Origin: Eledone cirrhosa
Taxonomy: Eukaryota
Length of the DNA stretch: 64,000 nucleotides
Assembly: GCA_964016885.1 (NCBI GenBank)
Contig: OZ024744.1
Coordinates: 70,804,001-70,868,000 of the forward strand
Reading direction: 5' to 3'
Shown: positions 1-64,000 of the stretch, in pieces
Layout of the letters: each line of letters starts with the position of its first letter
How positions within the stretch are numbered: position 1 is the first letter of the stretch
Position numbers and translations under genes: made by a program
The notes under the pieces: model-generated
The model's database searches: none
Told to the model about the DNA's origin: nothing
Seen by the model: only the letters and a program-made list of their open reading frames with translations

Positions 1-295
1 TACATACTTTCACAGACATACACACACAAACACATTCAAACACATTTATATATATGCACGTTTGTTTGCGTAAACAGCTTGACAGATGCTAGACATTTTC
101 TCATTCCTGTGAAACTTTAAGTAATGGAATTCTGATTATGAAAATGTTTACATAACAAATAAATATATGATCTACAAAACAAGTTGGATGCTCTTTTCTT
201 TCGTTTATATATCGATCAATCGCTTTTTGGCATCTTCTCCCCTTCAGTCTACCTCTCTCTATATATATACATACTTGTATGTATATATATGCACA

Positions 296-430
<135 letters not shown>

Positions 431-754
431 TATTAATAAAAGATCGGAGGCCATATTTAGTTGATTCAGGTTTATTTAAAACTCTGTTATACATATTTCG
501 CTGAGGACTATCAGTTATGATAGCCTGAGCTCTTCCGATGGCAAAACCTAAATTAAACATTGAATGTTCCTAAGAAACCTTTAAATTTGGAAAAATACAA
601 TAATTTCCCCAAAAAAGATTTTCTTTTCATGATGCAGGTTTTGCGATCTGAAGAGCTCAGGCTATCATAACTGATAGTCCTCAGTGAAATATGTATAACG
701 GAGTTTTAAATAAACCTGAATCAACTAAATATGGCCCCCGATCTTATATTAATA
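431..754. repeat. Inverted repeat (arms ~431-549 and ~636-754) carrying an HHR-like motif
   Basis: Arm 1 (tattaataaaagatcgg...gcaaaacct) is the reverse complement of arm 2 (aggttttgcgatc...cttatattaata) with a few mismatches. It starts right after a (TA)n tract. Confidence 0.9.
640..703 (+). ncRNA. Candidate type I hammerhead ribozyme
   Basis: CTGAAGA at 648, stem II gctcaggctatca/tgatagtcctcagt, GAAA at 686, then tatgtata. Stem I is weak. Confidence 0.55.
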
Positions 755-887
755 TATAATGTTCCGACTTTCACCATTTATACAAGTTGAGCGCTTCTTT
801 TTATCTGTTTCACCACCAACAGACCATAATATGTTCCGCACATCTCTGTTCGGTTAACCCCATACTCTAAAATATATATATATATAT

Positions 888-1277
888 AGTATTAAGGATA
901 CTATTTATGGTTATGTATATACTAAAACCTTTTATAGTTATATATATTTTAAACCCTAAACAGTGAAAGTTACCAGTAAGATAAATATTACCAGTAAGAT
1001 AAATAACTCAATGTAATAACATCAGTTGTTCTACAGAGCAGTTATATAGAAATTTCATGAATCAAAGTTCTGTTCAAACCATTGATGTTTACATACATGA
1101 CCTCCTTTCCAACACAAGAGACATACAGAAACATATGTATATATCGATGCACAGGAGGTCATGTATGTAAACAATCATTGAAAAATTGCTCCGAAGACTC
1201 CAAATCTCGGCTTGGGAGAAACAATTGTAAGCTAATAAATGGTTTGAACAGAACTTTGATTCATGTAATTTCTATAT
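888..1277. mobile_element. Naiad PLE terminal repeat (pLTR, family A), rearranged as a fold-back
   Basis: Same sequence as 10340-11030, 39040-39315, 40560-41000 and 61300-61505; the last directly precedes the PLE ORF at 61552. Internal inverted arms at 1046-1083 and 1238-1277. Flanked by (TA)n. Confidence 0.8.
1184..1236 (+). ncRNA. Hammerhead ribozyme, family A (CCGAAGA core, U4C variant)
   Basis: aattgct-CCGAAGA-ctccaaatctcggcttggga-GAAA-caattg-TA-agctaat; palindromic stem III. Confidence 0.7.
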
Positions 1278-1295
1278 ATATATATATATATATAA

Positions 1296-2117
1296 ATATA
1301 AGTATGTATACGTACATACATATATGTATACAGACGTATTTACCGAACATTTATTATAATGCTCGGTTTGTTTGTAAACAAACATCCCGAATTAAGCCGT
1401 ACAGTGTTTAGCAACCATTGTTGCCCTTTTGTTCAACACTGACAAAGGAACGATGTACTAGTTTCAAGCTTATTAGCTATCGTCAGCACCGTATACCTTC
1501 CTGCCAGATGATTGAACGTCTGAAAGTATATATTTTCCTTATGCATATTAACGGTTGAGCAGCATAATTTGTATATCGAGTGAGTTAATCGGCCGGGCGC
1601 ACCGAAAACGATAAATGGAAAAAGTGAAACGAAATTTCATTTCTCACTCTTAGTACGGCTGTTACTTAAATATAAGTATGTATACGTACATACATATATG
1701 TATACAGACGTACAGTAGTATGTATATATATATACATACATGCACACATATATATATGTACGTATGGATTCATCGAACATTTATTATAATGCTCGGTGTA
1801 TTTGTAAACAAACATCCCGAATTAAGCCGTACAGTGTCTAGCAACCATCGTTGCTCATTTGTTCAACACTGACAAAGGATGTAAACAAACAGCCCGAATT
1901 AATCGTACAGTGTTTAGCATGTTTGTTTACAAACAAACCGAGCATTATAATAAATGTTCGGTGAATCCATACGTATATATATATATGTGTGCATGTAAGT
2001 ATATATATATACATACTACTGTACGTCTGTATACATATATGAATGTATGTATACATACTTATATTTAAGTAACAGCCGTACTAAGAGTGAGAAATGAAAT
2101 TTCGTTTCATTTTTTCC

Positions 2118-2121
<4 letters not shown>
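1296..2121. mobile_element. HHR-bearing ~390-bp repeat (family B): 1.5 tandem units plus an inverted partial copy
   Basis: The unit restarts at ~1670 and is inverted at ~1920-2121. Other copies at 11040-11430, 15400-15920, 16545-17280 and 22670-22860. Confidence 0.85.
1450..1492 (-). ncRNA. Hammerhead ribozyme, family B
   Basis: Minus strand: acggtg-CTGACGA-tagctaataagctt-GAAA-ctag-TA-catcgt. Confidence 0.85.
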
Positions 2122-2211
<90 letters not shown>

Positions 2212-2265
2212 TTGTGTATTGTACATGGTAGACAGACTGATTGAATATATATATATTTATACACG

Positions 2266-2314
<49 letters not shown>

Positions 2315-2456
2315 GAGTGTGTGTGTATGTGTGTGTATATGTTTGTGTGTATGTATGTGTGTGTTTGTGTGTATGTGTATGTATGTGTGTATTTGTGTTT
2401 GTGTGTATATGTGTTTGTGTGTGTATACACACACAAACACACACACATATATATAT

Positions 2457-2504
<48 letters not shown>

Positions 2505-2559
2505 TAAAAAAATAATGAATAAAACAATGAAACAGTTCCTTATATTAAACAAAAAAAGT

Positions 2560-2710
2560 TCATTATTTAACGATCGTTTCTAGGATATATATGTGTTAGA
2601 ATTGGCATGCATATTCAACAGATCTATGTACAAAATTATACAAAATTATACAAACTATCAAGATTAAATATACATACCAAACACATATATGCCGTCTTCA
2701 GAAATAATGA
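2560..2710 (-). ncRNA. Hammerhead ribozyme with ~110-nt stem II, probably near the 3' end of the upstream Naiad PLE
   Basis: Minus strand: tcattattt-CTGAAGA-cggcatatatgtgtt...aacacatatatccta-GAAA-cgatcg-TT-aaataatga; perfect 9-bp stem I. Confidence 0.75.
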
Positions 2711-2799
2711 AATATATTTATTGATAATAACAACAATTCAAAATTTCAGGTCCGTTTGGGAACGGAGTTCAAATTGACCAATGAAAATACAAAAAATTT

Positions 2800-3407
2800 T
2801 ATGCAGTTTGGTGTGTGTATATACATGTAATTAACTTCATACACATATTTATACAAAGATATATGCTCACATGCATACGCATGCCAAAAAGATGTATGCA
2901 AATACAAAAATTCAAGGCTAATGTCTCTGTAAGTTTATAATCCACAGATAAAATGCGTATAGACACATAAATATGAAATAAATGTATACACATATTCACA
3001 TACTCACACATATCCGTACACTCACACACACACGCGCGTATATGCATAAACATACACATAATTACGAACATACATACACACACACACCCCCACACACATA
3101 TATATGTGGATATAGTATTATCATAAGCATATGGATATTAATGCACGCACATAAAACACTGCCACACACATTTAGATCAAGATACAGAAATTAGGTGGGA
3201 GGGGGGAGAGGTCAGTATTCAACGGTTTCGGCAGACTGCTTATTTATAGATGTATCTATAAACTTAGAAATAAAAAGAAAAGAAAAGAAAAAGAAAAAAG
3301 AAAAAAGAAATATATCAAGAAAATATATATATATATATATATATACATCCACACATACAACACACACACACACACATATATAAACGTATACATATATATA
3401 TACACAC

Positions 3408-3453
<46 letters not shown>

Positions 3454-3685
3454 CACACATACAACACACACACACACACATATATAAACGTATACATATA
3501 TATATACACACACATGTACACACATACATATATATATATACACACATATATACACATATATACACACACACATATATTCACACACATATATATATATATA
3601 CACACGCACATATACATACACATACATGCTTATATACATACAGACATACACATACATACATATATATACACACATATACATACAG

Positions 3686-3716
<31 letters not shown>

Positions 3717-3938
3717 TACATACACACACATACATATTCATACATAGACATAGATATATATTCACACACACATACGCACTTACATATACGCATATATACA
3801 AATACATACGCATCCATATATCCGTATGTACATACAAACACCACTACACTCTCACACAACTCAGACATACAAAGAAAAAGGTATATACATATACACATAT
3901 ACACACATAAATAGAGATACATATACATATATATATAC

Positions 3939-4017
<79 letters not shown>

Positions 4018-4116
4018 CACACACATACACATACATACATACACATATACACACATACATATATAGTCACACACACACACACACCTACACATACATACAC
4101 ATACACATATATAAAG

Positions 4117-4147
<31 letters not shown>

Positions 4148-4187
4148 TATATAATAAATATATATATATATATATATATACATATAT

Positions 4188-4220
<33 letters not shown>

Positions 4221-4999
4221 CATACATACACATACATACATACATATACACACATATATATACACACATACACACATACATACATACACACACACATACA
4301 TGCACACACATACATACTCATACATAGACATAGATATATATTCACACACGGATACGCACTTACATATACGCATATATACAAATACATACGCATCCATATA
4401 TGCGTATATACATACAAACACCACTACACTCTCACACAACTCAGACATACAAAGAAAAAGGTATATACATATACATATATACACACATAAATAGAGATAC
4501 ATATACACATATATATATATATGTACATACACATATATATATACCCACACACACATACAACCATAAACACACATACAAACACATACATACACACATATAT
4601 ACATATATATACACACACACACAAAAACACACATACACATATATATTTACATATATATATATACACATATACACACCTTCACATATATATATATACACAT
4701 AAGTTATATTATAATAATAAATAATATATATATATACACATACAAATATATATATACATAGACATACATATATATATACACACACACACACACTCACATA
4801 CATATGTGCTCACACGTACACATATACACATACATACATATACACATAAACATATACATGTGCATATATGTACATACACACATATACCCACATAGATACG
4901 AAGATACACATATATATAGAGAGACATACATATACATACACATATATACACACACATACATACACACATATATATACACACACATACACGCCCACACAC

Positions 5000-5056
<57 letters not shown>

Positions 5057-5210
5057 CATATATATATACATATATACATACATATATATACATACAATCA
5101 TACATCCTTATTTGCATGCACATATATGTATTTTTATACTCAGATATAAACACCCAAACATATATACACCTACCTACATATATATTCATACATACACGCT
5201 TACAAATACA
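2800..5210. repeat. Compound TA/CA/TACA microsatellite field with internal duplications
   Basis: Low-complexity sequence. The block at ~3741-3925 recurs at ~4321-4505, and the block at ~3343 recurs at ~3447. Confidence 0.9.
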
Positions 5211-5329
5211 GATAATAATAGTATGGGGGAAAGGGGGGGTGGAGAAGGGGATTATAGTAAATATATGTTTCAAGAAACATAGAATATTAATCTGTATTTG
5301 GATCTCAATATATGTTTTTACATAGTTTC

Positions 5330-6320
5330 AGTGTTAGGAAATGCAAAAAATAAGGCAAAATTATGCATTTCAATATAAGTATACCATTAATTATAGGTTA
5401 ACTAAACTAAAGATAGTTAACATATTGATTTCTAAGGTGTAAATTAGTTAGGTTTATAATATTTGAAGCAGAATTTTGAAGTTAAATAGTAGTAGAGTAT
5501 TAATTATAGTATAACTAAAATAAAATTATTAACGTTATGGTATCAATATTAGGAAATGAGTTTAGTAATAGGGAAAAAACAAATAAAGTATTACATCGGT
5601 AGTAGAATATAAATTATAGGTTAACTAAATTAAAAATTATATATTAATTTCTATAGTATATGTTAATTAGGTATATAATAAATAAAACAGATATTGTATT
5701 TTATCAATAGCAGAATATAATTATATGCAAACAGAAATCAAAATTAATACATATACATATACATATATATACATATATATATATACACATATATATACAT
5801 ACATACACATACATATACATACATACATATACATATTTTTTCAAAAATTGCAAAGAATATATTAACTAGGTATACATCAAAAACACATCCCATTCTATGA
5901 TTACATGACACTCTGCAATCCGTCTGTATTAGGATACTAATTTTAAGCCAATTAAATTAAATTTTTAGGTTGACTAAATTTAAAACCAAATTATAAATAT
6001 ATTTCTAAAATGTATATTAATTAGGTCTATAATACTAAAAATTATTTCTCTGTCATTGAATACACGATATTTTGTTATATTTTATCTGTAAAGGAATTTT
6101 AATAAATGGTTAAATAAATTAAAATTAATCTATAAATTAAATTACTAAGTATATATTAGTAATATTTAAAGGTTTTTCACAATTTATGATTACACAATAT
6201 TTTATATTCTCATCTGTAGTAGAATTTTAATTAAATTAAATTTATAGGTTAACTAACATTTAAATTAAATTATATATTAATTTCTAAAATAATGTTATTA
6301 ATTAGGTTTATAATATTTAA
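5330..6320. repeat. Degenerate AT-rich tandem repeats in the PLE 3' UTR
   Basis: The motif ttataggttaactaaa...atttcta...attaggt.tataata recurs at ~5391, 5614, 5963 and 6242; the last copy overlaps the ORF stop. Confidence 0.65.
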
Positions 6321-7345
6321 ATGTTTTTTTTAGTTTATGATTACACGATATAATTAATTCCTGTCGTTTATTTAATAGGATATCCTTAGATTTCATTATT
6401 TCAAATAGTTCTTGGGAACATAATCTACATTCATTTCTATTATTTTGATAAGGGGTGGCTCTTTTGAGCACACTCCAGGTCAAATCATATTCTATATTCT
6501 TATTTTTATAACTATTGATTTTTTCTGCTAGAGATGTTGTATTAGCCAGTGCGGCATTTTTAAAACTATGCTTGTGGGTATTAAACCTTGTCTTAAAATT
6601 GTTAGAAGTAGCTCCTATATATGAGCAAATAGAATCTTTAGTTTTAACATTACATTTATAGACTATGTTGTTAACAAGACAATTCCCTTTTAATGGGCAG
6701 TTTGCTTTGTTTCTACAGTTACAACCTTTCGTTAATTCTGTATTTGAGGAGATATTATGGTTAGTTTGATGTATTGGTGGTATACTTATGGTTTTCTTAC
6801 ATTTATATGCATTATAGGCACTTATATTTTGTTTTATGTTATTTGTTGTTGAGTATGAGAATTTAACTGTAGACCTATTTAAGATTTGATGGTATTTGTG
6901 GTTTGGCGGGAAGTTTTTCTCTAGGATATAAAAAAATTTTTTAGCAATATTATCCTTAATTTGTAAATTAAATGGAGCATTATACCAAGTAACCCGTCTA
7001 TTACGGTTTCTATGTTGTTTATTATTTTTATTATTTTTATAGGTTGTATCGTGATGTTTACTAGGAGGATTAATGTTAATGATCTCACCACAACCATTTT
7101 TAGTTATATTTGTAGATTTAGGTGTTTTATCTTTTTTATTAGGAGTTTTATTATTAATATTTATTAGAGTTGTATGATGAGTAGTTTTTTGAGAGTTACT
7201 ATATTTTATATTAGAAGATTTGGTATTTTGGGGTATAGTGTGGGTGGCATTTAGGTGTGTACTTTTCATTTGGTGTTTGTTGGTAATATTAGGTTGTATG
7301 TTTTTAGTATTTTTAGTAGAAGGTATATATTCTAATCTATTTTTT
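6298..7345 (-). CDS. Penelope-like (Naiad-type) polyprotein C-terminal part: linker plus GIY-YIG endonuclease
   Basis: RRVTWYNAPF, FPPNHKYHQILNRSTVKFSYS, CNCRNKANCPLKGNC, IVYKC..SYIGAT..FKTRFNTH, CRLCSQE..SCNH. The frame stays open upstream of 7269 to ~7345 (NRLEYIP). Confidence 0.9.
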
Positions 7346-8438
7346 TGTGGCCACTTCTATCTAGAGCTTCGTTATAGAAGGTCGCATTTTTATCAAATAC
7401 ATCTTGGTTAGAAGAAAGGTTAGAAATTCTAAGTGATATATTATATGCAAGGTTTTTAAGGATAGATTTAGGGTGATTAGATTGTGAGTGTATGTAATGT
7501 AAGTTTTGGTTTGGTTTATGGTAAGGTTGGTAGATACCCGTAGCTAAATCTAAAGTTATATCTAGGAAATTTACTACTTTACTTGTTTTTTCAAAAGTAA
7601 TATGAAGATTATAATAGTCTTTAAGGAAAGTTCTAATATGTTTTTTGTTTTTTTCTATTTCTGAAAGGCTAAGGTTGTTAGAAAGAAGAAGACAGTCATC
7701 ACGATATAAACCACCTTTAAGGTGGGGAAAGGAGGCATTTATGTTGAAAAGGAGAAAGAGGCCCACAAGATCAGTAATTTGGGCGGAATCGCTTGAACCC
7801 ATAGTAATATCAAATAGATTACTATATGTGTTTCTGGTCCAGTATTCATTCTGAAATTCAATAAGTGTTAGTCTAGCATGTGTAATAATATTAATGTCAT
7901 CCAAAGTTAAGTTAGATCTATTTTTAGCAAATATCAATGCTTTGTTCAGGAGTATAGGTGATATAGAAGAATAGTAATTATCTATATCAAATTGTAGAAA
8001 TGAAGCAGAAGATTTACATTTAATATTTTTAAACCAGTTAATTACCTGGGAGGTGTTTTCCCAGAGTGGTAAAATAACGTGTTTTCTTATTTGTGGGATG
8101 ACTCTATCCAAAATTTTTTTGCTAATTATTCCAATATCTGATTTGGAGGGACATATAAGTCTTATAGAAGGATTTGAGTTAAAGTTTGATTTATGATCCT
8201 TCAGGTTGAAGTGTGGTCTTTTCAATGCCAAAGGTTCAGTTCTATCTTCAATGTTTAGTTTTTTTACTATGTTGTGTGTTTTGTTGTTGATGTTGGTGAG
8301 TGACGCATTATTGGATTTTTTATAATTTTTCCTGAGTTCTTTATATATGAACTCATTATAATGTTCAATATCCATGTGATACAAGTTACCAGTTTTGTCC
8401 GAGTGGACATGGATTTTTTTAGACTTTTTTAGGTCCAA
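7332..8438 (-). CDS. Penelope-like (Naiad-type) reverse transcriptase, 5'-truncated, frameshifted from the endonuclease part
   Basis: LKDHK..RLICPSKSDIG, QFDIDNYYSSI, FDITMGSSDSAQITDLVG, GLYRDD, NFLDITLDL, YHKPN..SNHP. Confidence 0.92.
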   Translation of the reverse strand: MDLKKSKKIHVHSDKTGNLYHMDIEHYNEFIYKELRKNYKKSNNASLTNINNKTHNIVKKLNIEDRTEPLALKRPHFNLKDHKSNFNSNPSIRLICPSKSDIGIISKKILDRVIPQIRKHVILPLWENTSQVINWFKNIKCKSSASFLQFDIDNYYSSISPILLNKALIFAKNRSNLTLDDINIITHARLTLIEFQNEYWTRNTYSNLFDITMGSSDSAQITDLVGLFLLFNINASFPHLKGGLYRDDCLLLSNNLSLSEIEKNKKHIRTFLKDYYNLHITFEKTSKVVNFLDITLDLATGIYQPYHKPNQNLHYIHSQSNHPKSILKNLAYNISLRISNLSSNQDVFDKNATFYNEALDRSGHKKID

Positions 8439-8559
8439 TAGGGTAGAATCATATATATATATATAATTTTCTTTTTATTTGCCACCAGGGCATCAAAAAG
8501 TGGGACAAGTACAATGGGGGGGAATTTACATAACAAGGCGTGCTCAATAAGGAGGAGGC

Positions 8560-9685
8560 AATAACAAAATATAAAAATAAAATAAAATATAACAAGATAA
8601 AATTTATAACAAAATCCTCAATAGAGAGGAGGCGCCTTGGGGTCGCACACACCCGAAAAAAAGTGCGCAACCCTTCTCCTCAGGAGCACAGAGACGGGGT
8701 GCTCCCTTGGTCTTTCATCTTCCTCACCTATAGTCTGATGTAGAGTGAAGACCCATTCACACGGGCCATTCTCGCCACTTTCACCCATCTTTCATAAAAA
8801 CGGCTGGGGTGCAGCACCTCTCTCTCCATCCTGATCCTTCTTCCGAAATGATATCGGAAGAAACGGACCAGTTGTTGGCCAGAGAGAAAGGTGTCTGACC
8901 TCAGTCCTTTCAGACGCGTCCACCATACAACCTCTTTCGCAATGGCAATTACGCACAGAAACACGGCCTCTCCTTCGTTTTTGAAGAGGGGAGGCGGCTT
9001 GATCGTTACAATAGACTCGGTGGTCAACCGGATCGGTCCCATCCCTTGACAGCAGTTGTTCGACATAGCGCCACAGATCGGCAATGCCCGAGCAGTGTAC
9101 CAATGCGTGTGCAACGGTTTCCTCGTCGCACACGCATCTGGGACAGATCTTTTTCGAGGGGTCCCTACCCGGGTGTCCGTGTCTGTAGAGCCTTTATCGA
9201 ACGGGCAGAGCCCTTCTGTAGCACTGCCAGGCCAGGGATCTCTGGAAGTTATCCATGGGTCCCGGGCTGAATGTCCTACCGAACAGGTTGGCCAGTTCGT
9301 CTTCCTCCATGCCTAGAGCTTCTCTGAGGGCGTCGTCGCACCTGCTACCCACCAGCCCTCTATAGAATGAGGAGGTGGATTCTCCACTGACAGCCTGGTC
9401 CGCCTGCCAGAGAGCCGTGAGCACCTGGGCACACTCGGTGTGCCAGGCGCCCAGTTTTCTCGGTCTTTGCTTGACCCAGGATTACAGCTCGGTGAGTGAG
9501 ACGAGTCTGGGAAAGGCTCGCCTCACAAACGGGGCCCACACCGGCTGACCGGTGAGGAATACCTGGAGGTCCCGTAGCCTTAATGCGTGTTTACGTATCA
9601 TTAGCCACGGCATCCCCAGCCCTCCTTTCGAAGGGTGTTGACAGCAGATGGATCTCCTCATCATAGGAGCCCGCCTGACTGAATA
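8560..9685 (-). pseudogene. L1/Tx1-type non-LTR retrotransposon ORF2 3' fragment (RT C-terminus plus zf-RVT), degenerate
   Basis: GC-richer island. Fragments SKGGLGMP, WQCYRRALPVR and C..EETVAHALVHC..W occur in shifted frames. Confidence 0.75.
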
Positions 9686-9769
9686 CACAAGTGTTTTCTC
9701 TCAAAATATTTTTTCCGTTTCTTACTACTCCCACTCTAAATATTTCTATTTTATTTTTTATTTTTCATT

Positions 9770-9810
9770 CTATAATCTGATGAAGGACTAGTATCCGAAA
9801 CGTTTAGGCT
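9770..9810 (+). ncRNA. Candidate minimal hammerhead ribozyme
   Basis: CTGATGA-aggactagtatcc-GAAA-cg-TT, typical of PLE-associated minimal HHRs. Stem I is weak. Confidence 0.55.
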
Positions 9811-10015
9811 CTTTTCTTCATTGTAATGTGTTTTTTGATTTGTTGTTTCCTTTACCTTTTTGCACACAGATACACACACACACATACATACACATACACA
9901 CATACACACACACACACACGTATATATATATACATATATGTATATATACAAATATGTATATATAAATATGTTTATATATATACACACATATATATATATA
10001 AGAATATATATAGAC

Positions 10016-10071
<56 letters not shown>

Positions 10072-10314
10072 ACATGTCTGTCTCTCTCACTCTCTCTCGC
10101 CCCCCCCCCCCCCCCCCACTCTCTCTACCCCCCCCCCCCGCTAGCGGTTTCGGTTAGTTGTATAAAGTCTGTTCGTTTTTTCGACCATTCAGACGACGGT
10201 CACCACTCTTGCCCACCTTTCAACAAACTAGTTGGAATATAGATATATATAAAATAAACTACCAGTAATACACTGAAATAATTGCTGGGCTTGTGCCAAA
10301 AGTAGAAACAATTA

Positions 10315-10339
<25 letters not shown>

Positions 10340-10346
<7 letters not shown>

Positions 10347-11030
10347 ATATTAAGGATACTATTTATGGTTATATATATATATTAAAACTTTTTATAGTTA
10401 TGTATATTTTAAACCATAAATAGGGAAGGTCAGTAATTTATTACTACCTATTACCAGTAAGATAAATAGCTCAATGTAATAACATCAGTTGTTCTACAGA
10501 GCAGTTATATAGAATAAAAATACCCTACCACTACAACCACCATAATACTCTTGCTTACCCGCTTAAAGTGCTTGCATTACATGTAACACCTTGCCACACA
10601 ATAATAGTATAAAAATGAGACAAACTTGCATGCCCCACGTGTAACTAACGCATACACTACCTACTAGATCTGACTATCAAACTATCCTCCTGCATTATCT
10701 GTGTTATCTGCCGAATGTATTTTAATTTTAATTTTGATTTTAATTTTGATTTTGATTTTAATTTTGATTTTGATTTTAATATTGATTTTGATTTTGATTT
10801 TGGTCTTGAATTTGAATTGCTGTACAAAAATACAAAAATAGTATATGTCACTACAATGTGCATCAATATATATATGTATATGTATGTCTCTTGCGTCGGA
10901 AAGGAGGTCAATTATATGTACAAACATTGAAAAATGCTCCGAAGACTTCAAATTTAGGTTTGGATGAAACAATTGTAAGTGAATAAAATGCTTTGAACAT
11001 AGCTTTGATTCTTGTGAATTCTCTCTCTCT
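10340..11030. mobile_element. Family A pLTR-derived module with HHR at ~10933-10984 and a (TTTTGA)n insert
   Basis: Matches 888-1277. atgct-CCGAAGA-cttcaaatttaggtttggat-GAAA-caattg-TA-agtg. Confidence 0.75.
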
Positions 11031-11039
11031 ATATATATT

Positions 11040-11422
11040 TTCATTTTTTCCGTTTATCGTTTTGGGTGCGACCGCCCGACTAACTCACTCGATATGCAAA
11101 TTAGGCTGCGCAGCCGTTAATATGCATAGGGGAAAGTATATACTTTCAGACGTTCAATCATCTGGCAGGAAGGTATACGTTGCTGACGATAGCTAATAAG
11201 CTTGAAACTAGTACAGCGTTCCTTTGTCAGTGTTGAACAAATGAGCAACGATGGTTGCTAGACACTCTACGGCTTAATTCGGGATGTTTGTTTACAAATA
11301 CACCGAACATTATAATAAATGTTCAGTGAATCCATACGTACATATATGTATGTGTGCATGTATGTATATATATATACATACTACTGTACGTCTGTATACA
11401 TATATGTATGTACGTATACATA

Positions 11423-11430
<8 letters not shown>
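11040..11430 (+). mobile_element. Family B unit with HHR at 11177-11219
   Basis: acgttg-CTGACGA-tagctaataagctt-GAAA-ctag-TA-cagcgt; ends in (TA)n. Confidence 0.85.
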
Positions 11431-11488
<58 letters not shown>

Positions 11489-11491
<3 letters not shown>

Positions 11492-12071
11492 TCATCATCA
11501 TCATCATCAACGTTTAACGTCCGTGTTCCACGCTTGCATGGGTTTGGACGGGGGTAGTCCCACTTGAGGCAAGAGTGATTGTCTTGCTCGCGTAGGACTG
11601 TCTGGCAGGTTTTCTACAGTTGGATGCCCTTCCTAACACCAACCACATTTACAGTGTGGGTCTGGGAGGTTTTTACCGTGTTGCCTACACGGCCACATTA
11701 CAGCGTGGACTGTGTGTTTTTTTGTCGTGACACCTACACGATCTCATTTGTTTCGGCCTTGATGGTGTGGCACCAACATAACTTTACATAGAACGGGGTG
11801 GTGTGGATGGGGTGGGGGTGGGGGTGGGGGTGGTGGGACGGGGTGTATTTTGTTAGAGATGCCTACTGGCTGTAGTAGGTTTTACTATGTATTTAGGTAA
11901 GGCGGGTCTTCTCTGTTTACTGAGTACCGCCAAAGGTCTCGGTCCAGTGACATTGTCTTGGTGAGGTGTAAGTGTGTGAGGTCGGAGTTTATCAGCTCGT
12001 CCCAGGTTTTTCTAGGTCTGCCTATTCCGTGGCTACCGTCTATCTTTATTGCCCTGCACTTTGTTATACAA

Positions 12072-12075
<4 letters not shown>
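11489..12075 (-). mobile_element. RTE-type LINE 3' end with (ATG)n tail
   Basis: Minus-strand peptide [23 protein letters not shown], then a 3' UTR ending in (CAT)n on the plus strand. Confidence 0.75.
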
Positions 12076-12158
<83 letters not shown>

Positions 12159-12182
12159 TATATATATATACTCATATATACA

Positions 12183-12216
<34 letters not shown>

Positions 12217-12235
12217 CTCATATATACACATAGAT

Positions 12236-12289
<54 letters not shown>

Positions 12290-12293
<4 letters not shown>

Positions 12294-12467
12294 GTTTCTA
12301 CTTTTGGCACAAGCCCAGCAATATTCTAGTGTATTACTGGTACTTTATTTTATCGACCCCGTAAGGATGAAAGGCAAAGTTAACCTCGGCGGCATTTGAA
12401 CTCAGACCATAAAGGGCCGTAACTCTTTGCTGCAAAGCATGTTGTCCGACCCTCTACCGATACTGCA
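12290..12467 (-). mobile_element. tRNA-derived SINE (abundant family in this window)
   Basis: A-box-like ggcagtatcggtag and B-box gagttcaaat, body ttgcctttcatccttacggggtcgataaaataaagtaccag, tail gaaacaatta. Confidence 0.85.
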
Positions 12468-12517
12468 ATAATAATTAATATGAAGACTTAAATCCGAAGA
12501 TGGCTCGGCAAGGATAA

Positions 12518-13469
<952 letters not shown>

Positions 13470-13509
13470 GTATATATATAAATCCATAGAGCAAATATTT
13501 ATTAAAGTT

Positions 13510-13560
13510 GGCTTCCTAATGATTTCTCCCGAATGAAACAGTTCTAGTCCTGAAGAAGCC
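13510..13560 (+). ncRNA. Degenerate HHR, family F
   Basis: ggcttc-CTAATGA-tttctcccgaat-GAAA-cagttctagtcctg-aa-gaagcc. Copies with an intact core are at 34941 (-) and 46551 (+). Confidence 0.55.
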
Positions 13561-13654
<94 letters not shown>

Positions 13655-13759
13655 ACCCACCCATACATACATAGATACATACATACATACAATCATACAT
13701 ACATACATACATACATACATACATACATACATACATACATACATACATACATACATACA

Positions 13760-13791
<32 letters not shown>

Positions 13792-14113
13792 CACAGATAT
13801 TCTATGACACTAGGACGTAAAAGACCACTTTTTATTCACATATCGTCTTATCGCAGCTCGCACAACACGTCAGTGAAGATACTTAAATACAGAAAACATA
13901 CGTACATACATGCCTTTATACATATATACATATATATATATATATACCTACAAATACCTACATACACACACATAAATCCATACGTATATATAAGCCTCAA
14001 CATTCACACGCACTAACACACTTACACATTATCTATCTATCTTTCTATTTCTCTCCCTATATATATATATATACGTATATATATATACATATACATATAT
14101 ATATATATACATA

Positions 14114-14147
<34 letters not shown>

Positions 14148-14343
14148 AAGAGAGAGAGAGATGGAGAGAGATGGAGAGAAAGAGAGAGAGAGGGGTAGAA
14201 AGACCGAGAGAGACAGAGAGAGAAACAGGGGAAGAGGGGGAGAGAGACAGACAGAAAGACAGATAGAGTGATAAATGTACATGAATAGTATGCTTATATA
14301 TATATATTTATATATGTTATCTATCTATCTAGCTAACCGCCCA

Positions 14344-14399
<56 letters not shown>

Positions 14400-14512
14400 A
14401 TGTATATATATATATATGTGTGTGTGTGGTGCGTATACTTATATACAAATATATCTATCTATCAATTTATCTAACTATCCGTCTACCTCTCTATTTACCT
14501 ATCTATCTACCC

Positions 14513-14584
<72 letters not shown>

Positions 14585-14600
14585 GTTTATATGTATATAC

Positions 14601-14641
<41 letters not shown>

Positions 14642-14811
14642 CGTTTATACATATATAAATGATGACATCTGTTATCAGTGACAGGATGAAAATAAGAATA
14701 AGACAAAAATACATAAAGATGTGAAATAGATGTGAAAGATGTGACAGATGTGGTGCTTGACGTGATGTACAAGCTAAGATAACAGGCGTGTATACATGGA
14801 TAGGAAGTGCG

Positions 14812-15399
<588 letters not shown>

Positions 15400-15400
<1 letters not shown>

Positions 15401-15917
15401 CATGTATGTATACAGACGTACAGAAGTATGTATATATATATACATACATGCACACACACATATATATATATGTACGTATGGATTCACCGAACATTTATTA
15501 TAATGCTCGGTGTGTTTGTAAACAAACATCCCGTATTAAGCCGTAGTGTCTAGCAACCATCGGTGCGCCCGGCCGATTAACTCACTCGATATGCAAATTA
15601 GGCTACTCAGCCGTTAATATGCATAAGGTAAGTATATACTTTCAGACGTTCAACAATCTGGCAGGAAGGTATACGTACTGACGATAGCTAATAAGCTTGA
15701 AACTAGTACAGCGTTCCTCTGTCAGTGTTGAACAAACGAGCAACGGTGGTTGCTAGACACTGTACGGCTTAATACGGAATTTTTGTTTACAAACACATCG
15801 AGCATTATACTAAATGTTCGGTGAATCCATACGTACATATATATATGTGTGCATGTATGTATATATATATACATACTACTGTACGTCTGTATACATATAT
15901 GCATGTACGTGTACATG

Positions 15918-15920
<3 letters not shown>
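15400..15920. mobile_element. Family B fold-back copy with HHR at 15673-15714 (+)
   Basis: Inverted arms at ~15400-15562 and ~15745-15905; CTGACGA-tagctaataagctt-GAAA-ctag-TA. Confidence 0.8.
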
Positions 15921-15955
<35 letters not shown>

Positions 15956-16110
15956 AAATACCATATGTTGAAAAGGTAACACACTAGAGAGAGATAGTGT
16001 CTCATCAATAAAACAGGGAAAACCACCAGTGTATGGAATCTATACTCTATGGAAGGCAAGGGAATAACAAGAGTCTATGGCTCCGTTAATTTCCTCTCTC
16101 TCTGTTTGGT

Positions 16111-16211
<101 letters not shown>

Positions 16212-16431
16212 ATGTATATATACACTGCACAATAGAATCATTGAAAGTTTGGTTTATAAACTCATGCATAGGGGTGCGCACTCACGCATACGCACATACA
16301 AAACTCAGCCACACGCACACAAACACACTCATATATGTATACGTATAAGGAAATGTTAACCCTTGAACACAGTCCTGCTGTTACCAACACATGTCTAAAG
16401 GAATATCTGTTCCATAGATATATATATATAT

Positions 16432-16486
<55 letters not shown>

Positions 16487-16544
16487 AAAATAGTCAGAAC
16501 CCCGACGGCAGAGCTCAAGCTGTTTCGACAGTTACGGCAGTTAC

Positions 16545-17280
16545 TTAAATGTAAGTATGTATGTATACGTACATACATATATGTTTACAGACGTACAGTA
16601 GTATGTATATATATACATGTATATATATACATACATGCACACATATATATATATGCACGTATCGGTTTACCGAACATTTATTATAATGCTCGGTTTGTTT
16701 GTAAATGTTCGGTAAACCGATACGTGCATATATATATGTGTGCATGTATGTATATATATACATGTATATATATATATACATACTACTGTACGTCTGTACA
16801 CATATATGTATGTACGTATACATACTTACATTTAAGTAACAGCCGTACTAAGAGTGAGAAATGAAATTTCGTTTCATTCTATTCCATTTATCGTTTTCGG
16901 TGCGCCCGGCCGACTAACTCACTCGATATGCAAATTAGGCTGCTCAGCAGTTAATATGCATAAGGAAAGTATATACTTTCAGACGTTCAACCATCTGGCA
17001 GGAAGGTATACGATGCTGACGATAGCTAATAAGCTTGAAACCAGTATATCGTTCCTGTGCCAGTGTTGAACAAAAAGGTGACGTGGTTGCCTAAACACTG
17101 TACGGCGTAATTCGGGCTGTTTGTTTGTTTACAAACAAACCTAACATTATAATAAATGTTCGGTAAACCGATACGTGCATATATATATATATATGTGTGC
17201 ATGTATGTATATATATACATACTACTGTACGTCTGTATACATATATGTATGTACGTATACATACATACTTACATTTATAT
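16545..17280. mobile_element. Family B fold-back plus tandem copy with HHR at 17010-17052 (+)
   Basis: Palindrome at 16540-16840 centred near 16690, followed by a full unit. acgatg-CTGACGA-tagctaataagctt-GAAA-ccag-TA-tatcgt. Confidence 0.8.
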
Positions 17281-17484
17281 ATATATATATTTTGAATTGT
17301 TTTCCCATATCTTACGTTAAATATTTTCCATCTTGTTATAGTCACTTATATATTATGAAATACTGTTGGCTTCTTGCTCACATTAATTTCTCTATTTTCA
17401 TTTATATATACACATATATATATATAGACATACAAATACTTATATACATACACACACACGCACATGTGTGTATATATATATATA

Positions 17485-18399
17485 CGAGGTGTGTTAGAAA
17501 AGTTCCAGGACTGATGTCACAAAAGATTTATTTCAAACCCAAACTTCACACTAAGAATTTTCTCCTTCAAAGTAATCCCCCTGGAGTATGTAACTGTAAT
17601 CTTAGCTCTCTGCAGCGATCAAACTTTTTTCTTCATAATTTTATATACATGTCCTCTGTTTCAGGTCGTCAAGCAATGAGCACAGAGCAACGAACAAACT
17701 TGAAGTTTCTGGTACGGTTGGGGAAAACTCCGTCAGAAACACTGGGATTGCTGCAGCAAGTGTATGGAGATGAGACGATGTCACGCTCACGTGTTTTTGA
17801 GTGGTGCAAGAGGTTTAAAGAAGGACGCGAGGACGTGGAAGATGACCCCAGCAGTGGAAGGCCCTCAACAACCAGGACTGAGGTCAACGTTGAGAGCGTC
17901 AGGCAGATGGTGCGTAGCGATCCTCGGCTGACTGTTCGACTGATGGCAAATGAGTTGGGCATGAATCGGGACAGCGTCTGGAAGATTCTCACTGAAGATT
18001 TGGACATGCGGAAAGTCTCCGCGAAGATGGTGCCAAAACTGCTGAGCGATGACCAGAAGGTCGACGCATTCAAGTGTGCCAGGACATCCTCGAGGGTCTT
18101 GAAACCGAACCAGATTTGCTAGGGACAGTCATCACCGGTGATGAGTCATGGATCTTCGAGTACTACCCGGAGGGGACCCGTTTTGAAGAGGTGGACGACA
18201 TCAAAAAGGCCGTGACGACGGAACTGCGGAGGATCCCGGAAGAATCCTTCCAGGAGTGCATGCAAGCGTGGTAGAAAAGGATGGAAAAGTGCATTAGACT
18301 CCAGGGGGATTACTTTGAAGGAGAAAACTTTAGTGTGAAGTTTGGGTTTGAAATAAATCTTTTGTGACATCAGTCCTGGAACTTTTCTAACCCACTTCG
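17485..18399 (+). mobile_element. Mariner DNA transposon, internally deleted, with ~70-100-bp TIRs, inserted in (TA)n
   Basis: Left TIR cgaggtgtgttagaaaagttccaggactgatgtcacaaaag; right TIR cttttgtgacatcagtcctggaacttttctaacccacttcg; TA flanks. Confidence 0.92.
17676..18320 (+). pseudogene. Mariner transposase remnant (HTH domain, first catalytic D, C-terminus)
   Basis: MSTEQRTNLKFLVRLGKTPSET..VFEWCKRFKEGREDVEDDPSSGRP..KMVPKLL, a frameshift, then ITGDESWIFEY joined directly to GTRFEEVDDIKKAV. The catalytic middle is deleted. Confidence 0.88.
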
Positions 18400-18626
18400 T
18401 ATATATATATATATATATGCATACAGATACAAATCGACTTAAAATCGATGTCGTGACATATGCCACTAATGTCTGTATATATGTGCACACATTTACACAC
18501 ACATTCACCCACACACTCACTCACATCACCACACACACACCACACCACATCACACCACACACACACCTACCGCATGGTCTTTACTCGTAGCAGTGTATGG
18601 CTTTCTATTTCTACCTTGTTCTACGT

Positions 18627-18766
18627 TTAGCTAATCACTTCAGTTACTTATGCAGTAACAAGCTAATAAAAATCATCTTGATCTTCTCAACACTTGGAAA
18701 GAAAACGAGGGATAGCGAATGTGTGTGTATTAGAGAGAGAGAGAGAGAGAGAGAGGGGGAGGGAGG

Positions 18767-18846
<80 letters not shown>

Positions 18847-19633
18847 GGAAGTAGGGATTAAACGAACTGTCAACTTGACTGTGCTTGGTAATATATAAAA
18901 AAAATATGGTATATATATATATATATATATATATATTTTAGTACAGCATTGACGAAGCTTTAGAATACGGCCAAGCTAGCGTATATGCATAATCGGTCTG
19001 TATCTTTAGCACTCAGGTGAGGAAAGACCCCAGAGTAATAACATTACGTCCAGACAGCTTAGCAAATCAGATATAGCGGTCGGCAGTCCAGCTGCATCAC
19101 TAGAGCAACGAAAATACAGGACCCAGGAAAATATTTTATACTGACCCGGACATAGCGGTGAGGCCGAGTGCTAAATATATAACTTACATCGTATATCCAC
19201 AATATAGATCACATATAACATCCAACATCAGCGCTAAGTTTCTGCAAATCCAAGATCGACAAATTCCTATTGCAGCAGTCTGCAATATAATGGTTTTTGA
19301 CGACAGAACATAGGATTTACTTCTTCAGCCAGTCTTTCGTTCTTAGCCTGAGCCGGTATGTTGTAGCTTTAAATGTCGCCACAGACACGTGGTTTACTCC
19401 AAGGGAGGTAACCCCCGCTTAGGCGGTGTATTCTAATTTGAGATAAAGGAATGAATCCCTTTAGACAAACCGAATAAAGCACCCAACCAGAAGTTATCAA
19501 ACAAACTTAAACAATTAATCAATCAATAGAATCATCTAATTAAATTAATCGGTTAATCATTAATTCTAGGAGTAAATATAAATTTTAGATATATACCATA
19601 TTTTTGTTGACAGTCCGTTTAATCCCTACTTCC

Positions 19634-19716
<83 letters not shown>

Positions 19717-19767
19717 ATACACACACATAGCTTGTTACTGCTTAAGTAACTGAAGTAATTAGCTAAT
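18627..19767. repeat. Inverted repeat with (GA)n inside the arms, enclosing a degenerate HHR-like motif at ~19228-19331 (-)
   Basis: 18627-18915 pairs with 19590-19767 (gggtggaagtagggattaaacg / cgtttaatccctacttccaccc). Confidence 0.75.
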
Positions 19768-19789
19768 ATATATATATATATATATATAT

Positions 19790-19990
19790 AACGAAGGAGT
19801 TGTGGTAAGGAACCAGAAGGACCATAACGCACCAGAGTACTCAATACTTAGGGTAGGAGAGTGGGTAATAGGAAAATGTTCAAGACCCCAACGGCAGAGC
19901 TCAAACCGTTTCGATGGTTATTTCTGGACGTCCAGAAATAGCCGTCGAATCGGTTTGAGCTCTGCTGTCAGGGTCTTGAACATTTTCCCC
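19790..19990. repeat. Family E fold-back module (palindrome 19871-19989)
   Basis: ggaaaatgttcaagacccc..tttctggac|gtccagaaa..gggtcttgaacattttcc. Related copies at 16483, 34199, 45420 and 55806. Confidence 0.85.
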
Positions 19991-20006
19991 TATATATATA
20001 TACACA

Positions 20007-20081
<75 letters not shown>

Positions 20082-20137
20082 ATATATATATATACACACA
20101 CACATATATATATATGCATATATATATATATATATAC

Positions 20138-20212
<75 letters not shown>

Positions 20213-20384
20213 CAACATATATATATATGTGTGTGTGTGTGTGTGTATCTATATGAACATGTATATATGTATATATATATGTATATATGCATATATATGT
20301 ATACATATGTATGTATATATATATGTGTGTGTGTGTATGCATGTATATATATGTATATACATAAAAATATACTTACATAAAAAT

Positions 20385-20502
<118 letters not shown>

Positions 20503-20508
20503 TTGGTA

Positions 20509-20582
<74 letters not shown>

Positions 20583-20591
20583 TTGGTATTA

Positions 20592-20624
<33 letters not shown>

Positions 20625-20650
20625 TTGGTATTAATATATATATATATATA

Positions 20651-21245
20651 TAGTAGCTGAATTACCCGGCCTTGCGCAGGTTACTGCTGTTCTTATTCAG
20701 ATTAGTAAACAATAAATATGAAGATATAGTTTTTATTTCTCATAAGTATTTAAAAATATATGTATTTTATAAAAAACAATGTGAAAATTGTAATGATAAT
20801 AGAATTTAAAAAAGGAAAATCTATTAAACTTGAAGCACCTTAGGGTAAACAATATTCATTGTGTAATTTTTTGTTGGTGTCCAAATGAAAAAAATTGTTG
20901 CTACACACTCACGCACATACACTCTCATATACATATACTAAGACAGATACACACAGACATACATTCACGCAGACACTCGCACAGCTCTGACCTAATTTTT
21001 TTGACAGTCGCTACATATGTGTAGATGTATGTGTGTACCTAATGAACGCACATACACGCACTCACAGACATACATGTTCATGTACAAAATGTGATGTGGT
21101 TGTGTTGTTTTCTATTGTTTTAATCCAAATAAAAATTACATGTTGACACTCCTGGCGTCTAATACTAATATTACCTTGTAAAAGGATTTGATTTGATCCA
21201 GCCGTTTGAGAATGCATAGGAACGGTCAGACAGACAAAGAATGTT
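20651..21245 (-). mobile_element. Probable non-autonomous Helitron
   Basis: The minus-strand end cctgcgcaaggccgggtaattcagctacta resembles the Helitron hairpin plus CTAG terminus. Confidence 0.45.
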
Positions 21246-21353
21246 ATACACACACACACATAAATATATATACATACATACATACATATATACATACATA
21301 CATACATACATACATACATACATACATACATACATACATACATACATACATAC

Positions 21354-21870
21354 ATGGTGGCTGCTAACCCGTTTTCGAGTACGGCCACTACTTTATATCC
21401 ATGTAGGAGAACCCCTACCGATGCGCTGAACGAGTGTGACTTTTTAGTCCAGCCAGCGACTTGAAAACTCTGGTACAAACACTACACCTGCGACAATTAT
21501 TGACACATAGTGCTGGGCCCATGGTACCATGTGACAACAAGTGCAGAGAGATCTCCAGATATAAAGCAATGCCTGTGCCGTGAAGCTTTTATAGTGAGCA
21601 AAGGCACTGCACAAAGCCAGTCCCACTCTCTTAACTAAGATGATATTTACCAAAAAGAAGAACAAGTCAACATCATTGGATACCATCAGGGTTGCAGGTG
21701 TTATATCAGAGTTTTCCTTCTCCTAGAATTCTGCCTTGACAAAGGCTAAGGGGTCATCTCTCCCGGTGATTTTGGATGGCCATTGACTCTTAAGAGCTCC
21801 TTTGCCCTTTGACAGGTTTTGTTTTTAGTCCTGCAGGATGTTCAAAGTCACCCTCCTCACCAAGAAACCT
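21354..21870 (-). mobile_element. Non-autonomous RTE-derived element (family C)
   Basis: Near-identical to 24140-24757, 27720-28267 and 53166-53570. The 3' part encodes a C..C..RVFKSLAGLKSHTRSAHR zinc-finger-like RTE C-terminus. Confidence 0.75.
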
Positions 21871-22040
21871 ACATACATACATACATACATACATACATAC
21901 ATACATACATACATACATACATACATACATACATACATACATAGAGAGATAATTCCGAAGGAAAAGCAAAGGAAAAACGAGTGCTCTATGTATAGAACAG
22001 AGCTATTTAATTAGAAAGTGAACAACACAAAATATAACTA

Positions 22041-22108
22041 CTCCATTACCAAAGGTTTCTGGATCCCAGACAATATTAATATATGTCGGCATCGGTCATC
22101 AGACAGAG
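22041..22108 (-). ncRNA. Hammerhead ribozyme
   Basis: ctctgt-CTGATGA-ccgatgccgacatatattaatattgtctgggatcca-GAAA-cctttgg-TA-atggag. Confidence 0.75.
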
Positions 22109-22311
22109 ATGTTATCTTGCATTCGTCGCTGAAGAAAGTCCTCCAGGAAAGTTAACCAGGAATCTTTAAAAAAATCTTCCCACCGAAGTTAACAAAGAAC
22201 TTACTAGATCAACCAAAACCAAATTATAAAATCATAATGTTATAAAATTAAATTAAATTGTTTAGAACTACAAGTGAAATCATTCTTTTCCTTTTTTTAA
22301 ATATACACACG

Positions 22312-22369
<58 letters not shown>

Positions 22370-22456
22370 GACACACACATTTATATATACATATATACAT
22401 ATATATATATATCAATGATATTAAATAAATTCAAACTATATTTATAAAACCATATT

Positions 22457-22517
22457 TATTCTATTATATAAATTTCAAGGGTACCAAAACTTTGGTACGC
22501 ACTCATCAGATAAAATA
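22457..22517 (-). ncRNA. Hammerhead ribozyme
   Basis: tattttat-CTGATGA-gtgcgtaccaaagttttggtaccctt-GAAA-tttata-TA-atagaata. Confidence 0.7.
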
Positions 22518-22837
22518 CTAAGTTGTTTGTTTTATAAATATTGACATATCCAGGAAGAAGATCTTAACGGTTCCAGTTTTTCCTGGATAGTTTCGAATCA
22601 GTTATAAACATATAATATTTGTTGAATTATCAACAAATTAAATATCTCTTTTGCTTATATATATATAAACCGAACATTATAATAAATGTTCGGTAAACCC
22701 ATACATACATATATATATATATATATGTATGCATGTATGTATATATATATACATACTACTGTGCGTTTGTACACATATATGTATGTACGTATACATACTT
22801 ATATTTAGGTATCAGCCGTACTAAGAGTGAGAAATGA

Positions 22838-23192
22838 AATTTCGTTTCATTCTTTTCCATTTATATATGTATTTAATTATGTCTCATATAAAATAATACA
22901 ACTGGCTATCCGCAAAATACGTATAGTTAGCACTCCAAACGTATAATTGGGATTATACTAACGTATATCGTAATGTTTGTTGAGTGAGACGGAAGTCGGT
23001 CATTAACAGAGAAAGTTTTAAGCAATACTCCGACCGACTTCCGTCTCACTCAACAAACATTACGATATACGTTAGTATAATCCCAATTATACGTTTGGAG
23101 TGCTAACTATACGTATTTTGCGGATAGCCAGTTGTATTATTTTATATGAGACATAATTAAATACATATATAAATGGAAAAGAATGAAACAAA

Positions 23193-23196
<4 letters not shown>
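22838..23196. repeat. Near-perfect 163-bp-arm palindrome with a 32-bp spacer, adjoining family B sequence
   Basis: 22838-23000 is the reverse complement of 23033-23196; ends at (TA)n. Confidence 0.92.
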
Positions 23197-23254
<58 letters not shown>

Positions 23255-23469
23255 ATAATAATAAATTTGAAGACTAAAATCCAAAGAGGGCTCGATAAGG
23301 ATAAATATATATCAAATATATAAGAGAACCGTAGAGCAAATATTTATTAAAATAACAGATTAAAGTTTAGAGCAAAGGGTGAAAGCAGCGATTATTTGCT
23401 TAAACTTTAATCTGTTATTTTAATAAATAAATATATATATATATATATGTAAACATATATACATATATA

Positions 23470-23513
<44 letters not shown>

Positions 23514-23535
23514 TACATACATATATATGTAAATG

Positions 23536-23599
<64 letters not shown>

Positions 23600-23684
23600 C
23601 GGTTTGATATGGTGTATATTTGTTTGTTTAACCGATATTGTCATGTTGCCAATAATAACACACGCATCCGTTAGGTTTTGCTTA

Positions 23685-23860
23685 TTGGCAGTATCGGTAG
23701 AGGGTCGGATGCCCTGCTTTGACGCATAGAGTTACGGCCCTTGCCATTCTGAGTTCAAATCCCGCCGATGTTAACTTTCCCTTACGGGGTCGATAAAATA
23801 AAGTACCAGTAATGCACTGGGATAATAGCTGGCCTTGTGCCAAAAGTAGAAACAATTATT
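23685..23860 (+). mobile_element. tRNA-derived SINE
   Basis: ggcagtatcggtagagggtcgg..gagttcaaatcccgccg..ggggtcgataaaataaagtaccag..gaaacaattatta. Confidence 0.85.
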
Positions 23861-24139
23861 ATTGGTTCGATGGCTAATCTATTTGTCACTTAGTTTAATA
23901 ACGCAGTGGTTATTATTAAAAGATGGCGTAAATAGAACAAGATCGGATCAAAGAGGAGACACACATGTGCAAGACATGTCATAAAATGTGTAACGAAAGA
24001 GGGGCTTTGACAATTAAACAACAGAGGAATATATTACTGAATTAAGAACAAAACTTAAGAGAAACTCTGCACACACACGCATTTATATATACACACATAT
24101 ATATATATACATGCATATAAGCATGTATGCATGTGTATT

Positions 24140-24756
24140 GTGTCAGGTCACCATTTGGTGCTACTGGTAACATGTATGCCAGTACAACCTGTCTCATGGT
24201 CGGGTCGTTGGCGACTAAACTGGCAACTCCACCAAGGTTTCTTGGTGAGGAGGGTGACTTTGGACATCCTGCATGCAGGACTAAAAACAAAACCTGTCAA
24301 AAGGCAAAGGGGCTCTTAAGAGTCAATAGCCATCCAAAATCACCGGGAGAGATCACCCCTTAGCCTTTGTCAAGGCAGAATTCTAGGAGAAGGAAAACTC
24401 TGATATAACACCTGCAACCCTGATGGTATCCAATGATGTTGACTTGTTCTTCTTTTTGGTAAATATCATCTTGGTTAAGAGAGTGGGACTGGCTTTGTGC
24501 AGTGCCTTTTCTCACTATAAAAGCTTCACGGCACAGGCATTGCTTTATATCTGGAGATCTCTCTGCACTTCTCATCACATGGAACCATGGGCCCAGCACT
24601 ATGTGTCAATAATTGTCACAAGTGTAGTGTTTGTACCAGAGTTTTCAAGTCGCTGGCTGGACTAAAAAGTCACACTCGTTCAGCGCATCGGTAGGGGTTC
24701 TCCTACATGGATATAGAGTAGTGGCCGTACTCGAAAACGAGTTGGCAGCCACCATG

Positions 24757-24757
<1 letters not shown>
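24140..24757 (+). mobile_element. Family C non-autonomous RTE-derived element (longest copy)
   Basis: Structured 5' end (gccagt..actggc; cacc-aaggtttctt-ggtg), a 3' zinc-finger remnant, and a tail running into (TA)n. Confidence 0.75.
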
Positions 24758-24832
<75 letters not shown>

Positions 24833-26116
24833 CATATATAAGTTAGACATGTTTAATTATATGAATATATTTATTATGAACATTATATATGTGTGTATGT
24901 GTTTGTGTATAAATTTATATGTTTATATACATACATACATATAATTATATATATATATATGCATACATACATTCATAGATGCATGCATCGATACACGTAC
25001 AAACACACACTACTGCACAAACATAATGATGGAATGACGTACTGCGACGCAAACTTTAAAAGCAGGTGAAATGACTTTTTAAGAACCTAATAAAAAATAC
25101 ATTTTATTTTCGAGAAAACATCTCCTTGAACTACTAATGTAAACCATAAATTGCCAAATACCGGTGTTTGAAAGGCCTGTTGCTTTTCCTGACAGTTTCC
25201 CTCGAGACTTCGGGTGTCCTAGGTCCCCAAACTGCCATTTTCCTTCACAAAATCGAAAAATAATCTGTCACCCCTTCCCCCTTTTCCCTTTATTTCGTTG
25301 CTTAATTTCTTCTTTTAATTTATTTATTTTCCTTTTCTTCTATTCTTCATTTCCTTATTGCTTTATAACAACAATTTCTGAAAATAGATATTTGTTATTA
25401 ATTAAAAAAAACAAAAACCTTTCCATGAAGAAAAAAAAAAAAATGAAATTAATAAATATTTGTTATATATATTTAAAACAGGAAGGCGCACAGGACAAAG
25501 ACACTGGATAAGCAACTGAAAAATGAACAGTCCCATCTCAGTCAACCACTGGAAATCACTACAGTTTCTGTACTTTAAGGTTGATATTGTTCATTCCAGT
25601 GCACAGTGAGGCGTAACGAAACAGATAGAAATAAAGACAGGACAATTTAAGTCTTTCGGCGAATTATACAAGTAAAAACGAAACGTTGCCCAAGTGTGTC
25701 AACTGAAAAAGAGTGCTCAACCAAAAGCGAGCGCTAAGCTAAAAGAGAAGAAATATAGAAAGGAGAGAAATAGATAATACAGTTAATAATAATATGGGCT
25801 GCAGTTCAACATGTAGACAAAGAAAAATAACACTAAGACGTAGAAAAGGGGAGAAGGGAGCAGAGGAGATTTTGTGATAGTTTCCAAAAAACCCGCATGA
25901 CTAAATCTTTAGAATATGAACTGAAAACAGGGGGCGCACAGGACAAAGACAATAGAAAAAAGCGACGGAAAAACGGACAGTCCCATCTCCTCAGTCAACT
26001 TCTGGAAATCACAACAGTTTAGATGCATTAAGATTGATAATTCAGATCTATAACACAAATATGGATCTTGAGCCACCCATCACTGAAACGTTCGTAACTG
26101 AACTTAATCAATAAAA

Positions 26117-26297
26117 CTTGTTTCTACTTTAGGCACAAGGCCAGCAATTACCCAGTGCATTACTGGTACTTTATTTTATCGACCCCGTAAGGATGAAAGG
26201 CAAAGTCAACCTCGGCGGGATTTGAACTCAGATCGTAAAGGGACGTAACTATGCTTGAAAGCATGGCGTCCGACCCTCTACCGATACTGCCAATCCA
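26117..26297 (-). mobile_element. tRNA-derived SINE
   Basis: Same family as 12290 and 23685. Confidence 0.85.
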
Positions 26298-26347
26298 CTT
26301 AATCAATAAAACTGCAATGTGAAACCTAGTTTTGTTCTTCTTAATAC

Positions 26348-26423
<76 letters not shown>

Positions 26424-26477
26424 TGTGTATGTGTATATGTATTGTGTGTGCGTGCGCGCGCGCGGGTGCGTGTGTAT

Positions 26478-26700
26478 CTATTATTAGGAAGAGCGGTCGA
26501 TTGGCAGTATCGGTAGAGCGTCAGACGCCATGCTTTGTAGCATATAGTTATGACCCTTTACATTCAAGTTCAAATCCCGCCGCGGTTAGCTTTGCCTTTC
26601 AGTCTTATTGGTCGATAAAATAAAGCATCAGTAACGCAATGGGATCGATTTAATCGACTCTCCCTTCCCCCAAATTGCTGGCCTATAGTAGAAATCATTA
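26478..26700 (+). mobile_element. tRNA-derived SINE, diverged
   Basis: gattggcagtatcggtagagcg..agttcaaatcccgcc..gtcgataaaataaag. Confidence 0.75.
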
Positions 26701-27668
26701 TTAGTATAGATTAAAAGTTTATCGGAATATTTTTGGTAGAAATATTTAGGTGTAGTTTCTGCATAGTAATTTTAAATCTGAAGAGTGCTCTAAAGTACCA
26801 GTAATGCACTGGTAATTGCTGGCCTTGTGCCTAAAGTAGAAACAATTATTAGTATAGATTAAAAGTTTACCGGAATATTTTTGGTAGAAATATTTAGGTG
26901 TAGTTTCTGCAATAGTAATTTTAAGTCTGAAGAGTGCTCTACCGTACGAGCTAAATATCATAATATAATAAGGGAGGAGTGCGGGACTGTGTCCTGAATA
27001 TATATTTTTATCTTGTTAATAAAATAAGTTGGATTACTTTGAATAAATAATGAATGAATATTACATAATTTATGTACTAAATTTCGTAGCTGTATATTCC
27101 CGTATATTCTTATACGAGTATATGTTTATACGAGTATATAATTGTTTCTACTTTTGGCACAAGGCCAGCAATTACCCAGTACATTATACAAGTATATAAT
27201 GATTGCTTATTTTAAGATTCACTTCTTTTAAAATTTTAAAATGTCAATACTTCCGGTTATGATATAACGGATGCTATATTGTATCACTTATATAAACGTT
27301 CATATATTTGCATCGTTATATCATAACGTTTATATTTCCGTCGCTACTTTTCTCCTTTTTCGTTTTCATAACATATCACCGTAATGCAGTTTATTATAAT
27401 ATCGTCTTTAAATGTATCATGGATTACTTTACTGATTACAGAAGAGAGAGTAACACAGTCTCTCTTTAATTTCTGTGTATATTGTCAATTACGATTTTAT
27501 TTGATGTATCATATGATGCATAAATATTTGCGTATAATATCAATATGCGCATTACACATGCTAGCAGTAAATCCTGCAGAAGGTGGTTTTTCTGCTAGTT
27601 AGTAATAATAAATACAAAGACTAAAATCCAGAGTGTCCCCTCTGGATTTTGATCTTTGGATTTCTTAT

Positions 27669-27703
<35 letters not shown>

Positions 27704-27719
27704 TTATATATACATGTAT

Positions 27720-28267
27720 ATGGTAGCTGCCAACTCGTTTTCGAGTATGGCCACTATTTTATATCCACTGAACGAGTATGACTTTTTAGTTCAGCCAGCG
27801 ACTTGAAAACTCTGGTACAAACACTACACCTGTGACAATTATTGTCACATAGTGCTGGGCCCATGGTACCATGTGACGACAAATGCAGAGAGATCTCCAG
27901 ATATAAAGCAATGCCTGTGCCGTGAAGCTTTTATAGTGAGCAAAGGCACTGCACAAAGCCAGTCCCATTCTCTTAACCAAGATGATATTTACCAAAAAGA
28001 AGAACAAGTCAACATCATTGGATACCATCAGAATTGCAGGTGTTATATCAGAGTTTTCCTTCTCCTAGAATTCTGCCTTTACAAAAGCTAAGGGGTCATC
28101 TCTCCCGGTGATTTTGGATGGCCATTGACTCTTAAGAGCTCCTTTGCCCTTTGGCAGGTTTTGTTTTTAGTCCTGCAGGATGTCCAAAGTCACCCTCCTC
28201 ACCAAGAAACCTTGGTGGGGTTGCCAGTTTAGTCGCCAACGACCCGACCACGAGACAGGTTGTACTG
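27720..28267 (-). mobile_element. Family C element
   Basis: Sequence identity to 24140-24757. Confidence 0.75.
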
Positions 28268-28769
28268 TATATATATATATACATGTATGTATGTATATAT
28301 ATACAAGTATATACATACATACATACATACATACATACTTACATACATATATAGATACATACATACATACATACATACATACATACATACATACATACAT
28401 ACATACATACATACATACATACATACATACATACAGAGAAAAATACAGTGAAGGCGCATGGCTTAGTGGTTAGAGCATTGTGTTCGATTCTCTGATTCTA
28501 GGTGCAAATGAATGGTCATTAGTGACCTTTGAGGGCCGTTATATATATATATACACAGACACACGCATATATGTATACATATATGTATATATGTATACAT
28601 ATACACACGCATATATGTATACATATACACACGCATATATGTATACATATATATATAGCGTATCTTAATTTCATAAAAACTACCCAAATTTTGTAGAGCT
28701 CTCAATCAGAGGGTCGAGTTATAAAATATAAGTATTACACTTACTATTACAATAAGATGGATAGATGAT

Positions 28770-29340
28770 TTGTCGTCAATGAAACACGAATATCCAGACA
28801 ATTATGTTTGTATAATAAATAATTATATATATAATAATAAGCAACTAAACCATCCCAAACTTTTAGATACTGAATGTAATAGTAGTAATGATATTGATGA
28901 TAATAATGAACTGATTTATGATGCTGATAACACTTGTAGGCTGTTTAATATAAATAACGCTTTATCTTACGATTGTATTACAGTAAATAGACTTCCGAAT
29001 ACTAATATTCCAGTAGCTAATTGTAATTGTGGGGTCTCAGATTCTTGCCCAATTAGGAGTCATTGTTAAAACTAATGTTGTATTTAAGTGTGAGGTCTCA
29101 ACACATGATAAATCATATAATTACATAGGTACAAATGCAAATAATTTTAAAACTGGATTTTATCCACATTTACATTCTTTTAAGGATGGAAAATTACAAA
29201 AATATCCTGCTTCCTTAGCTAAATTAATCTAAAGTCTAAAAAGTGATAAATATAAGATACACGTTTAAATAGGATATTATTAATCCTGCAAAACCGCACG
29301 GAGGCGGTAGATCGAAATGTAGTCTTTGTCTTTTAAAATT
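28770..29340 (+). pseudogene. Degenerate Naiad GIY-YIG fragment
   Basis: CNCGVSDSCP, NVVFKCEV..YNYIGT..FK..HLHSFKD, with frameshifts. Confidence 0.7.
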
Positions 29341-29341
29341 A

Positions 29342-29461
<120 letters not shown>

Positions 29462-30665
29462 CAAAAACATGGGGGGAAGAATACTGCATGGTTGCACATG
29501 GATTACATATTATAAAATTAGTCCCTCATCAGTGATTTGCCAACCCTCATTGGTATTTCATCGCATTAAAAATCAGATATCTCAGGTTGGTGCGAGCAAT
29601 AACTAAAATAAGCTATTGGGACAAGTGAAATGCGTAAAGCGAGTGAGACAAGTAAACAACAGAAGGAAAAGCAAACTGAAGGTTGGGAAAACAGCAAGCC
29701 ACATGATAGTTATCCGATCAGCATAAGCTGGGTGAATTTCATGAGCGGTCAGAGAAGCAGACCGTACCCCGTGAGTGCGGTGTGAGAAAGAAGGAACCCC
29801 ACTACTAGCGAACGGGAGGAAGTGAGAAGGGGAGAAACAGAGAGTGAGTGAGTGGAAGTGCGAGGAAGAGGTCAGTCGAGAGAAAGTGTTAACTGACAGA
29901 GGGGACGAAAAAAGGTAAGAGAAACAGAGAGAACGGGGGAGCAGTAAGAGAGAAAGAGAGTAACAGATAATCGCAGTTTAGGTAAATATATATGAAAAAC
30001 ATGGGGAGAAGAATACTGCATGGTTGCACATGGATTACATATTATGAAATTAGTCCCTCATCAGTGATTTTGCCAACCATCATTGGTATTTCGTCGCATT
30101 AAAAATCAGATACCTCAGGTTGGTGCGAGCAATAACTAAAATAAGCTATTGGGACAAGTGAAACGCGTAAAGCGAGTGAGACAAGTAAACAACAGAAGGA
30201 AAAGCAAACCGTAGGTTGGGAAAACAGCAAGCAACATGATGGTTATCCGGTCAGCATAACCTGGGTGAATTTCATGAGCGGTCAGAGAAGCAGACCGTAC
30301 GCCGTGAGTGCGGTGTGAGAAAGAAGGAACCCCACTACTAGCGAACGGGAGGAAGTGAGAAGGGGAGAAACAGAGAGTGAGTGAGTGGAAGTGCGAGGAA
30401 GAGGTCAGTCGAGAGAAAGTGTTAACTGACAGAAGGGACGAAAGAAGGTAAGAGAAACAGGGAGAACGGGGGAGCAGTAAGAGAGAAAGAGAGAAACAGA
30501 TAATCGCAGTTTAGGTAAATATATATGAAAAACATGAGGAGAAGAATACTGCATGGTTGCACATGGATTACATATTATAAAATTAGTCCCTCATCAGTGA
30601 TTTTCCAACCATCATTGGTATTTCGTCGCATTAAAAATCAGATACCTCAGGTTGGTGCGAGCAAT
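29462..30665. repeat. Tandem repeat of a ~533-bp unit (~2.25 copies)
   Basis: aaaaacatgg..gaagaatactgcatggttgcac recurs at ~29463, ~29995 and ~30528. Confidence 0.92.
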
Positions 30666-31912
30666 TATTCATAATATTAATAAATGAAGACATTCACATA
30701 ATCAAACTATATGTTTTATTATATATATTTCGAAGGTACTGTGCTGTTTTTTCAGTACGTCCTCGTCAGTTAAAATACATGAATTGATGTATGACATACC
30801 TCAACGGTCTTGATGGTTCAATTCCAGTATTGCCAGTGATTTATTACAACAAATCTCAACGTTTATATACCACAAATAATAACATGATAAACTTAAATTT
30901 AATGAAGAAGAGGATGTGGAGCGAGAAATAGGTATAAGGAGGGGGTGAGTATGAGGAAATGCAAGAAGAAAATAAATAAATACATACATACATAAATATT
31001 TAAATGCGTAAATATACTTATTAGGGAAGAAAAAGGGAGAGAAAGAGAGAAGAGAGAGAAGAAGAAAGAAAAAGAAAAAAAGAAAGAAAGATAAATGATG
31101 TGTGACCGTTGCTTTCAAATATGAAGTCAAATAGAAGCGACCAATTAAATCCATGAATTGTTTTAATATCTTTTGTATTTGGTTATGTTTAAGCTAATTA
31201 AACTAATATATTATATCAAAATTAAACGATATAAAAATATTTTCTATAGCAATCAGAACCATAATGTAATTAAGTAATATATTTACTAAATATTTTGTTA
31301 CAATATTCAAAAACATTTTTATCTTTAAAGCAAGTTTAAATACATATTAAATATGTATAAGGATATTTACTAAAACCCCTGCATAAACCAAATACAAAAG
31401 ATATTAAAAAATTTCATAGTATTTAATTGGTCGCTTCTAATTGACGTAATATTTGAAAGCAACGGTCACACATCATTTATCTTTCTTTCTTTTTTTCTTT
31501 TTCTTTCTTCTTCTCTCTTCTATCTTTCTCTCTCTCTCTCCCTTTTTCTTCCTTAATAAGTATATTTACGTATTTAAATATTTATGTATGTATGTATTTA
31601 TTTATTTTCTTCTTGCATTTCCTCATACTCACCCCCTCGTTATACCTATATCTCGCTACACATCCTCTTCTTCATTAAATTTAAGTTTATCATGTTATTA
31701 TTTGTGGTATATAAACGTTGAGATTTGTTGTAATAAATCACAGCTAATACTGGAATTGAACCATCAAGACCGTTGAGGTATGTCATACATCAATTCATGT
31801 ATTTTATCTGACGAGGACGTACTGAAAAAACAGCACAGTACCTTCGAAATATATATAATAAAAACATATTTTGATTATGTGAATGTCTTCATTTATTAAT
31901 ATTCTGAATAAT
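30664..31912. mobile_element. Family G PLE terminal repeat as a fold-back (arms ~30664-31187 and ~31382-31912)
   Basis: The arms are reverse complements. Homologous to 41020-41620 and 44400-45090, which flank a Naiad ORF. Confidence 0.85.
31802..31863 (+). ncRNA. Hammerhead ribozyme, family G (mirror copy at 30714-30775, minus)
   Basis: ttttat-CTGACGA-ggacgtactgaaaaaacagcacagtaccttc-GAAA-tatata-TA-ataaaa. Confidence 0.8.
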
Positions 31913-32075
31913 ATTAATAACTCCAGAAAACTTCCTTGTAGAGTGCTTTTAATCTATTGTAAAACTATATTCATTGAGTAATCAATGAAGCATATTAATC
32001 TTTGGTTATATATATATATATAAGAGAGTATTGAAGTTTGCTTGAAGCATTGTGGAATAATAAGGTAAATTTCTT

Positions 32076-32611
32076 TAAGTCGTTTGGAAGCCTCGACAAT
32101 GCAAATGGGTAAATCTCCGGGTAACAAGATCCGGTGGTGGAGAGAGAGATGTAAGTGGGTGTACGTTGAGATGCGTGGCGTGTATAAGACGTGTAGAGGA
32201 ATGAAGGAAAGAGCGTAAAGGATAAAAATAAAAATAACAACACGAGAGAGAGTTACCTTGGGAGATTGGGAGAGATTTAATTGTCCCTATATATTTCTGA
32301 TTCACATCCATCAACTGGTTTTTTTTTCGGGGGGGGGGGGGGGGTCTGTCGGAAAGGTGCGAAACGTGTCCTCCGCTGTTCGTTGTTTTGAATATCTGAG
32401 GTATTCAGAAGAGCGCGCGTGCGCGTGAAATGAGGTCGGTCAGGCAGATGTCAGCGGCCGAAGTAGTTCTTTCAATTGTGGGAGTGGGGTGGCGCTAGCT
32501 GTCAGTCCATTCTCTGCCTGTTTGGTGAATGTTACTGTGTGTGTGTGTGTGCGTGTGTTGTTGCCTTGTTCCTCTGTATTGGCAGTGTAGTATGTTCGTG
32601 TGGTGGAATGC

Positions 32612-32647
<36 letters not shown>

Positions 32648-34153
32648 GTTGCTGTCTCGCTTGTGTGTGTGTGTGCGTGTGTTGCTGCATCGTTTGTTAA
32701 CTTAAACCAACCACCTCATTTCGCTTCTCTCTGATCGGTTGTTTAATTGTGGCCCTAGGCGTTTGATCCAAAGTGCTTCCTTGATAGCCTGCAGGGACCT
32801 GTCGTCCACTACAAGTCCGCCCTCCCTAACAGTGCCAAAAGAGGATACATCACGAACGAGTTCGCGCGAATCATGAACAGATGCAGCGATCCCGCAAGTG
32901 GTGTCACTCATACCAAGCGATTCCTCGAGGTGCTGGAGACGAACGGGTACCCTGCCTCGCTCACAGACAGAGTAGGAGACACCAGACACAAGAGACAGAG
33001 AGGCACCCAAGGCAAGTGCTTCCTTAAAATTCCACACCTGGGCGAGAATACCACCAACGCTATCCACAAGGCTATACGGAGGAAGGGCCTCGACATCCAC
33101 CTGGCCCACTCGGGCCCCTCCCTGCGAAGATGCCTCTCCAGGAAACCCGGGAAATCAACTGACGCGTGCTCCCTCAGAGACTGCCCGATACGCTATGCGA
33201 ACTGTTGCCTACGCACATACGTCGTGTATAAGATAGAATGTAACAAGTGCGACCAATACTATATAGGTAGCACAATCCGGCCGTTGCACATCCGGATCAA
33301 GGAACATACTAAAACCAGGGCCTCGTCTTTCCGGAAACACATAGCCAAATGCGGAAACAAAGACGGAAGGCCCATTGTCACAATTCTAGCGACAGAAAGA
33401 AACGTCGGCACGTTACGTATCAAGGAAGCACTTTGGATCAAACGCCTAGGACCACAATTAAACAACCGATCAGAGAGAAGCGAAATGAGGTGGTTGGTTT
33501 AAGTTAACAAACGATGCAGCAATACACGCACACACACACACACACACAAGCGAGACAGCAACACACGCACACACACACACAGTAGCATTCCACCATACGA
33601 ACATACTACACTGCCAATACAGAGGAACAAGGCAACAACACACGCACACACACACACACTCAAGCGAGACAACAACACACGCACACACACACACACACAC
33701 ACAGTAACATTCACCAAACAGGCAGAGAATGGACTGACAGCTAGCGCCACCCCACTCCCACAATTGAAAGAACTACTTCGGCCGCTGACCTCTGCCTGAA
33801 CGACCCCATTTCACGCGCACGCGCGCTCTGCTGAATACCTCAGATATTCAAAACAATGAACAGCGGAGGACATGTTTCGCACCTTTCCGGCAGACAACCT
33901 CCCCCCTCTGGAAAAAACCCCAGTTGATGGATGTGAATCCGAAATATATAGGGACAATTAAATCTCTCCCAAGGTAACTCTCTCTCGTGTTGTTATTGTT
34001 ATTTTTATCCTTTACGCTCTTTCCTTCATTCCTCTACACGTCTTATACACGCCACGCATCTCAACGTATACCCACTCACATCTCTCTCTCCACCACCGGA
34101 TCTTGTTACCCGGAGATTTAACCATCTGCATTGTCGAGGCTTCCAAACGACTT

Positions 34154-34154
<1 letters not shown>
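32076..34154 (+). mobile_element. 5'-truncated Penelope-like element (non-Naiad, GC-richer) with an inverted copy of its 3' end
   Basis: 32076-32786 is the reverse complement of 33418-34154, with the ORF between the arms. Confidence 0.88.
32790..33502 (+). CDS. PLE RT thumb plus Cys-rich linker and GIY-YIG endonuclease (partial)
   Basis: HYKSALP..K..RIMNRCS..NGYP..CSLRDCPIRYANCC..VVYKIECNKCDQYYIGSTIRPLHIRIKEH..KEALWI..PQLN. Confidence 0.88.
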
Positions 34155-34198
<44 letters not shown>

Positions 34199-34203
<5 letters not shown>

Positions 34204-34362
34204 AACCAGTAAGACCCCGACGGCTGAGCTCAAGCCGTCGAAACGGCTTGAGCTCAGCCGTCGGGGTCTTACTGGTTCCTATTACCCACTCTACTACTCC
34301 AAGTATTGAGTACTTTGGTGCGTTATGGTCCACCTGGTTCCTTACCACATTTCCTTCGTTAT
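34199..34362. repeat. Family E palindrome plus tail between (TA)n tracts
   Basis: taggaaccagtaagaccccgacggctgagctcaagccgt-cgaa-acggcttgagctcagccgtcggggtcttactggttccta. Confidence 0.9.
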
Positions 34363-34720
34363 ATATATATATATATATATATACGTTTTTCCGGGTTGAA
34401 TCAGAGGTAACCACAGTAAGTAAGGTACTCAATACATTGCAGAGTATAAAAGTTTTAATATAGTTGAGATTCTACTGGACTAGAACTGTTTCATTCTTTA
34501 GAAATCATCAATGAAACAGTTCTAGTCCTGTAGAATCTCAACTATATTAATATATATATATATATATATATAATTATATATATATATATATAATGGAAAA
34601 CGAAGAATCGGTGATGCATCGGAACACAATTTATTTCCTATTACAATTGATTCTCCGGCGAACAACTCGAGGTGCGATCTGTTTGTGGCATACCGCCTAT
34701 GGACGCATCCTAGCACACAC

Positions 34721-34935
<215 letters not shown>

Positions 34936-34940
34936 GAAAC

Positions 34941-34989
34941 GCTTCTACAGGACTAGGATTGTTTCATTCGGGAGAAATCATCAGGAAGC
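34941..34989 (-). ncRNA. Hammerhead ribozyme, family F
   Basis: gcttc-CTGATGA-tttctcccgaat-GAAA-caatcctagtcctg-TA-gaagc. Confidence 0.75.
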
Positions 34990-35321
34990 CGACTGTCCAA
35001 GTAATGTGGTGGTATTTATATCTTTTCTGGTAGTAGGAGAAGGGGGTGATTGAGAAGGGGGGGGGGGGGGGGGTCATTGGTTGATGTATAACGTACTTGA
35101 ATTGTGCCTCTATGTGTGTATATATATATGTGTGTGTGTGTGTATGTATATATATGTGTATGTGTATATATATATGTGTGCGTGTGTATGTGTGTGTGTA
35201 TGTATGTATATGTGTATGTGTGTATGCGTATATATGTATGTGTGTGTATGTGTATCTATACGTATGTATGTGTCTATATGTATGCATATATATGTATACA
35301 CACACACACATACACATATAT

Positions 35322-35480
<159 letters not shown>

Positions 35481-35599
35481 CTAGCTGGCCCTTCCGGCTG
35501 GCGCCCGGCTACCATTGGCGTCTTCCACGGCATCCAGATATATATATATATAGCTGACGTACCTAGCCTCGCTTTGATAAACAGACGATAAGCCGTCTG

Positions 35600-35925
35600 T
35601 GTAGTATAGTATTACTGTTGAAAATATATAGTACAGTAATACTGTTGAAAATATAGAGTATAATATTACTGTTGAAAACACATAGTATAGTATAGTATTA
35701 CCGTTGAAAATATATAGTACAGTATTACTGTTAAAAATATATAGTATAGTATTACTGTTGAATATATATAGTATAGTATAGTATTAATGTTGAAAATATG
35801 GTACCGTATTACTATTGAAAATATATAGTACAGTACATTATTACTGTTGAAAATATATAGTATAGTATGACTGTTGAAACTATACTATATTTCATATAGT
35901 ATAGTTTTACTGTTGAAAATATTTA
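35600..35925. repeat. Minisatellite, ~26-31-bp unit (agtattactgttgaaaatatatagtat)
   Basis: About 11 tandem degenerate copies. Confidence 0.9.
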
Positions 35926-36100
35926 CACGAATATATAATTATATATTTATATATATAATTAATTAAAAGTTGGTTAGAAGCGAAGTCAATACAGACAGGC
36001 AGACATACAGACAGATATTATAAGCGCGTGACGTTATAGCTATGTATCTATCTAAAAAGACAGAGTAAGAAAGAGAGAGGAATGTCGTATTATATATATT

Positions 36101-36466
36101 ATCTATACTATAAAGCTGACGACCGTATGTAGGTAACAGACTTTCCGCCAAACGGATGGACCAAACATCACAAAATTTGCACCATAGATGTACTTTTTCC
36201 AAATAAAAAGGTGAGAGTATTTTCGTCTACTGACTTTTGCTGAAAGATTAAAGGCTTTATTTAAATATTCGCTTCTTTAAAATGTCAACACTTCCGGTTA
36301 TACGACATTCCTAACGTCTTCACGAACCAAAGTATCATCTTCCTGTTTTCTTTCGGCTGTAACGTTTTTCGAAATATTTACTTCTGCGATTGATTTTTTT
36401 AGTTTTAGAAGATCCTGTTAAGGGTGAAAGCAGCAATTCTTTGCTTATTCTTTAATCTGTCTGTTA

Positions 36467-36535
<69 letters not shown>

Positions 36536-37783
36536 GTGTTCAGATATTTTTGCATACACAAAAACAAAATATAAACAAACGTATTTATTTCACGAAAGCA
36601 CATTGTTACTGCCGATATGCCACCCAAAAAGTCCTAGCCTGGCCGTAAGATAAGATTTTCCAGAAGAAAAAATGTTACTAGAGCAACAGCTTCGCGATTA
36701 CCATCAACAAAGCTCAAGGTCAAACCCTAAAAGTGGCTGGCCTTCATCTGGGAAAACCATGGTCAATTGTATGTAGGATGCTCTAGGGTGAGCTCGCCAA
36801 ACAATCTCTTCATCTTTGCTCCCGAGGACCGAACAAAAAATATTGTATACTCTGAGGCTCTAACAATGTAATTTATGTATTTTCTGTTACTTGGAATTTC
36901 ATGGTTGTACAAATTATTGTAAAGTTTGTTAAACAATTTGTTCTTTGTTCAACCTTTATTGTTGTAACTATCAACTTTCTTTAACGTACTGGCTGCTGAA
37001 CAGGGGAATCCTAAAAACTATTCAAACCCAACATCAGAGCACGTTAACCCCCCCCCCCCATCGCTGACTTGAGAGAGCGTGCGGTGTCTTTGCACTGAAG
37101 TGGAGGGGGTATTCCTGAAAAGATAAAATGCCGGTAAACCTAGCCGTATATATAGAGAGAGAGAGGGAGGAGAGATAAAGAAGGAAGAGAAGAGGAAGGA
37201 GAGAAGGAGAAAAGAAACCTACAATGAAAGAACATCTTAAAGTTTACCCAAGCCAAATGTATTTATTAATATTTCTCTTTGCAGGTTCTTAGCAAGCTTA
37301 CTCGCGCTTTAGTATGGTATTCGATTCTCATATCGTTTTTGATTGATATGGTGCATATATCGCAGCTATTCATATGTTTTAAATATTAGATAATGATTGC
37401 TGATGTACGACAGAATTAGCTGGAAAATATTTTGAATGAACAAATAAAAGAGATATAGTAACCTATACATAATATAAAAGAGATATGTTTGTTGGTTGGT
37501 TCCTTCGAGTATCACACGAAAAAAAACGAAAAGTGACAATCGGAAAGTATGGACAGGATTGGGATAAGAGTATATCCAGGAAAGTTTATTGATACTAATT
37601 TTATAACACCAAAGAAGAAGAAAGACATTCCACGTATGCTAACCAACCTGACTACTATTTCTAGCAGGTTGCGAATCAACCATAAGGGATTCTCTCTGCG
37701 AGTTCGTTGTCAGTGATGATCGTGTTTCGCGGCCTATGTCTCCGATTCCAACGGTGGTTTACACACACACACACACACACACG

Positions 37784-37849
<66 letters not shown>

Positions 37850-37998
37850 CACAGGCACACATAAATATATACACAAACACACAAAAACACACACACACAC
37901 ACTATAAACAAGACAATACATTCAATACAGACGTTTTCTCTTCTGCCGGTCTTCTCTTATTATTTGTTAACCTTGGCGAAGCTGGGTACCTCAGCTAG
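36101..37998 (+). mobile_element. Deleted Helitron carrying a Pif1-helicase C-terminal remnant
   Basis: 5' TCtatactataaag; helicase fragment at 36691-36871; 3' ccttggcgaagctgggtacctcagCTAG. Confidence 0.65.
36691..36871 (+). pseudogene. Helitron RepHel Pif1 helicase C-terminus
   Basis: FAITINKAQGQTLKVAGLHL..HGQLYVGCSRV..RTKNIVYSEAL*, with one frameshift. Confidence 0.85.
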
Positions 37999-38581
37999 TA
38001 TATAAAAAGTACCAGTAATGTACTGGGATAATTGCTGGCCTTGTGCCAAAAGTAGAAACAATTATACTTCTTTTTTATACAACTGTAAATAACATGTTTA
38101 TGTATGTATATATATGTATAAAGGAATGCTGTAATAAAATGTTCAAATTAAACTGTCTCTTATTTATGATACTAACACTATATATATATATATATACTCA
38201 CTATATATATACACACACTATATATACATATACACACACACACAGAGATAGCGAAGTCAATGTACAGAATGGTTTTAATAATGCAGACAGCCAGACATAC
38301 AGAGACATTATAAGGGCGCGACGTTATAGCTATGTATCTATCTAAAATGACAGACTAAGAAAGAGAAAGGAATGTCGTATAACCGGAGGTGTTGACATTT
38401 GAAAATTTTAAAGAAGTGAATATTTAAATAATATCTTTAATCTTTTAACAAAATTTAGTAGACAAAATACGGTCACTTTCTTACTTGGAAAAAGTTACAT
38501 CTATGGTGCTAATTTGGTTCTGTTTGGTTCAGCGGTTTGGCGGAAAATGTTGTTACATTCATACGGTCGTCAGCTTTATTA

Positions 38582-38688
<107 letters not shown>

Positions 38689-38992
38689 TGTGTGTGTGTG
38701 TGCATGTATATATATGTGTGCATATATATATATATATGTGTGTGTATGTGTATATGTATATGTGTATGTGTATGTATGTGTATATATATGTATATATATG
38801 TATGTATATATGTATGTATATGTGTGTATGTGTGTATATGTATATATGTATGTATATATATGTATATGTATATATGTGTATATAATAGTAATAATAATAA
38901 ATGCAAAGACTAAAATCCGAATATATGATAAAAATATATATACATGTGTGTATATATGTATGTATGCGTATGTGTATGTATGTGTACACATC

Positions 38993-39039
<47 letters not shown>

Positions 39040-39044
<5 letters not shown>

Positions 39045-41000
39045 TACATGAATCAAAGTTCTGTTTAAACCATTTATTCGCTTACAATTGTTTCTTCCAA
39101 ACCGAGGTTTGGAGTCTTCGGAGCAATTTTTCAATGATTTTTTACATACTTGACCTCCTTTCCAACACAAGAGACATATAGAACCATATGTATATATTGA
39201 TGCACAGTGGGTTGACATCCATTATAATATTATAGCATTACAATTTATATACAAAGATTAAAGTCATATTAAAGGACAAAATTAAAGTTAAAATACAACA
39301 TTGGTAGTTTACGAAGATAAAGCAACCTTAGTATTACCATGGACAAAAACACTAAAAAACACTAAAAACACAAAAACACTAAAAACGTTAACTTCCTAGA
39401 CGCCACCCTCTACCTAGACTAGACATATATACACTTTCCACAAACCTAATGAAAAACTCATTTACGTAGATACCAAGTCTAACCACCCTAGATCAATATT
39501 AAACTCTATCTCTAAGGGAGTATCCAATAGAATCTGTAAACATATTTAGCAAAAACTCGCAATATTATAATCAGGCGTTAGCTAGATCAGGCCATAATAT
39601 AGAGATCGAGTTCCTACCTACAAAAACACATAGCTACAACATTATTTCGCACAACATGTCCATGAGGAAATTTAGTAATAGGAATAGCAACCACAGACAC
39701 ACTAATAAGGAGGATGCCAACAAAAGTAACCCACACCACAGAAATTACCATAGTACCATAAAAAGAAACAACTCACCAGACATAAAAAACAAAAATAGAA
39801 GAAGAAATAATACATTTTTCAACCCTCCTTTCAATCTAAACGTCTCTACCAACCTACCTAGGGCTTTCCTCTCACTACTAGATAAAAACTTCCCACCTGG
39901 CCAGAAGTACCATAGCCTTTTAAACAAAAACACCATTAAAATCTCATACTCTACTACGCCTAACATAGCATACCACATAGCTAGTAGCAATAAAACAAAA
40001 ATTAATTCTTACTTCCAACAAACTAAATCACAACAGACGATAAACCTTCAAAATAACATTATATCAACTAACCCTAATAACAATAGAAATAGTAATAGCA
40101 CTAGTGTAAGCAATAACGCTGGGAACGACAACCGCCAGCACCATAATCCTATAGCTACCATCCAGACTTCTACACAACATAATAACCGGCAGACTAACAC
40201 CCAGAATAATTGTAACTGTAGATCAAATAGAACCTGCCCTTTAGATTAAAAATGCTTAATCAAGGATATCATATACTCATGCACCGTCACAACTAGCAAC
40301 TCTTCTGAAACCTATATAGGCTCTACTTCGAACTGCTTCAAAACCAGATACAATTCGCACCTCCACTCTTTCAAAAAACACAGTCTAGCCAACTCCACTT
40401 CACTATCTCGCTACATACACTATATAAAAACTAAAAATAAATCATATACACTTAAATGGGAAGTGATAGGTAACGCGACATCGTACAAACCACCTAATGA
40501 ATTTTGTAACCTCTGTCTACTAGAGACCCATACTATTATCTTCTCAAACCATAACCTCCTTCGTAAACTACCAATGTTGTATTTTAACTTTAATTTTGTC
40601 CTTTAATATGACTTTAATCTTTGTATGTAAATTGCCATGCTAAAATATTATAATGGATGTCAACCCACTGTGCATCAATATTATATATGTTTCTGTATGT
40701 CTCTTGTGTTGGAAAGGAGGTCAAGTATGTAAAAAAATCATTGAAAAATTGCTCCGAAGACTCCAAACCTCGGTTTTGAAGAAAGAATTGTAAGCGAATA
40801 AATGGTTTAAACACAACTTTGATTCATGTAATTTCTATATAACTGCTCTGTAGAACAACTGATGTTATTACATTGAACTATTTATCTTACTGGTAATAAG
40901 GTAGTAATAAATTACTGTCTTTCACTATTTAGGGTTTAAAGTATATATAACTATAAAAGGTTTTAGTATATACATAACCATAAATAGTATCCTTAATACT
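39040..41000 (+). mobile_element. 5'-truncated Naiad PLE with inverted family A termini; HHRs at 39076-39128 (-) and 40747-40799 (+)
   Basis: Coding remnant at ~39380-40560 (NFLDATL, SNHP, FFNPPFN, CNCRSNRTCPL, TYIGST). 39040-39316 is the reverse complement of 40560-40835. Confidence 0.88.
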
Positions 41001-42900
41001 ATATATATATATATATATATATTATTCAAAATATTAACACATGAAGGATATTCACATAATCAAAATATATGCTTTATTATATATATTTCAAAGGTACTGT
41101 TTTGTTTTTTCAGTACGTCTTCATCAGATAAAATATATGATTTGATGTATGACATACCGCTACGGTCTTGATTATACAATTCCAGTATTAGCAGTGATTT
41201 ATTTCGTCAAATCTCAATGTTTGTATACCACTAATAATATGATAAACTTAAAGAAGAAAAGGACGTAGAGCAAATTAGAGATATGAGAGAGGATGTAAAT
41301 AGGAGGAAAGGCAAGAAAAAATAAGTAAATACATACATAAATATATACATAAATAGATAAATGAATAAAAAATAAAAGATAAAAGGATGAATGAGTAAAA
41401 GAAATATATAAAAAAGAAAAGAGGAATAACGACAAAAGAGGGAAGGTGTAAGGAAAGTAAAGGGAATAGAGGGGGTAAAGAAAATAAAGAAAAGAAAGAT
41501 AGAGAAAAAACCGTTGTTTTCAAATACTGGATCAAATAGGACATCCAATCAATTCAACTAAACAATTGAATATCTTTTGTATTTGATTATGCCTTAGCTA
41601 ATTATACTTATATATTATATCAAAATTAATCAGTATAGATTATTTTCTATAGCAATCACATATATAGTTTAATTAAAAATTTATATAATTTAATTTAACT
41701 CATTATAGATTATTATTTTTAATTTTAAGATAAGATATTCTATAAATATTTTGTTACAACTTTAAAAGAATTAATCATTAAAGCGTATTTGAATAATTAT
41801 TACATATGTATTAAAATCTAATACCATACATAAGTCACCATCAATACATATAATATATTTAGATCATATATTACTCAAATTATTTAATTATGATATTCTC
41901 TTTTTTAAATCTTCACTATTCTTTAATTTTCATTTAATTTCTAGGATTAAACTGCAGTTACATTTACTCACAAAAGTTAATTTCATTAATTTACTGAAGG
42001 TTATATTTACTTCTGCATTTACTTATTTATATAGTTTCATTTTAATGATAGTCTGTATATTATTAGTCTACATATTTCAAAACTAATAAAATTCAGCAAG
42101 CTAGACAAAAGGAAGGAAATTTTACGAACAATGTAAACAAAAGGAAGATAACTCATTCACCATATACAAACATTTATAACATATCTCTACTCACACATTA
42201 CGCGATATTTCGAAAACCATAAATCATCTATTGCAAATATCATAAAATATGTCTAGTTAGATATTGAACTGTCCTAATCAAAACAGGAAAACGAGACTCT
42301 TAATAAAATAATTCTAATACATATAAATATCAATAAATTATTACCACAATAAGGCAAAAACATATATATATTAAATTATTAATTGTCAATATTTTTTTGA
42401 AACTTGTACAATGCTTGGAACGTTTAACCAATTTTATGGTGACAACTACTGAATAATTCGTTTTTTTGTTGTTGATTAAATTGTCATAATTTGTACTTAT
42501 CTGTAGAGTCTCGAAATTACAAAGATTGCAATTTTGCGAAATAGAAGCGTTCTGATAGGAATTGGCTTTTCTTTAATTTGGTCCAAGAGATGGAGTATTT
42601 AATATTATTGTCCTTTAAAGACCATATTAATTGCGAAAGTGAAGTTGAAAATTTCTTATCTGGTTTAGTAAAAGACTGTCTATGATTATACCAACGTTCC
42701 TTAAACTTAGATGAAGTGGCACCAATATAGTTATATATATTATTATTTGTCTTAATGGTACATTTATATACTATATTCTTGTCAAGGCATTATTTTGTAA
42801 AGGACATTCGGACTTCTTTCTACAATTACATTTCTTCTCAATGTTATTTCCAGACCTTAAACTATTCACATTATTATTTACAGGTGTTCTACTATTATTA

Positions 42901-43079
42901 GGCAGTATCGGTAGAGGGTCGGACGCCATGCTTTCCAGCATAGTTACCTCCCTTTACGATCTGAGTTCAAATCCCGCCGAGGTTGACTTTGCCTTTCATC
43001 CTTACGGGGTCGATAAAATAAAGTACCAGTAATGCACTGGGTAATTGCTGGCCTTGTGCCTAAAGTAGAAACAATTATT
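42901..43079 (+). mobile_element. tRNA-derived SINE inserted in the PLE ORF
   Basis: Family match; flanked by attatta. Confidence 0.85.
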
Positions 43080-43502
43080 AGTATTTAAACTATTATTGTT
43101 ATTCCCATTAACTAATGTATTGTTATTATTATTATTATTATTATTGCTAATTATATGTTGGTTCAAATTAAGATTTTTACTATTCATTTTTGCTATATTT
43201 TGAGCAATATTCATAGTTGTTGAATAAGAAAGTTTAACTGTATGTCTATTGAAAATAGAGTAATATTTATGTGACCTAGGGAAGCATATATCCAAAGCTT
43301 TAAAAAAGAAGTGTGCTACAGGTGTTTTAATAGTTAAAGATGCAGGCGGAGCATACCAAATTATAGATCGAGTTCTTATTTTTTTCCCCGATTTATTCCT
43401 CAAGTTGTTGATTTTATATTCATTTTTATTATGATTAGTGTGATTATAATTAATATTATTTTCACTATTTTTTCTATATACTCAATATTATTGTTATATC
43501 CA

Positions 43503-43710
43503 AGGCGGTGGATTGTTATATAGGGCGGTGGATTGGCAGTATCGGTAGAGAGTCGGACATCATGCTTTGAAGCATAGAGTTACGTCCCTTTATGATCTGA
43601 GTTCGTAATCCCGCCGAGGTTAACTTTGCCTTTCATCCTTACGGGGTCGATAAAATAAAGTCCCAGTAATGTACTGGGTAATTGCTGGCCTTGTGCCTAA
43701 AATAGAAACA
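43503..43710 (+). mobile_element. tRNA-derived SINE with a 16-bp TSD
   Basis: attattgttatatcca at 43487-43502 and 43711-43726. Confidence 0.88.
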
Positions 43711-45094
43711 ATTATTGTTATATCCAGCTTTATGTAACGATTCATTATAATATACAGCCTTACTATTAAATATGGATCTATTAGCAGATAGCCTGGATAT
43801 TCGTTGTTGTACACTGTTGACAATTGCATTCTTAACACTTTTAGGATGATTAGAATAAAAACTAACATAATTTAAATTCTCATTGAGTTTATGGAAGGGA
43901 TAATAAAGGCCTGAGTTCAAATTAAGAGTCACGTCTAAAAAATTAACTATTTTATTATTATTTTCTACTTCTAATTTCTAAACTGAAACTATATAAATAA
44001 GTAAATGCAGAAGTAAATATAACCTTCAGTAAATTAATGAAATTAACTTTTGTGAGTAAATGTAACTGCAGTTTAATCCTAGAAATTAAATGAAAATTAA
44101 AGAATAGTGAAGATTTAAAAAAGAGAATATCATAATTAAATAATTTGAGTAATATATGATCTAAATATATTATATGTATTGATGGTGACTTATGTATGGT
44201 ATTAGATTTTAATACATATGTAATAATTATTCAAATACGCTTTAATGATTAATTCTTTTAAAGTTGTAACAAAATATTTATAGAATATCTTATCGTAAAA
44301 TTAAAAATAATAATCTATAATGAGTTAAATAAAATAAAATAAATTTTTAATTAAACTATATATGTGATTGCTATAGAAAATAATCTATACTGATTAATTT
44401 TGATATAATATATAAGTATAATTAGCTAATGCATAATCAAATACTAAAGATATTCAATTGTTTAGTTGAATTGATTGGATGTCCTATTTGATCCAGTATT
44501 TGAAAACAACGGTTTTTTCTCTATCTTTCTTTTCTTTATTTTCTTTACCCCTTCTGTTCCCTTTACTTTCCTTACACCTTCCCTCTTTTGTCGTTATTCC
44601 TCTTTTCTTTTTATATATTTCTTTTACTCATTCATCCTTTTATGTTTTGTTTTTATTCATTTATCTATTTATGTATATATTTACGTATGTATTTATTTAT
44701 TTTTTCTTGCCTTTCCTCCTATTTACACCCTCTCTCATATCTCTAATTTGCTCTACGTCCTTTTCTTCTTTAAGTTTATCATATTATTTGTGGTATACAA
44801 ACATTGAGATTTGACGAAATAAATCACTGCTAATACTGGAATTGTATAATCAAGACCGTAGCGGTATGTCATACATCAAATCATATATTTTATCTGATGA
44901 AGACGTACTGAAAAAACAACACAGGACTTTGAAATATATATAATAAAGCATATATTTTGATTATGTGAATATCCTTCATTTATTAATATTTTGAATAATA
45001 TTAAAAACTCAAAGAAAACTTTTTGTTGAGTGCTTTTAATCAATAGTAAAATTGTATTCATTGAGTAATCAACGAACTATATTAATCTTTGGTC

Positions 45095-45190
<96 letters not shown>

Positions 45191-45419
45191 GTGTGTGTGT
45201 GTGTACGTATGTATATGTATGTAAGTGTATATGTGTATGTATGTGTAAGTATATTTATGTATACGTGTGTATAATACGTATGTATGTATAATTATGTGTG
45301 TATATATGTATATATATGTATATGTGTGTATGAGTGTACGTAGGGATATATATGTGTATATGTATAGGTATGTACGTGTGTATATATGTGTGTATATATG
45401 TGTATATATATATTTATAT

Positions 45420-45630
45420 ATAGGAACAGATTCAGGACCCCGACAGCAGAGCTCAAGCCGCTTCTACGGCTATTTCTGGACTGAAATAGTCCAGATCTAG
45501 CCATCGAAAAGGCTTGAGCTCTGCCGTCGGGGTTCTGACTCATTTCCTATTACCCACTCTACTACCCTAAGTATCGACTACTCTGGTGCGTTATGGTCCA
45601 CCTGGTTCCTTACCACACTTCCTTCGTTAT
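45420..45630. repeat. Family E imperfect fold-back plus tail
   Basis: ccccgacagcagagctcaagc..gcttgagctctgccgtcgggg; the tail ttacccactctac..ttccttcgttata is shared with 34280-34362. Confidence 0.8.
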
Positions 45631-45692
45631 ATATATATATATATATATGTGTGTTTGTATGAAAAAATATATTAAAAAATATATAAGTATGA

Positions 45693-45724
<32 letters not shown>

Positions 45725-45846
45725 ATATATGTGTGTATATGTAGGTATATATATATATGTATATATATATATATGTGTGTGTACTTGTAATATATATATA
45801 TGTATATATATATATATATGTACCTGTGTATTTGTGTATATATGTG

Positions 45847-45909
<63 letters not shown>

Positions 45910-45918
45910 GTGTATATG

Positions 45919-45988
<70 letters not shown>

Positions 45989-46098
45989 TGTGTGTGTGTG
46001 TATGTGTATGTGTATGTATATGTATATGTGTGTATATGTGTATATGTGTATGTATGTGTGTATATATATATATATATAAATTCCCACGGAAATACTTC

Positions 46099-46185
<87 letters not shown>

Positions 46186-46550
46186 TATATACATATATAT
46201 ATATGGATATAAGAGTGTGTGTTTTTGCGAGTGTGTGGGAGTGAGGGCTTTATATGTGTGCGTGTGTGAATGTGCTTGTAGACACCTGACCAAAGGCATT
46301 ATTAGCTTACGTGAACCTTAAAAATCAGGAGTTGTACCCCCAGAGTGAATCTGTCAATAGAATTCTTTCTGCCTTTACTCTTTTACTATTTTACCTGTTC
46401 CAGCCGTCCGGCTGAGGCCATGATCTAGATATTTTTTTTAAAGAATTCCCTTTTCTTTAAACCCATCAACCAATGACCCCACTCATCCCAATCACCATCC
46501 TCGCCTACCACCAGAAAAGATATAAATACCACCGTATTACTTGGGCAGTC

Positions 46551-46601
46551 GGCTTCCTGATGATTTCTCCCGAATGAAACAGTTCTAATCCTCTAGAAGC
46601 C
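46551..46601 (+). ncRNA. Hammerhead ribozyme, family F
   Basis: ggcttc-CTGATGA-tttctcccgaat-GAAA-cagttctaatcctc-TA-gaagcc. Confidence 0.7.
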
Positions 46602-46744
46602 TTTCTATATTAAATCTTTATACTCTGCTTTGTATTGAGTACCTTACTTACTGTGGTTACCCCCGATTGAACCCGGGATAAACTTATATATATATATATA
46701 TAGTTTTGCGAGTTTTTTTTATATGAAATCGTGTGTCGAAACAA

Positions 46745-47292
46745 ATATTGTTATACTTGGGGAGGGTCATATTTGTGTAATAATATTGCCAGAATTAATA
46801 ACAGGACACACTCACTGTTTGGTTGGTTTTCACTTCTGTGTCCTTTATATCGGTTAATTTAATTTATTCGGTCCTCAATGTTACCATTGACTAAAAAACT
46901 AAGATAGAATACAATAACCAATACACAGTCACCCAAACACGAACACATATCAAACAAAACACTATACACACACGCAAACGCATGCGCAGAGAAGACAAAA
47001 AATAAACAAATAAATAAATATATAAACAGACTAAATAAAGATGGCGTAGGAATACAATGCAACGGGAGGAAACATAATAGCACCACTGACGATGTTGCAG
47101 ATCTGCAACGAAAGAACTTTGTTAGACTATATATATATATGTGTTTGTGTCTATATTGTATCTGTATTGAGGACCGAATAAATTAAATTAACCGATATAA
47201 AGGACACAGAAGCGAAAACCAACCAAACAGTGAGTGTGTTCTGTTATTAATTCTGGCAATATTATTACACAAATATGACCCTCCCCAAGTAT

Positions 47293-47300
<8 letters not shown>
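46745..47300. repeat. Inverted repeat (46745-46879 and 47166-47300) enclosing an HHR candidate at ~47080-47125
   Basis: Reverse-complement arms; CTGACGA-tgttgcagatctgcaac-GAAA-gaac-TT. Confidence 0.8.
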
Positions 47301-47332
<32 letters not shown>

Positions 47333-47387
47333 GTGAGGTTTTTTTTACAAAATGAAAAATAACCGAGGTGTCCTACACGAGTGGAAG

Positions 47388-47685
47388 TATAAAGAAAAAG
47401 GGATGAAATCGAAAATGCAACTGAAGTCTTATTTTTTTAAAAAATATATATATTTATTTGATTCCTTTACGGGTTTCGCAGTTCTTCTGCTTTTCAAAAG
47501 GTGAGTTGAGATGGAGGGTCTGTGGTTTTTCTCACATCTGATGTGAGAAAAACCACAGACCCTCCATCTCAACTAACCTTTTGAAAAGCAGAAGAACTGC
47601 GAAACCGGTAAAGGAACCAAATAAATATATATATTTTTTAAAAAAATAAGACTTCAGTTGCATTTTCGATTTCATCCCTTTTTCT

Positions 47686-47690
<5 letters not shown>
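47388..47690. repeat. ~150-bp-arm palindrome containing an HHR variant
   Basis: Centre ..ctcacatc-t-gatgtgag.. at ~47539; few arm mismatches; ends at (TA)n. Confidence 0.92.
47577..47614 (+). ncRNA. Hammerhead ribozyme with a U3-A8 covariant core
   Basis: cctt-TTGAAAA-gcagaagaactgc-GAAA-ccgg-TA-aagg. Confidence 0.7.
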
Positions 47691-47774
<84 letters not shown>

Positions 47775-47781
<7 letters not shown>

Positions 47782-48110
47782 AGATCAAAAGATGGTTAAA
47801 GGAGTTCCATGTATTTTATTATGCGCATTTCAAAAACAAACATCATCATGCAATAATATTTGTGTTTTCATCAGATAAAACAGGAGAACATGATATGAAG
47901 GCTAAAAAACACTTGTGGATAGTGCAGTTTTAAATCAACATATCTGTTGATTTAAAACTGCACTATCCACAAGTGTTTTTTAGCCTTCATATCATGTTCT
48001 CCTGTTTTATCTGATGAAAACACAAATATTATTGCATGATGATGTTTGTTTTTGAAATGCGCATAATAAAATACATGGAACTCCTTTAACCATCTTTTGA
48101 TCTTATATTA
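47775..48110. repeat. Apparently perfect ~166-bp-arm palindrome with a 4-bp loop
   Basis: Centre tttaaatcaaca-tatc-tgttgatttaaa. Confidence 0.93.
48004..48072 (+). ncRNA. Hammerhead ribozyme (mirror copy on the minus strand in the left arm)
   Basis: gttttat-CTGATGA-aaacacaaatattattgcatgatgatgtttgttttt-GAAA-tgcgca-TA-ataaaat. Confidence 0.82.
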
Positions 48111-48192
48111 TGCATACTCCAGTCCTACAAACTGTAGAGTGCTTCTTATCCGATATCTGCATTGCTTTATTGTACTACAATAAAACTCACCT

Positions 48193-48231
<39 letters not shown>

Positions 48232-48240
<9 letters not shown>

Positions 48241-49125
48241 CACATACACCAATTAAACAAAGTCACAGATATATATGTGTTTTGGCAACCATTCACGATG
48301 TGGCTCAATGAAGAATTAATAAATTAAATAATCAGAGCAAAATACTATAAAGTAAAGCAAGTCCATAGAATTATTTGAGAAGAAATGATGTATATATATT
48401 ATCAAATAATTCTATGGACTTGCTTTACTTTATAGTATTTTGCTCTGATTATTTAATTTATTAATTCTTCATTGAGCCCCATCGTGAATGGTTGCCAAAA
48501 CACATATATATATGTGACTTTGTTTAATTGGTGTATGTGTAAATATTTATATTTAATAATCTCCCGTAAGGTTGAGACACAATTTGGGCGATATTGGGCT
48601 GCGCTTTCTAGCAACCAACCCACTCGCCGTAAGCAACCAATCACACTCTTTCTGACTTGACCACTGCCACGTCACAGTTCTCAGCCATTTTGAATTCGTG
48701 TTTGGCGGGGGCCACTTCGGAAAAAAATCTGTCCTAGCGTGTTTGTCCCCTGACGAGTTCGATACTCGAGATTTATCCTTAATAGGATATCTCAAAATAC
48801 GAACGAAACCATGGTAGGGATTTAGTGATTTAATCCTGGTATGTATATAAACATTTCTAACTTTAATTTTATACCTAATTGTGTATGGTTGACCGTATAT
48901 TTAATTAATTTCCACGTGCTGTTGAAATGATGGGTAGATATTCTATAGCGGTTGGCCGCGAAGACGCTGCTATGGTATATTTATTTACTGTTTCTTCATA
49001 GGTGCCTTTTAATCTTATAGCCTGGTTTAATTGATTTTCTGTGTGGTTAATTATGCTAATTGGGAGAAGAAATTATGTATATATATTATCAAATAATTCT
49101 ATGGACTTGCTTTACTTTATAGTAT
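48232..49125 (+). mobile_element. ~685-bp HHR module with a terminal direct repeat and an inverted 5' copy
   Basis: 48232-48377 is the inverse of 48403-48549; 48378-48440 is repeated at 49063-49125. Confidence 0.8.
48746..48820 (+). ncRNA. Hammerhead ribozyme with extended stem II
   Basis: tccc-CTGACGA-gttcgatactcgagatttatccttaataggatatctcaaaatacgaac-GAAA-ccatgg-TA-ggga. Confidence 0.85.
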
Positions 49126-49259
49126 ATATATATATATTAGGTATTAAATTAACAATGAAAATAAAAACAACAAAATCAAGTTATTTTACCTATTCATATC
49201 ATTGTTTTGCGATCATTTCGGAGAGTCGATCATATTGACATATTGTGTTTTTAAAATTA

Positions 49260-49335
<76 letters not shown>

Positions 49336-49337
<2 letters not shown>

Positions 49338-49918
49338 TAATTTAAAAAAGACCAAAGATTCAAGGCATTGTCAAACTGACATGTTTCTGCTACATATTTA
49401 AATCCCTCACAAAACCTATCATACCTGTACCGTCTCTAAACTCTAACTATTGTTAACTTGTCTCTTGAAGCTACTGTCTTGCTATTGTTTTCTAAACGGT
49501 TTGCTTGAAAACAATTTTAAAGAACTCTTTTCGTTTTTTGTTGTTTTTTGTTTGTGAAGAAAATCTATAGTTGTTGGAGATTTCTCAAAATCTTGAACCT
49601 TCTTGAGTATTCTTGCTATCTGTCGTTATCCTTGCTATTGCTGTCATTGATATATGAGTTAAGAAGCGTCGACCTATGTGAAATACCGATATGTAGAAAT
49701 AAACTCCGATCATTCCGACCTTGAACCAACTCCTGAAGGTCAAGTTATAAAACTATAAACATTTTTATAAATATTAAAAAAATTTGTTCAGATTTTTAAA
49801 TTAAAAATGTTGAGGTCTTTTTAATTGCAGTTCGGTGACCCCGGAATGAAATTTAGGTCGGCAGAAACATATGCCAGTTTAACAATGCCATGAATCTTTG
49901 GTGTTTTTAAAATTAGTA
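49336..49918. repeat. Inverted termini (49336-49390 and 49861-49918) around a decayed long-stem-II HHR at 49701-49880
   Basis: aaact-ccgatca-ttccgacct..aggtcggca-GAAA-catatg-cc-agttt. Confidence 0.6.
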
Positions 49919-49997
49919 TATAACAACTCTGAGTGAACACCATTACATTGAGCTTTTAACCATCCGGTAAAGCAGTTTTAATACTTCATTTATTAAT

Positions 49998-50390
49998 AAT
50001 TGTTTCTACTTTTGGCACAAGGCCAGCAATTATCCCAGTGTATTACTGGTACTTTATTTTATCGACCCCGTAAGGATGAAAGGCAAAGTTAACCTTGGCG
50101 GGATTTGAACTCAGTCCGTAAAGGGACGTAACTGTGCTGCAAAGCATGGCATCCGACCCTCTACCGATACTACCAATCCACCGTCTTTTATTAATCCACC
50201 TTCATTTATTAATAATTGTTTCTACTTTTGGCACAAGGCCAGCAAATTACCCAGTACATTACTGGTACTTTATTTTATCGACCCCGTAAGGATGAAAGGC
50301 AAAGTTAACCTCGGCGGGATTTGAACTCAGATCATAAAGGGACGTAGCTATGCTGGCAAGCATGTCCGAGCCTCTACCGATACTGCCAAT
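49998..50390 (-). mobile_element. Two tandem tRNA-derived SINEs
   Basis: Copies at ~49998-50185 and ~50214-50390. Confidence 0.85.
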
Positions 50391-50427
50391 ATTAATAATG
50401 ATATTATTATTACTACTATAATGTGCG

Positions 50428-50468
<41 letters not shown>

Positions 50469-50533
50469 ATGTGTGTGTGTGTGTGCGTGCGTGTGTGTGT
50501 GTATATATGTGTGTATATGTGTGTATATACATA

Positions 50534-50592
<59 letters not shown>

Positions 50593-50767
50593 GAGAGGTG
50601 TTCTGTGAGATTATAACACTACTGTGATTGGAAATTTACGGATTGGAGTAAACTCTGAACTGTTTTTTACCTACATTGTTGTGGACTATAAAATCACATT
50701 GAGCTTTAAAATGTTCTTTGGGTTTATATTTGGGTCTTTGTATTATCAACTTCTTTAAACTTGGTTA

Positions 50768-50807
<40 letters not shown>

Positions 50808-50809
<2 letters not shown>

Positions 50810-51180
50810 GTTGGGTCTCAGTACAACTTATTTCACGGTTGGGAGGTCGGCGACTAAACCGGCTCCCTCACCAGACCTTGGTTTGGTGAGGAGGGTAAGT
50901 GGAAACCCAACATCCAAAAACAAGAGCTGTCAACAGCCATCCACACCCCGACTATGGGTTAATTAGCTTCACCAACCTGCAATTGGGCAAGCGTGCTGAG
51001 TAGGACTACATCCCCTAGGGAGGGTAAACTCCATGGCAATAACACATACGATCCTCTTAACTGTCCTGTTATCTACCGTGGCTTGTCACTGGACACATAG
51101 CTGCAGGGATAGAGTTCGATGCAACGTCATGCATCATCAGACAACGTAAAACATAGGTAACGGATCAGTCATCATCTATT
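50808..51180 (+). mobile_element. Probable RTE-type 5' UTR related to the family C head
   Basis: gtacaac..ggcgactaaac..cacca..tggtgaggagggt..aaaaacaa..ctgtcaa is shared with family C. Confidence 0.5.
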
Positions 51181-51802
51181 GTACGAGACTTTTACGCAAT
51201 TTGGGATCTTTAAACTGTTTGTCTCAAGGTGCTCCTGGCTATGAAACCACCACCAGAAAGAATTACGTTAAACAAGAAAAGAAAATATTACGAACAAATA
51301 GTAAAAGTAAAAATAACGAAAAATTGCAGACGAGTCTTTCGGCGGAGGAGGTAATTTATTGCATTTTAAATAAACTAAAATAAAAACAATAAACAAATGT
51401 TAAATTCTTTCAACTGAGAAGGACAAAAAGTGTAACAGGTGCATGATGATTTAGACTTACTGGGGCTTTTTTCAACACGCTGACTCGTATCTGTATATAT
51501 GTGTGTGAGTGTGTGTGTGTGTCTGTGTGTATATATATGCATATATATTTATATGTATGAGTATGTAAATATAAACGCACAAACACAGACACACTTACAA
51601 AAATACACACTCACAGACACACATTCACACAAATACACATACATTCACACAAACACACACATACATTCACACAAACAAACACACACATACATTTACACAA
51701 ACACACACATACACATATGCTCACACACAGCGTAGCAAGTAGAACGCCAGTCGTTGTTTTTCCTATAGCTTTTTCACCATTCCTTTCCTTCCTTTTTTTA
51801 GA

Positions 51803-51927
<125 letters not shown>

Positions 51928-52119
51928 TGTGTGCGGACGGGCGGAATTTGGTCAATTTTATATATAGATGTCTTATAATGGAGAAAGCCCGCCCTGCCGT
52001 TTTCGTGGTAACAGTTAAAAGGAAGTCAATAGAAACTGAAAATAGAGGAGGCAGCCCACACAGTGAGTTAAAGATATAGGGACAACCCAGGCGTTGCAAA
52101 GAGTAGAGTTATTTTCTAA

Positions 52120-53040
52120 TGTATATTATGCGTTAGTGAGGTGTCTTTTTAGATTCTTGGTTGCCGTTTGTTTTTCACGACTGAGGTTCATTTCACTAGC
52201 TCCTTCATTTTCGTGCTTTGAAACAGGATTGGAAGGGTTTTTTAATGATAACAAATATGTTTGGTACTCCTGAATCATAGGTGCTAACAAATAGAATATC
52301 TTCCTTAACATTTTGTCTATGAGGTCTAAGTTTAGATATATCCAGTTCCTTTACGTTTTTAATCCTGTCATCTATTAAATTCAAGGAATATTTTTGTTGT
52401 TTAAGCAAACCTCTAAGTTTAACAATGTGGATTTACCGCTGTTCTGTATCAGCCATTATTGCATATGTTCACCTTGCTATGTGGTATGGAATGTTCCGTT
52501 TGGTGTGTGAAACGTGGCATAAATAAAAGTTCAAATATTGTTATGTGTCTTTCTTTTTGTAAACTATGTCTGTTGTAATTCTGACCTTACATTATTTTAT
52601 GAGGATTTCCAAAAGCAATAATTCTTTCTCTTTGGTTTCTGTTGTGAATTGGTGGAGGACATTGAAAATGTAATCCGTTATTTCTTCTAGTATTTTATCT
52701 TCATAAAAATCCTTATCCATAATGACAATTGCCTTATATTTGTCAGCTTTTCTTAAAATAATTAAATTAGTCGTTTTCAATGTTTATGGGTATTAATGGG
52801 AAATTTAGGCCTCTAAATGTTCATCTCTATACGGGGGTGAAATCATATTTATTCCTGACCACAAAATCATCTTCAATCCTATTGTTGACAACTTTTCTCG
52901 GGGAAAGATACCAAGTGATGTTTTGAATGTCTGCATTTAGTTTTGTAATATTTAATGTTGGTGTGGGAGTAAATTTTAAACCCTTCAATAATAAGTCAAT
53001 TTCATATTTGTTTAGGTTTCTTTTCGGTAACTTTTATATT
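52120..53040 (-). pseudogene. Highly degenerate PLE reverse transcriptase (non-Naiad)
   Basis: Fragments LLLKGLKFTPTP, IILRKADK..IVIMDK, CHVSHTKRNIPY and LKQQKY. Confidence 0.65.
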
Positions 53041-53165
53041 TTAGGAAACCAAATATTTTCGGTAGAGGAGTTTAGTTTTTTTGTTGTTTCGTAGGATCTG
53101 GTGTCTAGTGTCATATTACTGCTGACAACTATACTTATATATAAACATGGGCATATATATATATA

Positions 53166-53570
53166 TGGTGGCTGCCAACTCGTTTTCGAGTACGGCCACT
53201 ACTTTATATCCATGTAGGAGAACCCCTACCGATGCGCTGAACAAGTGTGACTTTTTAGTCCAGCCAGCGACTTGAAAACTCTGGTACAAACACTACACTT
53301 GTGACAATTATTGACACAGTGCTGGGCCCATGGTACCATGTGACGACAAGTGCAGAGAGATCTCCAGATATAAAGCAATGCCTGTGCCGTTAAGCTTTTA
53401 TAGTGAGCAAAGGCACTGCACAAAGCCAGTCCCACTCTCTTAACCAAGATGATATTTACCAAAAAGAAGAAGTCAACATCATTGGATGCCATCAGGGTTG
53501 CAGGTGTTATATCAGAGTTTTCCTTCTCCTAGAATTCTGCCTTGACAAAGGCTAAGGGGTCATCTCTCCC
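53166..53570 (-). mobile_element. Family C element (5'-truncated)
   Basis: Sequence identity to the other family C copies. Confidence 0.75.
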
Positions 53571-53595
53571 TATATATATATATATATACATACAT

Positions 53596-53738
<143 letters not shown>

Positions 53739-53847
53739 GTATAAATAATTCATAGACTTAACATGTTAAATGTATGAAACATTATTTATACTAAATAAGG
53801 TCTCTTGCAATAGACTGAGGATTGTTTTAAAATTGATCTTTCACCCT

Positions 53848-54107
<260 letters not shown>

Positions 54108-54479
54108 GTCTACCAAACTCGTCCCATGGACTAAGTGCTCTTCTACTGCGGATATAACCCTCCAGTGTTTTACTATTATATTATAACTATTATATATTCT
54201 TTGTTTCGTATGATCTGGTACCTAGTATTTTGTTACTTATATATAAACATGTGTTCATATATATGTGTGTGTGGGGTTGGGGGGGAGGGGAGGGGGGTTG
54301 CGCGCGCGCGTGGAGACACGAGAAAGGCAAAAAATACAAAGGACAATGAACGAAACAAACAAACAAAAACGCACCGATAATCCACCATCAGTCTTGAGGA
54401 AATTGCACTTTCTGGAATCAAATGAATGACAAATAGAACTCCCGAAATGGTGGCGCGAGAATGCTGGAATTTTTAGGGC

Positions 54480-54930
54480 TAGATAACATCGATGTGATAC
54501 CATTACAGATAATCCAGTTTTTTGTGTACCTGAGGAGTATACAAAGGGTGGAGGCCTTGTCAGTGAAATTGCTTTCTCCATTGAAAAATAATCAAGAGCC
54601 ATCTCAAACTTGAAAAACGCTTTTCGTCGAAACGTTACATGAAAATATTAACCAAAAATCCCCGTATATAAAGCATGCGTCCTTGACGGCTCATGTATAC
54701 GCTAGTAAAACATGGGTCTTATATAATCACAAGGTCAATTTAAGGGAACGCTTTCATGCAAGATGTTGCTTTGACTGGGGGTCACCGAAGTTCTTGAGAG
54801 AGCAGGGCTGCCGAGAATCGAAGCTCTAATAATTCAAAAATATATATATTTATGTGATGTGGTCATCTCGTTCGAATGGACGATTTACTTCTCCCAAAGC
54901 AAATGTTTCATGGAGAGTTATGCAAGGCCT
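54480..54930 (+). pseudogene. Degenerate RTE-type RT C-terminal fragment
   Basis: Remnants such as F.YL.S, TKIPVYKACVL and HLVRMDD..LPKQMFHGEL. Confidence 0.55.
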
Positions 54931-55336
54931 CAAAACCAAACCTCAGGTGTAGTTACTGATTAACGTTCTACCTAAGAAAGTGCCGGTTCCTTCGTAAGGA
55001 ATTGGAAATGTCTTGCAAAGAATAGGAGAAGAGAGAGCATAACTGTAAGAGTTGAAAGATATGAAAAATGAAGAACGGAATCGTCCACATTGTGGCACTA
55101 TTGAATATAGTGTGATGTGGATGGAAGAGTTTCTTTTTCTTCCTGGTTGACTGATATAGCGTAAATTAATGGAAAATAGGAAAAAAGGTTCAGTATCAGT
55201 TGGGTGCAATAGTATCATACGGCGTGTGTGAGTTCAAGTCCAGTGGGTGATCAATTTTTTTGTCAAACTATTCTTTATATCCTGAATACGTGCGTTGAAG
55301 CTGTTAAATTTAAATTGGCTGTAATTTCCAAACACA

Positions 55337-55455
<119 letters not shown>

Positions 55456-55867
55456 GAGCACACAGATATATGAAAGTAATGGACAAGTTTCGATCTCATC
55501 GAATAATCTCAATGAAGTATATTAATTTACCATATACTTATATAAAAATACAATATATGCGCATATAATTTCATACGAAAGAAACAGTTGTAACACTGTT
55601 GCAGTCTTTTCTATATAAAATTAATATTCTTCTTCACTACGAATGTACTGGGTTCCTTATAAACGATAATAAGTGAAAAACAAAGGATTACTGCTTTCTG
55701 TTCTTGCTGAGGCCGGGTGCGTGACGATGGTCACAATCTTAAAAATCCATAGCAAAAGGCCTTCAAACGTTTTTCATAAACATCCCGTATATTATTCAAT
55801 ATATATTCAGGACCCCAACGACTGAGCTCCGGCCGTTTCAACAGCTAGATCCGAACGGTTAGTTCTG

Positions 55868-55957
<90 letters not shown>

Positions 55958-56068
55958 GATCTGATCTGACATGTATATATATATATTTGTGTGTGTGTGT
56001 GTGTGTGTGTGTAAAGCATTCTGAGCAATTATAGACCACACCAAAAATAATTTTCGCTAGGTATATTA

Positions 56069-56190
56069 GTGAAGGCGTGTGGCTGAGTGGTTAGAGAACT
56101 GGATTCGCAATCGCGAGGTTGTCAATTCGGTTTCTGGACCGGGCGATGCGTTATGTCCTTGAGCAAGGCACTTTATTTCACGTTGTTCCT
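56069..56190 (+). mobile_element. Second tRNA-derived SINE family (CORE-like)
   Basis: gtgaaggcgtgtggctgagtggttagag..gtccttgagcaaggcacttt; a head fragment also occurs at 28448. Confidence 0.7.
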
Positions 56191-56699
56191 TCTACATGGA
56201 GTCGCGACCGATAGATAGTATTAGCAATTGGAAAGACCAGAGGAAACGTTTCCTCGGTCCAATTTGACGAATGTCGATCGACAACATTTTTTTTCATACT
56301 AGTATTCTTTACCAACTTCGCCCCTCATCACGGATTAGTCATCGTACAAACACACAGATCCAAACAGACACACATGCTCACATATACACACTCACATTGG
56401 CAATAAACAAAACACATGCACACACACATAAAGAAAGAAAAATTAAAACAACAAAACGCAGTCACAAAATTAACCTCATCCGCATACACGTGCTAGTACC
56501 GGTAATCGACCCGAGCACTCCACCATCACTCCGAATACCGGACTACTTACCAACCCATCTCATCTTTCTCTTATGCTAACTTGGTGAATGTAACGAACAA
56601 GTTTCAATCTCATCGGATCACCGCAACGAAGTATATTCATTTAGCAATTACTTGTACATTTATTTCCACCTTCTTTCTAACACTGTAATCGTTAACTTA

Positions 56700-57600
56700 A
56701 AAACACAACACAGTGATACAGTGATAGCCTCCTTCTTGAAAATTGCCCGATCCTTTGTCGTCATAGTTAGAAAGGATCTGGAAACTGTTGAATGGGATCT
56801 AATATCAGCAGCCAAGCGCAAAGCGAACGCACAAGGTCCTAATCTATATATAAATTTGAGCGACTTCCATCCGTCCATCCGCCAATTAATGTGTGAGTAA
56901 AACAGCGGTCGGCGTTCCATTTACTACGCTGTGTGAGTGTATGTGTGTGTTTGTGTAAATGTATGTGTGTGTGTGTGTGTGTGTATTTGTGTGAATGTAT
57001 GTCTGTGAGTGTATATTTTTGTAAGTGTGTCTGTGTTTGCACGTTTATATTTATATATGCATACATATAAATGTATGCATATGTACATACACACACGCAC
57101 ACATATATACACATACGTGTTGAAAAAAATCCTAGTACAATCGAAACGCCTAAGTATGTAAAAAAAAATTCACATCAAATTTCCCGCGACTGTGACTGTT
57201 CTGTGTGTCGTCAGCAACGAGGGAGATGTCACGTTTCCTCATTTTTGTCTTAGGGCTTAAAAGTCAACGCTGCTGTCTATATAGAGGTGTTGGAAACAGT
57301 TGTGAAGTACTGGATAGACAGGGTAAGCAATGGAAGACCGTTCATCTTCCAACAAGATTCCAAACCCTCTCATAAGGCCATAACAACACAAGCATGGATG
57401 CGTGACAATCTCCATGACACCGTTCTTCCAGACGCATGGCCTCCTAGCTCACCAGATCTCAATCAGCTGGAGTATTACGTATGAGGTGTAGTTGAAAGAG
57501 AGGTCAACCATCACCCTCACAACACTATAGAATCTCCCAAATCCGCCATTGCCAGCGCAATGTTCAGTGTTGATAGAGGTCATCTGTTGCCAACGAAGAA
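56700..57600 (+). pseudogene. Tc1/mariner-superfamily transposase relic
   Basis: FIFQQDSKPSHKA..AWPPSSPDLNQLEYYV*GVVE at 57287-57500, with an N-terminal-like fragment near 56700-56830. Confidence 0.75.
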
Positions 57601-58019
57601 TTCATTGAATATATATGATAAATGTATTGTAAATAATATTTGTACCAATTTGTATCTAAATATAGCACTTTTTTTTTTCTTTTGCTGTGCTATGCATCAT
57701 TTTCTAAATTCATACAAAAGTATATAGAATGTGCTCACGCGCTGAAATGCTGTAAAAAGTGGAATAGCAACATCACAATTAATAATTAAGGTCGAAATGA
57801 AGACATACAGACACACAAAAACCAAACTAATAGAATAAACCAGACACACAGAAATAGAACAAACAACCAACTAGTGACCAGTAAATAAAAACATAAATAA
57901 ATAAATAAAAATACACACACATCCGGATGTAACGCATGCGCAAACCAATTACACAGCACACGGCACACAAAAACAAGATGGTATAGGACAGAACAAAGGA
58001 GAGACAAAATAAAATCCAA

Positions 58020-58062
58020 GTCACTGAGGAGGTTACAGAATGCGTGACGAAAGAGCTTTGAC
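58020..58062 (+). ncRNA. Hammerhead ribozyme candidate (related to the module at 46880-47130)
   Basis: gtca-CTGAGGA-ggttacagaatgcgtgac-GAAA-gagc-TT-tgac. Confidence 0.65.
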
Positions 58063-58340
58063 AATATATAAACAACCTGGTCAAAACCAACAGGTACGCG
58101 TGTTTTTATTGGGAGCATGACCCTACCAAAGTATAACAATATCTCTTTCAACACACCTTTTCAGATAAGAAATCTTGCAAACCAAATTATATATATATAT
58201 AATTATATATATATATATCATATATATTCCCAGCGCCTAAAAGTTTCGTACATATATATATATAATATAGAAATAGTTTCTACAGGACTAGAACTGTAGA
58301 AACTATTTCTATATTATATTTTTATATATATATATATATA

Positions 58341-59535
58341 CTATCAATAATAATGAGTTCAAAACTCAGGCAGTCTTTTGCAATGAAATAGTTCAAAGAA
58401 AGAAGTATTTCTGAGCCGTGTAATACAAGTTAATATAAATTAATATATTTGATAAACACAAATACCAACATATTCATGTTTGTATTGTAAATGACCAAGT
58501 TAGCTAGATTGAAATATACTAATAATAATAATACATTTTGCCTGTCTCGATTTAAGATAATAAATCAATAAAAACAAATCATAATGGCAATGGCCGTAGT
58601 GCTTGGACAAATTTAAATTTCAAAATCAAAACTGTTCCGTAGACAGGTTTAAACGTTAAAATCGAAATATGTTTCGAATAATAATGCTTACTGAGGAGAT
58701 CAAAATGCGGTATTCTTTCACTTTTTCATTATTCGAAACATATTTGGATTTTAACGTTTAAACCTGTCTACGGAACAGTTTTGATTTTGAAATTTAAATT
58801 TGTCCAAGCACTACGGCCATTGCCATTATGATTTGTTTTTATTGATTTATTATCTTAAATCGAGACAGGCAAAATGTGTTATTATTATTATTATATTTCA
58901 ATCTAGCTAACTTGGTCATTTACAATACAAACATGAATATGTTGGTATTTGTGTTTATCAAATATATTAATTTATATTAACTTGTATTACACGGCTCAGA
59001 AATACTTCTTTCTTTGAGCTATTTCATTGTAAAAGACTGCCTGAGTTTTGAACTCATTATTATTGATAGTATCACTGCTCCTTTGTTGAGCTGAATTTAG
59101 CCCCATACAAACGGCTGTTATTTCTAGCAACACGAGTATGTGACAGCTAGACACTGGATAACCGCGTGAAATACCATGTGCGTTAATCAGTCTTTCTAAA
59201 TATTTTGAAGTGAAACATACCAATTTTTATAGTGCTTGCTGAGGAGATCAAAATGCGGTATTCTTTCACTTTTCATTATTCGAAACATATTTGGATTTTA
59301 ACGTTTAAACCTGTCTACGGAACAGGTTTGATTTTGAAATTTAAATTTGTCCAAGCACTACGGCCATTGCCATTATGATTTGTTTTTATTGATTTATTAT
59401 CTTAAACCGAGACAGGCAAAATGTATTATTATTATTAGTATATTTCAATCTAGCTAACTTGGTCATTTACAATACAAACATGAATATGTTGGTATTTGTG
59501 TTTATCAAATATATTAATTTATATTAACTTGTATA
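58341..59535. repeat. ~548-bp unit in 1.5 tandem copies, preceded by an inverted ~340-bp copy
   Basis: 58341-58680 is the inverse of 58728-59070; 58690-58986 repeats at 59238-59533. A weak CTGAGGA..GAAA motif lies at the unit start. Confidence 0.88.
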
Positions 59536-59589
59536 TATATATATATATATGTACGAAATATGTATTAATACCTTACTTACTGTGGTTAC

Positions 59590-61300
59590 CGCAGGTTTCA
59601 CATCCATTACATATGTCATGATGTATTTGTGTTGAGTATCTGTTATAGTAATGGCTTGTAATGTAAAGTAACTTAGTGTTATTTAGTCCGTACCGTATAC
59701 TACATTTGTATAGCTGGGAGAATTTTCTACTGTTTAATACCCGGAAGTGGGAATGGAAGTAAGGGGAGCTAATGCGTAAGGGGAGGTAAGTAGCTCATTA
59801 TAATAATAATTAAACTCATTGTTCTAAGGGACTTTATATAGTGTTATAATTGAGGGCCTAATATAGAAACTATATATTTATATTTAATTTAATTTAATTT
59901 AAACCCAGTCTACTCTCTCCTAATACATTAAGGTATCATTATAAAGTTGCCTATCAAGTATTATAAAGTGCCATAATTGAGTTTCCCATACAAATTGTTA
60001 TATATTTATATTAATTTAATCCTGGATACAGTCTACCCTTCCAAAATATATCAGAGGTTTTGCTAGATTGCTGTCTACCTAGTATATGGTAAGCTATGTA
60101 ATACGGTATATCTCTAGAGTAAATAAACACATCCCTTATATACAATGTTATTAATGTTAATCCATACATTTAATTATAGATGTATACATAATTCATTGTT
60201 CCATATTGCATTTAAGTTAGATAAATCCCTTATGTTACTACATTAATCCTATATATACAATGATATTAATTTTTACATTTAATTGAAAATGTATATATAA
60301 ATCATTGTTACGTTTATTATTTAAAGTTTATCCAAATTATATTTCCATTACTATATAATTATAAGTAATCTAATTTTACTATATTAAGGGTATAGAGTTA
60401 TAGGTCGGCTGAATTGTGTAGAGGAAAGCGTGGATCAAAGAGTGTGGTGCAGTGGTGCAATGCAAGCCCTAAAAGTGAAGTGCTAATGGAGGTGCTGAGT
60501 TCAAAACTGAAATTGCTATATACTAGGTTTAAAGCTTTGGAAAGAGTGTCGGAAGCGGTTCTGGCACGATGCAAACACTTCCGATTTTTTATTAAGGAGG
60601 TTAAGGTTCGAAAATATTATAGTATGGGTCTCTAGAAGACAGATGTTACAAAATTTATTAGGGGTTTATACGATGCTGCCCTACCTACTACTTCCCATTG
60701 AAGTATATATGATCTATTCCTAGTTTTCAGATAGTGTATGCAGCTAGATAGTGAAGTGGAGTTGGCTAGATTGTGCTCCCTGAAAGAGTGAAGGTGTGAG
60801 TTGTATCTCATCTTGAAGCAGTTCAAAGTGGAGCCTATATAGGTTTTAGAAGAGTTGATAGTGTTGACCGTGCATGAGTAAATGATGTCCATGATTAAGC
60901 AGTTGTTACCTAAAGGGCAGGTTCTATTAGATCTACAGTTACATTTATTTTGGGTTATATCTCGTCGGTTATTATGCTGTGTAGAAGTCTGGTTGCTAGG
61001 GTTAGTATTAGGGCTATGATGGTTGCCGGTCACAATGTTATTGATTTCAATATTGTTACTACTATTATTACTATTGCTATTAGGGTTAGTAGTTATTATG
61101 TTGTTTCGAAAGTTTCCTTCTTGTTGTGTTTTAATTTGATGGAGATAAGCATTAATTCTTCTTTTATTACTACTAGCTATATGGTATGCTATGTTAGGTG
61201 TGGTAAAGTAGGAGATTTTAATGGTGTTTTTATTTAAAAGTCTATGCTACTTGTGGCCCGACGGGAAGGTTCTTTCTAGGATTGAGAAGAAACTTTCTAG
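59590..61300 (-). mobile_element. Inverted 3' half of a Naiad PLE (GIY-YIG at 60632-61033 plus 3' UTR)
   Basis: CNCRSNRTCPLGNNC..IIYSC..TYIGST. 60280-60725 mirrors 63295-63742. Confidence 0.85.
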
Positions 61301-63742
61301 GCTTGGAAGAAACAATTATCAGCAATTAAATGTTCTAACATAGCTTTGATTCTTGTGTATTCTATATTACTGCTCTGTATAACAAATGATGTTCTTACAT
61401 TGAGCTATTTATCTTACTGGTAATAAGGTAGTAATAAATGACTGACCTTACCTGTTTATAGTTGTATATAGTATATACCTAACTATAAATAGTATCCTTA
61501 ATATTATTAACTGCTCCTCTCTGTTGAGCTAACATACATTAAATTACCAGTATGCTGATCAAGGACTACCTCCCTATGTCTGCTAAGAACATTCCAATAC
61601 CATCCAGAGATACATACGAAAAATTACTGATCAATAGTGTCAACTCCTTTATCAATAGAGTGAGATGGAGGACATTCCATTATGATAAAAACAGATCTAA
61701 CAAAACCGATGATACTAACAAGTTTGAATCCTTCGGCTTTAAAACTTTTAAAAGCCCTCCTCACAACACACTATTAAACTCGTTTGAAAACGATCTAATA
61801 AAACTAGTTAAGAGCATTAAATACACAAACCATCGTAATAGAAACAACACCTTCTTAAGCAAACTTAATTCCACCATTAAAGGATTCAATACAAATAATA
61901 AAATCATTGTACATGCAGCTAAAACTAATAATATATATAGCCTAGATTATGATACATATAGAAAATGTATATATAAAGAGCTACACAGGCGCTATAAGAA
62001 GACTACTACTAAAAACCTAGAAGATATTAATTCGGATAGTGTCTAAACTGGGACTTCAGAGGCATACTCAGCCATACACCCTAACCCCCAAGATTCTCTC
62101 TGAAGGACCATAAGGAAGATTTCATTAGTAACCCTTCGATTAGACTAATCTGCCCTTCCAAATCTGACATTGGCATTATCAGTAAGAAAATTTTAGATAA
62201 AATCATCCCGCAGATTAAGCACAAAGTATTCCTTAAACAGTGTGGAAATACGGGTGAAGTTATTGAATGGTTTAGAGAAATTAAAGAGATCAAAAATAAA
62301 AAATTCATTCAGTTTAATATCAATTCTTACTACACCTCTATTTCACCCATCCTATTAAATAAGGCACTCATTATGGCCATGAACAACAATGACCTGACTA
62401 GATCCCAAATTGATGTCATACTTGCGGCCCGTAAAATCATAATTACATTTGAGGATCAGTTATGGACCCGCAAGGATACGCATAGCAACTTTGACATAAC
62501 TATGGGGTCTAGTGACTCGGCGCAGGTCACTGATTTGGTGGGCCTATATCTACTAAATGAAATTCATAAGAACCTACCATATCTCAACGGTGGTTTATAC
62601 CACGATGATGCACTACTCCTTATAGACTATAAAAAATGTAATATAGAGAGAACAAGCAAACTGTTACATAAAACCTTCAACAACTTCAACTTAAGTATCA
62701 CCATAGACAAACACACTAAAAATGTTAACTTCCTTGATGCTACCCTTTACCTAGACTCTAAAGTATATACGCCTTACCATAAACCTAACGAAAAACTGAT
62801 TTATGTAGACACCAAGTCGAACCACCCTAGATCCATTTAAAACTCTATCACTAAAGGTATTTCTAACAGAATCTCTAATCTATCTTATAAAGAAACCATA
62901 TTTAGCAATAATTCGCAGTACTACAATCAGGCATTAGCTAAATCAGGCCATAGTAATGGAATTGAGTTCCTACCTACAAAATCACATAGTTCCAACATTA
63001 TTTCTCACAATATGGCTATGAGGAATAGCGGTAGTAAGAATAATAACCACCCCTACTCTAACACGAAGGGGAATAACAAGCCCAACTCGCACCATAGTAG
63101 ACACCAAAATATTATAAACAGAAATACCTCAATAGATATAAAAAAGAAAAATAGAAGAACTAATACTTTTTTCACCCCACCCCTTTCAATCTAAACGTCT
63201 CTACCAACTTACCTAGGGCCTTCTTCTCAATCCTAGAAAGAAACTTCCCGTCGGGCGACAAGTACCATAGGCTTTTAAATAAAAACACAATTAACACTAG
63301 GAATAGATCATATACACTTCAATGGGAAGTAGTAGGTAGGGCATCATCGTATAAACCACCTAATAAATTTTGTAACATCTGTCTTCTAGAGACCCATACT
63401 ATAATATTTTCGAACCTTAACCTCCTTAATAAAAAATCGGAAGTGCTTGCATCGTGCCAGAACCGCTTCCGACACTCTTTCCAAAGCTTTAAACCTAGTA
63501 TATAGCAATGTCAGTTTTGAACTCAGCACCTCCATTAGCACTTCACTTTTAGGGCTTGCAATGCACCACTGCACCACACTCTTTGACCCACCCTTTCCTC
63601 TACACAATTCAGCCGACCTATAACTCTATACCCTTAATATAGTAAAATTAGATTACTTATAATTATATAGTAATGGAAATATAATTTGGATAAACTTTAA
63701 ATAATAAACGTAACAATGATTTATATATACATTTTCAATTAA
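61300..63742 (+). mobile_element. Near-full-length decayed Naiad PLE: family A pLTR, ORF start, RT, internally deleted endonuclease
   Basis: SAKNIPIPS..FINRVRWR..FGFKT..FENDL (61552-62046); FDITMGSSDSAQVTDLVG, GLYHDD, NFLDATL, YHKPN (62373-62840); stops and frameshifts. Confidence 0.9.
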
Positions 63743-64000
63743 TGGATGTGAAACCTGGAACTTTCTTATTCTACACACACACATATTCGATCTACACTGA
63801 AAATATCTCAGCATTGCAACCACCATAATATATTAACACACCTGCTTTATGTGCTTGTATTTGTTATGCAACACCCAGCATTCATATATGCTTGATACTT
63901 TTGCCTGTTCAATTGCTTTATGTATGACTAACGCACATACTGTCTCTTTAATTTTATTTATGTACTAGAAGCTTTTAATTGTAATTTTGAATCTTACCCA

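What the first reader, a model, noticed from the sequence alone, without database searches (positions are those of the whole stretch)
1296..2121. Family B: ~390-bp HHR repeat in tandem and fold-back forms, with no linked ORF in the window
Five loci (1296, 11040, 15400, 16545, 22670) carry a well-conserved unit, four of them with a clean minimal HHR (palindromic ctag stem III). The unit occurs head-to-tail with different start points, as expected for cDNA made from a circular or multimeric RNA. Its size matches animal retrozyme monomers. This is the best retrozyme candidate here.
Basis: partly seen in the sequence, partly recalled or inferred. Interest (0 to 1): 0.75.

Follow-up and report, generated by a model that had tools for sequence, protein, structure and literature searches.

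The report
Hammerhead retrozyme with Penelope insertion footprint
This is one copy of a roughly 440-base non-coding repeat with a predicted self-cutting RNA motif that sits at more than 10,000 places in an animal genome, often as back-to-back arms ending at two fixed points about 60 bases apart, the footprint expected if a Penelope-type jumping-gene enzyme copies a likely circular RNA into TA repeats.

Summary
The repeat is real, but several details are off. The unit is 419-493 nt (median 442), not ~390. Only 2 of the 5 window loci have a clean hammerhead with ctag. Copies are not freely permuted: 3' ends are fixed and 5' ends vary. The genome holds 10,089 exact hammerhead cores. Of 90 insertions anchored at the long 3' end, 51 carry an inverted arm; 35 of these stop about 60 nt short of it and none reaches it. 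That is the 'tail' of Penelope-like elements (PLEs). Copying runs through the cleavage site (2 stops at 52 sites, 1.6 expected), so the template is continuous there. No PLE ORF uses this repeat as its end in the 348 loci held; the 22860-23030 extension is another repeat family. A ~60%-identical sister family keeps the hammerhead by compensatory changes and forms arrays of up to 18 identical units across both arms, which favours a circular template. Cleavage, RNA circles and the partner enzyme are not shown. Verdict: a new member of the animal non-LTR retrozymes, likely PLE-mobilised. This scan already reported what appear to be this family and its sister on other DNA (e1-8665316, e1-8803865).

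The parts
1293..1879 (-). Inverted arm of the insertion (hammerhead sense on the - strand), about 1.4 units; its 3' end is at the short site (CATACTTATATTTA|TATA, 1293); carries a deletion of about 60 nt in the TA-rich stem
1450..1492 (-). Minimal type I hammerhead: core CTGACGA at 1486-1480, U.U at the base of stem II, palindromic ACTAGT stem III, predicted cut after GUA at 1456
   Evidence: covariation
1880..1919 (-). 40-nt extra piece at the fold-back centre (a repeat of an upstream part of the inverted arm; likely a template jump)
1920..2123 (+). Main arm, 5'-truncated (unit positions 228-434), ending at the long site TTCCATTTA|TATATA
2068..2123 (+). PLE-type 'tail': about 56 nt present at this end and absent from the 1293 end
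11039..11429 (+). 0.9-unit copy with an intact hammerhead (11183, predicted cut after 11213), ending at the short site in (TA)n
15396..15566 (-). Inverted arm of the third locus, ending in non-family sequence
15560..15924 (+). Arm ending at the short site; hammerhead at 15678 with stem I broken next to the core
16533..16702 (-). Inverted arm of the fourth locus; runs 13-19 nt past the short site and then meets another repeat
16702..17277 (+). 1.3-unit head-to-tail arm ending at the short site; hammerhead at 17016 with ccag (non-palindromic stem III)
22667..22864 (+). 5'-truncated 190-nt 3' fragment without a hammerhead, ending at the long site
22866..23197 (.). Not part of family B: an unrelated high-copy repeat (X), followed by an inverted duplication (23032-23197) of X plus the last 30 nt of B

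Best explanation
Family B is a non-coding 420-445-nt hammerhead repeat with more than 10,000 copies, two fixed 3' ends and frequent back-to-back arms; it is likely copied into (TA)n by a Penelope-like RT/endonuclease supplied in trans, likely from a circular RNA monomer. Steps: (1) inferred: tandem copies are transcribed into multimers. (2) Predicted: the hammerhead cuts at GUA, probably as a dimer, because stem III is a single closing pair plus the palindrome ACUAGU. (3) Inferred from other retrozymes: a host ligase closes the monomers into circles. (4) Footprint shown, enzyme inferred: a PLE protein cuts both strands of a TA repeat and starts reverse transcription at two fixed internal sites about 230 and 290 nt downstream of the cleavage site, one site per DNA end. 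(5) Shown: each copy runs through the cleavage site and stops at a scattered point, which gives 5'-truncated, tandem and fold-back insertions with a tail of about 60 nt at one end only. My odds: about 0.9 for a PLE-mobilised non-autonomous element, about 0.6 that the template is a circle rather than an uncut linear multimer. The partner family is unknown.
For: FIXED ENDS: 1,806 exact terminal junctions into TATATA against 1,938 internal ones. TAIL: 51 of 90 3'-anchored insertions have an inverted arm; 35 of the 51 end at the short site, 0 at the long site, 16 elsewhere. In sister family B', 64 of 90 are inverted, and 52 of 56 complete inverted arms end 68-75 nt short. ONE EVENT: the two arms belong to the same subfamily in 31 of 34 classifiable pairs, 52% expected by chance; 41 of 51 inverted arms end within 40 nt of a TA run, against 17% of background windows. 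In a purified PLE, two adjacent internal RT start sites define the tail, both strands are cut and extended, and hammerhead cleavage is not needed for insertion (PMC11167929, parts 1-2 of 4 read). An ORF-bearing PLE of this genome shows the same pattern, with arms ending about 40 nt apart (one fold-back locus, L272; ORF link in L299). READ-THROUGH: 1 stop at 47 first sites and 1 at 5 second sites, 1.6 expected in all; 27 of 90 arms exceed one unit. In B', 3 stops at 281 sites, 3.4 expected. SELECTION ON THE RIBOZYME: 6 of 13 hammerhead pairs change on both sides across B and B', 95.9% of cells pair against 25-50% for slid controls, and the cut triplets are GUA, GUU and GUC. Circular folds expose the hammerhead at the junction, z -7.1 for B and -10.9 for B'. 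CIRCLE: in B', 18 of 18 units are identical across both arms of L201 and 6 of 6 in L204, while arrays differ from each other by a median of 15 substitutions. Array length does not rise with within-array divergence (rho -0.11, p 0.40, n 58). 29 private variants are fixed in all copies of an insertion.
Against: No RNA, cleavage or ligation was observed. The strongest evidence for a circle comes from the younger sister family B'. In B, units within an array usually differ by 8-22 substitutions; only L045 (2 of 2 identical) and L210 (ABAB) look freshly copied. Higher-order repeats (ABAB, GGA x3, periods of 4 and 8 in L288) show that some arrays came from oligomeric templates or from DNA-level duplication. 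Some variants shared between arms in L293 fit no single template. Within-insertion divergence was below the distance to the nearest other insertion in only 37 of 58 B' insertions. Assembly polishing could make young arrays look more uniform than they are. In vitro, a PLE uses uncut RNA (PMC11167929). The covariation rests on about four lineages, and two of the five shuffle measures are not significant (168/500 and 325/500). The 3'-anchored samples were chosen on the long end, come from contig C1 only, and cover 90 of 1,806 (B) and 90 of 1,970 (B') ends. No autonomous PLE shares sequence with B; a single junction to a PLE ORF (L098, 1 of 90) could be a template switch or a later deletion.
Confidence: 0.75

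Rival explanations
1. Same PLE-mobilised non-coding element, but the template is an uncut linear multimer. Long uniform arrays are regenerated by DNA-level duplication, and the hammerhead acts at another step.
For: Hammerhead cleavage is dispensable and uncut RNA is the main substrate for a PLE in vitro (PMC11167929). Nested periods of 4 and 8 units in L288 and a period of 4 in L300. 8 of 9 Xenopus dimers did not cleave in vitro (bioRxiv 10.64898/2026.07.22.740005). Read-through alone cannot tell a circle from a multimer.
Against: Arrays of 7-20 units with no differences across both arms, each array with its own haplotype. No rise of length with age. Private variants are fixed in up to 15 copies over both arms. 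Copying from linear multimers can only shorten arrays.
Confidence: 0.3
2. The copies are 5'-truncated ends (solo pLTRs) of an autonomous PLE whose ORF was not sampled.
For: All the insertion hallmarks are those of PLEs. PLE ORF fragments are common in the flanks. Only 348 loci (about 1.4 Mb) of a 3.0-Gb genome were read. 24 of 57 Xenopus retrozyme families match known elements, mostly PLE ends.
Against: 27 of 90 arms run past one unit into the next unit rather than into an ORF. None of 90 B or 90 B' anchored insertions continues upstream into a PLE ORF in sense. The 41 GIY-YIG-motif ORFs in 15 clusters gave no profile hit to B/B' at their ends. B and B' have diverged by about 40% over the whole unit with no ORF in either.
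Confidence: 0.07
3. A DNA-level satellite or MITE-like repeat; the fold-backs come from hairpin repair in TA repeats and the hammerhead is incidental.
For: The unit is rich in palindromes and TA, and one DNA-type inverted duplication exists at 22835-23197.
Against: Asymmetric fixed ends, scattered 5' truncation, dispersal over many contigs, and compensatory changes that keep the hammerhead.
Confidence: 0.03

Closest known systems
Metazoan non-LTR retrozymes of coral, mussel and axolotl (Cervera and de la Pena 2020, PMC7229834; parts 2-4 of 6 read)
   Same: Non-coding tandem units of a few hundred nt, low GC (37.7%), type I hammerhead, thousands of copies. Stem III is like axolotl HHR_Amex1 (one pair plus a palindromic tetraloop), and the U.U at the base of stem II is like HHR_Amex2; both cleave weakly as monomers and well as dimers. 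That paper proposes PLEs as the mobiliser and a circRNA as the RT template.
   Different: The unit is at the upper size edge (420-445 nt; B' 465-469). The parts I read describe no inverted arms, fixed RT start sites, tail or (TA)n targeting for retrozymes. Those RNAs were shown as circles; this one has not been.
Vertebrate non-LTR retrozymes as PLE derivatives (Li, Clavereau and Pollet 2026, bioRxiv 10.64898/2026.07.22.740005; parts 1-3 of 5 read, supplements closed)
   Same: [quoted passage not shown]
   Different: Their link rests on pLTR homology and co-occurrence, and they ascribe tandems to local amplification. Here no pLTR homologue was found; the link is the insertion footprint, and the arrays look set at insertion.
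EN+ Penelope-like elements: Poseidon_Ac (PMC11167929, parts 1-2 of 4 read) and PLE structure, including non-autonomous Chlamys such as MRC1 (PMC8557442, 12 passages read)
   Same: 5' truncation, partial tandems, an inverted 5' copy, a tail at one end only, AT or microsatellite targets, and two internal RT start sites downstream of a hammerhead.
   Different: No RT or GIY-YIG ORF. The tail is 57-63 nt (B' 68-75 nt) against the 30-40 bp described. The start sites are followed directly by (TA)n, and short T/A matches at them may help priming (inference).

Membership tests
Non-LTR retrozyme | Type I hammerhead in the unit | tested here: met
Non-LTR retrozyme | Tandem units of about 150-450 bp, at least two consecutive with a complete hammerhead | tested here: met
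   47 units, median 442 nt; arrays of 3-5 exact cores and up to 7 internal junctions
Non-LTR retrozyme | No coding capacity, no LTR-type organisation, GC below 50% | tested here: met
   Longest open stretch about 80 codons across the unit junction; the arrays consist of the unit alone; GC 37.7%. PBS and PPT were not searched separately.
Non-LTR retrozyme | Target-site duplications longer than 4 bp when present | tested here: inconclusive
   The ends lie in (TA)n, which hides duplications
Non-LTR retrozyme | Self-cleavage of the transcript | not testable with these tools
   Only fold and covariation evidence
Non-LTR retrozyme | Accumulates as linear and circular monomer RNA | not testable with these tools
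   Needs raw RNA reads or northern blots
Autonomous EN+ PLE | ORF with RT and GIY-YIG between pLTRs | tested here: not met
PLE-mobilised non-autonomous element | Fixed 3' end and variable 5' truncation | tested here: met
PLE-mobilised non-autonomous element | Inverted 5' copy with a tail at one end only | tested here: met
   51 of 90 inverted; 35 of 51 end at the short site, 0 at the long site
PLE-mobilised non-autonomous element | AT-rich or microsatellite target | tested here: met
   41 of 51 unselected inverted-arm ends and 20 of 39 simple 5' ends lie beside TA runs; background 17%
PLE-mobilised non-autonomous element | Sequence shared with the end of an autonomous partner | tested here: inconclusive
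   None found in 348 loci; most of the genome was not read

The most novel reading that the evidence does not exclude
Families B and B' are an old, protein-less lineage of RNA circles that borrow PLE enzymes without sharing detectable sequence with them. A PLE dimer primes both ends of one TA break on the circle at two fixed sites and rolls round it, writing RNA-stage variants (some A-to-G edits) into every unit. The arrays are then a genomic record of rolling-circle reverse transcription of a viroid-like RNA in an animal germ line.
Probability: 0.45. Interest if true: 0.7.

Novelty: new member of a known kind. Interest (0 to 1): 0.48.

Why it matters
The papers read here propose, but do not show, that animal retrozymes are copied from circular RNA by PLE enzymes. 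This family carries the PLE two-start-site tail on a unit with no ORF and no detectable pLTR relative, and it gives exact predicted priming sites and a cleavage site. The question can therefore be tested directly: put a purified PLE protein with a circular or an uncut B RNA and a (TA)n target, and see whether it starts at the two sites and rolls. Within this scan the result repeats earlier reports, so the added value is the quantification and the B/B' comparison.

Tried and rejected
RFAM: the 150 listed of 357 matches were mostly microsatellite-driven microRNA hits, with no hammerhead family among them; 207 were not shown, so this says nothing either way. REPEAT FINDER: swamped by TA/CA repeats. 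SEQUENCING RUNS: no RNA holder listed. Laying four contig sets showed the TA end at 16891 but cannot show RNA ends or circles; 6 contigs of organism B matched in part. PFAM: 1 of 5 PLE-like fragments hit GIY-YIG, so the other PLE assignments rest on motifs and BLAST. PARTNER SEARCH: the family of 32759-33502 (20 of 150 matches read) has unrelated 3' ends; the ORF-bearing family of L299/L272 has a similar minimal hammerhead but no profile hit; B beside PLE ORFs in L008, L031 and L038 is separated by TA runs. CLUSTERING OF 5' ENDS AT THE CLEAVAGE SITE: rejected. RNA-EDITING SIGNATURE IN B: not seen (A>G 26 vs T>C 25 among private singletons; 0 vs 1 among 10 fixed variants). In B' it is only suggestive: 10 of 29 fixed variants against 25 of 258 singletons (p 0.0008), but p 0.15 without L256, and the strand test gives p 0.12. 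MONOMER ENERGY: invalid (2-nt loop), not used. COATS ET AL. 1994 (newt snRNA-type promoter): not held; seen only as cited in PMC2220036. LITERATURE: six searches (listings only) showed no paper describing this family or a PLE tail on a retrozyme; most subscription papers and repeat databases (Repbase, Dfam) could not be searched.

Full report
OBSERVATION. The window lies in a 3.0-Gb animal genome (G000); that it is a cephalopod is my guess from recall and was not tested. Self-comparison finds the five loci. A motif scan finds minimal type I hammerheads at 1486(-), 11183(+) and 17016(+). A fourth core at 15678 has lost the stem I pair next to the core, and 17016 has ccag instead of ctag. So 2 of 5 loci are both clean and palindromic. 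The unit measures 419-493 nt, median 442, in 47 complete units, with three subfamilies of 421, 434 and 443 nt. The exact 31-nt core occurs 10,089 times, the reversed control 0 times.

THE ENDS ARE FIXED. Read in hammerhead sense, most of the first 30 loci ended at the same motif, running into TATATA. Genome-wide the motif is terminal 1,806 times and internal 1,938 times. I took the first 90 of the 1,806 terminal sites, all on contig C1, with 1.5-3.5 kb upstream. Their 5' ends are scattered, and 27 of 90 arms exceed one unit. 47 arms reach the first cleavage site and 1 stops within 5 nt of it; 5 reach a second site and 1 stops there; 1.6 stops are expected in all. The template is therefore not a cleaved linear monomer copied to its end.

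TWO ARMS AND A TAIL. 51 of the 90 insertions have an inverted copy joined at the 5' end. 35 of these arms end at a second site about 60 nt upstream of the main end, none at the main end, and 16 elsewhere. The arms match in subfamily in 31 of 34 classifiable pairs (52% expected), and 41 of 51 inverted arms end beside TA runs, against 17% background. The finding itself is such an insertion: 1293-1879(-) ends at the short site and 1920-2123(+) at the long site. 5' truncation, partial tandems, an inverted 5' copy and a tail at one end are described for PLEs (PMC8557442, passages). A purified PLE cuts and extends both strands and starts reverse transcription at two internal sites that bound the tail (PMC11167929). 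An ORF-bearing PLE family here shows arms ending about 40 nt apart in one fold-back locus.

NO LINKED ORF. PLE ORF fragments are frequent in the window and in the flanks, but those I read beside B are separated from it by TA runs. The exception is L098 (1 of 90), where a B arm joins a PLE ORF through a 4-nt overlap; this may be a template switch or a later deletion. The 22860-23030 extension is its own family with 2,451 candidates; none of the 6 other copies read has B joined upstream of it. A profile of B and B' found no ORF-linked relative in the 318 loci and window then held, although these contain 41 GIY-YIG-motif ORFs in 15 clusters. A genome-wide pattern for divergent ACTAGT hammerheads gave 71 hits (control 3); the 30 read were an older B subfamily, B' variants, or unrelated motifs without an adjoining ORF. 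The partner is not identified.

A SISTER FAMILY. L159 holds a 467-nt unit about 60% identical to B along its whole length. One branch alone has up to 5,365 hammerhead matches and the family has 1,970 exact ends. On 15 aligned units, the consensus fold recovers the hammerhead, and 26 of 95 pairs have compensatory changes. For the 13 hammerhead pairs, 6 change on both sides and 95.9% of cells pair, against 25-50% for slid controls; two of the five shuffle measures are not significant, and only about four lineages are involved. The cut triplets are GUA, GUU and GUC. Folded as circles, both monomers expose the hammerhead at the junction, z -7.1 and -10.9. ACUAGU self-pairs at -6.8 kcal/mol and ACCAGU at -0.2, which fits the dimer-dependent cleavage described for axolotl hammerheads (PMC7229834). 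In 90 B' insertions, 64 are inverted, 52 of 56 complete inverted arms end at the short site, arms reach at least 14.5 units, and 3 of 281 cleavage sites are stops, 3.4 expected.

CIRCLE OR MULTIMER. For a circle: L201 has 18 of 18 identical units over both arms and L204 6 of 6, while 14 arrays differ from each other by a median of 15 substitutions. Length does not grow with divergence, and 29 private variants are fixed in all copies of an insertion. Against: within-insertion divergence is below the distance to the nearest other insertion in only 37 of 58 cases; higher-order periods of 2, 3, 4 and 8 units occur; and polishing could make arrays uniform. In B itself, units within an array mostly differ by 8-22 substitutions, with L045 identical and L210 ABAB. 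An A-to-G excess is absent in B and only suggestive in B'. I put the circle at about 0.6.

COMPARISON AND VERDICT. The family meets the sequence-level definition of a metazoan non-LTR retrozyme (PMC7229834; bioRxiv 10.64898/2026.07.22.740005; its supplements were closed and may list related families) and is not an autonomous PLE. Cleavage and circular RNA could not be tested. Those papers propose PLE mobilisation; the parts I read do not show the tail footprint on a retrozyme, and six searches listed no paper on this family. Earlier notes of this scan, read after these results, report the same footprint for what appear to be this family and its sister; they are not independent support. New member of a known kind; interest 0.48.

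Noticed in passing
L159:299-1195; L201; L205/L206: Young sister family B' (465-469 nt, two hammerhead variants) forming fold-back arrays of up to about 24 units; no B' copy was found in the window.
   Followed up: yes
L256; L201 (unit positions 337, 341, 342 after the cut); L205 (position 111): A-to-G changes in hammerhead sense: five private ones in L256, three clustered in all units of L201, and a G,G,A three-unit pattern in one arm of L205. Possible RNA editing of the template; not significant overall.
   Followed up: partly
B unit positions 37-44 (window near 16928); also L158, L114, L112, L134: ATGCAAAT lies 88-100 nt upstream of the core in 98 of 115 B and 46 of 48 B'2 hammerheads counted (overlapping loci), and 70-115 nt upstream of hammerhead-like motifs in other repeats. 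It may be an snRNA-type promoter element, as cited for newt satellite 2, or just part of a conserved hairpin; in L134 it belongs to an adjacent B copy.
   Followed up: partly
L098: A B arm joined without TA to a 611-aa PLE ORF through a 4-nt overlap; its relatives are at window 39503-40606 and 60632-63505. A lead for the partner enzyme.
   Followed up: partly
window 22509, 31808, 41127/44894, 47874/48011, 54044, 58024: Other hammerhead families in the window, several as inverted pairs.
   Followed up: no
window 6298-8474(-), 32759-33502(+), 39503-40606(+), 43002-43977(-), 60632-63505: PLE RT and GIY-YIG fragments of several families. The family of 32759 has a degenerate core (TTGATGGA...GAAA) downstream of its ORF and 18,489 search candidates.
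   Followed up: partly
L113:108-1658(-): Six tandem 310-nt units with another hammerhead (ACGCGT stem III).
   Followed up: no
window 22835-23197: A near-perfect inverted duplication that spans the junction of two unrelated repeats (the last 30 nt of B plus repeat X).
   Followed up: partly
L319, L326, L333, L343: Older B subfamily with CTGATGA, a changed stem II base and a GUU cut site.
   Followed up: partly
window 17145-18122(+): Mariner-type transposase fragment (HTH_48, HTH_32) just downstream of the fourth B locus.
   Followed up: no
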